Source: Ginglymostoma cirratum
Lineage: Eukaryota
Assembly (NCBI GenBank): GCA_024137785.1
Contig: JAHRHZ010000051.1
Coordinates: 19,641,388 to 19,705,387, forward strand
Reading direction: 5' to 3'
DNA length: 64,000 nt
A model generated the notes under the pieces. It saw only the letters and a program-made list of their open reading frames with translations. It did not search any database and was not told where the DNA came from. Of the stretch, positions 1 through 64,000 are shown one piece after another. A program made the position numbers and the translations under genes. Every line of letters starts with the position of its first letter. Position 1 is the first letter of the stretch.

Positions 1-111
1 CCCTTCATCAGAAAATCATTTTCTGATGAAGGGTTTAGGCCCGAAACATCAAGTTTTCCTGCTCCTATGATGCTGCTTGACCTGCTGTGTTCATCCAGCC
101 CCATGCTTGTT
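1..111. mobile_element. Partial palindromic Penelope-pLTR-derived element (hairpin centre plus right arm)
   Basis: 1-15 cccttcatcagaaaa and 19-33 ttttctgatgaaggg are exact reverse complements; 1-111 matches 44336/44337-44446 at all but one base (a48 versus g). Confidence 0.85.
23..50 (+). ncRNA. Minimal type I hammerhead ribozyme motif (CpG-decayed copy)
   Basis: CTGATGA-A-GGG tttagg CCC-GAAA-CATC; the hammerhead core is present but the ACGT helix III palindrome has become ACAT. Confidence 0.65.
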
Positions 112-559
112 ACAAGAATGGGAATCTGGTACGATACTGCTATACCAGCAGTATAAACTCATCACAACACCAGTCACATGTGTGCACACAGAGCTAAGGG
201 CCACTGCTAGAGCTGCTTATCTGTTTTGTACTATTCTTGAATCATGTGTCATTTAACTCTTCCACCTCCCACCATTCCAACAGTCTCCACCAAAATTATG
301 CCATTGGTCACCATACGTGTCCATTATAACTGGGTGCACCTTCTGCACAGCCAAGCTGTAAGCAAGCAGGCCTTTCAATAGCTAATTGGGTCACTCTTGA
401 CAATGTCACCATCCCCACTACCACCACTATCTAATTTCTGATACTTCTTATAACTAAGACGTAAAATGGGTCAAAGCAAATGGGAAGGAAACTCACAGCT
501 CTTTATTTTAAACACAGTTAGGATTATTCTCCAGTGTTGTTGGGAGCATTGAGTCACAG

Positions 560-950
560 TAACAACACAGCTGCTGGTTTGTTGCTATTATGCAAATTCT
601 CCTGCCCTACAGCCCTCCGAGATCTCTGCCCTCCCTCAATGCTAGCCTCAAAACCATCTCCAAATTCCATAGTTCCTCCACTAGAGGTACGATTTCAACT
701 GCCTAAACCACTAAGCTTTCGAATTCCATCTTCACTTCTCTCTTCCTTCTGAGATGCCACTCCTTAAAATTTATCTGTTCGACTAGGCACTTGTTCTTTT
801 TTCCCCCACAGTAGTTCTTCCAGTTGCTTGGGCTGATTGCCTGATATGCCCTTATATGTCTCAATATCATGGATGACTTAGAACACTCTTGTGAAGTTCT
901 TTGGAACATTTAACTATATTAAAGGTGCTATGTAAAGGCAAGTTAATTTT
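560..950 (+). mobile_element. L2-type LINE 3' fragment
   Basis: cctacagccctccgagatctctgc ... ctccttaaaa ... attaaaggtgctatgtaaaggcaagt tail; this motif set recurs at 11920-12550 and 62240-62620. Confidence 0.65.
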
Positions 951-1999
951 GCTGTAGTTCAATTTCTGGTGGTCTAATGATGTTGGGAATTTAGTCTAAT
1001 CATCCTGCTACTATTAAACCAATATCTGATTTGCATTAGTTAGAGTATTTAAGTGGAATATGTTGACATTAAATTTGTCGTTGTCTGCTCTTAAGCTTAG
1101 TCTTTGACATAGGGTTGAGGTTCCTTGCATTTTATGAGTGAGCTCTGGTTACGAATGGTGTTGTATTGTTAGTCTAAGAGAATAACATCCTTACTACCAT
1201 GCTAGTATTTAAAATTCCAACTTTGCATTTTTATTTTTGGAATCATTCCAACAATTACATGATACCATTAACAATACTGTGATCAATACTTGACTCCAGG
1301 TCACAATTGAAAAGGAGCACAGTTTTAAAAAAATGATAAAGTAATTGCATTTCTAATGGAAGTACTGGACATGCCTCTTAATGAGTATATTCATCTAAAG
1401 GGAATATTTTTGCTCAGACACTGGCTTTTCCCCATATGTTATGTAAGTGCAACTGGATGGATAAAGGGGACATTTCACTCACACAAGGATTGTTGCTATT
1501 AACAGGCTCCTATAATACTTTATTGATTTATCAGTTCTTTCAATTCCCTGGTGATGTGACCTTTCTCTACACAATTTCTTCAGCGCTGACCTCCGATTTG
1601 TTTTCAATGCCAAAAAAAATCAAACGTTAACAAGGCAAATTTAATAATGAGAGCATCATACATACTTATTTATTAGTATTGGCAAAGTTTACAAGGGACA
1701 TTTTTAAATCTATTGGCAATACTCATCCCAGCTCATTCCTTTTTTTTAAAACGAATGAAGAATGATTTCTACAGAGTCGGTGAATCCAGAACAACCTCAA
1801 GCTTCTGCCTCGAGCTCAGGAGTTGGTTGGATTGCCCTCTGACTTTGACCAACACTGTAGATACTCTTGAGTAAGTGGTCTTGGATGGGCCAGTATCCTT
1901 TGCAGAATTGAGATGGTCAGGAATTCAGGAAGGAGAATCAGCCATTCAGCCTCGCATATTACAATCATATGGGTTAACTTGCATTTTAACTCCTTCTGA

Positions 2000-2318
2000 T
2001 GCAGTCTGTAGCCTTCTATATGTAAGTCTGCATCACAATAATCAAAAGAGTAAAATGCTTGTTATATTGAAGTTTATTTACAGCATTAACTATTTATATA
2101 TCTACAAATCACAGACCTCCAGACATGCACTGGATTCAGTGCTTGCTAGCGTTACTGCACATTACGCAGATGATCGTACATTACATACACTGCACTAACT
2201 CCATTACACAGAGAGCACAACTGAAGGCAAGGTAAAATGTCACATGCCATAATGTCATGTGACTATCTTAATGGTTCAGCTCTGTCCACTCTGAAATCTA
2301 CGCCACAATACAATACAT
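2000..2318 (-). repeat. 3' LTR of Gypsy element 1
   Basis: Begins TGT directly after the PPT on the minus strand; shares blocks (tatcttaatggt...ctgaaatctacgcca; tttatttacagcattaacta) with LTRs at 45030-45340 and 48040-48300. Confidence 0.65.
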
Positions 2319-3554
2319 CCCTTTTTCACTTTAAACACTGGGAGCAGGAATCCTAACATGTGCAATGATACATATTTATAATTGTTTCTGCATATTTCAA
2401 AAACACCTTAGTGGACATACAACATAATCAGATATGGTCCTTATATAGTTATCATGACTTGCCAATGCAGTTTCACTCTGCAGTGTTCTACCTGCAGTAA
2501 TGGACAGATATGTATCATTTGTCACTGTGTAGTTCTTGTGTGCCATGATATTTTCAGTGTCTGTTTTGTCATCCTATGGGACAGGTGGTTGATGAAAAAC
2601 AGTTTGAATAAGTCATATATTTCTTTCCAGGTCTTGATTATTGCTGCTTGTCAGGTTATTTAATTCAGCCTGGACGAAAGGTCAGTGCATCTTTGCATGG
2701 TTGCAGATATTAATCCAAAAATTTCAAACTCCAATGCTTTGTTGTGGTTCAAATTTGGCTAACAATCATTTTACCATGCTCTAACATTTTCTCCCTTCTT
2801 TCCAACAATATATCATGCATGTGTGATTGGATGGACAGAGTGTGGGAAGGAAGAACTGTGTGGTCCTGTTTTCTAAACTTGAGAGCTGCCAGTGAAGGTA
2901 AATTGTTGTCTAGAGGACTAGCATGTCGATTTACTACAACCATGTGACAATCTTGTCATATTACTTTACATTCGATTATCATGGGCTATAGGGTATGACT
3001 AGTATGTTCTGTTAGTCTATTCGACATGGGATTTTGAGGAGAAGAGGTAATATGATAAACACCCTATTTCCTCCTCACATCTTGAAAGGGTGACCTTGTG
3101 TACTGCAGATCTTTGTTGTTCACGGTTTGTTGAGTTATACTGATTTATCAATAACAGTTGCACGAGAGGTATCCTTTATTTGTCACACAAAAAGGACTTC
3201 TTTTGAAATAGTCAGTCATCAAAATCCAGTTACATCTTTGGACAGGGAAAATATCAGTCGCAATCTTGCGCCATAGCTTGGAAGGAAGCTCGTATGAAAG
3301 GAGAGGTCCTCTCAATTGTTGAGATTGATGGAATTGACATATTTCACACAATTTGATTAGTTTGTCGATGGCTTTGTTAATGGTGGGCCAATAAACAGAT
3401 GCATGCACCAATTCCTTGTTTCTTTTCTGCACCCATATGATGTACATACGTGTATGTATATGGTCTCGTGTTTATTTAGTGATTCTTGATGTGGTGCTTG
3501 TAGAATTATGACTTGTTTAACTTTGAAGATTATATTGCTGGAGACAACTGTCTC

Positions 3555-5173
3555 AGAGAGGCCTGAACCATTCTCATCCACCACCACTCTCCTCTGCCTG
3601 ACCGAGCTCATCCTCACTTTGAACAACTTCTCCTTTAACTCCTCTCACTTTTTTCAGGTCAAACCGGTGGCCATGGGTACTTGCATGGGCCTCAGTCATG
3701 CCTGTCTCTTTGTGGGATATATGGAACATTCCTTTTTCTTTTCTTACTCCAGCCCCCACCCACAACTCTTTCTCCAGTACATCAATGACACAATTGGTGC
3801 TGCTTCCCTCTCTTATCTGGAAATTGGAATTGCTTCACTCTACCCTCACCTTCACCTGGTCCATCTCTGACTCCTTTCTTCCCTCCCTCAACGTTTCCAT
3901 TTCCATTGCTGGGGATAGACTCGCCACCAATAACCACTACAACCTGCCTAGTCCCACAGTTACGTTGACTATACCTCCTCACATCCTGATCCCTGTAAAG
4001 ACTCTATTCCATTCACCTAGTTTCTCCACTTCCATCACATCTGTTTCAATGTTGCCAGCTTCTTCAAGGGGACCTCCAAAATGCCCACCTTCTTCCTCAA
4101 CTGAGGATTCCCCACCTCCCTAGTTGAAAGGGCCCTCAGTGTATCTGATCCATCTCCAGCACTTTGACCCTCACCCCCTCTCTTCCCTACCACAACAGCA
4201 ATAGAGTTACCTTCTCCTCACCTAACATCCCACCAAGGATCATTAGCCGCCATTTTTGCCAACTCCAGTGGGATACCACCACATCATATTCCCCTCCCCT
4301 CCCGTGCCAAACTTCCACAAGATCCATTCCCTCCTGGACACCCTAATCTACTCCTCCTTCACTCCCAAAATGTCCCCACACCCCACAGCACCTTCCTCTG
4401 AAATTATCGAGGGTGTAATATCTGCCTGTTTACTTCTTCCCTCCTCACCATCCGAGGTCCCAAACACACCTTCCAAGTGAAGCAATGCTTTAGCTGTACT
4501 TCACTCACTGTAGTCTACCTTATGCACTGCTCACAATGTGGTCTCCTTAACACTGGGGAGACAAAACACAGATTGGGCAATTGCTTTGCAGAACACCTAC
4601 ACTCTATCTGTAAAAATGACCCTGAGCTTCCTGTTGTCTGCCACGTCAACAAATTACCATGTTGCCTGGCCAACATCTCTGTCTCAGGCTTGCTGCAGTG
4701 CTGCAGCAAAGCTCAGTGCAAGCTGGAAGAACAGCATCTCGTTTTCCATTTGGAGAACCATACAACCTTTGTGGCTCAATATTGAGTCCAATAATTTTAG
4801 GGCCTGAGCACCTTCTCCCATGTCCTTACCCCAAACACCAAGCGTTATCATCACAAGGGCGGCTACAACAAACAACCCATTATCAGCTACTAATGTTCCC
4901 AAGTAGCTGCTATTGATTCCCCCAGACTGGCCTTTAGCCATTCCTTTGTCTGTCCAGCTGTTGTTTTCTCTCTCTCTCTGGGCTTCATCTCTACCTATCG
5001 TTTACTCCTCCACCTTCTCCGCCCCCCAACCCCATCTTCATCCAATATACCAACCTTTTCCCAGCTACAATCAGTTCTGAAGAAGGGTCACTGAACCGGA
5101 AATGTTATCTCTGCTTTCTGTCCACTGACGCTGCCAGACCTGCTGAGTTTCTCCAGCAATTTCTGTTTCTGTT
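3555..5173 (+). mobile_element. 5'-truncated Penelope-like element (RT C-terminus, GIY-YIG endonuclease, 3' pLTR)
   Basis: ORF 3508-3870 LTLNNFSFNSSHFFQVKPVAMGTCMG...LFLQYINDTIG (PLE RT motifs); ORF 4477-4785 VVYLMHCSQCGLLNTGETKHRLGNCFAEH (GIY-YIG); pLTR with hammerhead relic at 5077-5107. Frameshifted. Confidence 0.92.
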
Positions 5174-6489
5174 ACACACTTGAAGAGTCCTAGTTCATCT
5201 CTGGATGACCAAAATGAATGTATTGGTTTGGGGATCTGTTGGAGACATTCAGGCCACCGATTAATAATGATCTTTTTACAGCTTACCAGACCTGCTATGC
5301 TCAGCCATAACCAAAATGTATGAGGTCAATGTTGCAGTCTGGAATCTCTTGTGCTGCATCCAATGGGTTTATTACCCTATAGATCAGAGAAGATCCACCT
5401 GTTCAGTGAAGTAAAAAGTTTCAGGTCTCCACTATTAGATTCATGATGCCAGTGTTGGGCCCATTGTAATTCAGTTAGCTTATCTTGTGTGGACTGCGTC
5501 ACATTGTGCTAGTTTCCTGAATACATCTCATGGTAGGTGCATAAAGTGATGATATTTGCACTGGAACCAGTGTAGATTTTAACATATTGTGCACTTTGCC
5601 TATTCCTTTTGGGATATATCACTTGGAGAGAAATAAAGGCTGGGTCTTTTCTGATGGTCCCAATATGGTATGTCACGTTCACGCATGTGCCACTCTCATT
5701 AGTGCATGCAAACGGTGACGTTGCTTGGACTTCATTGACCAGATCGCATGCCGTGGATAGAACTTTGGAAGCTCCTCTGAAACTGATCCTTGGTTGGTTC
5801 CTTTTTCATATGCTGCTGTGGAACAATGTGTTACGGTTTGTGCTTCTCTTGATGCCTGGAAGTCCTGCATATTTCAGGCAAATGTTTTCTTGCAGAAAAT
5901 AATTTCTGTGTGTCATAAAATGCCGGATACTGCCTTGGTTGGTGACACAAGTCACAGATTATGTAAGGTTTAGTCGTACTAGTGAACCTGTTGATGTCTG
6001 TAATTGTTGTTCCAGCGTCAAGTATTTGCAGATGCCGTTGACCTGTCACAATTGTTTCAAACCTGACTTCTTCTGGCATCAATCATATATCCTTCGGGTT
6101 TTTCTGGAAGTGCTTTTCTGGAGGATGCTGGGTGTAAAGATAATCTGTAAGTCTTTGATGAAATCACATTCTGCACTTTTATTAACACCTGCCTATGATT
6201 TGGCCAACTTCATTGGGTTGTTATGAGTATGGTATGAACTCAAGCCTATGTATCATGAGGCCAACTGTTCCTCTCTAAATATTGTGAGAGCATAGTGACC
6301 AAAATCGAACTATAAATACATATGGGTGCAGATTTCTTGGCAATGTTGCAACACAGGATAGTTGTTAGTAATTCTTTAGCATTCCCTTTATATAGTCCAG
6401 TAATGGATTAATCAGTTCTGTACATCTGATCAGATATTCCTCTGCCTTATCACAACCTGCAGTATGTAAAAGACTTTTCATTTTATTTC

Positions 6490-6805
6490 TATTTGCAAGA
6501 GATAACCAAAGAACACAGATTTAAGATAATCAGATTTAAAAACGCAGGGGATACGCGGGCAGAGAACTTTCTTTTGAGTGCAGTGAGTCACAGTGATCTG
6601 GAGTCTCTGAAAGTGCAGTATGAGTAGGTGCAAAAGGAACTTTCAAAAGGGAATTGGATGCGTGCAATATGCTTCAAAAAAAGATTTGTTTGAGGATAAC
6701 AGCAAGGCATGTGAATCCAATTGGTTGGCTTCCTCAAAGAGCCAGTATAGACAGGGTGGGCCAAATGGCCTCTTTCTGCGCTGCTTGATTCTATTTGAGA
6801 TTTAA
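6490..6805 (+). mobile_element. CR1 LINE 3' end
   Basis: ...gggtgggccaaatggcctctttctgcgctg...gattctat CR1-type 3' tail. Confidence 0.65.
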
Positions 6806-7064
6806 AAGTTGCAAAAATACAATCTAGAGATAACCGAGAATCTCCTGGGTAGAATCTTCAGGAACGTGAAAGGGAGGGAAAGCACTTAATGAGAATTGGG
6901 ATGTTGTCTAGCCAAATCCTGCTGCTTTCCTGCCTCCTCCAAAATTAAATACCAGTTGTCGAGGCCCACAGTCAACCACTACCAATTGACTGGTCCAATT
7001 ACATTAAATGGCCAATTAAGGCTCTCTTAAGAGTCAAAACAGGATTTGCTGAGCTGTGAGTTCC

Positions 7065-7420
7065 TTTTTATTCATAAAATATTGTGTGCAATTTTGGCTA
7101 GGGCATTGTGGGTATTTATTGCCCATCCCTAATTGCCCAAAGGACAGTCAACATTCAGCAACATTATGGGCTTGGAGTCACATGTGGTCCAGACCGGGTA
7201 AGGATAACAGATTTCCTTCCCTAAAGGGCATTAATAAACTAGATGGGTTACTACAACAATTGGCTTTGGTTACATGGTCATCATTTGACCAGCTTTTCAT
7301 CCCAGGTTCTTACTGAATTTGAATTCTGCCTTCAGCCATGATGGGATTTGGACCTAGATCCCCAGAGGATATTCCTGGTGTTGTAGATTACTAGCCCAGT
7401 GACATTAACACTGTACCAAA
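7065..7420 (-). mobile_element. tRNA-derived shark SINE (same family as 37958-38290)
   Basis: Reverse complement of the 37958-38290 element (tttattgcccatccctaattgccc, ttccttccctaaagggcatt, gccatgatgggatttg). Confidence 0.75.
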
Positions 7421-8329
7421 TTCTCCCCATGACAGCTGCTATCCTAACCTGTCGTCCAGGGGGCTGGAGCCCCTTGATCAAAGATAATCAGTGCCTGATC
7501 CGGAAACCAGACACTGGATGGGAAAGTGCCCGTTGGAACCATCCCCTAACCTTGTTCCTGAACACCCTGCACTTTGCTTCCCTGCTACCTTTGGAAAAAA
7601 ACTCATCTTCCACATCATTTACTTTTGTCCTGTGTCCTGCACAAATCTGAGACTCCAGCCATAGTCTGGGGGTTGGTTTTGGGCGGTTCCTTTCTCCAGC
7701 AGCCAATTGGTTCTATCGAGAGGAACAGTCGCTAGCCTCTGCTTGGCAGCAGCTCTACTTTCCTTTATTTTGTTGTCTTTAATTATGTTTCAATCAGGAT
7801 ATGGGGACTGTGTTTCTATAGCTAGAAAGTGTTTTCCAGTCATTGGATACAGAAGGTTATTTAAAACTGTTAGAATATTGTGCAATAATATCCTTCAGTA
7901 TAATGTTCAGCCAGTTGCTTGGATTCACCAGGCAACTTGCAGCAATTTTCTTCCTGTCTCTTGCTGCGGTGCAGCTGTCCGAGAGTCAACAGCGTAATCT
8001 GGTCACACCCACGTCCATGTTTTTTAACATGTGACACTGGACACTGACTGCATACAGAGATGAACATGAGGAATAATTTGATTTGATTTATTATTGTCAC
8101 ATGTACCTAGGTACAGTGAAAAGTTTTGTTTTGTGTGCAGTACATGGCAAAATGGCAGATCTGCTTAATATTTTTCAAAATGCCCAGTTTTCCTTAGAAA
8201 CAGGAAGCCCTTCTGCTAATGCCTTCTGTTGTACAAATTCATTAGTGCAGTGTTTCACGTCCCACATGGAGAACAATACATGTCTGTGCAACAAGAGAAG
8301 GAACCCACCTTCTGATCCGAGGGACTATT

Positions 8330-8630
8330 CCCTATTCAGTTAGCTCCATCTTCAACTTCAAGTCCACTTTTCTGTCTAATCCTCAGATCCTTTGACCTCC
8401 TTAATGTCCAAAATGTTCATTTTCCCTGTTTTGAATATAATCGATGACTGACTATACTCAGTTCCATGAGCTAAGGAAACTCCAACGATTGGCATCCTTC
8501 AGAATGAAGAACTCCCTCCTCATCTCAGTTCAAAATGATCAAACACTTCTCCTGAGACTGTGGTCCTTGGTTATAAATTCTCCGTCCAAGAAAAATTTCA
8601 ACATTTACCCTGTCAATCCGTGAACATTGT
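8330..8630 (-). mobile_element. CR1 LINE 3' fragment
   Basis: ctcctcatctcagtt...ctgagactgtggtccttggtt...atttaccctgtcaa; reverse of the CR1 3' region. Confidence 0.6.
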
Positions 8631-8789
8631 TGACATTTCAGCTATTTAACTTGGGGTTGTGTTGCGAGCAAGCTGGATCCTCCTTCCCCAGCTGTACATA
8701 TACACATCTGCTCATTCTAATCATGAACGTGATCAACAAATGACACTGGGGGGAAGCCTCTTTGAGTGTTCCATTTCAGAATTAAAGGA

Positions 8790-9055
8790 GGTAGATATTT
8801 CAGAAGATTGTGGAGCTGAGCAAGACTACTGAGATGGAGAGGTGAAGCCAGGGAAGTATTTGAAGACAAAAATAAACAAAAAGCCAGTTCTTAACCGAGA
8901 GTCAATTGGGTCAGTGAACACAAGACTGATAATGAACAGGGCTATGTATAAGTTGGGATTCGTGCAGCAGAATTTTGGATGATTTCAAATTCATGGAGGA
9001 TAGAATTTGGGATGTTGACCAGAAAAACAATCAGGTTTACAGGTAACAAAAGCAT
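8790..9055 (-). mobile_element. L2 LINE fragment
   Basis: gagatggagaggtgaagcca...gcagcagaattttggatga...aggtaacaaaagcat; L2 RT C-terminal region in reverse. Confidence 0.6.
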
Positions 9056-9199
9056 AGAAGATATTAGTGAACCAGTTGGAATTTTAACGACAATCTGACC
9101 GTCTTTCACAAATGCATTTAATCTTGAACTGAATTCACATTTTCAATTTTGACTGAGGTTTTCTGAATAATTATAACAAGATTCCGGACTACAAATTAC

Positions 9200-10250
9200 A
9201 AAAAGATATAAATAGATTACTTGAAGGTAAAGCTATGCCAAATGGCTTTTAATGCAAGCAAGTGTGAGGTCATCAAATTTGCAACTAAAGGAATAGAACA
9301 GACTACTTTATAAATGGATAAAACTAGAAACAGTGGAGGTCCAAAGACATTTATGAGCCCAGGTATGTAGATTATGGAAATGAAATTAAAAGGTATAGAA
9401 GATCATCCAAAAGGTTAATAAAATAGTGGCTTCTGTAATGGGAGGACTAGAATACAATGAAACAGAAGTCTGCAGCTGTACAAAGCACTGTTCAGACCGC
9501 ACCTGGTTAGTGAGCAGCTCTCGGCACCTTAGGAAGGACATATTGGCTTGGGAGGCAGTGTAGTGTAAATTTACTGAGGATTAATGTATGAGGAGAGATT
9601 ATAAAGACTAGGGTTGTATTCCCTGGAATCTAGAAAGTTGAGGAGTGATTTATTCAATGTTTTCAAGATATTAAAGGGAACTGCTGTAGAGAGAGAGAAA
9701 TTATTTTTGCTGGTTGTGGAGTCGAGGCTTAGGGCCATAGTATAAAATTTAAAGCAGAACCTATCAGAAGTGAAATTAAGAAACTTTTCCGCTAAGGGTG
9801 GATGAAGCTTAGAACTCTCTTCTGTGAACAGCAATTGATGCTTATTGGGTGGCATGGTGGCTCAGTGGTTAGCAGAGGGACCTGGGTTTGATTCCAGCCG
9901 CGAACGTCTGTGTGGTGTTTGTGCGTTCTCCCCATGTCCGAGCAGGTTTCCGTTAAGTGCTCCAAAGTCCAAAGATGTGCAGGTTAGATGGATCAACCAT
10001 GCTAAATTGTCCATAATGTCGAGAGGTGGATTAGCTATGGTAAATGCAAGGTTTCAGTGATAGAATAGGGGCCTGGGTGGGATGCTCTTTTGAGTGTCAT
10101 TGCAGACTTGATGGGCGAAATGACCTCTTTCCATATTGTAGGGATGCTATAAATTGTATGTGGAGTTAAGTCACGGACCAGCCATTATCTCATTGAATGG
10201 CAGAACAGGTTTGAGGTTCTGAATGTCTTCCTCCTGTTCCTATATCCCTA
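9200..10250 (+). mobile_element. CR1 LINE 3' region with nested HE1-type SINE
   Basis: tttaatgcaagcaagtgtgaggtcat...agaccgcacctgg...aggaaggacatattggc...tatgaggagagatt CR1 RT end; resumes after the SINE with a gaatgg...cctcctgttcctat tail. Confidence 0.8.
9848..10150 (+). mobile_element. HE1-type (V-SINE) tRNA-derived SINE
   Basis: ggtggcatggtggctcagtggttagc A-box, gggtttgattcc B-box, ccaaagatgtgcaggttag core, CR1-derived tail. Confidence 0.85.
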
Positions 10251-11268
10251 TGTTTACCTGTCCAATGATTTGGTCACTACAAAGCCATATTTAAAGAAGT
10301 TGATTCTTCGTGTATTAACAGAAGAGTCATCAGCCAAATTGTGAAGATAAATCATGGTGTTTTTCAACTTAATTCAATTTCACACGATTGATTAAAGCAA
10401 ATTGCAAGTGACAAAATCATGCCACCTGGAAGTTGAGCAAATCTGCCACTGTGTTGCAGTAATGAAATGGTGTTGCCTTTTTTGAAGGAATGAAAACCTG
10501 TTTAGCTTTTGCTGTTACTGTTACCCCCATGCACTAAAACAGGAATAAAAAACATAATTGACAGCAGCCTCTTGCTCTTTCACACAAACAATTTCCCTAT
10601 ACATACCATATGGTATATTGTATATGCATTTGGTGTACTGAAGCCTATATGTAACATGCAAAGCAGTATGTTCCTCAAAGAGTTATCGAGCTGTAAAATG
10701 CAGTAAGTTCTTTTATAGCAGCCCCGAACAAAGGATTAAATGCTCTAGTTTAACATAATGTCATGTTCACTGTATTTTCACCTCCTTCATCTTCATCCAC
10801 CCCTTCCTTGTCCCAGTAAAAGAATATATTCAGACTTGACTTCAGTCCTTTGAAGCAAAGTTCTGGTTTTAGTACAAGCTGCTCTTCATTCTTAAAATGG
10901 TATTTCAATATATTTGTACTCAATTACACTTTGAAACTTTCCCTAAGTTACTAAATATCTTATGGAAGATGGCACTCAAAGAAACAAATCACATCACAGA
11001 CACTGCAACTGTCGACGTTATCTGTTGAAGGTGTATTGCAAGTTGGTGCTGCGTATAGATTGGTACAATACCGCCATCCTGTGGTCACACTGGGAATGTA
11101 TGAATATAGCAACAATGAGAGAGATGGAAAAGGATTCCCTATTCCATCCAATCCCAGAAACCTTTTGCATCGCAATATATGTATTTTCCACACTGGCCAA
11201 AAAAAAACATGAAATCTGCTGGGACAGGTAGAAACCCAAATTAAAATCTGCCACTTTGTAGGAGAAAA

Positions 11269-11571
11269 GGGCGGCACAGCGGCTCAGTGGTTAGCACTGC
11301 TGCCTCACAGCAGCAGGGACCCGGGTTCGATTCCAACCCCCAGATGACTGTCTGTGTGGAGTTTGCACATTCTCCCCGTGCCTGCGTGGGTTTTCTCCGG
11401 GTGCTCCGGTTTCATCCCACAGTCCAAAGATGTGCAGATCAGGTAGATTGGCCATGCTAAATTGCCCATTGTGTTCAGGGATGAGTGGTATAGGGGAATG
11501 GGTTCTGGGGGGGATGCTCTGAGGGTTGGCGTGGACTCGTTGAGCCTGTTTCCACACTGTAGGGATTCTAT
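11269..11571 (+). mobile_element. HE1-type SINE, young full-length copy
   Basis: ggcggcacagcggctcagtggttagcactgctgcctcacagc...gggttcgattcc...ctgtagggattctatg. Confidence 0.92.
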
Positions 11572-11919
11572 GAAAAGACACTCCAACATCAATGGAAATG
11601 AAGCAAGAATATGACTGTGGCTGTGTTATTTCATGCAACGGCTACCTTTGAATGAGAGGCAGTCTCTGCATTAGCTGGTATCAGGGTCATCTATCACTTG
11701 AAATCAACTATTCTGTATCCACTACGTGGGACGGCCGTCTGTTTCACAATCCAGTATTATCTGGGGAAAAAACCGCCTCTTGACACCTAACCTAAATCTG
11801 GTACTGTACAACTTAGCATTGTGATTCCTCTGGTCCTTCTTAACCTACTTACTTGGAACAACTATCAGCTGGAGCATAATCTATCCCCTTCACCATCTTG
11901 CAAACCTCCGGCAAATAAC

Positions 11920-12550
11920 CCTGTATGAAATGTCGCGATCTCATAATATTGCTCGATCCTATCCAGATTTAGCCATTCTGCTGCTGAAATCTTCATCCCT
12001 GCTTCTGTAATCTGTTCTTGATTATTCCAATGCACCCCATCTTTCCCAATTTCTACAGTCTGTAAACTTGAAGCCATTCCAAAACCTTGTTGCCATTTTC
12101 TTTATTTGCATCAAGTCGTCCTTTACCCCCACGTCTGCTGAACTTTATTGGCTCTCAAACCAGCAACAGCGTGATTTTAAAATTCTCATCCTTGTTTTAA
12201 ATTTCTGTCATAACCTTGCCCCTCTCTATTTCTGTAATCGCTCTATTCCAACACAGCAACTCCCCGAGATACCTGTAAATTTCTAATTCTGGCCTCCGAA
12301 GCATCCTCAGTTTTAATTGTAGCATGCCTTTTGCTGCCTGAGACTTAAGGTCTGGAATTGCCACTCGACCTCTTCAGCTCTGGACTACACTTTCCTCCTA
12401 TAACTTGTTTCTTATAAGCTACCTGTTTGACTAATTTTTTGCTGATCTGGCATGATATCTTCTGAAGTGGCTCAGTGTTATATTGTGCTTCTGTGAAGTG
12501 GTTAGAATGTTTTCTTACATTCAAGTCACTACGTGAAGACAAATTGGTTT
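11920..12550 (+). mobile_element. L2 LINE 3' fragment
   Basis: gattattccaatgc...tttaaaattctcatccttgtttt...ttctggcctc...ctgtgaagtg; L2 3' motif set. Confidence 0.7.
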
Positions 12551-13109
12551 TCTTGTTATCTGTGTCCAGACATAATGGATTACTGTGTGCAGCTAATTGA
12601 GAAATTCAGACAGCCTTTTTAAATGGCCCACTTGATTTTCCTTCGAAACAATTAAATGGCCACAGAATTTCACACAGCTTCTCGTGGTCTCCAATCGAAC
12701 ATTTTGTGCAAAACTAGTGGGGAATTCTCAATGAAATGGCCTTTTTCAGCCACGCGTCCTAGAATTACCAGTTTAGTTTTCATGAAACTGTGAAGCTATT
12801 GTGGTGCAGAGGATATCGTTGATTCTGTACCAGAAGCTCAGTGGTTCCTGGGCCACTCCAAGACTTAATGGCCATGGAAGGGGTACTCATAATGTTTATT
12901 AATCTCTCAGTCCTTTCAATACGATGGTGGCAGGTATAAGATCAGGAGAGCCACCTAGTCAGCTGCCTTGATGCTGTGGTGCCCCTCGCATGATAGCCCC
13001 TAGCAATGGGCTAGTGACCTGTTCCCAAAAATTGAATTTTGGAAAGAGACAAGCATGTGCCTCATCAGTCCCATGTGTCGCAGAAAAGCATCTGAACACA
13101 ATCTGAACA

Positions 13110-13560
13110 AAAGAAGCAAGAACTTGCATTTGTATAGCGCCATTAACATAGCAAAACATCCCCCTGATGTTTCACAGAAGAGTTATCAAACAAAATTTGA
13201 CATTGAGGATGTATGACAACAGGTGATCAAATGCTTGGACCAAGACATAGGTTTTGCAGAGCATCTTAAAGGAAGAAAAGAAAATACCATGGTTGAGGGA
13301 GGGAATTCCAGAACTCAGCCTAACAAATAAAGGCACAGCCGCCAGAAATTAAAATCAAGATTTCGATGAACCCAGGCATCTCAGACAATTCGGTGGCTGG
13401 AGGAGGTTGCAGAAATGGGAAGAGGCACAGCTATGGCAGTATTTGAAAACAAGGACAGGGATTCTAAGACAAGGTTGTTACTTGACCGAGATCCAATGTC
13501 AGGCAGTGAGCACGGGGGTGGTAGGTTAGCAGGGCTTGATGTGGACAAGGATATATACAG
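13110..13560 (-). mobile_element. L2 LINE 3' fragment
   Basis: aacttgcatttgtatagcgcc...catcttaaagga...gagggaattccaga; reverse of the L2 tail. Confidence 0.7.
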
Positions 13561-14579
13561 CAGATTTTTTTTTAATGTTCCTTTTAGGCAACATGGCTGT
13601 GCAGCTGCTTGGAGGGTCTGCACTCACTGATCAATGTGTGTGCTCACTGACTTCCAATTCTGAAAGTCACCGCCACCCACTGACATCAGAGGTCCACACT
13701 GCAGCAGGAAAACTTCAAGGGAGGTTTTGGATGATCACAAGATTGCCAACACTATTTGAACCATAGTCAGGCAATGATAGTTTGTATTGTGTTGAAGTAT
13801 TTGTTTTATCAAAGACAGTTATCAAAACAGACAATGACGAATAAAGGATTGACATCAGGTTCACTTTGTTGTAGAGTAAAGGATAATATTGTCTGACAAT
13901 CAGTTAGACTGAATCAAGACATTTAATGTTGTTCTAAGTTTGGAAGTACAATGGAGAACTTGAAGCAGCAGCACTACAGATTAGCATTAATGCAAAGGCA
14001 TTAACTCAACCCACACAACCTACTGCATAGTATAACATGGACACCAAATGCAGAAAGAAGGAGCAAACTGCTCCAAGTCTGTTATATGTGATGGACCGTG
14101 GCACAATGCAACTTCCTGTCTGTGATTTATCACAAGTTGGAAATCACAACTTACTATGTTACATTACGAATTTTTCGAGGGTCAGAATTTGCCAGATAAT
14201 TGTAATGAGCCTCAAATGCCACACGTTGGAATATTATACACCCCAATCTTTGCAGTGGTGAATTTATGCCTGCATTTTCTGGAGACCTCATTAGAATGTG
14301 CCGCAGCAAGGAAAGTGGTGATTTTGTAGCATCACAGTCAATGACTAATGTATTGATTGCTTAATGCTAATGGGTAAAGAGCTAAGAACTTGTAGCAATC
14401 TCCAGTTAGGATATCGTGAGGCATGGAATTAATTATTTGGCTGTTTATCCAAAGTTAAAGGTTAAACATTAAAGCATACGTGATAAAAGCAAGCTGAGTA
14501 TCTGCTGAAAACCACAGGAATTTGATCAGAATTTGTGGCCATGAATTGTTCAGGAGGCACATGGGGACAAACCACTCAC

Positions 14580-15010
14580 ATATCACAAATCCGGTGTTCC
14601 ACATGGGGCATTCAAACCATTCAATCCCACCATCCCCAGCTACTTCATTGATATCCTTCATATGATCAGACGTGGGATTGTTCTCTGATGATAACTCAAT
14701 GTTCAACTTTGTTAGCAGTTTGTTGGATACAAACAGTCGGTGCTTACATGCAGCAATAAGTGGTTAACAGTCTGATTTGAACTGTCAAGTGCAAATTAGC
14801 ATTTCCATCACACAATGACTGTTTCCAACAAGATCTAATCTAACTTGACATTCAATGGCATTACCAATACTGAACTGTCCACTGTTAAAATTCCAGGTGT
14901 TGTTATCGTACAGGAACTTAGCTGGACCAGCTATATCAATGCAGTCGCTAGAAAAGCGAGTCTGAGGGAACTGTCTCCACTTGTCTGGGTGGATGCAACC
15001 CTAACAACAC
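14580..15010 (+). mobile_element. Old CR1-clade LINE RT fragment
   Basis: catccttca...tgatgataactcaatgttc...ttgacattcaatggcattacca...gaacttagctggaccagc. Confidence 0.55.
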
Positions 15011-16259
15011 TTCAGACTTCCAGGGTTGCATAAGTTAAACGGGGTTTTATTTATGTGGAGAGATACATTTTAGAAGTACTTAAGATATTAGACAACATGT
15101 GTACCGGTGAAACTGGTGAATGATTCAATATGGTGTTTCCAGGTCATTTATATAAATTTGTATTAAAAACACTCTTTTTGTAAATTAATTTATTTACAGC
15201 TGCTTTAATCAAACCACCAAGATATAACTCTTAAACCTCAAGTTTTTTTTTAACAGGAGAAGCATGAACAATCTGAAATATTTGACAATTCTGCTGGTTC
15301 ACAGCAAACTAAAATGCAAATGAGTTCGATCTGAAATTAACTTCGTAAATCAGAAACAGCTTCAAGTGCAGTTTGCGCCAAAGTAGAAACTTTATCCCAC
15401 GTGGTGAGTGCATTCAATTTTAACTGTGTTTATTCATTCGATTTTTTTTTCTTTCTTCAGTTGGAGTTCACAATCTTCACTACAATGTGTTCTCTGAAGA
15501 GAGAGGCCTTTCATTTGATGTGTAAACATAGCCACCTTCTTATTCCTGACTAAGAGCGTAGCATCTAGCACTGACATGGGAAAATTAAAATGGACACGTT
15601 TTAATTTAGCATCTTGTCCTCTGTTAATATGGGAAACTAAAGAAGCCAAAAGGTGGTCACCAGAAGAAGGTTGAGTTCTGTGGAAAAAGCTTTGAATTGA
15701 AGCAAATCTGCAGTGATTGTGATGAGCTAAAGGGTAACATAAGTCTGGCTGCAAATGTTTCCGTCATGGAAATCAAAATGAAAAAGAGCGTACAAGGTGG
15801 AACAAGCTGCAATCAAATTGTACCCTCGACTCACTGACTGGAACAAGACCAATCTCTCAGTGAAGAGCGCGTGTATTTAAAAAGCCTATGTTAAAAAGCA
15901 CAGCAAATAGATAGGTTTTTGCAGAGCAGGACACAGATAATAGAAGAGTACAATTCTAATATCCCAAATTGTTTGTTGCAGTAAATGAAATGTAGATGAA
16001 TACACAATACTTCAATGATGAGCATGATGCAATCGAGGGTTCCATTTTAACTGGGCTGTCAGATCTTTTCAAGCTGCTGTTTGATTCCAAACATCTTCCT
16101 AGTATATCTGCATCTGACATCAACCTTTCACATGGGCACTACGAGTCACGTCATACAGCAAATGCATACTAAACCTGCATTGTTTTTCTGTCCATGTTTA
16201 CTGAAAAGCTTTGCAACTGCAGTTCAAAATCACCAAACATTTACTTTGAAGCAAAGGAG

Positions 16260-16730
16260 GTCAGCCATTGCTCAATGGGTATCCATCAGAGGTAGATAGA
16301 CCAAATGCTGTGGATAAGCCACTCCAGAGACTTACAGTCATAGTTATAGAGTCCTGAAGCACTTGAGCTCATGAACCAGGTTGACCATCCCAATTTAATA
16401 AAGACAGAGCATTACACAGCTTGGGTGGCCCCGTCTGCCCTCTCAGAGGGATGACCATGACACCATTTTGAAGAAGAGGAGTTACCCCAAGTGTCCTGGA
16501 CAACATTCAGCTCTCAACCAATATCACAAGGACTGAACTTTCTGTTTTCATCACAAGAACAGATTTTTGATCATTATAACTTTGCTGTTTGTGGAAAATT
16601 CCTGCTCACGACCTGTCTATTATGTTCCTCCACTGCAACACTGATTACAATTCAAATGTACATTGGCTATAAAGCACTTAGTTATTTGATGTTCATGTAT
16701 AGTGTTGTATAAATGCAAGCCCTTCTTCCT
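16260..16730 (+). mobile_element. Deu-domain SINE (SacSINE1-like)
   Basis: ccactccagagactt head, ggccccgtctgccctctcag...tttgaagaagaggagtt...gtgtcctgg...ctcaacca core, gctgtttgtgg, L2-type tataaatgcaag tail. Confidence 0.7.
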
Positions 16731-16796
16731 ATTTAACAGAGTGCAAGGAAATTGTCCTGTAGCCTGACCAATGCTTAGCAACAACAAAAACATAAC

Positions 16797-19047
16797 GGCC
16801 TAGAAATTCGGAATAATAAATAATACTAAGTAATACCCATTTACCATCTGCTGTGCTGGAGATTCCTGGAAAGGGGCCTCCTATTACAAACTCACCCAAG
16901 AATCCTCTAATACAGAAGTTGGCAGAATTGGGATGGAGATTATGGCTGCTTTCATAGAATTGAGTGCTGTATTCTGAGCTTTAAATATCTGGCAGACAAT
17001 TTAGAAGCTTTTGTGAGGGAGTAAGAGTTCAAGTTAGGTGCAGGATGTTACAACTGAAGCAAGGAGGAGTAACAACTAACCTCTCTTTAAAGTCCCTCTT
17101 AGTCAAAGTCACAAAATGTACCTATCACACTTCCATTAAACTTAGTTAGTCTCATCAAAAATGATGAAGAGCATCTTCCAATGTTTTCTTGACAGAAAGA
17201 GAATGGCATTTTATTACCTATTATCTCAAAACAAATAATAAAACATGAAATCAGATACCAAAATAGGTAATAAGTTAACAAAAAAGTGCGGGGAAGGAAG
17301 GGTGTCCAGTATAAATAGGAGGGTAAAGGCAAATGCAGTAACAAATTTTAAAAGTCCCTTAGTTTGCAAACATGAAAAGACCTGAATCTAATTGTTTAGA
17401 TGCCTTCTTGCTTCCTCTGTAACAGCACAGCAGCAGACGGCCTGGAATTTTCAATGAATCAATGGCGCTATTCCAAGTTATTTCTCATTGGCTAGTTCCT
17501 GAACTCAACAGAGATTGAAAGACAGAGAAGAGCTTCCAGCATCCTTGCTGTTACCAGCCCACGTTGCTTATTCCGTCTCTTTTGTTGCTCAAAGTAACCT
17601 ACTAAAATATGGCTAATTTGCATATTCCTAATCTAGAATCATAGAATTCCGACTGTGTGGAAGCAGGCCATTCGGCCCATCGAGTCCACACCAACCCTCT
17701 GAAGAGCATCCCACCCATCCCTGCATTTCCCACCCTTGACACCATGAGCAATTTAGCATGGCCAATCCACCTAACCTGCACATCTTTGGACTGCGGGAGG
17801 AAACCGGAGCACCCGGAGGAAACCCACGCAGACACGGGGAGAATGGCAAACTCTACACAGACAGTCGCCTGAGGGTAGAATCAAACCTGGGTCCTTGGTA
17901 CTGTGAGGCAGCAGTGCTAACCACTGTGCCACCATGCCACCCCCTGCTCTGTTGTCTTCTACAAATAGAATACTCCACAGGGAACCTTCCATCTTCAGTA
18001 TGTGAAGTTAGCATGTAAGTGTGAGTAAAATGAGAAATGCAAAATTCTTGATGGTTCAATGAATTTCGTTGCTTCTTCATTAATATGGTAATACTGAAGC
18101 ATTCAGCTCTGTATATTCCATGAAGTTTACGGGGGATTGGGTAGCTTTCGTGGCAGCCATTTTAGATAAGTGGTGTCCTTTTTAAAACCATGTTTAGTCC
18201 ATGAAAGTCTCAGAAATTAAAGTGAAATGATCAAAGTTAAATATTCATGTTCTATTTTCACTACAATTGTAACTAAGTGTAGGTGGGGACTGGAGGTGGT
18301 AGGCTCATGGAGTTGGTGGGTGAGAGGTCAGGGTGTCTTGCCAGGTGCTCGGGTAACAGATAGGTGAGAGAGTTGGGCGTCAGCATGGTGAGAAAATAGG
18401 GTGCCAGCTTGATGAGGGGGTTAAAGTGCAAGGTGGGTGGGGGATTATTAAGTCAATGAATGCTTCAGGTAGGTCAAGGAGTTATGTCAAGTCCAGATGG
18501 CTATCTTTTCCAGCGGAGTTGGGTTCCAGATCTGGTGGCATTAGGTTTAAATCAGGAATGATGCCGGGTGCAGTAGGGTCAGATCAGGAGAGGATGCCAC
18601 ATCTGGGGGGATTGGGTCAGTTGTGGGTTGGGGGAAGTGGGGTGGGGGTGTTTTACATGTCTAGGAGCCTGACTGGGTCAGATGTTGATTCCAGTGGGTC
18701 AGGTCAGCTTAGATGGTGAGGTAGAGGAGGTGAGTCAGGAGTGGAGAGGGACTATTGTCAAGTTTAGCTGGTGTACTTGGAACGGAGGTCAGTAGTGAAT
18801 CAGGATTTCAGTTCATTACTCAGGAATTACAGTAGGTTTTAAATTTTCTGGAATAACTGTTAAGGTTAGGCACAACAGAATTTAAGGATCTTTTTCAGAG
18901 GGTTTCAGGGGATTTACCCATCAGAATTTTCAATTTTCTGAGCAATTTACTTGGAATCTGGTGCTTTGAGATTTCCACATGGTCCTGATGCATAGCTCTA
19001 GTCTCCTCTGACGCAATGACTATCCAGCTATCTAAAATATCTGGGCC
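16797..19047. mobile_element. Possible degenerate Harbinger-type non-autonomous element(s) containing a SINE and a G/T-rich tract
   Basis: ggcctagaaatt at 16797 versus aatatctgggcc ending 19047 (10/12 inverted match); a second TIR-like ggcctggaattt lies near 17439. Confidence 0.35.
17634..17941 (-). mobile_element. HE1-type SINE
   Basis: Reverse complement of 11269-11571 with a (tagaatca)n tail. Confidence 0.92.
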
Positions 19048-19609
19048 AATATTTGATCATCGAACCAATAGCTGTTTATGTAAGATTATTGAGAGCAAAT
19101 TGTATTCCTTGCTACTAACTTGCAGCAATGGCTGTGAGACACTCTGAGACTCCCTGAGATTGTGAAAGGCATGATGTACATGCAAGTCTCTCTTTCTTTC
19201 GTGATTCCATTGCGTTGTAGCTTTAACAAAGGCAGCTTCAGTTGTTTTGAAGGGGTGGCAGCCAATGGTATCTCGTAGGAACACAGCAAGAATCTCTCTA
19301 GTAGCCTGATCCATCTAAGAGTCACCTTCCACTTCTTTCAGGCATGTTAACCATGAAGGAGTTCCATCGGGAAATCCTTTTCCTCTCCGTAAATGGAACA
19401 GATAGCAAAAAAATTAAACATCACCTGGCTCACAAAAGTTTTGAAGCCAGCCGGGGAGAAAAAGTTAACAAGAAAGAGGCCCAAGGAATGGCTGTAAGTT
19501 CCTATCCATTTTGATCCTTCTGTTTGAAAGGTCTGCTGGGTACCAAGCCTCCTGGTAGGTGTCGTCGGGGCACAAGGAGGCCACAAGGTGTATGGAGCTC
19601 AGCTTTAAG

Positions 19610-20135
19610 AATATTAGAAATACAAACAGGTGAAGGCCATTCAGCTCTTCAAACCTACTCTGCCAGTCAATAGAATCATGGCTGAGCTGAAATGGTCTTC
19701 ACTTCACTTTCTCACCTGCCACCCGCACCACCCACCACCCCCCACCCTGATAACTGATGAATAATTTTGTCAACCAAAAGTCTGTCCAATGTAACCTTGA
19801 ATATATTCTTCAATCCAGCCTCCACTGCTCGCTGGGAAAAATATGTCCAAAATTCCTCCTCATCTCTGTCTGAAATGGGAGACCTTCTATTTTTAAATTG
19901 CTCCCCCTTGTTCTAGACTCCCCCACAAGGAGAAACATCTTCTCAGCATCTATCCTTTGAAGTCTGGCTCGGGATCTTAGATATTCCCATGTTATCACAT
20001 CTCGTTCTTCTAAGCCAATGAACAAAGGCACAACCCGCTGAACCTTTTCTCATAAAAGGAAGCCTGTCATCCCAGGAACCAACTATCTCATGAAATGGTG
20101 GAACAATACTTCTATGGCAGAATGGCCTCCACCTG
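19610..20135 (-). mobile_element. CR1 LINE 3' fragment
   Basis: ORF 19810-20031 IDAEKMFLLVGESRTRGSNLKIEGLPFQTEMRRNF is the CR1 ORF2 C-terminus. Confidence 0.8.
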
Positions 20136-20729
20136 TTTCTACCTTCCTAACACTTTTTTAAAATATCTGAGTGGAGCTGTAGCCTGCTTTGGATGGGATC
20201 ATCTAACGGCCCCTTCCTCAGTGCAGGGACCAATTTAAATTGTGAAACTGGTGCCGCCAAGTTTATTGGTCTTCACAATTAGCCTCTGCATGACCTATTT
20301 TAACAGAACTTTACATTGAAGCAAGCTTTGGCACAACTATGTAAAATTACATCTTATTTGGCTATTTTAATGCTGGCTCTCTTCCAAAACTGAGTGACAC
20401 AAAAACAGCAAGTTAATTATATGTAAATATGACTTGTGCTGCTTTTATTATATCTTATTATAAGTACCTGCTTGGCTCCATAATAGCATTCTTATGTCTG
20501 AGTCACGAGGTCATGAGTTCAAACCTCAGTCCAGGACATAATCCAACTGGCACTTTGGTATACTGCTGAGGGAAAGTACACGAAAATGGCAGATAATGAT
20601 TGAAAAGAAAGACTATCTCTTTCCCCACTGTCTTTCAATCATCATCAGTTCCTTGATGAACAACCATTTTAGATTACCAGGATCATCACTGGGCCATTTA
20701 TTTCAGAATATGATCTCCAAAACGAGGAC

Positions 20730-21060
20730 ATAGAGTTATCGAGTTATACAGCATGGAAACAGACCCTTAGGTCCAACCAGTCCATGCCAAACATAATCCC
20801 AAACTAAAACTAGTCCCACCTGCCTGCTCCTGGCTCACATCCCTCCTAACCTTTCATATTCACATACTTATCTATGAGTCTTCTAAACATTGTAACTGAG
20901 GCCACATTCAGAGCTTCCTCTCGAAGTTCATTCTACATGCAAACCACCCTCTGTAAAAAATTTGCCCATCGTGTCTTTTTTTAAATCTCTTCTCTCACCT
21001 TAAAAATATGCCCCCTTGTCTTGAAAACCCCCATCTAAGGGAAAATACACCTACCATTAA
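20730..21060 (-). mobile_element. CR1 (HER1-like) LINE 3' end
   Basis: catagag...cagcatggaaacagaccctt...tagtcccacctgcctgc...accaccctctgtaaaaa. Confidence 0.8.
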
Positions 21061-21229
21061 CTTACAGTTCATAGTTTCTCTTCATACAGCCCCATCTTAT
21101 TCCAACTCCACATTACGCAAACTCTTTCATTTACTCAGCTTTTTAGAACAATGATCCAGTGTTAAGGGCCACTCATCAGATTGTTTGAGAACTGAAAATA
21201 CCTGTCAGCCCCTGTGCAAAGCAAGACGT

Positions 21230-21415
21230 CTAAAAACCTACATTTATATCGTTCTGTAATGAACATAACAAAACAATATTTCATCTGAACACTATTATCA
21301 TAACATGACAATGAGCCAGGAGATATTGGAACAGGTGAGCAGAACCTGGTCAAAAGGTTTTAAGGAGTAATTTAAAGGAGAGCTGGGGAGTTTTTAAGGA
21401 GGGAATTCCATAGCA
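21230..21415 (-). mobile_element. L2 LINE 3' end
   Basis: aacctacatttatatcg...ttggtcaaaaggttttaaggag-type motif...gagggaattcca. Confidence 0.6.
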
Positions 21416-21627
21416 CAACATGCATGCCACAAATCCTTTCCTACAGTTAATTGTATTGTTTCTACACTGCCTTCCAGCTCCATCTTGGATAGTGGAACCT
21501 AAGTCATACCTGGAAATGCTCAGGCTATTGGAATTGATGCCATGTAGAACGTTTGCCAGATTTAACATGTCAAAACTAGTTGCAACTCCTTCAAGTAATG
21601 GAGCTAGTAGGAACAGCCAATGCTTCA

Positions 21628-21723
21628 TTTTCTGAAGAAGGGTCCTGACCCAAAAAGTCAGCTTTCCTGCTCCTCTGATGCCGCCTGGCCTGCTGTGTTC
21701 ATCCAGCTCCACACCTTGTTATC
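21628..21723 (+). mobile_element. Solo arm of the Penelope-pLTR hairpin family with a mutated hammerhead core
   Basis: ctgaagaagggtcctgacccaaaaagtcagctttcctgctcctctgatg...acaccttgttatc, homologous to the arms at 44354-44449 and 60076-60159. Confidence 0.85.
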
Positions 21724-22149
21724 CTTCAAATGAAGGTCTTCATTTTGTCAGAATACAGGATCTGCATCAAATTTATTGGCATATGCAGGGGCTTAGTGAC
21801 TGAATCATACACACATACTCATTCAATCATCTCTTTTATAACCTAACTGTGAATTAAAAACCATCAGTCCCACCACTGGCTCAAAACCAGAACTACACAA
21901 TCCAGTTATTCAGGTGTCCATTACACAACACCTAAATTTGCTTCAGATCCAAGCCTATGGCCACCATACTTCATTTGTTGACCACTAGCTCCTTATTAGG
22001 CCAATTGTTGCCACATCAGACTAAAAGTTCCCAGAATGGAGTTGAGAAACATGTTAGCCATGATCAAATGGTGGAGCAGCCTTGGTGGTCTGAATGGCCT
22101 AATTCTGCTCCTATATCTTATAAACTTATCATCTTATAGCAAGGAGACA

Positions 22150-24130
22150 CAGAATTCCTAATCCTTGAAAGTCTATAAATAATGATCCTTCTTGATGGGT
22201 TCACCACATTCCAGTTAAATGGGTCCAACAGACAGCACTTCTCTGCTCTGGCTACATGTTTCTGATATCCAGTTTCAGATGGCTTCTAGGGTTCTAATGA
22301 TCCTTTGCTAATCTAAATCTCCCAGATTATGCATTAATTTTGTGGCCTGGCTTGTCCCTCTCACATATTCCAGCTTCCAGCATTCCTCTTCAATTTGCCA
22401 ACAGTGCAGCACATCACAAATACTGGAAATTGAGCTTGCTTTTCTGAATTGGGGAATGTGGTGAATTCAACTGAATGTGCCAATGCGGAAACAACAGGAA
22501 ATGCTGGTTAACCTTCTTTCCAACATCATATTCCATTAACTTGTTTGATTTTGGACGCCTAGGATAGTCGTCATGCAAGCCTGTTGCTCATCCATCATTT
22601 TGCATTAAATAAAAGCGGGACCCAAGAGCTCTTCAATAATTTCTCTTAGATTCTTATTGTCAGTTCTGACTGCACTCTTTGAAACAGTAACAGGTAATGA
22701 ATCTTCTCAGCCATGCCACCTGTCTCCATAGGTGAATACTCTTTTTGCTTCCTAATTAGCCCCGTTCCTTCTTTTACTGTCTTTTTTCTATTTACATGCT
22801 CATAGAAGAAATTGGGAATCTCCTTAGTGATAGCTTCCAGTGTGTACTCATTATCATTTTTTGCTTCTCTTACTTACTTTTATTTACTTCCCCTCAAAAC
22901 CCTTTGTATTCAGTTTGGTTCTTAATTATATTTTCTGCCTGAAATCATGAAAAACATGCTTCTTCTTTATTTTGATTCCCTCTTCTCTTCCATTCAAAGC
23001 TCTCTGGATTTCAACTTTTATTTTCTACTTTCCTACCTTTTTACTACCTTTCCCTTTTGAGAGAATATATCCTGTGTGTCTGAACCATCTCCTCTGAAAG
23101 TAGCCCATTGCTCAGCTATTGGTTTTCTCACCAACTTTTGTTTTCAGTCTATCTGACCCAGCTCCATTCTTGACCCATTGACATTGGCTCTCCCCCATTA
23201 AAAATTCTTACTCTGGATTGCTGACTATCCTTTTCTACCGTCATCGTAAACATTATGATAAAATGATCACGATCTTCTAAGTGTTCCCCCATTGGCTTTT
23301 GAACTGCCCGGTCCACCTCATTCCCAAGAAGCAGGTCCAATAGTCTGCCCTTTTCTTGTTGGACTGAACAGACATTGTTGTCAGAAATTATCCTGAACAC
23401 AAACTAAGAACCCTTACTCATCCTTGTCCTTTACATGACCAGTGCATAGTTAGATAATAAAAGTCCTCCATTGTAGCTGCTCTGACATGTTTACAACTCT
23501 CTGTAATTTCCTGGCAGATTTGTTCTTCTATATCTTTCCCACAATTTGATGCTCTGTAGATTACGCATAGCAATGTACTGGCATAACTTTTGTTACTTAC
23601 CTCTAGCCATATTGATTTCACTTTTGATGTTTCTGCGACATTCTCATTCTCTGGAGCTGCAATGATCTCCTTAACCAATACCACCATTCCTCTTCCTTTT
23701 CTTCCTTTCCTGTCTTTTCTGAAAACCTTGCACACAGGAATATTTAATTCCCAGTCCTGCCCTCACTTGAGCCAGCTCTCTGTTATCGTGACAACTTCAT
23801 AATTCTACACAAGGCAATGGTGCCAGCGACTTCCCAATCACTATACTCCACACATACACAAAGGCTAACCCTGATTCGGATTTCATCAGCTTCTCTCTTG
23901 CTCTGCCTTCACCTTTTAGCTTACCATTCTTTATTCTAGCGCTTTCTATCTCTCCTGATACTCTGCGCACCCTAGTATCTCTCTCAGACATTCCCTGCTG
24001 GTTCCCACACCCCTGCCAAATTCGTTTAAAGCTCCTCCACTGCCCCCTTAACAGCACTAACAAAAACACCTTGCAACAAGGTTAGACCCAGCTCCATTCA
24101 GGTGCAGCCATCTGACTTGCACAAGTGGAA
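22150..24130 (-). mobile_element. CR1 LINE ORF2 fragment (APE endonuclease and tether)
   Basis: ORFs 23418-23735 KVFRKDRKGRKGRGMVVLVKE...SIWLEV...VIYR and 23149-23400 LLDLLLGNE...MGEHLEDRDH; typical CR1 endonuclease motifs, frameshifted. Confidence 0.88.
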
Positions 24131-25226
24131 GCAGGATATCAGAAACCTGCCTTAGCTCCAGGTATATCTGGTTCTCACCCACCCCACCCCCATGTTTCCA
24201 CTTTATGCACCCACATCAGCATAAAACATCCCTAGTTCAAGTATAATTTCCCTTTAAACTGCCTTAATAAGGCACTTTAATCCAACTTCACAATTACAGT
24301 TATCACTACATGAGTGTGACATTTCCATTTCTCACATCAGTTACCTTTATGGCCTCCCTGAGTACGATTGGCAATTTAGTACTAATTTATGCCAAGTTAT
24401 GTTCATTTTTGTAATGTGGTTCCTGTGCTCAGTGGGAGATAGATTAAAGCTCATTTCACTTAGAAATCTTACAGCCATCGGAAAAAAGAAGACTTTCCTC
24501 CCATTAGGCTGGGCTGAATTCAAATGCCTTCTCCATTTTGGATTTGGAAATTAAAGCAACAGGGCTTCCAGGGCACTGGTATAAAAGGACATCAAAGCCA
24601 GTAAGCACAAGTGTAAATCCACCCGAACAAACCTGGGTCCGTGAGACTACAGTTATGGAAAGTGACTAAAGAGATAGGACCGAAAATCAACCTGATGTCT
24701 TCCAACAGAGGGCAGGGGAATCATCAGAAAATTGCTGTGGCAACAGCAACATTGACCAAGGCCCAGTTGCCAATCAAATGGTCAAGAAAGGCTTACATTT
24801 CTATAGCCTCTTTGACATCATCAGGATATCCCAAAATGACTCACAGCCAATTAAAAATTTTTTGACGCGTGGTCGCTGTCATAAGTTGGAGATGCACAGC
24901 ACCACACTCATCATGTTCCCCACTGAAATCTCCTTATCTCTCCTTAAGGCTATAGGCCAAGTTCTTAAAAAAAGAGATTAGCATAGATAGAAGCTGGATA
25001 ACTGGCGATGGATCAAAGAGCCACTTACATTGCTGTAAATAAGCTATGACTCTATGACTTTAAATATTGAGGGCCAAAGGTTTACTCATGCTGAGTGGTT
25101 GCAGTTGACTTGGGGTGATAGCAGTTTCTTTAGCTGACATACTATTGTGCAGCTTTTACCAGCTGCTTCCAATTTAAACCACTCACATGGCCATTGGATC
25201 ACTTCATGCAGCAAATTCAATTGGTC

Positions 25227-25935
25227 ATAGACAATAAGGACTGCAGATGCTGGAAGCCAGCGTCTTTAGATGTGAGGCTGGAAAAGCACCCTAGGTCAGA
25301 CAGCATCCAAGGAGCAGGTGAGTCAACATTTCCATATTGCATCCATTGCTCTCAATGTGGTCTCCACTGTATCAGGGCAACACAAACACAGACTCGAGGA
25401 TCGGCTCACGGAGCATCTGTGCTCTGCAAGAACCAACCAACCTGACCTTCCAGTTGCCATCCATTTTAATTCCCCCCCCCACTCCCCTGATGACATGTCT
25501 ACCCTTGGCCCCTCCACTGTCAAAGTGAGGCCAAATATAAACTGGAGGAACAACACTTGATGTTTTGCTTTGGAAGCTTACAGCCCAATAACCTTAACAT
25601 TGACTTCACCAGCTTCAAAATCCCTCCATCCCCAGCCCTTAACCCATGTCCAGCCCTCCCCCTCCTAACCTGACCTAACCTGTCCATCTTCCCTTTAACC
25701 TGTCCACTCCACCCTTCCCACGGACCAATCACAACAACCCCCTACATGCATCCACCTATCACCATCCCTCCTAACCTTCCCCCAGACCCACCCCGTGCCC
25801 CACCCCCCACCCCCGTTCATTTCTGGGCTCCCCTCCCCCTCCCCAGGCATGATAAAGGGTTTCGGTCTGAAACATTGACCCACCTGCTCCTCGGATGCTC
25901 TCTGACCTGCTGTGCTTCCCCAGCCTCACATTTAT
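25227..25935 (+). mobile_element. Penelope-like element with inverted partial pLTR, GIY-YIG fragment and about 14-bp TSD
   Basis: YCIHCSQCGLHCIRATQ / HRLEDRLTEHL...LPVAIHFNSP GIY-YIG; 25265-25332 is an inverted copy of 25869-25935; flanks aaattcaattggtc (25213-25226) and aaactcagttggtc (25936-25949) match 12/14. Confidence 0.88.
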
Positions 25936-26069
25936 AAACTCAGTTGGTCCATGGATTGGTCATCTATCCCTGCATAATATACATGGTGGCTTACAATTCA
26001 AAAATCACCAGAAAATACGAAGCATCAGCCATGTACCTATAGAAGCAAAAGATGCCAAGCCTGTCTCAG

Positions 26070-26620
26070 TGCATAGGACCTGCATCTCTGAGTTTGAATG
26101 TTGATGGTTCATGCCCCACATTAGAAACTTCAGCCCACAATCCAAGCTGATATTTCCTGCAATATTGAGGGAGTACTGCAATATCAGAGATGCTGTCATT
26201 TGGAAGAAACCTTAAACCACCGCCTTGTCTTCTTCTCAGATGTTTGTAAATAATCTGATATACGACTGTTTCAAAGAAGAACAGGCAAGTTATTTATTGC
26301 TGAACCAATAGGACTAAAATCTTCAACACCTGACAGAACATTACAAATCTGAAACACTATCTGTTACTTTTCTTTTCACAGTTGCTGGATAAACTTCTGA
26401 ATACTTCCAACTTTTCTGCTATATCTCAAATTTCCAGCTTCAGCAGGACTTTGCCTTTTGTGCAAAACAAGAAATCAGATGATTCTGGTCATTGTTCCAT
26501 TTCTGTTTGTGAAACTTTGATGTGAGGAATACTAGTGATTATACTTCAATGGAACTTTGTTGTCTCTAAAATCTTCTAGGTCATCCAGGAGATTGTAAAT
26601 GCACTGTGAAAGCTATTGGG
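26070..26620 (+). mobile_element. Deu-domain SINE with an old Penelope pLTR remnant inserted (about 26335-26462)
   Basis: aatccaagctga...gagggagtactgca...atgctgtc Deu core; internal ctgaaacact...tttccagcttcagcaggactttgc pLTR-like block. Confidence 0.6.
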
Positions 26621-29600
26621 ACTTCTCAGAATATTATTGAATTTCTTTTGAGTTAAATGTAACTCTTCTCTCTGGAAAAATCATATAAATACTGCCTCGA
26701 AATCTTCAGCTTTCATGTTGACATTCCTTTGTCGATAAAGTGGCATCCTGTACCCTCTTGTCTCTACAAGTATCTAGTAAAGATTAACAAAAGAGACCCA
26801 GTATGAGATAAATTAAAAGATGACCTTGAGCTAAAGTGATGGACAGTGGGGTGATGATACTATTGCCGATTGGCCAAAGCTATTCAAACAAGTGACTGAC
26901 ATAAGGTAAACAAACAGCCTCTAGAAATTAAATATATCAATGGATGCTCAGAGGCATGGACAGTCTTTGTCAAACAGCTGCCTTTTTGAAAAATGCAAGA
27001 AGTCAGAGAAAGTGCAGGAAAATGAGGGAAAAGGTTTCCAAACACTTCAACCCTACAAGTTATAGAGATGCACAATAATATGCACAATCTATCCATTTGT
27101 CCTCCTGGATCAGTAAACTGCTCTAAACAGCCATGTGTGCATATCCTATTTAGCATATGGATCGTTCTTAAACTGTTGCTTCCTAATAAATTGTCCTTAA
27201 ATCACTTAAGAGTTCTCAATCAGGTATTCTGAACCTGAACATTTAAGACTATATGCACTTTTTTTCTCATTTTCTTGCTCTTTGTACCTGTACCTGCTAT
27301 TCAATGTGGTTTTCAACAGCAGTGAAAATATTTGTTAGCATCAGAAGATACAGTCGGTGAGCTTGAGGAGGTAGCATCAGGTAGGTTCCGACATAGAAGA
27401 TGTCTGTGAATTCCCTTCAAAACCATGCACTGTCTTGACTTCAAGCCATATCACTGGTTTGGGAGGGGATTTGCAGACGTTGTTGCTCCCATGCGCCTGC
27501 TGATCTTGTTGTAGGGTCGTAGGTCATAGTGGTCGCTAACCTGGATAGTGTTGCCAAAGATGTCTTGGAGTTGCTTCAGTGCATCTTGTATATGGTATGC
27601 ACTGGAAACTTTCACTGGATAAAAATCCTGGAACTCCTTTCTTAATAGCACTATGGGTATACTTACATTAAATGAATCACAGCAGTTCAAGGAAGCAGTT
27701 CAGGACCACCTTCTCTATTTTGAGGTGGGTAATAGCTTGCCAATGGCACTCACATTCCAAGAATGACTAGAGGAATATGTCACTGAAGTGAATGCCCTCC
27801 AGTTCAATTTTAGTGGCTGTTGATCTTCCCTTGAAACTGCAAGTTCTCTGCTTTCAGAAAATGGACACAGCATTTCACAGGATCAATATACAACTCCGGA
27901 AAATTCCACGCCTATGGAGTTCCATTGGTTCTATATGTCGCACACACGCAGTTTAAAAAACTTACTGAAAGTTACATGTCACTGTCTAAATTAGGTCCCC
28001 CGGGTGTTATAGGTAGTCTCATATAACTCCTTTCTCTCTCCCCTCGGAGTTACACCAATTAGCACCCATGATTAAGCACCCTTTGGTAATATTGGCAGCC
28101 TCCTTCATTGTGCATTGTACATCACCCTGTCCTCATATTCATTATTATCACTCTTATTGCTATCTTGACGAATGCATTCATTTGCTGGTCTATTTGCCAA
28201 AATTGTAATATATACTACTGTTGGGATAGAGTTTTAATAGAGTTTGCAGGCCATAGCTCTTTGTTGATGAACAATAATATAAAGGTTTAAGGCAAGACTA
28301 GCAGGCTAATACCTAGGGTGCTTTTGGTGCCGTGTGAAACGATATTTAACCCATACATGCTTTAGCTCATGGCTTCAAATGTGAATCAGCTTCATGTTGC
28401 AAATAGCAGTCATGCTTACTTATTAATAGAGGATCATCACTCCTCATTCATATTTTATTAAACATTCTTAGGCCTCTGACAGGATTACTAAATTATAAAA
28501 TATTTGCAATACATGTTATAAATGACCTTAACAATTAATGATTAAGTGCCACCTAATAACAGTGGAAGAATGCAATTCTTAAAATAAATGAAAAACCATC
28601 GCTTAAAATTTAACCATCAGACCTTGATCAAATCCTATAATTACTACAGGTTAAGCAGGCCATTTATTAACCGGGTCCTTGTCTGTACCCCTGGGAATAG
28701 GTTTTTTTTCCTTTCCGTAGTGAAAATGGCAATGCACACATTTTATTTTCAAAACTGAATTATTGTTCAACATTGTAAAGTTAGCATGTAATACAGGAGA
28801 AGGAATTAAAAAGAAAATTAAGCAGATACTGCATGAATACTTATAGCATTATAGGTTGATGAAGGGTACAGTGACTGTGTAAGCAAAATACCTCAGCACA
28901 ATGTGGCAATGAATAGCCTTCAGGTTGTAGAGTGATCATGATGTCCCGGACAAACTTCACACTAACCTGACTTGGAACTATATCATTGTTCCTTCACTGT
29001 CACAGGATCAAAATCCTGCAAATCCCTTCCTAGTCCATGTATCAAACTGAGCAGATGGGCTGCAGTGGGTCAAAAGAGCTCGTTCACCACATTCTTAAGG
29101 GCAATTGCGAGTGAGAAATAAATGTTGACCTTGCCAACATTGTTTGCATCGCATGAAAGATTTTGTTTTTTTTAAAAGAGCACCCACTTAGAAAAAGCTA
29201 CGATTTTGATACTTAATTTACTACGTTATGGCCCAGGAGAAGTAAGGCCAGCGTTTCTCACAGCTCTGCTGTATTCCTCAAGATCATTGTAAGCCCTTGG
29301 TCACCATACTCCCTCTCTCTTCCAAACATACCCACAGCTCTCTACCCGCTGTTGTCTTCCAGCAGTCAGTCCAGCTCACAGATCAAGCATAGCTGCAAAC
29401 TACCCTGACAGGTCCGAAATGTGCCGCTGAAGCTTCAGCAACAATACCAGCCAAGTCTCCTACCTCCAATGCTCATTGAACTTGGAATCTGTTGAACACT
29501 TTGGGTGAAAATTGCCAAATCTGGTTTGACATCTTCCTGGAGATGTTATCATCAGAGCATTTCAGGCATGTGATGACTCCATGATTTTGATCTGTACTAA

Positions 29601-30859
29601 GGCTTCAAATCGTCTAATAAAAGCAAAAGACCACAGATGGTGGAATCTGAAGTAGAAAGATATAGCACAGGAAATAGCATCAGTCTCAGTGGAGAGAGAA
29701 ACAAAGTCAAATAGGATTCTTCTTTAGAAATGAAAAACTAAAGCACTTTCTGCTTCCATTACCCCATGTCATTTGTGATGATAAAATCAAAAACAACTTA
29801 ATTTTTGTTTCTAAGGGAGGATGAAAATTATAAATAACTCAATTGACATATGGACTTGAAAGAAGAACAAGGATTTTTCTGGAAATTTTTAGATGCAAAT
29901 TATAAACACGACATTATGACATTTTGCATCTAGCACAAGATCCATGATGTTGAAAACAGTGGAAGCTGATTAATGTGAACACTTCCCTCCTGCCTTCATC
30001 ATGGCAAGTACACCATCCCTTGATCCAATTATGTCTATTAAGCAAACACCATTACAAGTATGAATACTAATGATCCCATTTCACAGCAACATAACAGTAC
30101 AACATTGAAAGCCATTAAACCAGTAGTTGGCAAGATGGTGTAAAACTGTCACATTCAGTTTCAGAGTCTATTGTATGGCAACAATTGATCTGCACATTGT
30201 TGTGGCTGTGACTGTCGATGCTAGTAGGTTTAAGCAGGATGAATAGAATGCAATATTCTTAATGAACGTGCATGGTAACAGAACCCACATGAACAAATGA
30301 ACACCAAGACAGGTCCCAAAAGACTCCAGGTAATAATTTCGAATGGAATATCTTTAGGGAGTAGGAGCATCTGTCTGCCCTAGAAGGATAATGGATATAG
30401 AGTGATTGAGGGTGGACGGGGGTCTGGCAGTGGGTGCAGAGAAGGCCAAGCATTCTAGATTTTGTTCCTCAAATATGAATATTGTTTGGGTTGGTTGATC
30501 ATAATAGCTAAGGGATGGACATGGGTGTCCATCTACTCTGGGAGGAGGTGAGATTGAGACATGATCTAAGCCACAATCCCTGAAGGTAAATTTTCAAACT
30601 AACTTTTAACTTGGTAATTTATATACAGACAATGAGATAACCTGCAAATGTGTTTAAAAACATGGAAAACCTACAGCACAGAAGGAGACCATTCAGCCCA
30701 TCATGTTGGCCAGTAAAAAATGATCTAACACCTCCCTCCAGCTCTTGGTTAGTAGCCCACTACAATATAGTCCCTCAAGTATATCTCCATATACTTAGTA
30801 AAGATGATGACAGTTTATGCTTCTATACTTCTTTCAGTCAGTGCATTCCTTCTGATTTT

Positions 30860-32900
30860 ATCACCCCCTGGTTACTCTCCTCTTGGCTAAGGTAAATAGG
30901 TCTTCCAATCCATCCTATCCAGGCATTTTCACATTTTGATCCAGTTAAACAGCAGAAATTACGAGGATCACTATCAATCCCTATCCCTACCCATCCACAG
31001 TCTAGTTGTCTATGGCTGAATATTAAACTAACGTTGGTCCGGGACTACCCAATATGAACCACTTGTAAATGTAACCAACTAAATTTGTTGAGATGCACTG
31101 TCTTCTCTACACTTATGCCAAGAAGCACCATCCATTGGATTTGTGGAGCCTGTATATCTACCCTTTAGAGTAACAACCTATGTTCCTCATAACAGACCAT
31201 AATTCCAATGTCTGAGCAGATGGTTGTAATGTCTGATGCATTCCCTGGCACCTTCTTCCATCCACTCTTAGATCTGTGTCATCTGACATTATCATGATGT
31301 AGCACTTTTTGCAGATGCTCTGCACCTTTTGCACATGCTCTGTCGCTGTTGTCAGATATGGAGATGCCAGTGTTGGACTGGGGTGGACAAGGTCAAAAAT
31401 CACACCACACCTCTGGGGAAGGAGCTGAGCTCTGAAAGCTTGAATTTTCAGCTAACCTTGTCAACTATAACCTGGTGTTGTGTGGTTTTTGACATTGCTA
31501 TTCAGAGTATTGGTTGTAGCTAACTTTTTACTCTACATCTGTCTCCAAATTAGCTCTTTCATGAACAATTTCCATCCAAATACTACTTACACCCCCGCGG
31601 CCCTCCACACCACGTCTCTTTCACCAAAGGCATCAATCCCTCACAGTGTTCTCAGCTCTCTTGAAAGACACATGGGATGTACATACTCCAATATGGTCTC
31701 CTTCAAAGGCAAACATATTGGTGGAATGGGGTGGAAGCTTCTCATGACAGCTGCTACCTGGGCCATTACTGTAAAGACCATGAAGACCAATCAGGGAAAA
31801 ATGGATTCAAGACTAAGCACACCTCAACTTTTATGCTGACACCTCCTTGAAAAGGAGGACAATGAATTGAAATTGTCCACCTCATCTTCTTCTATGTTAC
31901 AATCTGGTCAAAAGACAAATTTGGTTGATGGTAAAAAGACGGAAAGCGCCATGAAGACAAGGCCAGAGACAAGAAAATGAGGATTTCTCTCCCACTCCTA
32001 AAGTAAGAATTTCCCTTTCTGTAGCTAGTGGTCTCACTTTCACAATTGCATCAGTGTGAGGCTACTTTGCTGCAAACAATGATGGCTCACTCTCCAGCAG
32101 AAAATAAGTCTACAGCACTTTCAACAATGGAATGTGTCTGGACCAGCATCGATAAGAAGTTGTGACATAGTACTCTGCTTTGCAGACTTGTTTGAAAGTT
32201 CAAAATCAGCATTTATTTGTCTGATACTCTTGCAATTTCTTTTAGTTGTAGTACAGCAATTGTATACTGGTCTAGTGTAGAATGTTCACTTTCTTTCTTT
32301 GCCCCATTTCCAATGTGTGTATTTCTCTCTACCGGTTCATAGCGCTATGTGACTAATAGTAGCTGGAACTTTGATTCAGCCGTCTCTTTTAGGTAGTTAG
32401 ACTTCTCCAATCCTTGCTAAACTCTAATATTTTCAAGTTCAGTTTGATGCTTGGCTTTAAGCAAGGTACACTTCAGATTTATAATCTTTGACAACTGGGC
32501 ATTTGCTTCTTCAATAAAATAAAATGTAAATGGTCCCATGGTTTGCTGATGAGACTCAATTGCAAATCCCAGTTTACATTTGTACATATTGATAACTTCT
32601 GAACTTTTTGTATCGGTTTGATCCAATTTGCACTTAAACATTCCTTTCTCTCTGACTGCTTGCAATTGTTTTGCATGTCATCATTGCATCTCTTGGGATA
32701 AGTAGACCTTTTATTTCCTTCATTAAGACAAGACTGACTTTCATCAAAAAGACACTAGAAACTTTACAATCATTATTTGTGAAGTGGAAGGGTATAGCTT
32801 GTATTGGGAATTCTTCCACCAGATCATCCAACACTGCAGCAGGCTCATTCTCTTTACTGGGAGAGCAAAGTAAGCTCAAGAATGCCCTCATGTGGCTGGT
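30860..32900 (-). pseudogene. Ancient, heavily decayed near-full-length Penelope-like ORF
   Basis: Colinear minus-strand relics: N-terminus (ORFs 32634-32975, 32417-32665), QLKEIARVSDK*MLILN (about 32200-32250; compare ADKG..VV.ln), FSLIGLHGLYSNGP (31759-31800; compare SFDVxSLYTNIP), KCENAWIGWIGRP (about 30898-30936; compare C...YIGxTGR of GIY-YIG). Confidence 0.55.
31359..31493. mobile_element. Small Penelope pLTR hairpin of a second family, with hammerhead relic
   Basis: 31392-31411 and 31474-31493 are inverted (18/20); ctggggaa-ggagctgagctct-gaaagct at 31413-31440; 33-bp unpaired tail at 31359-31391. Confidence 0.75.
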
Positions 32901-33477
32901 GACTGTCATTTTTGGAGTATCCTTTTCCTGCTTCTTCCAACCATTCCTCAAACAGAAGGGCCAGATCAGCAACACCTACCTCTGACCGGAGAGGTGGTCA
33001 GGCTTAGCTCAATGGGTGAAGAAGTCAACCTCAATGTCAGCTGCAGCTGTGAGTCAATGAATTCATAACTGTACTGGCATCGTGATTTAGTAAAGAACAA
33101 TGCTGATTAGGATTTACACTCAGAATATCAATGGTCTTGTTGCCATTATAGCTAAGGAAAGCCTGAATCTGTATTTACATTCTTATTATGGTGCCTCCTG
33201 CACCTTGAAGTTTGATGGAAGATGGTTGAAAGAATTCAGGGTTCACCCAGTATGCCGAAAGAATGCCTACTCCAGGGTTCACTTTAAAATTAGTTTTCTT
33301 GCAATTAGCCATATCTGCTGCATACCAGAAACCATTTTGTCAGTTTACTGTTTTACCTGAGAAGCTTGTAACTTGTTCTTTGCTGACAACTACTTCTTGA
33401 GCATTCGCAGATTGGAGTGGTCTCAGTTAATCTATTTTTCAACAGATTGAAAGCTCTTGTGGCATGTATGAACTTAG

Positions 33478-34108
33478 CGCTGCTGGCCAGTCAGGGGCAA
33501 GCTGCTCAGTCAAGAGCTCCCCAGTCAGGGGCTAGCCGGTCAGTCAGTGTGCCAGTCAGTCAGTGTGCTGGTCAGTCAGTGTGCCTTTAGGTCAGTGTGC
33601 TGGTCAGTCACAGTGCCGGTCAGTCAGTGTGCTGGTCAGTCATAGTGCTGGTCCGTCAGTGCTGGTTAGTCAGCGTGCTGGTCAATCAGGGTGCTGGTCA
33701 GTCATAGTGCTGGTCAGTAAGTGTACTGGTCAGTCATACTGCTGGTCAGTCACGGTGCCGGTCAGTCAGTGTGCTGGTCAGTCAGTGTGCCAGTCAGTCA
33801 GTGTGCCAGTCAGTCAGGGTGCTGGCTAGCCAGTGTACTGGTCAGTGAGGGTATTGTTCAGTGAGCATCATGATCAGTAAGGGTGCAGCTCAGTCAAGGT
33901 GCTGGTCAATCAGTGTGCTGGTCAGTCAAGGTGCTGCTCAGTCAGTGTGCTGGTCAGTCAGNNNNNNNNNNAGGGTGCTGGCTAGCCAGTGTACTGGTCA
34001 GTGAGGGTATTGGTCAGTAAGCGTCATGATCGGTCAGGGTGCAGCTCAGTCAAGGTGCTGGTCAGTCATAGTGCTGGTCAGTCAGGGTGTTGGTCAATCA
34101 GGGTGCTG
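33478..34108. repeat. 16-bp-unit minisatellite (GGTCAGTCAGTGTGCT)n spanning a 10-N gap
   Basis: More than 30 degenerate tandem units seen directly; gap at 33962-33971. Confidence 0.95.
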
Positions 34109-35462
34109 GCCGCTCAAGGTTGGCAGCGACAATGAGCCTTCCCAATACAACAAGGATAAGATTGTTTGGTGCAGACAGGTCTCTGCCCATTGTGACTGTG
34201 GTATTTCTGGCACAATGGCAGCTCCCAGACTGACAGGCAGGAGCAAGCTGGTATTGGTAGCCTGGTCCAAGAAAGCCCCTTGTTCCCAAGGGTGATTGCT
34301 GGTTTTGTTTATGAAGTTCAGTTTGCTTGGTGAACTGCGCAGCTTTTGTCAATGTAAGCTCCTCTTTAAATTGTAAACATTCTGATAGAGTTTCATCATC
34401 ATCCCAACTACGATGTGAGCCCTCGTGAGCTCATCTCTCAATGTTCCATATTGACAGCGGGGTGGTAAATGTCAATTTTAAAAAATAAACGGTGACCTTT
34501 GGCTCCCAGTTGTGCCAATTAAACTTTTTCCCGGTCTAGGTTACACTATTAACTAAAATAAAAATCAAAGGCCTGAATGACCTTGTCACATTTGGCAGTT
34601 TTCTATCTAAGCCCTCCTTATTTTAAAAAGCACTGACATCAGCATTACTGCTGGTTCAGTACAATGGTACACTAGGCTGATGCTTGTCTGGGTTTGTGAT
34701 CAAGGCTGCAGAAAGTCTGGTACCTGCTGAAATAACAGCACTAGTTATTCCAATACACAGTCTGGTCAGGACTGTGTTAGAGAAGGGCTCAGATAAAGGC
34801 AAGAATCTTTCCATCACTAGATGTGGCTATCACCAGCTCTGGCAACAGTGAGCTGGCCTCGTGATTGTTCTAGATGCTTTTTCTTGGCGAGTTCCTGTAG
34901 TCAAAGTTATTTTGCACACCTGCCCATACTCTGTGCTCTTGTTCCTCCTGTGTTGTGATAGTTAGCTGACCCCAAGACTGTTATATGCTGTTCTGCAGTC
35001 CTGCTGGGCTTCTCTTTAGGTTTGACTCTTTCTCGGTCTGGTAGTTGTACAGTCTCCAAGCCCCTCATCTGCTCCTCCTGAGCTTCCTTTCAGGCTTTAC
35101 CTTGCCACTTACTGTCATTTTACTGGGTCTAGTTGTACAAAGTAGGAACATCATTAGGAGCTTCCAGGAGCTCAGTAGACATGACATGACAAACCTCTGT
35201 GGTGGTGGGACTTGAAGTCGGATCTTCTGGTCCAGAGGCATGTGTTCTACCACTGCACCACAGCTGACTGGCTTTAAAAGGCTTGTTATATGGCCTTGGG
35301 GGCTAAACCCTGCTTGCGAGAACATAGTCATCACAATGATTTTGCCTGAATAAAAGTGCTCCAGAAGTGCAGCAATGGCTTGAACTTGGGGGGCCACTAA
35401 TAAGCGAATGTTGTCGGCCTGTCTCTCCAGGTGAAAGTAGGAGCCACGTGCTAACTGTGACC

Positions 35463-35513
<51 letters not shown>

Positions 35514-35518
35514 GAGAC
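35463..35518. repeat. (GA)n/(GAGATA)n microsatellite
   Basis: agagagatagagagagatagagagagagatag... seen directly. Confidence 0.95.
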
Positions 35519-36186
35519 AGGGTTCACTTTGAAGGCTTCAGAAATTTCACTCTGATTTTCTCTATCACTGTCCCAGTTTTGTTGCCACTGTACCAGTTGA
35601 CCTGGCTGCTGACACTCATTCTTCCTCTCATGGGACCTCCTGTGGTAATACAGTTCAGATAAAAACCTGAAAAGACTGAGAGACTGATCTAACACCTTTG
35701 ACCCCATGACTCAGCGTCCTGCAGCTGTGCCATCTCCTTCATCATAATAGTTGTTAAAACCTGTCAGACAGAGGAGGAAACATACATTTCCTTTGAGATT
35801 CAATCACAAAACATGGTTTCTCACATGCGCAGATCAACACATGTTTAACAGAACTCATTGTACGGTTATAAAACAACTTGGTCAACAGAAGGCAATGGCT
35901 CAGAATATGAATATTTCAAACTGAACACTGTTAGCAAATTTAAAATGATCATTCTTGCATTCAAATCCCTCCACTGATCAGCTCCTCCCCATCCCTGTAG
36001 ACTCCTTCAGTTCTGGCCTCTTGCATATCCCAGTTATCATCACCAACCATGGCTGATTGTCCCTCCAGCTGTCAAACTCTCTCTTCAAATATTTCTGCTC
36101 TCTCTCTCTCTCTCTCTGTCTCCCTCTTTCCTTAAAACTATCTTCAAAACTTATTATCTGACCAAGTTGATCGCCTCCTGTTCTAA

Positions 36187-37088
36187 AGGGCCGAACATTT
36201 CAGGAGCAGTGGGTAAAACAGACCACTCACTCCCTTTCTGACCAAGGCTGCCCCACAGTGATGTCACCCTGGAGTGACTCTAACAAGCTGAGGGCAGGAC
36301 TTTGACCCTCAGTGAAAGGAAACACCATCCTCAAGAGCTGCTGGCCAACCCTGACTGCGTGGCAGCTCTTGCAACCCCAACAGGGCCAGAGGAGAAGAGT
36401 TGACAGTAATTGGAGATGGCCACTAGGCCTAAGTGAGTCAGGCTTTTTTTTAGACTGACTGCCCTAGGTAGTGGAAGGCATGCAATCTAGAAAAGGGCAA
36501 AGTTGAGATGTTGGGGGTGGGTGTGTGGGATTTAGTGATCTCTGAGTGGGGTAGCCCTGATGTACACAAGGCACTCACGCAGCCCCCACCCCACTGCAAG
36601 CATGTAACTACCCCTTTCTTCCTTCTTAGAAAGGACCTGCCATTTATTCAGGGATGTGTTCATGGAGAACATCACAATCAGTGACATTTGTGATCAGCTG
36701 ACCGTGCATTTACACCATATGACACACATGCAGCATGCATCTTTACTTGAGGAAGTAGGATTCTTCTTTAAAGCCGTGAATGAGCGAAGGTAGCATTTAC
36801 ATCAGCTAGAAGTTATACAAAGCGTGTGGCTAAGCGATCTTGCAAAACGTGGACACATGAACAGAGGATCATCACTGCCTTGGGGTGGAAGTGAACTGGA
36901 GCCTTTAACTGGTCCTGAATCAGGCAGATAAGGGCCTCAATAAGCCTCAAAGTGGGCAGCCTAGTGGATACTACATCCACCCAGGGTATTGTCAGGATGG
37001 GCAGGACGGCAATGGGCTACTCATGTTGCACTTCAATTCCTCGCTGCTACTGATAACAAGCCCAGAGGCTGACTGTAAAAACCAGGTC
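36187..37088. mobile_element. Possible Harbinger-derived non-autonomous element
   Basis: TIR-like gggccgaacattt and taaaaaccaggtc ends; GC-rich internal blocks (gagctgctggccaa, ggcctcaataagcctcaa) similar to the 6848-7830 block. Confidence 0.35.
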
Positions 37089-37639
37089 AATATCTCCTTA
37101 TGTAGCCTAGTGTCCCAATTGTCTTACTAAAACCCCAGTGAGTGAAGCATATTGCGTCAGTTCATTGCATCAAAGGCACTGTATAATTATAAGTTGCTGT
37201 TCAAATATCAAAATTTAATTCCAGTTTTGGTTCAGACAAAAAAATACTTCATTTCTGTAGACTTTTGAAGCTTTAGGCAATTTTGCATGTACTTGGAACA
37301 TAAGCTATTAAATAATCACACTGAAAAAAGTAAACAAAAACAGAGCCATCTATTATGGAAGAAGTGTTTTAAGCAGCAATGTTGGGTCTAAGGAAAGCAC
37401 AGCAAACGTGCTGCTAGATTCTGCTCCATGCATTCAATGCCACCATTAGTCAGTGAGTGAATCCTTTTCTTAAAGCCACAGGGAAGATCCGATTCTGTGG
37501 TTAGAGATGCCACAAACCACAGCATCAGTAAATGCCAAGGTCTGTTAGCAGGTCAAGGTCAGTGCATCTAGTCATGTTTTAAGTCAGGTGAAAAAAAATT
37601 GACAGAATTCTGAACAACAGTGTTGTAAAGTGTCAAAGA

Positions 37640-37925
37640 ACAAATAACCTGCTTAACAACTTATATCAAAGCTTTTCACAGGAGTATTATAAAATGAAGA
37701 ATGACATGAAACCACAAAAGGAGAAATGAGGTCAAGTGACCAAAGAGTTGGCTTTTAAGAAGTGTCTTCAAGGAGGTAAGGAAGGTGGAGAGGCATGAAG
37801 GTTCAGGAAGGGTATTCCAGACCGTGGGGTCCTGGTGGCTGAAGGCATGGAAACTGATGGTGGAATGATTAAAATAGCGACGCACAAGATGTCAGATGTA
37901 GACGCACACAGATGTCTCAATGCAA
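37640..37925 (-). mobile_element. L2 LINE 3' fragment
   Basis: gtgaccaaagag...gtgtcttcaaggag...tattccaga...gctgaaggca. Confidence 0.65.
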
Positions 37926-37957
37926 TCTAGGTGGGCATTCACAATAAGCTGGTGAGG

Positions 37958-38290
37958 AGGTGATGGTCTAGTCGTATTATCACTAGACTGTTAGTCCAGT
38001 GACCCATGTAATGTTCTGAAGACTCATGTTTGATTCCTGCCATGGCAGATTTTGGAATTGGAATTCAACAAATATCTGGAATTAGGAGTCTGATGATGAC
38101 CATGAATCCATTGTTGAGTGTTGGAAAAACCCATCTGGTTCACTAACGTCCTTTAGGGAAGGAAACTGCCATCCTTATCTGGCCTGGCCTACAAGTGACT
38201 CCAAACCCACAACAGTGTGACTAATTCTTAACTGCCCTCTGGGCAATTAGGGATGGTCAATAAATGCTGGCCTAGCCTGTGATGTCCCTG
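37958..38290 (+). mobile_element. tRNA-derived shark SINE with CR1-clade tail
   Basis: A-box-like ggtgatggtctagtcgtatt, B-box-like gtttgattcc, core ccatctggttcactaacgtcctttagggaaggaa, tail gggcaattagggatggtcaataaatgctggcc. Confidence 0.8.
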
Positions 38291-38509
38291 TGCTGTAATT
38301 GAACAAAAATACACTGCAAAGCAGCTTGCTAGGGCTCTCACGGTTGACTTGGTGCTGGCTTGTGTTTTTGTCTTCTGGATTGGGTAATTGGTGCTGTGGT
38401 TATTGGTATAACACTCAGATGATTTCTTTATTGACAGATAGGCAGAAAGGGACTGTCTAGGTTTCCTTCTTCCTTGTCCTTTTTGTCCTCTTCCCTGTTT
38501 ACTTCTCAC

Positions 38510-38913
38510 AAGAAGGTAGCGCTGACACAGTAAGTAGTGTTCGGGCTGAGCCTGTCTGCTCCAGGCAGACTCCAGGCTTTCTCTCCTTTTCATAATTTTT
38601 TCTTTTTCTTTCTTTTCATCCTCTTGACATTGTGGGGTGGCCGGAGCTGTGTCAGCAATGACTCCTGGCTCACAAGTCCGATGCATGGATTCCTGGGATA
38701 GTGGTGGGTCGTCAACTATGGCAGTTTCATTGCCCAGAGTGGGGACTCCTGGCTGCAGTATGCCCAGAGCAGGGAAGCCATGTTTTTTAGATCCTGGCCA
38801 ATGAAGATGAACTCTATTTAAGTACTTTGTTTTTGTTCTTTTGTACCTCAAAATGGCACCGGATTGTGTGTCTCCCTCGATATATGTGATGATAAATCAT
38901 TCATACATTCATT
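38510..38913 (+). mobile_element. Short non-coding retroposon (same family as 58613-59108)
   Basis: aagaaggtagc...gagcctgtctgctcc head, T-rich tract, ttttgtacctcaaaatggcacc, gataaa followed by an (attc)n tail. Confidence 0.5.
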
Positions 38914-38989
38914 TTCCTCCTCCTTCTCAAGGTCCTGCTCCTCATCTGCTCACTGTGGACTGTCCTCCACGATAGTGAGATTGCACAGC

Positions 38990-39830
38990 AAGCAATAGAC
39001 TATCGTACAGTTTAACATAAGCTTTGTCAATGCTCATCTGAGGTGCCATACTGTAGAAATGTTGTTTCAATATGCCAATGGCCTGTTCAATCTCATTTCA
39101 TATGACAGCATGCTTTTCATTGTATACATGCTGCCCTCAAGTATGGTATTTGTGCCTCAGGGACATCAGCCATGTCGTCAGCACAGCAACTACTGCTGGC
39201 TTTGTGTTGCTGACAGGACACCAAACACTGAGCTGCAAGATTCACTTATGGTCACACACCAGTTGGAATTTCCAAATCTAGAAAAGGGCAAAGTTGAGAT
39301 GTGGCACTAGCAAAGCAAATTGCATGCAGTTAGTGGCCTTCTGCCCCATGAGGATGCTACAATCCTTGCAAAGTTGATTCTCACTAAGGCTAATTTTCTC
39401 TCACGAGAGTGAATGAAATACAGTCAGTTCTCTTTGAAAGGAGAGGATGAATGGCCTTGCTTCCACAGCAGTGGATGGCAAGCCGTGAGATGTTGCAAAT
39501 ATCTCGAGCAGCAGCCTGGAAGGAGTCAGACCTACAGCTGTTCTTCATACAGTCACCTCCACAGCTATTGGCAAAGGAGTCATTGTCATGCTCTGAAGTT
39601 GCAATTGTAGGCACAGAAGTGGCAGATTTATTTTCGGTGATGTTCTTAACAAAGTTCAGATATCTCACGCGGATTTCCTCACGTAGGTTCAGGTAGGCGA
39701 TGGCTCCCTGCTGAGGACTTTTCTCCACTACACCTGTCCCCTTCTTGCACTTCCGCAGCTTGCTTTGCTCTGTGTGGTCTCTGTTCATTCTCCAATCATT
39801 CAATGTCTACCACTACCACCCATGTCTGTG
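38990..39830 (-). pseudogene. Harbinger/PIF DDE transposase fossil (HARBI1-like family)
   Basis: ORF 39390-39803 YLNLREEIRVRYLNF...SDSFQAAARDICNISRLAIHCC...ISF, then in other frames FARI, QLVCDH, WLMS...YNEKHA...IEQAIGILKQHF; colinear with Harbinger transposase motifs (SGSFQ, QLVCDH, YN..H..TR..IE..IG.LK.RF). Confidence 0.85.
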
Positions 39831-39917
39831 AGCAATGGTTTATACAGAAACCATGAAGTCAGACAAATGTCCTTCAGTGCCTGCCTTTACATTTTTTCAA
39901 TTTTAAACAATAGGTTA

Positions 39918-40217
39918 TTCAGTGGTTAGCATTGGTGCCTCACACTGCCAGGGACACAGGTTCAATTCCAGCTTTGGTCGACTGTCTGTGTGAAGTTTGT
40001 ACATTCTCCCCGCAGTCTATAAATGTGCAGTTTAGATGGATTGGCCATGCTAAATTGTCCCATAGTGTCCAGGGATGTGCAGGCTATATGGGCTAGCCAT
40101 GGGAAATGTGGGCTTACAGTGATAGGGTGTGGGGCTGGGTCTGGCTGGATACTCTTTGGAGGGTTGGTGCAGACTCAATGGGCCAAATATCCTTTATCTG
40201 CACTGTAGGGACTCTAT
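39918..40217 (+). mobile_element. HE1-type SINE with internal deletion
   Basis: cagtggttagcattggtgcctcac...ggttcaattcc...ggattggccatgctaaattgtcc...ctgtagggactctat. Confidence 0.85.
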
Positions 40218-41589
40218 CGTTCCAATCGTGGAAATGATCAAACACTTGTGGAATTGGAGCAGCCAGCCATTAACCTGTAAGGAGATGCTGGTAAACACAT
40301 GTTCGAGGCTACGAGAGGGTGCTGGTTGGGAGTATGGAGCACCAAATATTGTACTAGGGGTGTCAAATCTTTGTTGCACACTGAATAATATCATAAAATA
40401 TCACTAATGAGTCCAATTTTTCATCCCTATTGTCCATTTATTACCGGACTGTCGAGGTAACACCTATATTGCCACTAAGTAGTAAAACACCAAATGGTGC
40501 TTTACAGTAGCACCATCAAACAAATTTACATTGGAAAACAGAAGAAAAAATTAAACAGATTACCAAAAGCTGAATCAATTGGGAGGTATTAAAGCGCCTC
40601 TTAAAGGAGGCTAGAATGTTAGAGAGTGGAAGAGTTTTTGGCAGTGATCACAATTGGGGCCGTGCAAGTGGTGAGAATCGAAAGAATGCAGAGATCTTAA
40701 ACGGTTGTAGGAAAAGGACGAATCGGATTTATAGGGATAGTCTGGAATTGAAAAGTTACAATTGTCAGGAAGGAATGGATAGATTCAAACACTTTTCTGT
40801 AGAAAAATGAACGCTGTGTTGAAATTGAGGTCCCTTTGAAACTGATTTTTTCCCTACTGTTTCCTGTGTAACAAGAGATCTCATTTAATTGGTGTTACAG
40901 CAGTAACCAGAATTCCAAACATCGAGTAAATGAAGACAAAAGAAAGGTACAAAAATGGTCACAACAATCCCCAGGATCATCGAGGTCGCAACATTCCACT
41001 GAGTTGACGTCAAAGACACCATGACACCATGTATACCCTATTATCAATGTAGTATTGAGAGAAAGAAATGTTTTGTTCTTAAACGTGACACTAGCCTTCA
41101 GATGCAGGTTGGCAAGGGCGGAACAGTTATCCTGAAGTCATGAGCAGCTGTTCCATGCTCATTGGCTAAAAGGATTCAAATATGTAATAGACACAGCCTA
41201 AACTACTAGTCCCTAAAAATAGGGCATATCAACAAGAACTCTGAGTCAGGGACCAGTCCTCATCAAGTGGTCCTTGTAGGGGACAGTTGTTATCAGGGAG
41301 CTGTCTTCTTCAGATGGAAATTAGACCCAAAGAAATTGAGGGAAGATCAGCGCCAGAGTTCTCTCACACTTCAGCGAGAGAGCAGGATGCTGCCTTTGAC
41401 ACTTTAATAAGATCGACCCAGTCTGTGTCAACCGTGTATTCTTCCTTTTTTATCAGTGAACAACCCTTAATCGTCACAGTTGTCTTCTTTTCCTTTGTCT
41501 AATTAATTAATCCATCATATCAAAACTAATACCACTTAACAAACTTAATAAACTAACTGAAAATTCCTTGCAAGTGATCAACTGTCTTT

Positions 41590-41965
41590 ATTAGATAATA
41601 GTGATCATGAAGTCATTAAGATGATCCCTGGGAAGGGTACAAATAGAGCTGTCTCCACAAGTGGAAAGTCCAAAACCAGGAAACATAAATATGAAATTAT
41701 TATTAATTGATCCAAAAAAGAATTTGGGGCAACTTCCCCAATTAGCAAGTGTTGAAAATGTGACATATTCCGTGACTGGGAGTAGTTTAGGTGGACAACA
41801 TTGATGTATTTAGGGGAATCTTGATAAACACCAGAAAGGAGAGAAGAAAGAATATTATGTAGATGCAATAGGTGAAAAGAAGTTATGGGGAGGCTCCAGA
41901 AGGGCACTAACATCTGTATGGACCAGCGGGTGAATGAGCTACTTTTATACAATACAATTTTCTGT
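41590..41965 (+). mobile_element. CR1 LINE 3' fragment
   Basis: gtggaaagtccaaaaccagg...gggaatcttgataaacac...gggaggctcc...atggaccag tail. Confidence 0.6.
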
Positions 41966-42357
41966 GATTTTACAAAATAATTTAAAGCAGTTGACATTGC
42001 AAATTTTCAACTGAATGCTTGATTATTTTCTAAAAGTTTCTTCATCCACCTCCCTTTACAGAAAGCAGGAAAGGACTGAATACGTAAATAACAGTACAGC
42101 AAATCACATCAGAGGAGCTGTGTTACTGGCATCAAAATGATGAACTGTCAGTGATTTCATTGTAATTAACATTCGTCAGAGTTTTAGTAATAAGCATGGG
42201 GAGGATAGTGACCACTGAGATGATAGATTGTAATTATATAAATACAATAGTTCTTAGACATTTACCATCCCTTTACAACACTTGTTGTTTAAATGCTGTT
42301 GATGTCTTTAAAATGGTCTAGTACCTTGCATAGTTAAACATGTTGCCATCTTAATTT

Positions 42358-43555
42358 CTTAGGCAGTTGCTAAGAATTGAGGATGACTTGCTCCACTCCG
42401 GGTCGATGGATACTGAAATAGCTGATAAGTCCAATGCATGAGCTGCAGACTCTTCCACACATTGTACAGAAGTTGCTTACAGTGTTGGATAGAGAGCTAA
42501 TTTGGATGATTGTATGCTTCTCTAACACCTCGACTTGTTTCTACATATTTCTAATTAAGTCAGTCAATGTATTTCATATGTTTCTTTCGATCAGGCTTTC
42601 TCCATGTTTCTTGGTTGCAAGCCAGTGATTCCCTTGAGACAGCAGGCATGTTTGGTCTTTTCAAGGAGGATTTGAGGACATACCAAAAATGTTTTAGCTG
42701 TCCTCCTGGGAGATTTCTCCCATGAGCTCTGAATAGCACTTCGCTTCAGGAATCTGGTGTCAGTCATACAAACATTCTCTGTTTCAGTCAGCACTACAAT
42801 CATAGAATCCCTACAGTATGGAAGCAGGCCATTTGGCCCATCGAGCCCACACCAACCTCCGAAGAGCATCCCACCTAGACCCACCCCATCCCTGTAACCC
42901 TGCATTTCCCGTGACTAATCCGCCTAGCTTGCACATCCTTGGGCCCTACAGGCAATTTAATTGAGGTGGCCAATTCACCTAATTTGCACATCTTTGGACT
43001 GTGGGAGGAAACTGGAGCACCCAGAGGAAACCCACGCAGGCACAGGGAGAACGTGCAAACTCCACACAGACAATTGCCCGAGGCTGGAATCCAACCCACA
43101 TGCCAGGTGCTGTGAGGCAGCAGTGTTAGCCACTGAGCCACTGTGCCACCCCACTAGATTGGGGAAAGCTTTAATATCTCCATGTTAGTCTCACCAACAA
43201 TTGACCAGAGAAGGTTCTTCGTTCCCATCCCCTGACCAGTTGCCCAGTGGAGTTCATTTTCAATGATTAGCAGCTTGTTCAGTACATTGTGAGAGAATGT
43301 TACTGTGGGGTTTGCTTTTCCTGCCACCAGATTTGGAGGATCTTGTGAAGGCACCAATGATGATATTTCTCCAATGCAATTGTCACGTGGTTTCTCATCA
43401 AAATTATGTTTGTGGTTATCAAATTTCTACTCAGGTTATTCCACTTGTGCTTCAGTTGATTGAACACCTTTGGACTCTTATTCCACCAAGAGACGTTGTT
43501 TCTGTCTAACAGGTGCCAACTTTTACCTCTGATGCCTTCAGCTGTCCTTCCTCTG
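42358..43555 (-). mobile_element. Old RTE-like LINE fragment with nested SINE
   Basis: ttaggcag...gaggatgacttgctccactc...gctgataagtccaat terminus; sequence resumes after the SINE at 43153. Family assignment tentative. Confidence 0.4.
42800..43152 (-). mobile_element. HE1-type SINE
   Basis: Reverse complement of the 11269-11571 consensus; tcatagaatccctacag tail. Confidence 0.9.
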
Positions 43556-43875
43556 TAACGAGTGCTTGGATCTCAGCTATTTATAAATTACAGTCATTAC
43601 ATAGATGAGTGGACTGACTGTAATTGTTTCAAGTTTACTGATGATACAAAGTTGCATGGGGAAGTAAGCAGTTAGAAAGACTGCAAATGGATATAGACAG
43701 TTTAGATGAGGGGGCAATATCGTGGAACATACTATGAGGAAGTGTAAAGTTATCCACATTGTTATAAAAGATAGAAAAGCAGAAACTATTTAAAATATAA
43801 ACAATGCATTGGTATTCCAAGGACCAGGATGTTCTTGTATATGAAACCCAGAAAGTACAGCAAGGAATTAAGAAG

Positions 43876-44484
43876 GAGATAACAAGCATGGAGCTGGATG
43901 AGCACAGCAGGTCAAGGAGCATCATNNNNNNNNNNNNNNNNNNNNNNNNNNNNNNNNNNNNNNNNNNNNNNNNNNNNNNNNNNNNNNNNNNNNNNNNNNN
44001 NNNNNNNNNNNNNNNNNNNNNNNNNNNNNNNNNNNNNNNNNNNNNNNNNNNNNNNNNNNNNNNNNNNNNNNNNNNNNNNNNNNNNNNNNNNNNNNNNNNN
44101 NNNNNNNNNNNNNNNNNNNNNNNNNNNNNNNNNNNNNNNNNNNNNNNNNNNNNNNNNNNNNNNNNNNNNNNNNNNNNNNNNNNNNNNNNNNNNNNNNNNN
44201 NNNNNNNNNNNNNNNNNNNNNNNNNNNNNNNNNNNNNNNNNNNNNNNNNNNNNNNNNNNNNNNNNNNNNNNNNNNNNNNNNNNNNNNNNNNNNNNNNNNN
44301 NNNNNNNNNNNNNNNNNNNNNNNNNCGGGCCTAAACCCTTCATCAGAAAATCATTTTCTGATGAAGGGTTTAGGCCCGAAACGTCAAGTTTTCCTGCTCC
44401 TATGATGCTGCTTGACCTGCTGTGTTCATCCAGCCCCATGCTTGTTATCTCAGATACGCCAGCATCTGCAGTACCTTTTATCTC
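43876..44484. mobile_element. Palindromic Penelope-pLTR hairpin element with hammerhead motifs, 33-bp tail and TSD, spanning a 400-N gap
   Basis: 43876-43925 is the reverse complement of 44402-44451 (3 mismatches); perfect 25-bp inverted repeat 44326-44350/44354-44378; tail 44452-44484; attaagaag(gagata) duplicated at 43867-43881 and 44485-44499. Confidence 0.9.
44354..44388 (+). ncRNA. Minimal type I hammerhead ribozyme motif (intact core)
   Basis: tttt-CTGATGA(44358-44364)-A-GGGT ttag GCCC-GAAA(44378-44381)-CGTC-aag; putative GUC cleavage triplet 44383-44385, palindromic ACGT helix III as in dimeric PLE hammerheads. Confidence 0.75.
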
Positions 44485-45029
44485 ATTAAGAAGGAGATAG
44501 TCTGTTAGCCTTTACTGCAAAAGGATTGGAGTACAAGAGTAAGTAAGTCTTTTTTAAAAACATACAGGATGTTTGGCAAAACCACACCTGCCTATTGTGT
44601 GCATTTTCACTCACCTTATCTAAGGAAAAGATAAACTTGTTTTAGATATTTAACAATGACTTTTAACTAGAGTACTTTATGGGATGAGGAGGTGTTCTAT
44701 GTAAAGTGATCGAGTAGACTAGATAGGCCTACATACCCTAGAATTCAGAAGACTGAGAGGAAATTTAAATACAAATATTCAAGGAAATGAACAGGCTAAA
44801 TGTTGTGTGGATGTTTCTTTGGCTAAACAGCCTGAAACGTGGAATCATAGTCTCAAAATAAAGGATTGGCCATTTAGTACTAAGATGAAAAGAAATTCTT
44901 TATGCAAAAGTTTGGGAATCATTAGAATTCTGTACTCAAAAAAGCTGTTGAATGTATTCAAGACAATATTCACTTGATTTTGAATTTTGAGAGAAGTAAG
45001 GGAAATGTTGATTGATGTGGTTTGTGCTT

Positions 45030-48000
45030 ATCTATGTTCAAGCTCTGGTAACATACACCACACATAGTTGGTTCTCATTGAGTCAGATATCTTGTAGTTA
45101 ATTATATCACTAACTATTTACAAGTCAGCAATAACACAGATTCACACATTGTCTGAGTTCTATGCCTACTGATGTTATTATATGCTAAATGCACATAGCT
45201 AACTGACTGAAAAGACTACACTGACTTCTGCATACAGACAGACAGATTGAAAGTGAGCAGAATAATTTCCATGTGTTACATGTTAAGTAATTATCTTAAA
45301 GGTACAAATCTGCCTGTTCTGAAATCTATGCCATGATACACCACCACCCCTGCTTTACCTTTTAAAGAACAAGAATCATTTCCTGATAACATTTGCATGT
45401 ACATATAATGTCCATATACATTCAGATAACACCTTGACAGACATACAACACAAGTAGATCTAGCCGTTATCCAGACATCATGAATTGGCAGAGTATCTTC
45501 ACTCTGCATTGTGATATCTTCATCATGGATCTATGTCATTTGTTATAGATATGTTGTCTGACATATTTTCATCTTCATCTTGTGTGAAGAGTAGTTTGGA
45601 TAAATTGTCCATTTCTTCACAGGACTTGAATATTGCTCATTATTACATCATATGTCCTAGGGTGGACACAATGACATAGTATCTTTCTGTGAACCCATGT
45701 CTGAAACTCATATGTATTGTTCTTGTTGAAGTGAGATAACTATCAGCATGTTCCATGGTTATGTTCTTGTCCTATTTTCTCCCCTCTTTCCAACGATGAG
45801 AATGTAGTTTCATGCTAAGAGTGCACAGGAACTGTGTGGACCTGTCTTCCAAACATGAAAGCTGCTGGTGAGGTTAAGCTATTGCATAGTGGAGTAGCTC
45901 ATAGGTTTAACATAGCTAACTGAAACTCTGGATGTGCCATTTTACTTTGAATGATCACAGATTTTACAGTAGAACAGCGCATTCTGTGAGACTAAGGATC
46001 ATAAGGAGATGAAATAGTACATTGAACACCCCATTTCCTGCATGTCTTGGAAGGATGCACTAGTGAACTGCAGATTGTTGTTAGACATAAGTTGTTGGGG
46101 TACACTGAACATATGGAATATTGCAGCTAATATCCATTCATAGCATCAAACTGGGAGAAATATTTGAAGCCTGGAAAATTGAAATTGAGCTCTTCAAGGA
46201 ATCTTGCATAATCATCTTTTTTGTGCAACGTTTTGTTTCTTTGGATCTAAACACACAATTTGTAGTGCTGTCATTTTTCAACATGCAAATAACAGAATGG
46301 CATCAATCTGTACGGCACTCAACTTTCTAGATGATGCAGCTTTGTACCATAGAATGGTGGCTCAGTGGTCAGCACTGCTGCCTCACAATGCCAGGGATGT
46401 AAGTTCAATTCGAGCTTTGTTTGACTGTCTGTGTGGAGTTTGCACGTTCTCTCCATGTCTGTGTGGGTTTCTGTTTGGTGCTCTAGTTTCCTACTATAGT
46501 CCAAAGATGTGCCGGTTAAGTGGATTGGCCATGCTAAATTGCCCTGTAGTGTCCAGGGATCCGTAGGCTAGGTGGATTAACCATGGTTAATGTGGGATTC
46601 TGGGGACAGTGTCGGGATTTGAAATGAGCTGCAAAGAGTCAGTGTGGACTCAATGGGCAGAATAACCTCTTTCTGCACTGTAGGGATTTTAATGCAATTC
46701 CATTTTAGCTTTTCTTGAATGTGAATGCTGCACTTAGAAGGAAAGTTGATGCTGGATAGGGCATCATATTTACAATGTAACAATACTTTGAAGTTTTGAT
46801 GTTTTAAACAGCTTTTAAAGCTTTTGATAGCAGCAAATGTGTCACAGTAAGGATTAGTCAGATCATAGCTGGACTTTGTATTGCTGTCTGTATTTGTTAG
46901 TGTGCAAATGATGGATTTGGTACCTCCCAGAGTGTGCTAAGATGCATGCATCCATGCATAAGGGCAGATAATAGCTGATCCATCGATTTCAATTATGTCA
47001 AAGATTTTAGGTATCCGTTTTGAGAATCAGTATTGACATTTAATATGAATAATATCAATGCATGGGATATCAGACCCGTTATATGCAGTTAGCTTCTCTT
47101 ACGTTGACTGTACCACACTGTCCCAGTTTCCTGAATCCCATGTCAGATGTGTAGAGGGATGACCTTTGTAATCACACCAGTATCAATGCATACAGTGCAT
47201 GCTGTCTACTCCTTTTGAGGTGTATTACTTTTATGTCTCGGGATGTGTAAACTGTAAAGTTGCTGTTACATCTTGGATTTTGTTGACGTGATCTGTGCTG
47301 TGGACAGAATTGTGCAAACTGCTTTGACTTTGTTCCTTAGTTGACACTTCTTCACATGTTGTTGTGGAGCATTGTACTGTACATCAGGTTTTTCTGGGTG
47401 ATTAGACTTCTGACACATTTTAGCCAAATTTCTCAGTAGAACATAGCTTGCATATATCACAAAGTGCTGGACATCAGTACCTTCGTTGGTGAGACAAGCC
47501 ACGTCTCATACAAGATTTTGATGTACTCTAAACCTGTTAATGCCTGCAGTTGTGATTGTAAAGTTGATTAATTGAAGATGCTGCTGTTCTGCTGAATTCC
47601 TTCACACTTGCATCATTCTTCTAGTGGAGCATCAATCATATATTTTTGGGTTTATCCAGAAGTGTTTTCCTGAAGGGTTTGGTTTGACTGGATGCAATCA
47701 GCAGTTTTGTAAGCTTTTCGGCTAAGTTAGTTAACATGAACTTATGTTTAGCATCTTTATGTTGATATGAGCCTACAAAATGGTCAATTGTTTCACTTGG
47801 CTGCTGTTGGTATCACATAGTCTCAAGCCTGTTTTTCTTGAAATTGAGTCAAACTTTTCATTGCACTTTAGTTTTGGTTATAGTTGTATCTTCAGCTCTG
47901 AACTCAGAGTGATTGATGAATGTTAGGAAAAGGGACTTTTTCCAATTGCCACACATATCACATTTTCTGCCTTAGTGTCTGCTTACTGTCATTAACTAGC

Positions 48001-48300
48001 TGTCACAGCTCATTTTTAATGTCACTTACTGTCACCATGATGCATTGTATAGCCTTCTATTTGTTAACTGTGAAACACATCCACAAGGAGCCGGATTCTT
48101 GTTGAGTCAGAGAGCTTGAAATTTATTTACAACACTAACTAATTACAAGGCTATGATATACACATGTAGTCTGAGTACAATGAGTACTGATTTTCCTATA
48201 CATTTCACATACATAGCTGACTGCTTATATTGATTCCATTGCACAGAGACAGTGACTGAATGTGAAGCAGGGACAATTATGTTGGAATGTCACATGTCGT
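45030..48300 (-). mobile_element. Degenerate two-LTR Gypsy retrotransposon with internal deletion
   Basis: Diverged direct LTRs at about 45030-45340 and 48040-48300; PBS-like tggtgacagtaagtg (about 48023-48037); purine tract at about 45341-45365; gag relics 47300-47900; SINFPSKCSIHIQEKLK (ORF 46577-46783; compare HPPRKCPIHI.EKLK); RT start at about 46070-46320; integrase C-terminus at about 45600-45950. Confidence 0.72.
46352..46690 (+). mobile_element. HE1-type SINE nested in Gypsy pol
   Basis: atggtggctcagtggtcagcactgctgcctcac...ctgtagggattt. Confidence 0.9.
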
Positions 48301-48605
48301 GAAGCTTTCCCACAATACAATGGGAATAGCATGAGAAGGTAAAACTGAGGTAAACAGTCAACCATGGTCTTGTTGAATAATGGAACAAGCCTAAAAGGCC
48401 AAATAGCCTACCCCTTCTCCTATTTCTTAGGTTCTTACTAAAGTGGTATATAGATTTACCATCAAATCCCATATTTTATATTCCACACCGCTTGACATAA
48501 AACTCATTTGTTTCTTTACAGACATGCATTTATGATGCTATTTGTAATTACTTGCAAGCCTATATAACCCTTGGCCTTCAACATCACCAAACTTTTTTTT
48601 TAATT

Positions 48606-48920
48606 AGAATCCCTACAGTGTGGAAACAGGCCCTTTGGCCCAACAAGTCCACACCGAACCTTGGAGTATCCCAACCACACCCATCCCCTCGTAACCCACC
48701 TAATCTACACGTCCCTGAACACTATCGGCAATTTAGCATGGCCAATCCACCTAACCTGCACATCTTTGGATTGTGGGAGGAAACTGGAGCACCCGGAGGA
48801 AACCTACGCAGACACAGGGAGAATGTGCAAACTCCACACAGACAGTCACCCGAGGCTGGAATCAAACCTGGGTCCCTGGCGCTGTGAGGCAGCAGTGCTA
48901 ACCACTGAGCCACTGTGCCG
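48606..48920 (-). mobile_element. HE1-type SINE, young copy
   Basis: tagaatccctacagtgtgg...gcagcagtgctaaccactgagccactgtgccgc. Confidence 0.92.
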
Positions 48921-49629
48921 CTCCTCTACTCAAAATATAGTTGGTGCTTTTTAAATCATGCATATCTCTTACACTGACTGACAATGAGTCCATTTGTCTC
49001 TCCTTTGCTTATCTCATAAGCTTCTGAATGCCCCAGTACCCTGCATTTCCAATTGGTCTTCATTAATTAGGACTCTGATTTCAGTATTGCCTACACTTTG
49101 CACTCCATTTCCTAGCCCTCCATCCTCATTGGCAATGAATACTGTGAGCAGAGGATTTCCAGAATAAATCCCTGTCAGACACCATCCCATCCAATTACTT
49201 AGAAACATTGTCCATTTTGTTCCCTTCTTCATCTCCTCTAACTAATTTTTGATACAAACTATCATCTTTTTTCTAATTCCATGCTGTTTAATCATCTCCA
49301 GTGCGATCATACATTGTACCCTACTGAGATCTCCTGAAGAAATACCAGACAGCTCCTTAAAGAAAGCATCCAATTACTTCAACATTCATTTCCCTTCCCT
49401 TGTTACTCATTTTATTCTTGGCTGTGTTTTTGTGTGTGTGCAGCCTTAACTTAGATCAATAAAAAGGACATATTTGAACATGAAGTTAAAAAGAACTTGA
49501 CTTTCTTCTGTGCATTCCAGTACCTTAGGGTATCCCAAAATTTTTTAAGGCCAAAAGAGAACTTTTGATGCATAATCACTGTTGTCAGAATTTGAAGCAG
49601 TCAATGACAGCTTCTCCTGTTATACTTAA

Positions 49630-50390
49630 TCATAGCATCATACAGCATTACAGCACAGAAAGAGGTCCTTCAGCCTATCACGCCCACACTGGTCATCAAG
49701 CACCTATCCGATCTAATCTAATTTCCCAATACTTCCCGTCACATGCTATGGTGTTTCAAGTGTTCCACTAAATACTTCTCAAATGTGTGATGGTCCCCAC
49801 TTCTAACAACCTTTGCGCCACTCTCAGGGTGAAAATCCTCTCTAAACTTTCTGTCTTTACTGCAAATCTATATCCTCTTGTTGTTTACCCATATACTAAG
49901 AGGAAATGTTTCTTCCTATCCACCTTATCTATGCCAATCATAATCTTGTAGATCTCAAATAGGTCCCTCTCAGCCTTTTCTGCTGCAAGGAAAACAATCC
50001 CAGCATTTGGTCTATGTAGTCTCGTTTCAGAGCTGAAATGCTCCAGCCTGTAAAGTCCAAGTGAATGTCCTCTATATCCCTCCAGTGCAAACACATCCTT
50101 CCTGTTGTGTGGTAGCCGGAATTGCACACTGTACACTAGCTGTGGCCTAGCCGATGTCCTAGATAGCTCCATCATAACCTTCAAACTCTAGTATCCTGTG
50201 CGACGACAAATAAAGGCAAGTATCCCATTTGTCATTTTAAACGTCCTATCCATCTGTCCTGTTGCCTTCAAGGGTCTATGTACACACACAACACAGTCTC
50301 TCCGATCCTCAGTGCTACCCAGGATTCCATTTTCATCATGTACTCTCTTGCCTTGTTTAGTCCTCCCAAATTATGTCACTTCATACATAC
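49630..50390 (-). mobile_element. CR1 LINE 3' fragment
   Basis: ORF 49885-50184 RPQLVYSVQFRLPHNRKDVFALEG... and LGLFSLQQKRLRG; CR1 ORF2 C-terminus. Confidence 0.85.
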
Positions 50391-50399
50391 TTATCAACG

Positions 50400-50700
50400 G
50401 CAATTACAACTGATATTTATATAGTGCCATTAATGTTCTAAAACATCCCAAGTTGCTTCACAGGACAGTTATAAAACTATAAAAAGATATTGAGTCAGAA
50501 AAGGAGATATGACGTCAGATGACCGATGGTATGGTCAAAGAGATGCGCTTGATGCTGTCTTCAAAGAAAAATGTAAGTTAGAGAAGTCAAGTTTTATAGT
50601 TGGGCACGGTGGGGGGCAGTGGGGGCTTAGTGGTAGATTCCTCACCTGATGGCCTGGGTAACTGAAGGCAGGAGCACCAATGGCAGTATGTTGCCAAATG
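50400..50700 (-). mobile_element. L2 LINE 3' end
   Basis: atttatatagtgcc...aaacatcccaagttgcttcacagg...atggtcaaagag. Confidence 0.65.
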
Positions 50701-51679
50701 GTTACCTAAATGTGCATGCTTTAGGTGATGGGGAATAAGACTCTCAGGAGAAGCTCACAAAAACAATAGCAGACTCCATTTATATGGCCACTATAACATA
50801 AGAAATCATGGCAAGAAGTATAATTGAGACAGAAAGGAAATTGTAGGTTTGTGGAAGAAATACGGAAGGATCAGTGGTAGGTAGAGCAGTGGCAATGCAT
50901 TGAAAAATACAGGTTTTGTAAGGTAATCTCAGTGGGATGACCTTTGGAATCAGCATGTGCAGTAAGTCCAAGGCCTCAATGTACTAACCTGATATTGAAG
51001 TGCCCAGGAGGCTGCTTTAAGGATAGGCTGACATGGTAATTTTAGACTAGTGCTCAGTAGGAAAGGATCATATCCATGAGCGGAGTTAAAGATTGCTTGT
51101 AATTCTTCATACATTTTACGTGGTGACTGCACATCACTGTTCTGATAGTAGGGCATTTGAATTCGATGAGCCGCATCCTTGAACAATTGCAGAGACAAGA
51201 GTTACAATTTGGAAGGTTAGCAAAAGCAGGCTGCCGAGGAATGCTGATAATATTTCACTTTGAGCGTCAGCTGTTACTTAATCTTTAATAAAGCACTAAT
51301 AGTACAATTGCTTAAAAAATTATACGATAACATTATAATTATATTATGAAAAATCATTAACATATGTTTAAGAAAAATAGCTAATATCCCACTATAATAA
51401 CTGATTAGAATATTGCAGTGGCCTGCAAAAGCAAACTGCAGTGTAACTGCTTTATAAATATTTCATAGTGGCTCATGGTACATTATTAATTAATAGAAAT
51501 GATAACCTCACGAGTTCTTATTATCAGAAGACAGCGAAAGTTTTATACAATTCACATCTCTCGCTGACATCAGCGTTTCCTGTGGTGCTGCACCACTAGC
51601 AGAATTCCAGAAATCCAGTTGCCTCTCCATATAGAAGCCAATGTAAAAAATACTTGGTGAGTATAAAAGAAATAAAAAC

Positions 51680-52090
51680 TTGCACCGATACAGCACCCTT
51701 CGTAACCACCAGACACCTCAAAGGGCAATATAGACTGTGCAGTATTTTGCTGAAGAGCCTTCATTGCTGTAGTGCAGGAAGCACAGCAGCCAATTTGTAC
51801 ACAGCAAGCTCCCACAAACTGTAATACAATATTAGCCACATACAATGTTTGTTGTGACATTGATTAAAGGATAAGCATCAACTTGAGATAACACTTGCCC
51901 TTCCTTGAGATAGTGTTGCATCGCACTGAGAGGGCAGAATGGGCCTCTCTCTCTCTCTCCCCTGAAAAGCAGCACCCTCTCACTAGTGCATTGGAATATC
52001 AGGTTAGACTTTTATGCTCAAGTTCTGGAGTAAGTTTTAAATCCACAGTCGTCTGCCTTGGCTACAAAGGCACTATGCCATGAGTTATGG
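51680..52090 (-). mobile_element. Deu-domain SINE (SacSINE1-like)
   Basis: ggaagcacagcagccaatttgtacacagcaagctcccacaaac...ctgagagggcaga...cagcaccctc; reverse of 16260-16730. Confidence 0.75.
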
Positions 52091-53056
52091 CTGAAGTTGT
52101 ATGCACAGCAATAAGCAGCGACAGCGTAATTATAAATCAGTTAAATGATAGTTAATGGCAACTTATTACTTATTCAAGCATGGAATGACAGTAATTCCCA
52201 AAATGTAAAATGTGGAATTAGTGCATTTTCTTACACTATTTGCCAGTTTATTTTTAAATAATTCACCCTGTGTTATCAATTCTGTAATATCATGGAGGGC
52301 CAGGATACTTGTTATTGAGCTGTTCTTGGTCCTGAAAAACATTGGTTTACAATGAACTGTACCTGTGGTAACAACTGTGGGGCTAAGACTGAAACACAAA
52401 GTGGAAGAGCTAAGGAGGGTCCAATTACATCCTTGATCTAATTCTCTAACAAAATCCAGAGTTTTGAAGAGAAAGTGGATGCATGAAGCCTTACATGTGA
52501 ATCCTGGGTACCTAAAAAGTAATTGGTGTTCTCCATCCCGTTGACACATTTGGGTGATATTCTAGATTGCTTCATGTATGCACATAAGGAAATACAGTCA
52601 CAGAAAATACCTGCATACACACGCACACATACATTTATACATATAGATGCACATCACATCCTTATTCATTTGCAAACATTTATTTTCAATTTCTTTCATT
52701 GGTCCCTTTTATTTTGGCTTCCTCAGCTGTGTTCTTCAGCCTGTACAACAGCGACTTACATTTATATAGCACATGGGAAAAATTTCTTGTGGCACTTCAC
52801 AGGAGAATTTGCAAACAAGCTCTGATATTCAATCACGTATTGAACCACTCTAATATATTTTAATATGTGCAACCAAAAGGTTAATCAAATTGCTAGGTTG
52901 TAAGAAACATCTTAAAGAAAGAAAGGTTGGAGAGATCCAGGGAGGGAATTCCAGAGCTGAGGGCCCAGGCAAGTGAAATCCAGGTCATGTAAGGTGGATA
53001 TGGTTAAAATATACTGATTGGAATACCAGGTCAGCTACACCAGAAGGAAGGCAGTG

Positions 53057-53310
53057 AACATAGAACATAGAACAGTAGAGCACAGGAACAGGCCCTTTGG
53101 CCCATGATGTTGTGCCGAACATGATGCCCAAACTAAACTAATCCCTTCTGCTTGCCCTTGGTCCATTTCCCTCCATTCCTTTCATATTCATGTCCTTATC
53201 TAAGAGTCCCTTAAATGCCCCAATCATATGTGCCTCCACCACCACCCCTGGCAGTGCTTTCCAGACTCCTACCACTATCTGTGTAAAAAACTTGCCCCTC
53301 ACATTTTCTA
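53057..53310 (-). mobile_element. CR1 LINE 3' end, young
   Basis: (aacatag)n tail, ggaacaggccctttggcccatgatgttgtgccg...accactatctgtgtaaaaaacttgccc. Confidence 0.85.
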
Positions 53311-53529
53311 GGATGTAGTTTGCTCAGCAACTGTCGAGCATTGCAACATCTCTCAATGAATCAAGTTGTGTCATGGTTGGGCAAACATCAAGTGCAGGTG
53401 ATGATTCTAATGCTCAGTTCCCTTCTGAAAAATGTATAATATGAATCAAAATGTTGAAATGGAGAAGATGGAAATTGTAAGAGAATTGCAGAGTAGGAAA
53501 AGATGAAAAAGAAAATCATTTAAAAAGCA

Positions 53530-53830
53530 AGACTTGCATTTCTATAAAGCCTTTCATGGTCATAATACCTTCCAAAGTGCTTTCTGGCCAATGTAATGTA
53601 GTCACTATTAACTGCAGGAAGCACAGTCACCAATTTATTGATAATTAGAGCTCATACATGGCAATGTGAATATCTGAATTTGGCTGAGAAACTCAAATTG
53701 GCTGGGACACTGGAAAAGTTCCCTTGCTCCTTTTCATTGACCTGGGAGGGTAGATGGGCCATTGGTTTAATATTTCATCTGAAATGTGGCACTTCCATCA
53801 ATGCAGTGCCTCCTCAGTGATGAAAGTAGG
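53530..53830 (-). mobile_element. Deu-domain SINE fragment
   Basis: gacttgcatttctata...ttccaaagtgcttt...ggtttaatatttcatctgaaa...tgcagtgcctcctcagt. Confidence 0.65.
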
Positions 53831-55599
53831 AGTGTTGCTTCCTGTCCTTGCTATATTCATCCAGTGGACAAATATATCATTTCTTTCATCTGTTGGGGAT
53901 GTATAATCAAGGGGATATGAGGAATTTAAAGGAGAATATAATAAGAAGTGGGGTACAGGGTACAATCTTTCCCACTCAGTTTTTTCCAGGAGTGATTTAC
54001 ATACCATGCAATAAGAAATTCCTTCCAGGTTTGATTGAAATATAACCAGAGCACACATGCATGTTCACTACCGAGAGCAGACTACAGGGACAAAGATACT
54101 TGTGTTCTCCTGGGAATATTAAAGGTAGTGTAATTTTGTTTGTTTAGTTTTATCAGCTTGGATCTCCATGAGGCGGGATATAGCCAGTGTTGAGGCCTGA
54201 GCTGTTATGTTGGGAAACCCATCTACTGAGGAGATTGGCATTATCAATTAAAGGAGTTTAAGTGTAAAATTGTGCCTGAGCTTATAGTCATGAGAATATC
54301 TCAGACAGTGGGTCAATCAGGAAAGTAATACTATTGAGCAAAACCCAACAGTCTGGTGTATTTATAATCAGCTGTTCCTTTCTAGTTATTGTACTTTAAC
54401 AACCTTTTTATTAAGCGCATAATAATTATTTATAGCAAAGTTATTACAATGTCATTAAACAACTGTTCTTTTTCATATAGCTAATAGTTCCTAAAGTTGA
54501 GATATTATGGCTTTGCTAAACATTAAGTGCCAGTTTTATGGCAGGCACTAAAAATGAAGTGTTACTGGAGTGAGGGAGATTTGTGTTCAAATATTCTAAT
54601 TCTTTGCTTTAATCTTTTTTCAATAGTCTACGCAGATTTGCAAAATAGCAACTGGCACTTATGCTGAGCATAATGTTTAATGTATTCTGTAATATTAAGG
54701 GTTCAAATTACTTTCTAAGCAATGATTAACAGATGGGTTTTCTGTAATATTTTATTTCCAATACTAATGAGAGCCGAATTCACAATTGTCTGGATCTTCT
54801 GGTTATTCAAACATACGGCGGGTATTTAATTGTCAATGTAATTTGAAAATGTTTTTCTTTACTGTGAGATGAGTTTTAAAACGAGTACATGTGTTTATGC
54901 CTCTAGTCATATATTAGGAGTATAAATATAGAACAATACATACCTATGAGGGAAGTATCATCTATATGTTTCTTTGTACTTATGTGTCAATGTTTATGTT
55001 TCTTTTATTAATTAAAACAGTCTATGTTTAAACTTTATTATGTTCTCACTATAAAAATGTGCTTGGAAATTTCCTCAGTTTGTAAAGGAATGGTGTTACA
55101 GTTTTCCCAGGGAGTCTGAGTTGTGCTAACATGTCTTTTTGCATGAATGGTACAGTCTGGATCGAGAGTATAATCTGGTTGAGGCTCCAAGTTTCTTTCT
55201 GTCATGCAGCTGACCAGGAATATCCTACTCATACCCATCTGCCATTGAGAAAGGAATTGTTATGCCAAATAAGAACGTACCTTCCTTGACAATCAGGTCC
55301 TGTGGTGGGTCTTTAACCTGATACATAAAGCTCAAAGGCAGCAATGCTACCTACCACCAGGGTTCCATAGAGTGGAGTATGAAGAAAAATTGTCTCATTG
55401 AAGCAGTCATCATTGGGTGTTATCAAAATTAGCTTTCAAAAGCCAAGAGATTGGCATAGGGAAGAAAGTCTAAAAGAGGTACATTTTAAGCTCCAATGTT
55501 GAAACTGGTCAAGGGGAGACTATTAATGATTCCTGATCTCAGTGCAATAACAGCTACATGGAAGACCCATGGGGTGCAAAGTGGTATGCATCCAATAAT

Positions 55600-56110
55600 A
55601 ATTTATACATAAGCCATGTCCTTAACATAATAAAATATCCCAACCCAATTCATACAATTGCATTTTAGCGCAGAATCTGAAACAGAGCCACATAAGGGGA
55701 TACCAGGACAAATAATCAAAAACATTCTCAAAGAGTTAGGCAAGGAGTTGCTGAAAAGGAGGAAAAAGAGGCAGTAAAAAAACTTCAGTGAGGGAATTAC
55801 TCCATTTAGGATGCAGACAGAGGGTGTGGTCACCAATGTTGAGGGCAGAATTACAGCAGCCACAATATCCTGAGAAGATTTCAGAAACAGGAAGCGGCAA
55901 GGCCATGGAGGGATTTGGAAACTAGGATGAAAATGTTATAATTAAGGCACTTCTAAACTGGGAACTAAATCAATGAGAACATGGGATGTGAAAGAGGCCA
56001 TATGCAGCACAAGTTTGAGTGACATCAGTTTTAGGGAGGGGTAGACTGTGAAATGTTGTTCAGCTGTCCATTAGGATTGTCAAATCGAGAAGTAATGAAA
56101 GCATGAATGA
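55600..56110 (-). mobile_element. L2 LINE 3' fragment
   Basis: gagggaattactcca...aaggccatggagggatttggaaac...gaagtaatgaaagcatgaatga. Confidence 0.6.
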
Positions 56111-58214
56111 TGTACACTTTTCTGCATCTGTTATAGTGTGTTTTTGGGTTTCAATCAGAAGTAAGGTCATGTATATTGAATTTATTTTGTATTCTATCAA
56201 GATGATCTTACAACACAAAATGTCTTACTACCTAAGAAAAATAGCATTCACTGTGATTTCATTGGAACCACTGTACATAATTCACACAATTTCCATTCCC
56301 TCTTGTACATGCCCGAGTTCCATCACTTTGTCATATTATGGCATAACTTCAGCTGCCTAAACCACAAGCTCAGAATTCCTTCCCTATTCATCTTTACTTC
56401 TGCACCCCTTTCTTCCCATTTAAGCAGGTCCCAAATATTTGCTTTTATGATTGACATTCTGAACAGCTACCATAATATTTCTTTATAGTGTCAAAACAGG
56501 TCCCATATTTTAACATTAAGTGCACTTTACAAAAGCAAATGAAGCTTTAAAATGTAAAATGAATGTCTGTTGTCATAATTATAACTTGCTTATCTAATGT
56601 TAATGTACACAAATAGAACCTTAAATTTTTAAATTTATATGGTGCAGTGTCACATTGTTTAATAATGTCTCAATTCACTTCACCTTTAATGAATTACTTA
56701 GAGGTGAGTGCCAGTTGTTTTGCAGGCAGACATCTAATCCCAGAACAGTACTTCACAAACAGCCATTGGATAAATGACCACTTAGTTTTACTCATGACTC
56801 TGCTTAGTGCACGGATGCAAAACATCAATATAACCAGAGTTGTATAACAACAAGGATTGAACAATAAGACTATGGGACTATGATTAACACCAAAAAAAAT
56901 TACTTCGCTATTCCAAAATAATTCATTCATGATTTGGCAACTGCTTATCTAATTGAAGCCCATGTACAAATTGATCTTTTTCCAAAGTCCTAGTGTGTCC
57001 CTTATGTGACTGATGACCTAGTCTACAATTCTTCATTCTCCATGACTGGAGCTTAGTAGATTGAAGGCTGCTGATCCTCCACTGTGGGCAGTTGAGATGC
57101 TCACACTGGATGACTTTAAGGAGTGCTGACTATTGAAAACCCAGACAGTTTGCGATTCAACTTTGGCTGGGGACAGTCTGCCTCCACTGCTATTTACCCC
57201 TCCACCATGGGTTGAGAGGCAGGCAGAGGTGAGGAAAGCAGATGCGCTGCCATTCTAAGGAAGGACTCTGTGGAGGCACACCATTCTCAGCGGTCTTAGT
57301 CTCCAGAACAGATCCACTCCAAGCAAGAGCAGAGTGACACCTTACTGGGAGATTCTTGAAGAACCTGTCCTTTGCCTGCCTTTTGCCTGTGTAAACCACT
57401 GGACATGCTCGATGCCAGCATTTATCAGAGCTGCTATTAAAGTTGCGAGAACTGTGTTATGACTCTTGACAGGAGGTGTGCATTGGAAATCAAGGCCCAC
57501 TACTCCACAAGCTGTACCAGAAGTGTACATACTTTAGTAAATCACTAAAATAGAACAAAAGATAATTGCACCAAGTTTCCTCAATAAACTCCAAAATAAC
57601 TCATTTGTAAGAAACGAATGTATTCTTTAAACACATGGCAAACTGGTTATTTACTGAGCTACTGTGCAGAACCAAACTATATGTGGTTGACTCTAAACTG
57701 CTCTCTGGGCAATGAAGGATGGGCAATAAATGCTGCCTGGCCAGCGACGCCCTCATCCCGTGAATGAATAAATATATCCCCCTTAATCGTAAAACACATA
57801 AATTCATTCACATACAGGACAAGATACGTAGCTCTGCAGAACAATTATGAATGGAAAAATAGGTAAAACCCAAATTAAGTGGGTAGCATGAAGTGACTTT
57901 TACGCAGTTCTCTTGGATTCTTGTCAATGAGGCCATGTTGCTCTCAGCAGCAGACCAATGTCTAACTAACTAAACTCAGTTCAGATCACCAGTCAGCTAG
58001 ATTCAGGTCCCATAATTGGATTAACAGTTCAGCTTTCAAGCTCTCTTCTCAACTTCAGCCTGTTTGTCTAGTCAAGAATGTCATAAACAAACACATATCT
58101 CTCTTTTAAAAGTCTTCTGCCAAAATCCGTTGGCTTTTTATAAGCAGCAGACAGTACCCAATTTTAACCTTCTGAGAGTCAATACTTTGCAAACCAGAAG
58201 TAGCCTCCCAAACC

Positions 58215-59170
58215 AGAAATGGAAAAAGGAACAACAGAGCATTTAGCCCCTCAAGGCTGATCTGCAATCTAACTCCATATGCCCACCTTTGTCCTATGGT
58301 TATTAATATTTTTAGCTAAAAATAACATATAATTCCTGCTTTAAAACTAATAATTGATCTGGCATCTGTCCCTAATAGTGGAGGAGAGTTACAAAATTCT
58401 ATCATGTTGCCTGTGAGGAGGCACTTCTGGTCAGTCTAACTCTGACTTTTAGACTATCTGTCCTAATCCTATTCACCCCAACTACTGGAATGAGTTTCTC
58501 TGTGTCTGCTTGTAAATTCCACAGAATACAAGGTTTGATTATGTATTCCTACCTCATAATTTCACTTTGGAGTTCAGGCACCATGCCAGAAAAATAAAAC
58601 CAAACTCCAAGGATCTAAGATGGTAGCTGAGTAGGACGCTCCAGTTGGAGCTCGTCTGCTCCGTTCATTTGTTTTTTTTTTCCCTTTTTTTCTCTCTCCT
58701 GTGTTTTTTTTTCTCATTTCTGCCAGAGGCCCAGAATGGAGAGGGCAGCCAGCAGGCCCGAAGCAGAGTAGGGGCAGCGGTCAGCAGGCCCAAAGGGACG
58801 ATGACTACTGGTTAGGAACTGGTGGAACCCCACCAGACCACATGGAAACCCTTATAGAAAGACTGTAATGTCTATGTTTTTAGCCTTGTTTCTTATTTTC
58901 CTAATTTATACTATGTACACCTGCAATGTGGTGTAACTTTGTTTTCTTTATTTTCTCTATTATTTTGTACCTAAGACTTACATCTAGGCACTTTGTACCT
59001 AAGATGGCGCCGTGTTTTGGAGACATTGTACAGTTTTCACTGTACTCCTGTTCTTTGTAACTTGAGGACGCGTGACAATAAACCTAATTCTGATTCTAAT
59101 TCTAATTCACTACCAGGCCAGAACTACTGACACTTCTCCAGATGTGGTCTAACCAAGGCTATGTACCGCT
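58215..59170 (-). mobile_element. CR1 fragment split by the 58613-59108 insertion
   Basis: catttagcccctc...ctccaagg | insert | ccagaact...ctccagatgtggtctaacca. Confidence 0.55.
58613..59108 (+). mobile_element. Short non-coding retroposon with aagatggc motifs and (attct)n tail (Rex1/Babar-like ends)
   Basis: ctaagatggtagc head, poly-T tract, tttgtacctaaga direct repeat, aagatggcgcc, gtgacaataaacctaattctgattctaattctaattc tail. Confidence 0.6.
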
Positions 59171-60042
59171 GAGGCAGGCCAACTACTGCCATGACAGGGG
59201 TTAGCAGTTGGCATCATGGGCAAACAGAGTTAGGTGCCTAAATCTTCAATAATTTAATAGCATAGTAATTATTTCAAATAATCAGGTGATTGAGCTCACA
59301 ATTCCACATTCCACCCACTAAGGGCCTGAAAAGTCACAAAACTCAATTTCAATCCCTGTGAATCCAGTTGAAGTGCACATTACATTTGAATTGAATGTTA
59401 AACTCTCAGTATGAAACCATGCTGGTTTGATTTTGAAACTTTTTCCTTTCTCCCATACTTCTCCATTCTTCAGGCATCCTTTATCCTCCAGGACTTTGAC
59501 AACGTGGCTGTTACTGGTGTCTCAGCTTGGCTGTTGAACACATGTTACAGTTAAGCTCGCACATCACTACAGCAGTGTTCAATGAACAGCAGTTAGAAGC
59601 AAGAACCCCAGTTGATTCACTCCTCCTTGATCCAAAATCACAGTGGATAACAGCAGTCAATGTTCCCAAGACACAGCAGCTAAAATTGCCTAACCCAGTA
59701 GAGGTAGAAGATCAAAACCAGGGCTTTCCAAGGTCGTTGATTAAACACACTGCAACTTTGAAGAAGTGTCAATTTTTAAATCTAAGTCTTGAAACGGACA
59801 TGTTGATCTAATTGTTTGACGAGTGTTTATGTTGTATTTTTCTTCTCCTTGAGCTCACTAAGTAAATAAACTTCAAGTTATCAACCACATTTAGTGGATT
59901 GGGTAAGTCAAAAATACATGGGTTTGTTCATCAAGCATTTGCAAAGTTGGTAAGAGCATTACATAGTTGAGGACCCTGTACACATGTGAGTTGATATCCT
60001 CCTCAAAACAAACTTGAGATACTGAACAACCATCTCTAAATT

Positions 60043-60599
60043 GAGATAATAGGTACTGCAGATGCTGGAGAATCCGAGATAACAAGGTGTGGAGCTGGAT
60101 GAACACAGCAGGCCAAGCTGCATCATAGGAGCAGGAAAGCTTGACGTTTCGGGCCTAGANNNNNNNNNNNNNNNNNNNNNNNNNNNNNNNNNNNNNNNNN
60201 NNNNNNNNNNNNNNNNNNNNNNNNNNNNNNNNNNNNNNNNNNNNNNNNNNNNNNNNNNNNNNNNNNNNNNNNNNNNNNNNNNNNNNNNNNNNNNNNNNNN
60301 NNNNNNNNNNNNNNNNNNNNNNNNNNNNNNNNNNNNNNNNNNNNNNNNNNNNNNNNNNNNNNNNNNNNNNNNNNNNNNNNNNNNNNNNNNNNNNNNNNNN
60401 NNNNNNNNNNNNNNNNNNNNNNNNNNNNNNNNNNNNNNNNNNNNNNNNNNNNNNNNNNNNNNNNNNNNNNNNNNNNNNNNNNNNNNNNNNNNNNNNNNNN
60501 NNNNNNNNNNNNNNNNNNNNNNNNNNNNNNNNNNNNNNNNNNNNNNNNNNNNNNNNNNNTGGCCTGCTGTGTTCATCCAGCTCCACACCTTGTTATCTC
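60043..60599. mobile_element. Palindromic Penelope-pLTR hairpin element (tail on left), TSD, spanning a 400-N gap
   Basis: 60076-60115 is the exact reverse complement of 60560-60599; tail 60043-60075; flanks aaccatctctaaat (60028-60041) and aaccatctgtaaat (60600-60613); minus-strand tctaggcccGAAACGTC at 60143-60159. Confidence 0.9.
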
Positions 60600-62239
60600 A
60601 ACCATCTGTAAATACACATTTTTCCCTTCAGTATGATGTTTAGAAAATATAATCATATCCATACAGAGGTCTATTACAACAGGTTAGAGATTCACACATG
60701 GGCTTTATTCTCCTTACTCAGAATGATAAAATGAAATCCTTTTCAGTCTCAAAAGATTCAGCCCTTGCCTTCGGTCTTTCCCAACAATTCTAAAGTAACA
60801 TCAAATGTGATTATTATTCCAGAATATATTATACCTTGATATATCAAAACAATGGGGTATATTTTAGCATAATGGAGAAAATAAAACATCAGGCAAGGTG
60901 TAAAATGAGCTTCTGACTCCCTCATCCATTTATAACCCAATTCCCAATTGGACTCTTATTTATTATCAATCCTTCATTCTTAAAAAGCCAACTTTCCTAC
61001 CATTACAGTCAATGAGCAGTCAAAAAGTGACAGTAACTCTAACAGTCTGGAAAATGCAAGACAAATCTGTCCACGATAACATGACAAACACATTTTAATT
61101 AAGACAAAGACACTTTGGCCACAGTATAAAATCAACACAAATGTTATTTTTCTGGCACAGAGACATGCATTTTTGACACTTCACAAAAGGGAAACAAAAT
61201 GAGATAGTCAACATGTAGCACAAAGGATAAAAGAAGTAGTCTTCATCAGATTACATATGGTTTGAAGTGACAGGGAAAAGAAAACACAGCAAGCCAGCAA
61301 AAAGTGACCTGCAAGAATGTAATTACAAAGAGTCAAGTGTAAGCTTTTCCATGATGATAATGCAGGTAACTTTACACCATCATTACTATTTTTCATTTCT
61401 GTCACATGTATTCAGTACATTTTACCATTCAATTATGGCTCAGTTACAGCTAAACATCTTTAGGTCACTGTGCTATGCTAATTGAGTATTGTAATTAATT
61501 ATTGCCTGGGTTGCATTTCAACTGACACCAGTATGGTAAGTCTATCATTTCAAGAGACATTGCAGGACTGCAATAAGGCAGAGTGTGAATCAGCATAAAT
61601 ACTTCCCCATTCAAGATTAGCATGTATTTTTTGTATAATATTTAATATTAATGTAGGTAGAACTAATCTGCAGTCCTACCTGATAATGAGAATGAAATCT
61701 TGTAATGAGATAGATTCCTATCACAGAAAATAAACACTAAGTTTAGCCATTCGAGATACCTGTCAATCATCTTTGATTTCTGTGTCTATCTGTTATAAAT
61801 GATTGCTTGATCTCATCTTCCTTCATCTGCTGAGTATTGTAACTTTATCCACTGTCACACTCAGAATAAATAAGCCCACAGAGCTTTGACTGCTGTCTTC
61901 TGGAAGAGATGGCACAAAGAAGGATGACTGCTTCAGATTTTGTTGTCTCCCTGAGCCACATGATGCATTCAGAGAATTAAAATTTCAACAAGTCATTTGC
62001 TGATAGCCACTATACTGATGTGCTGCACCCAGCTTCAATTTCTTGCGGCTGTGGCAGAAGCTTTGGAGGCAGCAATATGTTTTGGCTCCGTGCCATTTCT
62101 AAGACATTCAGTTTGTATGTCTTTGATGCCATAACTAACAAGGTCGCTTGACCAGAGACTTTTACACAAAAATGCACAATCCTCCATTCTGATCAACGAA
62201 CGTAATTCCTGGTCTGACAACACTGCAAATTTATTACAT

Positions 62240-62620
62240 AACTTAAACGACACCTGTTTTTAAACTCATCCACGGCCTCACCCTTCACTTTCTCTGTAAT
62301 CTCCTCCAGCCCTATAACGGCCTGTAAAATCTGCGCTTGTTCAATTCTGGCCTCTTGCACATTCTCAATTTCCATTACTCTACCATCAGTAGCTAGACCT
62401 TCAGCTCTGGAATTTGCTCCCTAAACCTCTCTTGATCTCTTTTTTTCTTCTCTCTCTTCCTTTAGATTACTCCTTAATAACTGCCTCTTTGACCAAGCTT
62501 TTCTGTGCTGATATCATTTTATATGATTTTGGGTCAAAATTCTGGATCACACTTGTGACACACTTCCTGATCTTTTCCATCATTAAAGGTGCCTCAAAAT
62601 TGCAAAATGCAGTTATTGTT
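62240..62620 (+). mobile_element. L2 LINE 3' fragment
   Basis: ctctgtaatctcctccagccctata...ttctggcctcttgcac...ctttgaccaagcttt...attaaaggtgc. Confidence 0.7.
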
Positions 62621-63269
62621 ACATATGTAGACATCAACTTAATCACTAAAACATGGCTTCCAAAATTTTATACAAACCAAATATTATCTGCTGATTTGAA
62701 TACGAAAGGCAGCTTCACCTCAGTTCAGTGTCCCAGGAACATTTGTAATCAGCTACCTCTTAAAATTAAATGGGGACATTTGCTGATGATTGCTCCATTT
62801 TCAACTCTCAGATACAGAAACACACAACGACAGCCCAACTACAACTGATTTGTCTGATAATTAGTAAGCAAATTTCACAAGGACCAGACCATGAGCATCA
62901 CCAATGAGAAAGATCCTAGCCACCATCCCCTCACATTAAATGGCATTATCATGGCTATCATGAATATTTGAAAGGTTGCCATTGAGCAAAAGGCATTTGT
63001 ACAAACATTTTGTCAGCCTTTTTTTCACAGAACTAAATGAAATCAAGCTTACAACTAAAGAAATATTCCAAATTGTGGAAAGTTATTAAGATTGAATTAA
63101 CTGTCCTTGCTTATTCACTTTATTAAAACATTAAATATTTGAACATCCCTCTTATTGCCACCCATCCACTACCTCAAGAATTCACACCTTCTATCATTAA
63201 TGAATAGCAGCAACATTGCGCCACCTGCAAGGTGCACTGCAGCAATTCACTAAGACCCATTCAACTACA

Positions 63270-63545
63270 CTTGCTCAACCCACAGCCTCTATCATCGAGA
63301 GAAAAAAGGAAAGCAGATGCATGGGAACACCACCACATTCAACTTCCTGTCCAAGTCATACACCATCCCGATTTGGAATTATATCACCAATCATTCAGTG
63401 TTCCGATGCCAAAGTCCTGGAACCCCCTTTCCTGCTGCACTGTGCTACGCATACCCAACATGGATGGCAGCAGTTCAAGAAAACGGCACACTATCACCTT
63501 CACAAGGGCTGTTAGGAACAGGCAATAAACGTTGGCCTCACAAAA
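63270..63545 (+). mobile_element. CR1-clade LINE 3' end
   Basis: gcagatgcatgggaacaccacc...caaagtcctggaac...gcagcagttcaaga...ggcaataaacgttggcc; tail shared with the 37958-38290 SINE. Confidence 0.65.
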
Positions 63546-64000
63546 GATTCAACTATCTGTCATTATCATCCACTCACACAACCCTTGATATCTACATTTA
63601 AAAAGTTCCAGAAAATTTTTAGCATGTAATTTTTCAAAAGGAAGTTTTACAACATTGCTTTACTTATTGCATTCCTCAGAGAGACTCCAGAAATCTCAGA
63701 TATATACATTTCTTTCTCAGTAAATAAGTCCTTACATCTAACATTTCCACTATAACCTTTTACTTTTTGGAACTTGCCTCCTGTAGCATTGTGAAAGTTC
63801 AAACAATGAGGCCCACAACAATGGCCATCAATCTGATCCCCTTATTGCTGCTCAGGACGGTGAAGTCTAAAATGTATCCCATCAAGTTTAAGCGCTACCT
63901 ACAGCTGGCTTCTATCTTAAGTGAAAAGGTCCCTACTCTTAAATAGTGGGATTATAATAGAGTTATTAAGAATAGATTTTCTTTGGCTAATTTTCCTACT

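Follow-up and report, generated by a model that had tools for sequence, protein, structure and literature searches.

A head-to-head insertion in a shark CR1-like LINE is one of thousands of stubs of a young Penelope-type element, which together likely record where its RNA starts, is cut and is copied

The window analyzed here is a stretch of 64,000 nucleotides of the Ginglymostoma cirratum assembly GCA_024137785.1 (contig JAHRHZ010000051.1, positions 19,641,388 to 19,705,387 of the forward strand), and all coordinates refer to it. The insert lies in a decayed CR1-like LINE (3′ part of ORF2, plus strand), which supplies the host DNA to the left (43561..43866) and right (44500..44950). Both flanks align to CR1-like ORF2 copies without the insert at four other loci (59-65% identity), collinearly and across the empty site. 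The insert is bounded by a 15-bp direct repeat (43867-43881 and 44485-44499, plus strand), the target-site duplication, whose left copy has its last 6 bp in common with the end of the short arm. This minus-strand arm is visible in two pieces, an outer part (43876..43925, element positions 99 to 50), the outer end of which is the first inferred RT start site, and an inner part (44326..44351, positions 26 to 1), which includes the first half of a minus-strand hammerhead. An assembly gap of 400 N (43926..44325) separates them. A single unpaired junction base (44352), at the inferred 5′ end of the RNA of a Penelope-like element, is followed by the plus-strand long arm (44353..44451), which corresponds to positions 1-99 of the 5′ end, or pLTR, of that element (97.7% identity to the reference arm over 132 bp). 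Within the long arm lies a minimal type I hammerhead core with a palindromic helix III (44358..44385, plus strand, predicted cut after 44385), following the motif given in the accessible part of PMC4209133 and with a weak helix I. A 33-bp plus-strand tail (44452..44484, positions 100-132) on this side only ends at the second inferred RT start site and abuts the right copy of the duplication.

The outer inverted arms (43876-43925 and 44402-44451) are 94% complementary over 50 nt, with mismatches at 3 of the 50 positions, and the inner ones (44326-44351 and 44353-44378) are 100% complementary over 26 nt around the unpaired base. Thus, 76 of the 99 bp of the left arm are visible, the remainder being inside the gap. 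Within head-to-head copies, 12 of 20 gap records (three of which are the same gap counted twice) have an exact overlap of 11-42 nt between their two sides, and gap-free relatives are 230-240 bp long, most of them with 13-16 bp duplications. For these two reasons, the gap at this locus is very likely a placeholder that conceals only about 23 bp of the short arm. The first-pass annotation, made from the letters of this stretch, had described near-perfect arms of about 98 bp around a 3-nt loop, a hammerhead on both strands, a 33-bp one-sided tail, a target duplication of up to 15 bp inside a CR1 LINE, and no ORF. The tail, the duplication and the insertion site were all recovered, as was the loop upon folding (comparison of the inverted arms leaves one unpaired base), and the probable content of the gap together with the size of the gap-free copies agrees with the absence of an ORF. 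Inverted arms are present, but their full length is an extrapolation across the gap and their outer parts carry the three mismatches; likewise, the plus-strand hammerhead core is complete and its minus-strand counterpart can be followed only as far as the first G of GAAA.

The window holds further repeats of this kind: a copy with the same centre that is cut by the window edge (1-112), an older arm with an apparent inverted tail piece upstream (21627-21723), a much older inverted pair (25253-25928), and another gapped head-to-head copy of an older subfamily (60043-60599). At 5077-5157 lies a member of another, older family of hammerhead-like repeats, whose helix II region is longer.

The genome contains 26,131 exact occurrences of a 40-mer from the young arm and none of its reversed control, so the match of the arm is not due to chance. 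Among the first 30 of these hits, 14 are linked to an ORF, the others are solo arms, tandems or inverted pairs, and the exact centre of our locus is absent. Blind sampling also met, in one stretch, an arm at 98% with ordinary element sequence upstream. The sequence following position 132, first seen in one locus and then used as a query, returned 30 loci in which the arm runs directly into the ORF start; two of them are partial tandems, in which the pLTR, with its hammerhead, is formed by the partial tandem. The parental order is arm, long ORF, 3′ region and second arm. Because the arm continues into the ORF start and recurs downstream, it serves as the element's 5′ end and also as its 3′ pLTR. 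Among the matches listed, ORF-linked copies carry an arm at 96-100% identity to that of the palindrome in 30 of 30 cases, with the outer end of the arm at 131-132 in 10 and at 97-109 in 20. One natural parent copy encodes in a single open frame a reverse transcriptase domain (RVT_1, E 1.6e-6, just below the curated cut-off) along with a GIY-YIG domain at the C terminus (E 3.8e-5, above cut-off). These domains, together with the inverted 5′ copy, the optional 30-40 bp tail and the target duplication, identify an EN+ Penelope-like element, and the Penelope origin first proposed for the insert is borne out, its arms being the first 99 and 132 nt of this autonomous element. The GIY-YIG domain is preceded by a cysteine-rich linker, a trait of Neptune-type elements, to which the parent may belong. 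The N-terminal region of the parent contains a Thr/Ala/Pro/Asp-rich repeat whose length differs between copies. The insert itself is a young Penelope insertion of the ordinary type at its minimal size; as a single locus, it is ordinary.

Several observations suggest that the element RNA starts at position 1 of the arm. In 515,740 blind-sampled bases (8 of the first 20 stretches were all N), 9 of the 13 solo arms start at positions 1-3; copies without an ORF begin there as well, and direct tandems restart there, while RT reads through these positions in ORF-linked copies (14 of 30 unbiased hits). In the parent, a TATA-like motif lies at -31 and an initiator-like one at +1. In 19 of 30 non-inverted, non-body boundaries, moreover, the base before the start is a G that is absent from the parent, against an expected fraction of 0.25 (p 8e-6; 10 further boundaries without the A were set aside). 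Since a target duplication adjoins the start in only 5 of 41 solo-type copies, which makes just these 5 usable for the purpose, an untemplated origin of the extra G is not established. Nor does the TATA reading apply generally, because Schostak et al., in the accessible part of their paper, report a TATA-less internal promoter in Drosophila Penelope. Splicing as the origin of the 5′ boundary was rejected, as the parent has no acceptor AG at the boundary. The junctions all cluster at position 1, which is likely the capped 5′ end of the element RNA; the polyA RNA run described below revealed no transcript start or end positions, both mates being equal in depth, and so showed neither this start nor the cut. 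Many run-off copies, including this one (44354-44357), have one T more ahead of the core than the parent (four instead of three), a feature that the twin-priming model set out below leaves unexplained; our guess is that either RT or RNA polymerase slips at the start. At 10 loci, direct tandems were seen in which cDNA that had run off at positions 1-3 resumed at varied points of the 5′ body, often beside a G, which suggests template jumps seeded by an extra C.

By sequence, the hammerhead has the conserved core, helix II and palindromic helix III of the minimal type. Helix I, which in that type spans 4-5 bp, has 4 pairs in the parent and 3 pairs plus a U-U mismatch in the locus copy. In the parent RNA, the core sits at the extreme 5′ end. 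The Rfam scan of the locus that had been proposed as a check gave no hammerhead hit, only sub-threshold hairpin matches (mir-203 and others), as expected for a core lacking helix III, and the core itself is nonetheless there on direct reading of the sequence. A complete natural copy folds as a hairpin at about -203 kcal/mol, from which a hammerhead-compatible fold costs 44-45 kcal/mol, and transcription of a head-to-head layout yields the antisense arm first, whichever strand is read. The switch between double-stranded RNA and a self-cleaving fold suggested by the first-pass annotation is for both reasons unlikely.

We then counted the copies that begin exactly at the predicted cut (position 34). 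This position gave 821 pattern hits, of which 12 of 30 sampled were solo truncations (about 410 after correction), compared with 171 hits at control position 32 (6 of 30, about 68), 746 at position 36 (2 of 30, about 71) and 638 at position 44 (4 of 30, about 122). Solo copies starting at the cut site are thus 3-6 times commoner than at the three control positions. When all truncations including inverted ones are considered, the contrast with position 44 is weak (about 718 versus about 577) because that position is a palindromic joining hot spot; it holds for the solo copies. Clear 13-14 bp duplications flank 2 of the 12 solo copies that start at the cut site. The excess of 5′ ends hints at cleavage in vivo by the putative ribozyme, and stalling of RT at the hammerhead fold may be an alternative source of these ends.

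In a quarter of one polyA RNA run, 45,095 of 12.9 million records fell on the arm, equally in both directions; the run bears the same species label but comes from a different animal, and its reads are not assignable to this locus. Sites changed at 3% or more comprised 15 A>G and 22 T>C, as opposed to 6 G>A and 5 C>T. At positions 9, 12, 13, 28, 29 and 35, 6-14% of the reads have G, compared with 0 of 240-253 genomic arms in a sample that leans to the young type. These changes fit A-to-I editing of hairpins in host transcripts, in keeping with the earlier suggestion of a long double-stranded RNA resembling an ADAR substrate. According to the accessible text of PMC5625713, Penelope is heavily edited in a lizard, as is a palindromic repeat in a frog. 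In the shark run, thousands of reads share the same few flanks, so the arm is carried by a few highly expressed host transcripts. Loose ends resembling polyA appear soon after position 132, in a consensus of low agreement.

The first-pass annotation proposed that the palindrome is a mobile retrozyme- or MITE-like unit of about 230 bp. Such a non-autonomous element, transcribed and mobilized as a whole, could account for the exact centre common to many sites, for a few unusual junctions that recur, for the 230-240 bp length and target duplication of most complete copies, and for RNA reads that span head-to-head joints. However, among the 2,972 junction sites genome-wide with 13 or fewer bases between the two cores (some counted doubly across gaps, others hidden in gaps), the exact centre of the locus accounts for only 141 (4.7%), and the 50 of these sites that were listed, which represent 44 insertions because 6 are one centre repeated across a gap, contain 29 different kinds of junction by hand count. 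Thirty loci with the exact centre include both young and older arm types and both orientations of the central base. The palindrome arms are identical to ORF-linked arms, the palindrome has no upstream promoter piece, its hammerhead is buried at the energetic cost given above, and the unit forms no tandem arrays at the loci examined; nor did the sampled loci show the inherited fixed ends, fixed junction or diagnostic changes of a non-autonomous lineage of its own. Two apparent regularities were discarded as query bias: a fixed centre marking a master lineage (26 of 30 copies in the first search had the centre of the locus, because the query itself contained it, as unbiased patterns revealed), and a long arm always on the C side (both orientations exist). 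What the first-pass annotation had named as evidence against its own reading is largely seen, in that junctions differ between copies; a long internal Penelope body within the gap, named there too, is unlikely, with only about 23 bp probably hidden. We therefore regard a distinct mobile palindrome as very improbable, although a minor propagating sub-lineage may exist and would be compatible with the samples. Less probable still is that short-read assembly mirrored a single arm around a gap. The locus does have a 400-N gap, and duplication of the centre at such gaps is frequent: the assembly shows one and the same centre to the left and again to the right of them, so that counts and lengths of these repeats come out too high. 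Against a mirrored arm stand the gap-free copies with both arms and 13-16 bp duplications and, at the locus, the visible outer arm parts: 3 of their 50 bases do not match, their ends are not the same, and the duplication lies beyond them. The insert is not a distinct non-autonomous unit but one of thousands of stubs of a young, abundant Penelope-type element.

How the mirror image arises is best explained, and in our judgment probably so, by assembly at the time of insertion from two cDNAs on one RNA rather than by copying from another palindrome. The element RNA would start at position 1, just ahead of the hammerhead; the element protein would nick both target strands and prime twice on the one RNA, once per internal site (twin priming); with priming at the RNA's 5′ copy of the site, the cDNAs would be 99 and 132 nt long on running off the capped 5′ end, and would be joined head to head by their 3′ ends with small losses or additions. 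The product would have no promoter and its own ribozyme would be buried, which makes the stub a likely dead end, and it would become an editable hairpin when host transcription reads through. Among the head-to-head insertions in which both outer ends are visible, a long arm (126 or more) lies opposite a short one (108 or less) in 109 of 116, and in 87 of 90 once loci chosen by long-arm queries are removed, against half at most under independent choice. A considerably less probable route, which would still make each stub an independent by-product of the autonomous element, is fold-back: one cDNA primed at 132 runs off the RNA 5′ end, folds onto itself at its A/T-rich terminus and is extended by self-copying to about 99. 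Self-priming, on an antisense template, is the explanation favored in the accessible part of PMC3846280, and fold-back accounts for the perfect or near-perfect A/T centres, for the internal palindromic hot spot at position 44, and for variants common to both arms. Rare variants on the two arms coincide 18 times in 95 pairs, compared with 0.8 in shuffled pairs, and 107 occur on one arm only. This coincidence also speaks for two cDNAs made from one RNA; some of the shared ones are the very bases by which loci were picked, and sharing could arise by later arm-to-arm conversion as well as by fold-back copying. At the subfamily position 63, the arms differ in 4 of 88 pairs. On the other hand, position 99 is also an end in non-inverted ORF-linked copies (the 20 of 30 listed above), which makes it an RT start in its own right, and two cDNAs better fit both the junctions with inserted or deleted bases but no loop symmetry and the tail-only inversions, a classic non-overlapping twin-priming product seen in 4 of 183 boundaries. 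The second junction hot spot, at position 44 (six loci), falls in a short self-complementary word of the arm. Many copies extend a few bases beyond 132 into the parent's own continuation, in keeping with an internal RT start. For twin priming, the accessible part of PMC11167929 provides a biochemical counterpart: RT starts at two internal sites that delimit the tail, both strands undergo nicking and extension, and a dimer is predicted.

Taken together, the stubs likely record the RNA start, the RNA cut and the copying mode of the element. We propose tentatively, as a reading that falls somewhat short of an even balance, that they are a fossil record of the Penelope reaction in the vertebrate germ line, in which one RNA is primed twice at the ends of the tail and the cDNAs end at a capped start that lies one helix upstream of the hammerhead, those of a second class at the ribozyme cut. 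If so, the cut-site class would be evidence of in vivo cleavage by a minimal Penelope hammerhead, and the tens of thousands of young stubs would constitute a large class of ready-made ADAR hairpins. In the accessible parts of PMC3846280, PMC8557442 and PMC11167929, the formation of Penelope inverted repeats and one-sided tails is a question left standing and in vivo cleavage by the minimal hammerheads of Penelope-like elements (PLEs) is not demonstrated. The shark stubs yield predictions that can be counted, namely the long and short pairing, the start site and the cut-site peak. They also break short-read assemblies and mimic MITEs, miRNA hairpins (as in the sub-threshold matches to mir-203 and others) or new retrozymes.

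The layout of the stub is known for Penelope elements, and clues to mechanism at the level of the population are what is added here. Our search, which covers few subscription papers and not Repbase, found no paper that deals with such stubs in sharks or with Penelope twin priming. The accessible parts of PMC3846280, PMC8557442, PMC2377424 and PMC8969392 already describe pLTRs in inverted orientation with a tail on one side and a duplication. Judging from these, EN+ Penelope insertions (Pen2a_Av and others, PMC3846280 and PMC8557442; Penelope of D. virilis, PMC2377424) share with the stub the head-to-head pLTRs, a tail of 30-40 bp at one end, the target duplication, the hammerhead in the pLTR and assembly gaps at the inversion. 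Unlike insertions of the Pen2a_Av type, the stub has no part of the ORF and both its arms stop at the inferred RNA start; there are thousands of shark copies, so ends can be counted. The in vitro work on Poseidon of Anolis (PMC11167929, accessible part) is similar in its two internal RT starts bounding the tail, in the nicking and extension of both strands, and in a hammerhead upstream of the RT start sites. It reports no reads ending at the ribozyme cut, whereas 5′ ends in the shark genome peak there. The cysteine-rich linker before GIY-YIG also distinguishes the shark parent from Poseidon.

With the metazoan PLE minimal hammerheads, as far as the accessible part of PMC4209133 describes them, the shark core shares the lack of a helix III stem, an extra base before helix II, a G-C first pair and a short helix I; the reviews PMC6155905 and PMC6765202 touch on minimal hammerheads too. 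PMC4209133 describes hammerhead pairs on opposite strands 100-700 bp apart, whereas the shark cores are about 11 bp apart and each is fully complementary to the other's arm. Like the animal non-LTR retrozymes (accessible part of bioRxiv 10.64898/2026.07.22.740005; see also PMC7229834), the stub is short, non-coding, hammerhead-bearing and derived from a PLE pLTR; retrozymes are direct tandems with one same-strand hammerhead per unit (bioRxiv 10.64898/2026.07.22.740005), whereas the stub is inverted and its junctions vary. The direct tandem units with same-strand hammerheads that define a non-LTR retrozyme are not found at the locus, where the layout is head to head, and, unlike a retrozyme, the shark stub offers no monomer that could be released between two cuts. 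In LINE-1 twin priming, two primings on one RNA give rise to a 5′ inversion. The shark element differs in having fixed internal motifs as both of its RT start sites and in the usually complete overlap of the two cDNAs.
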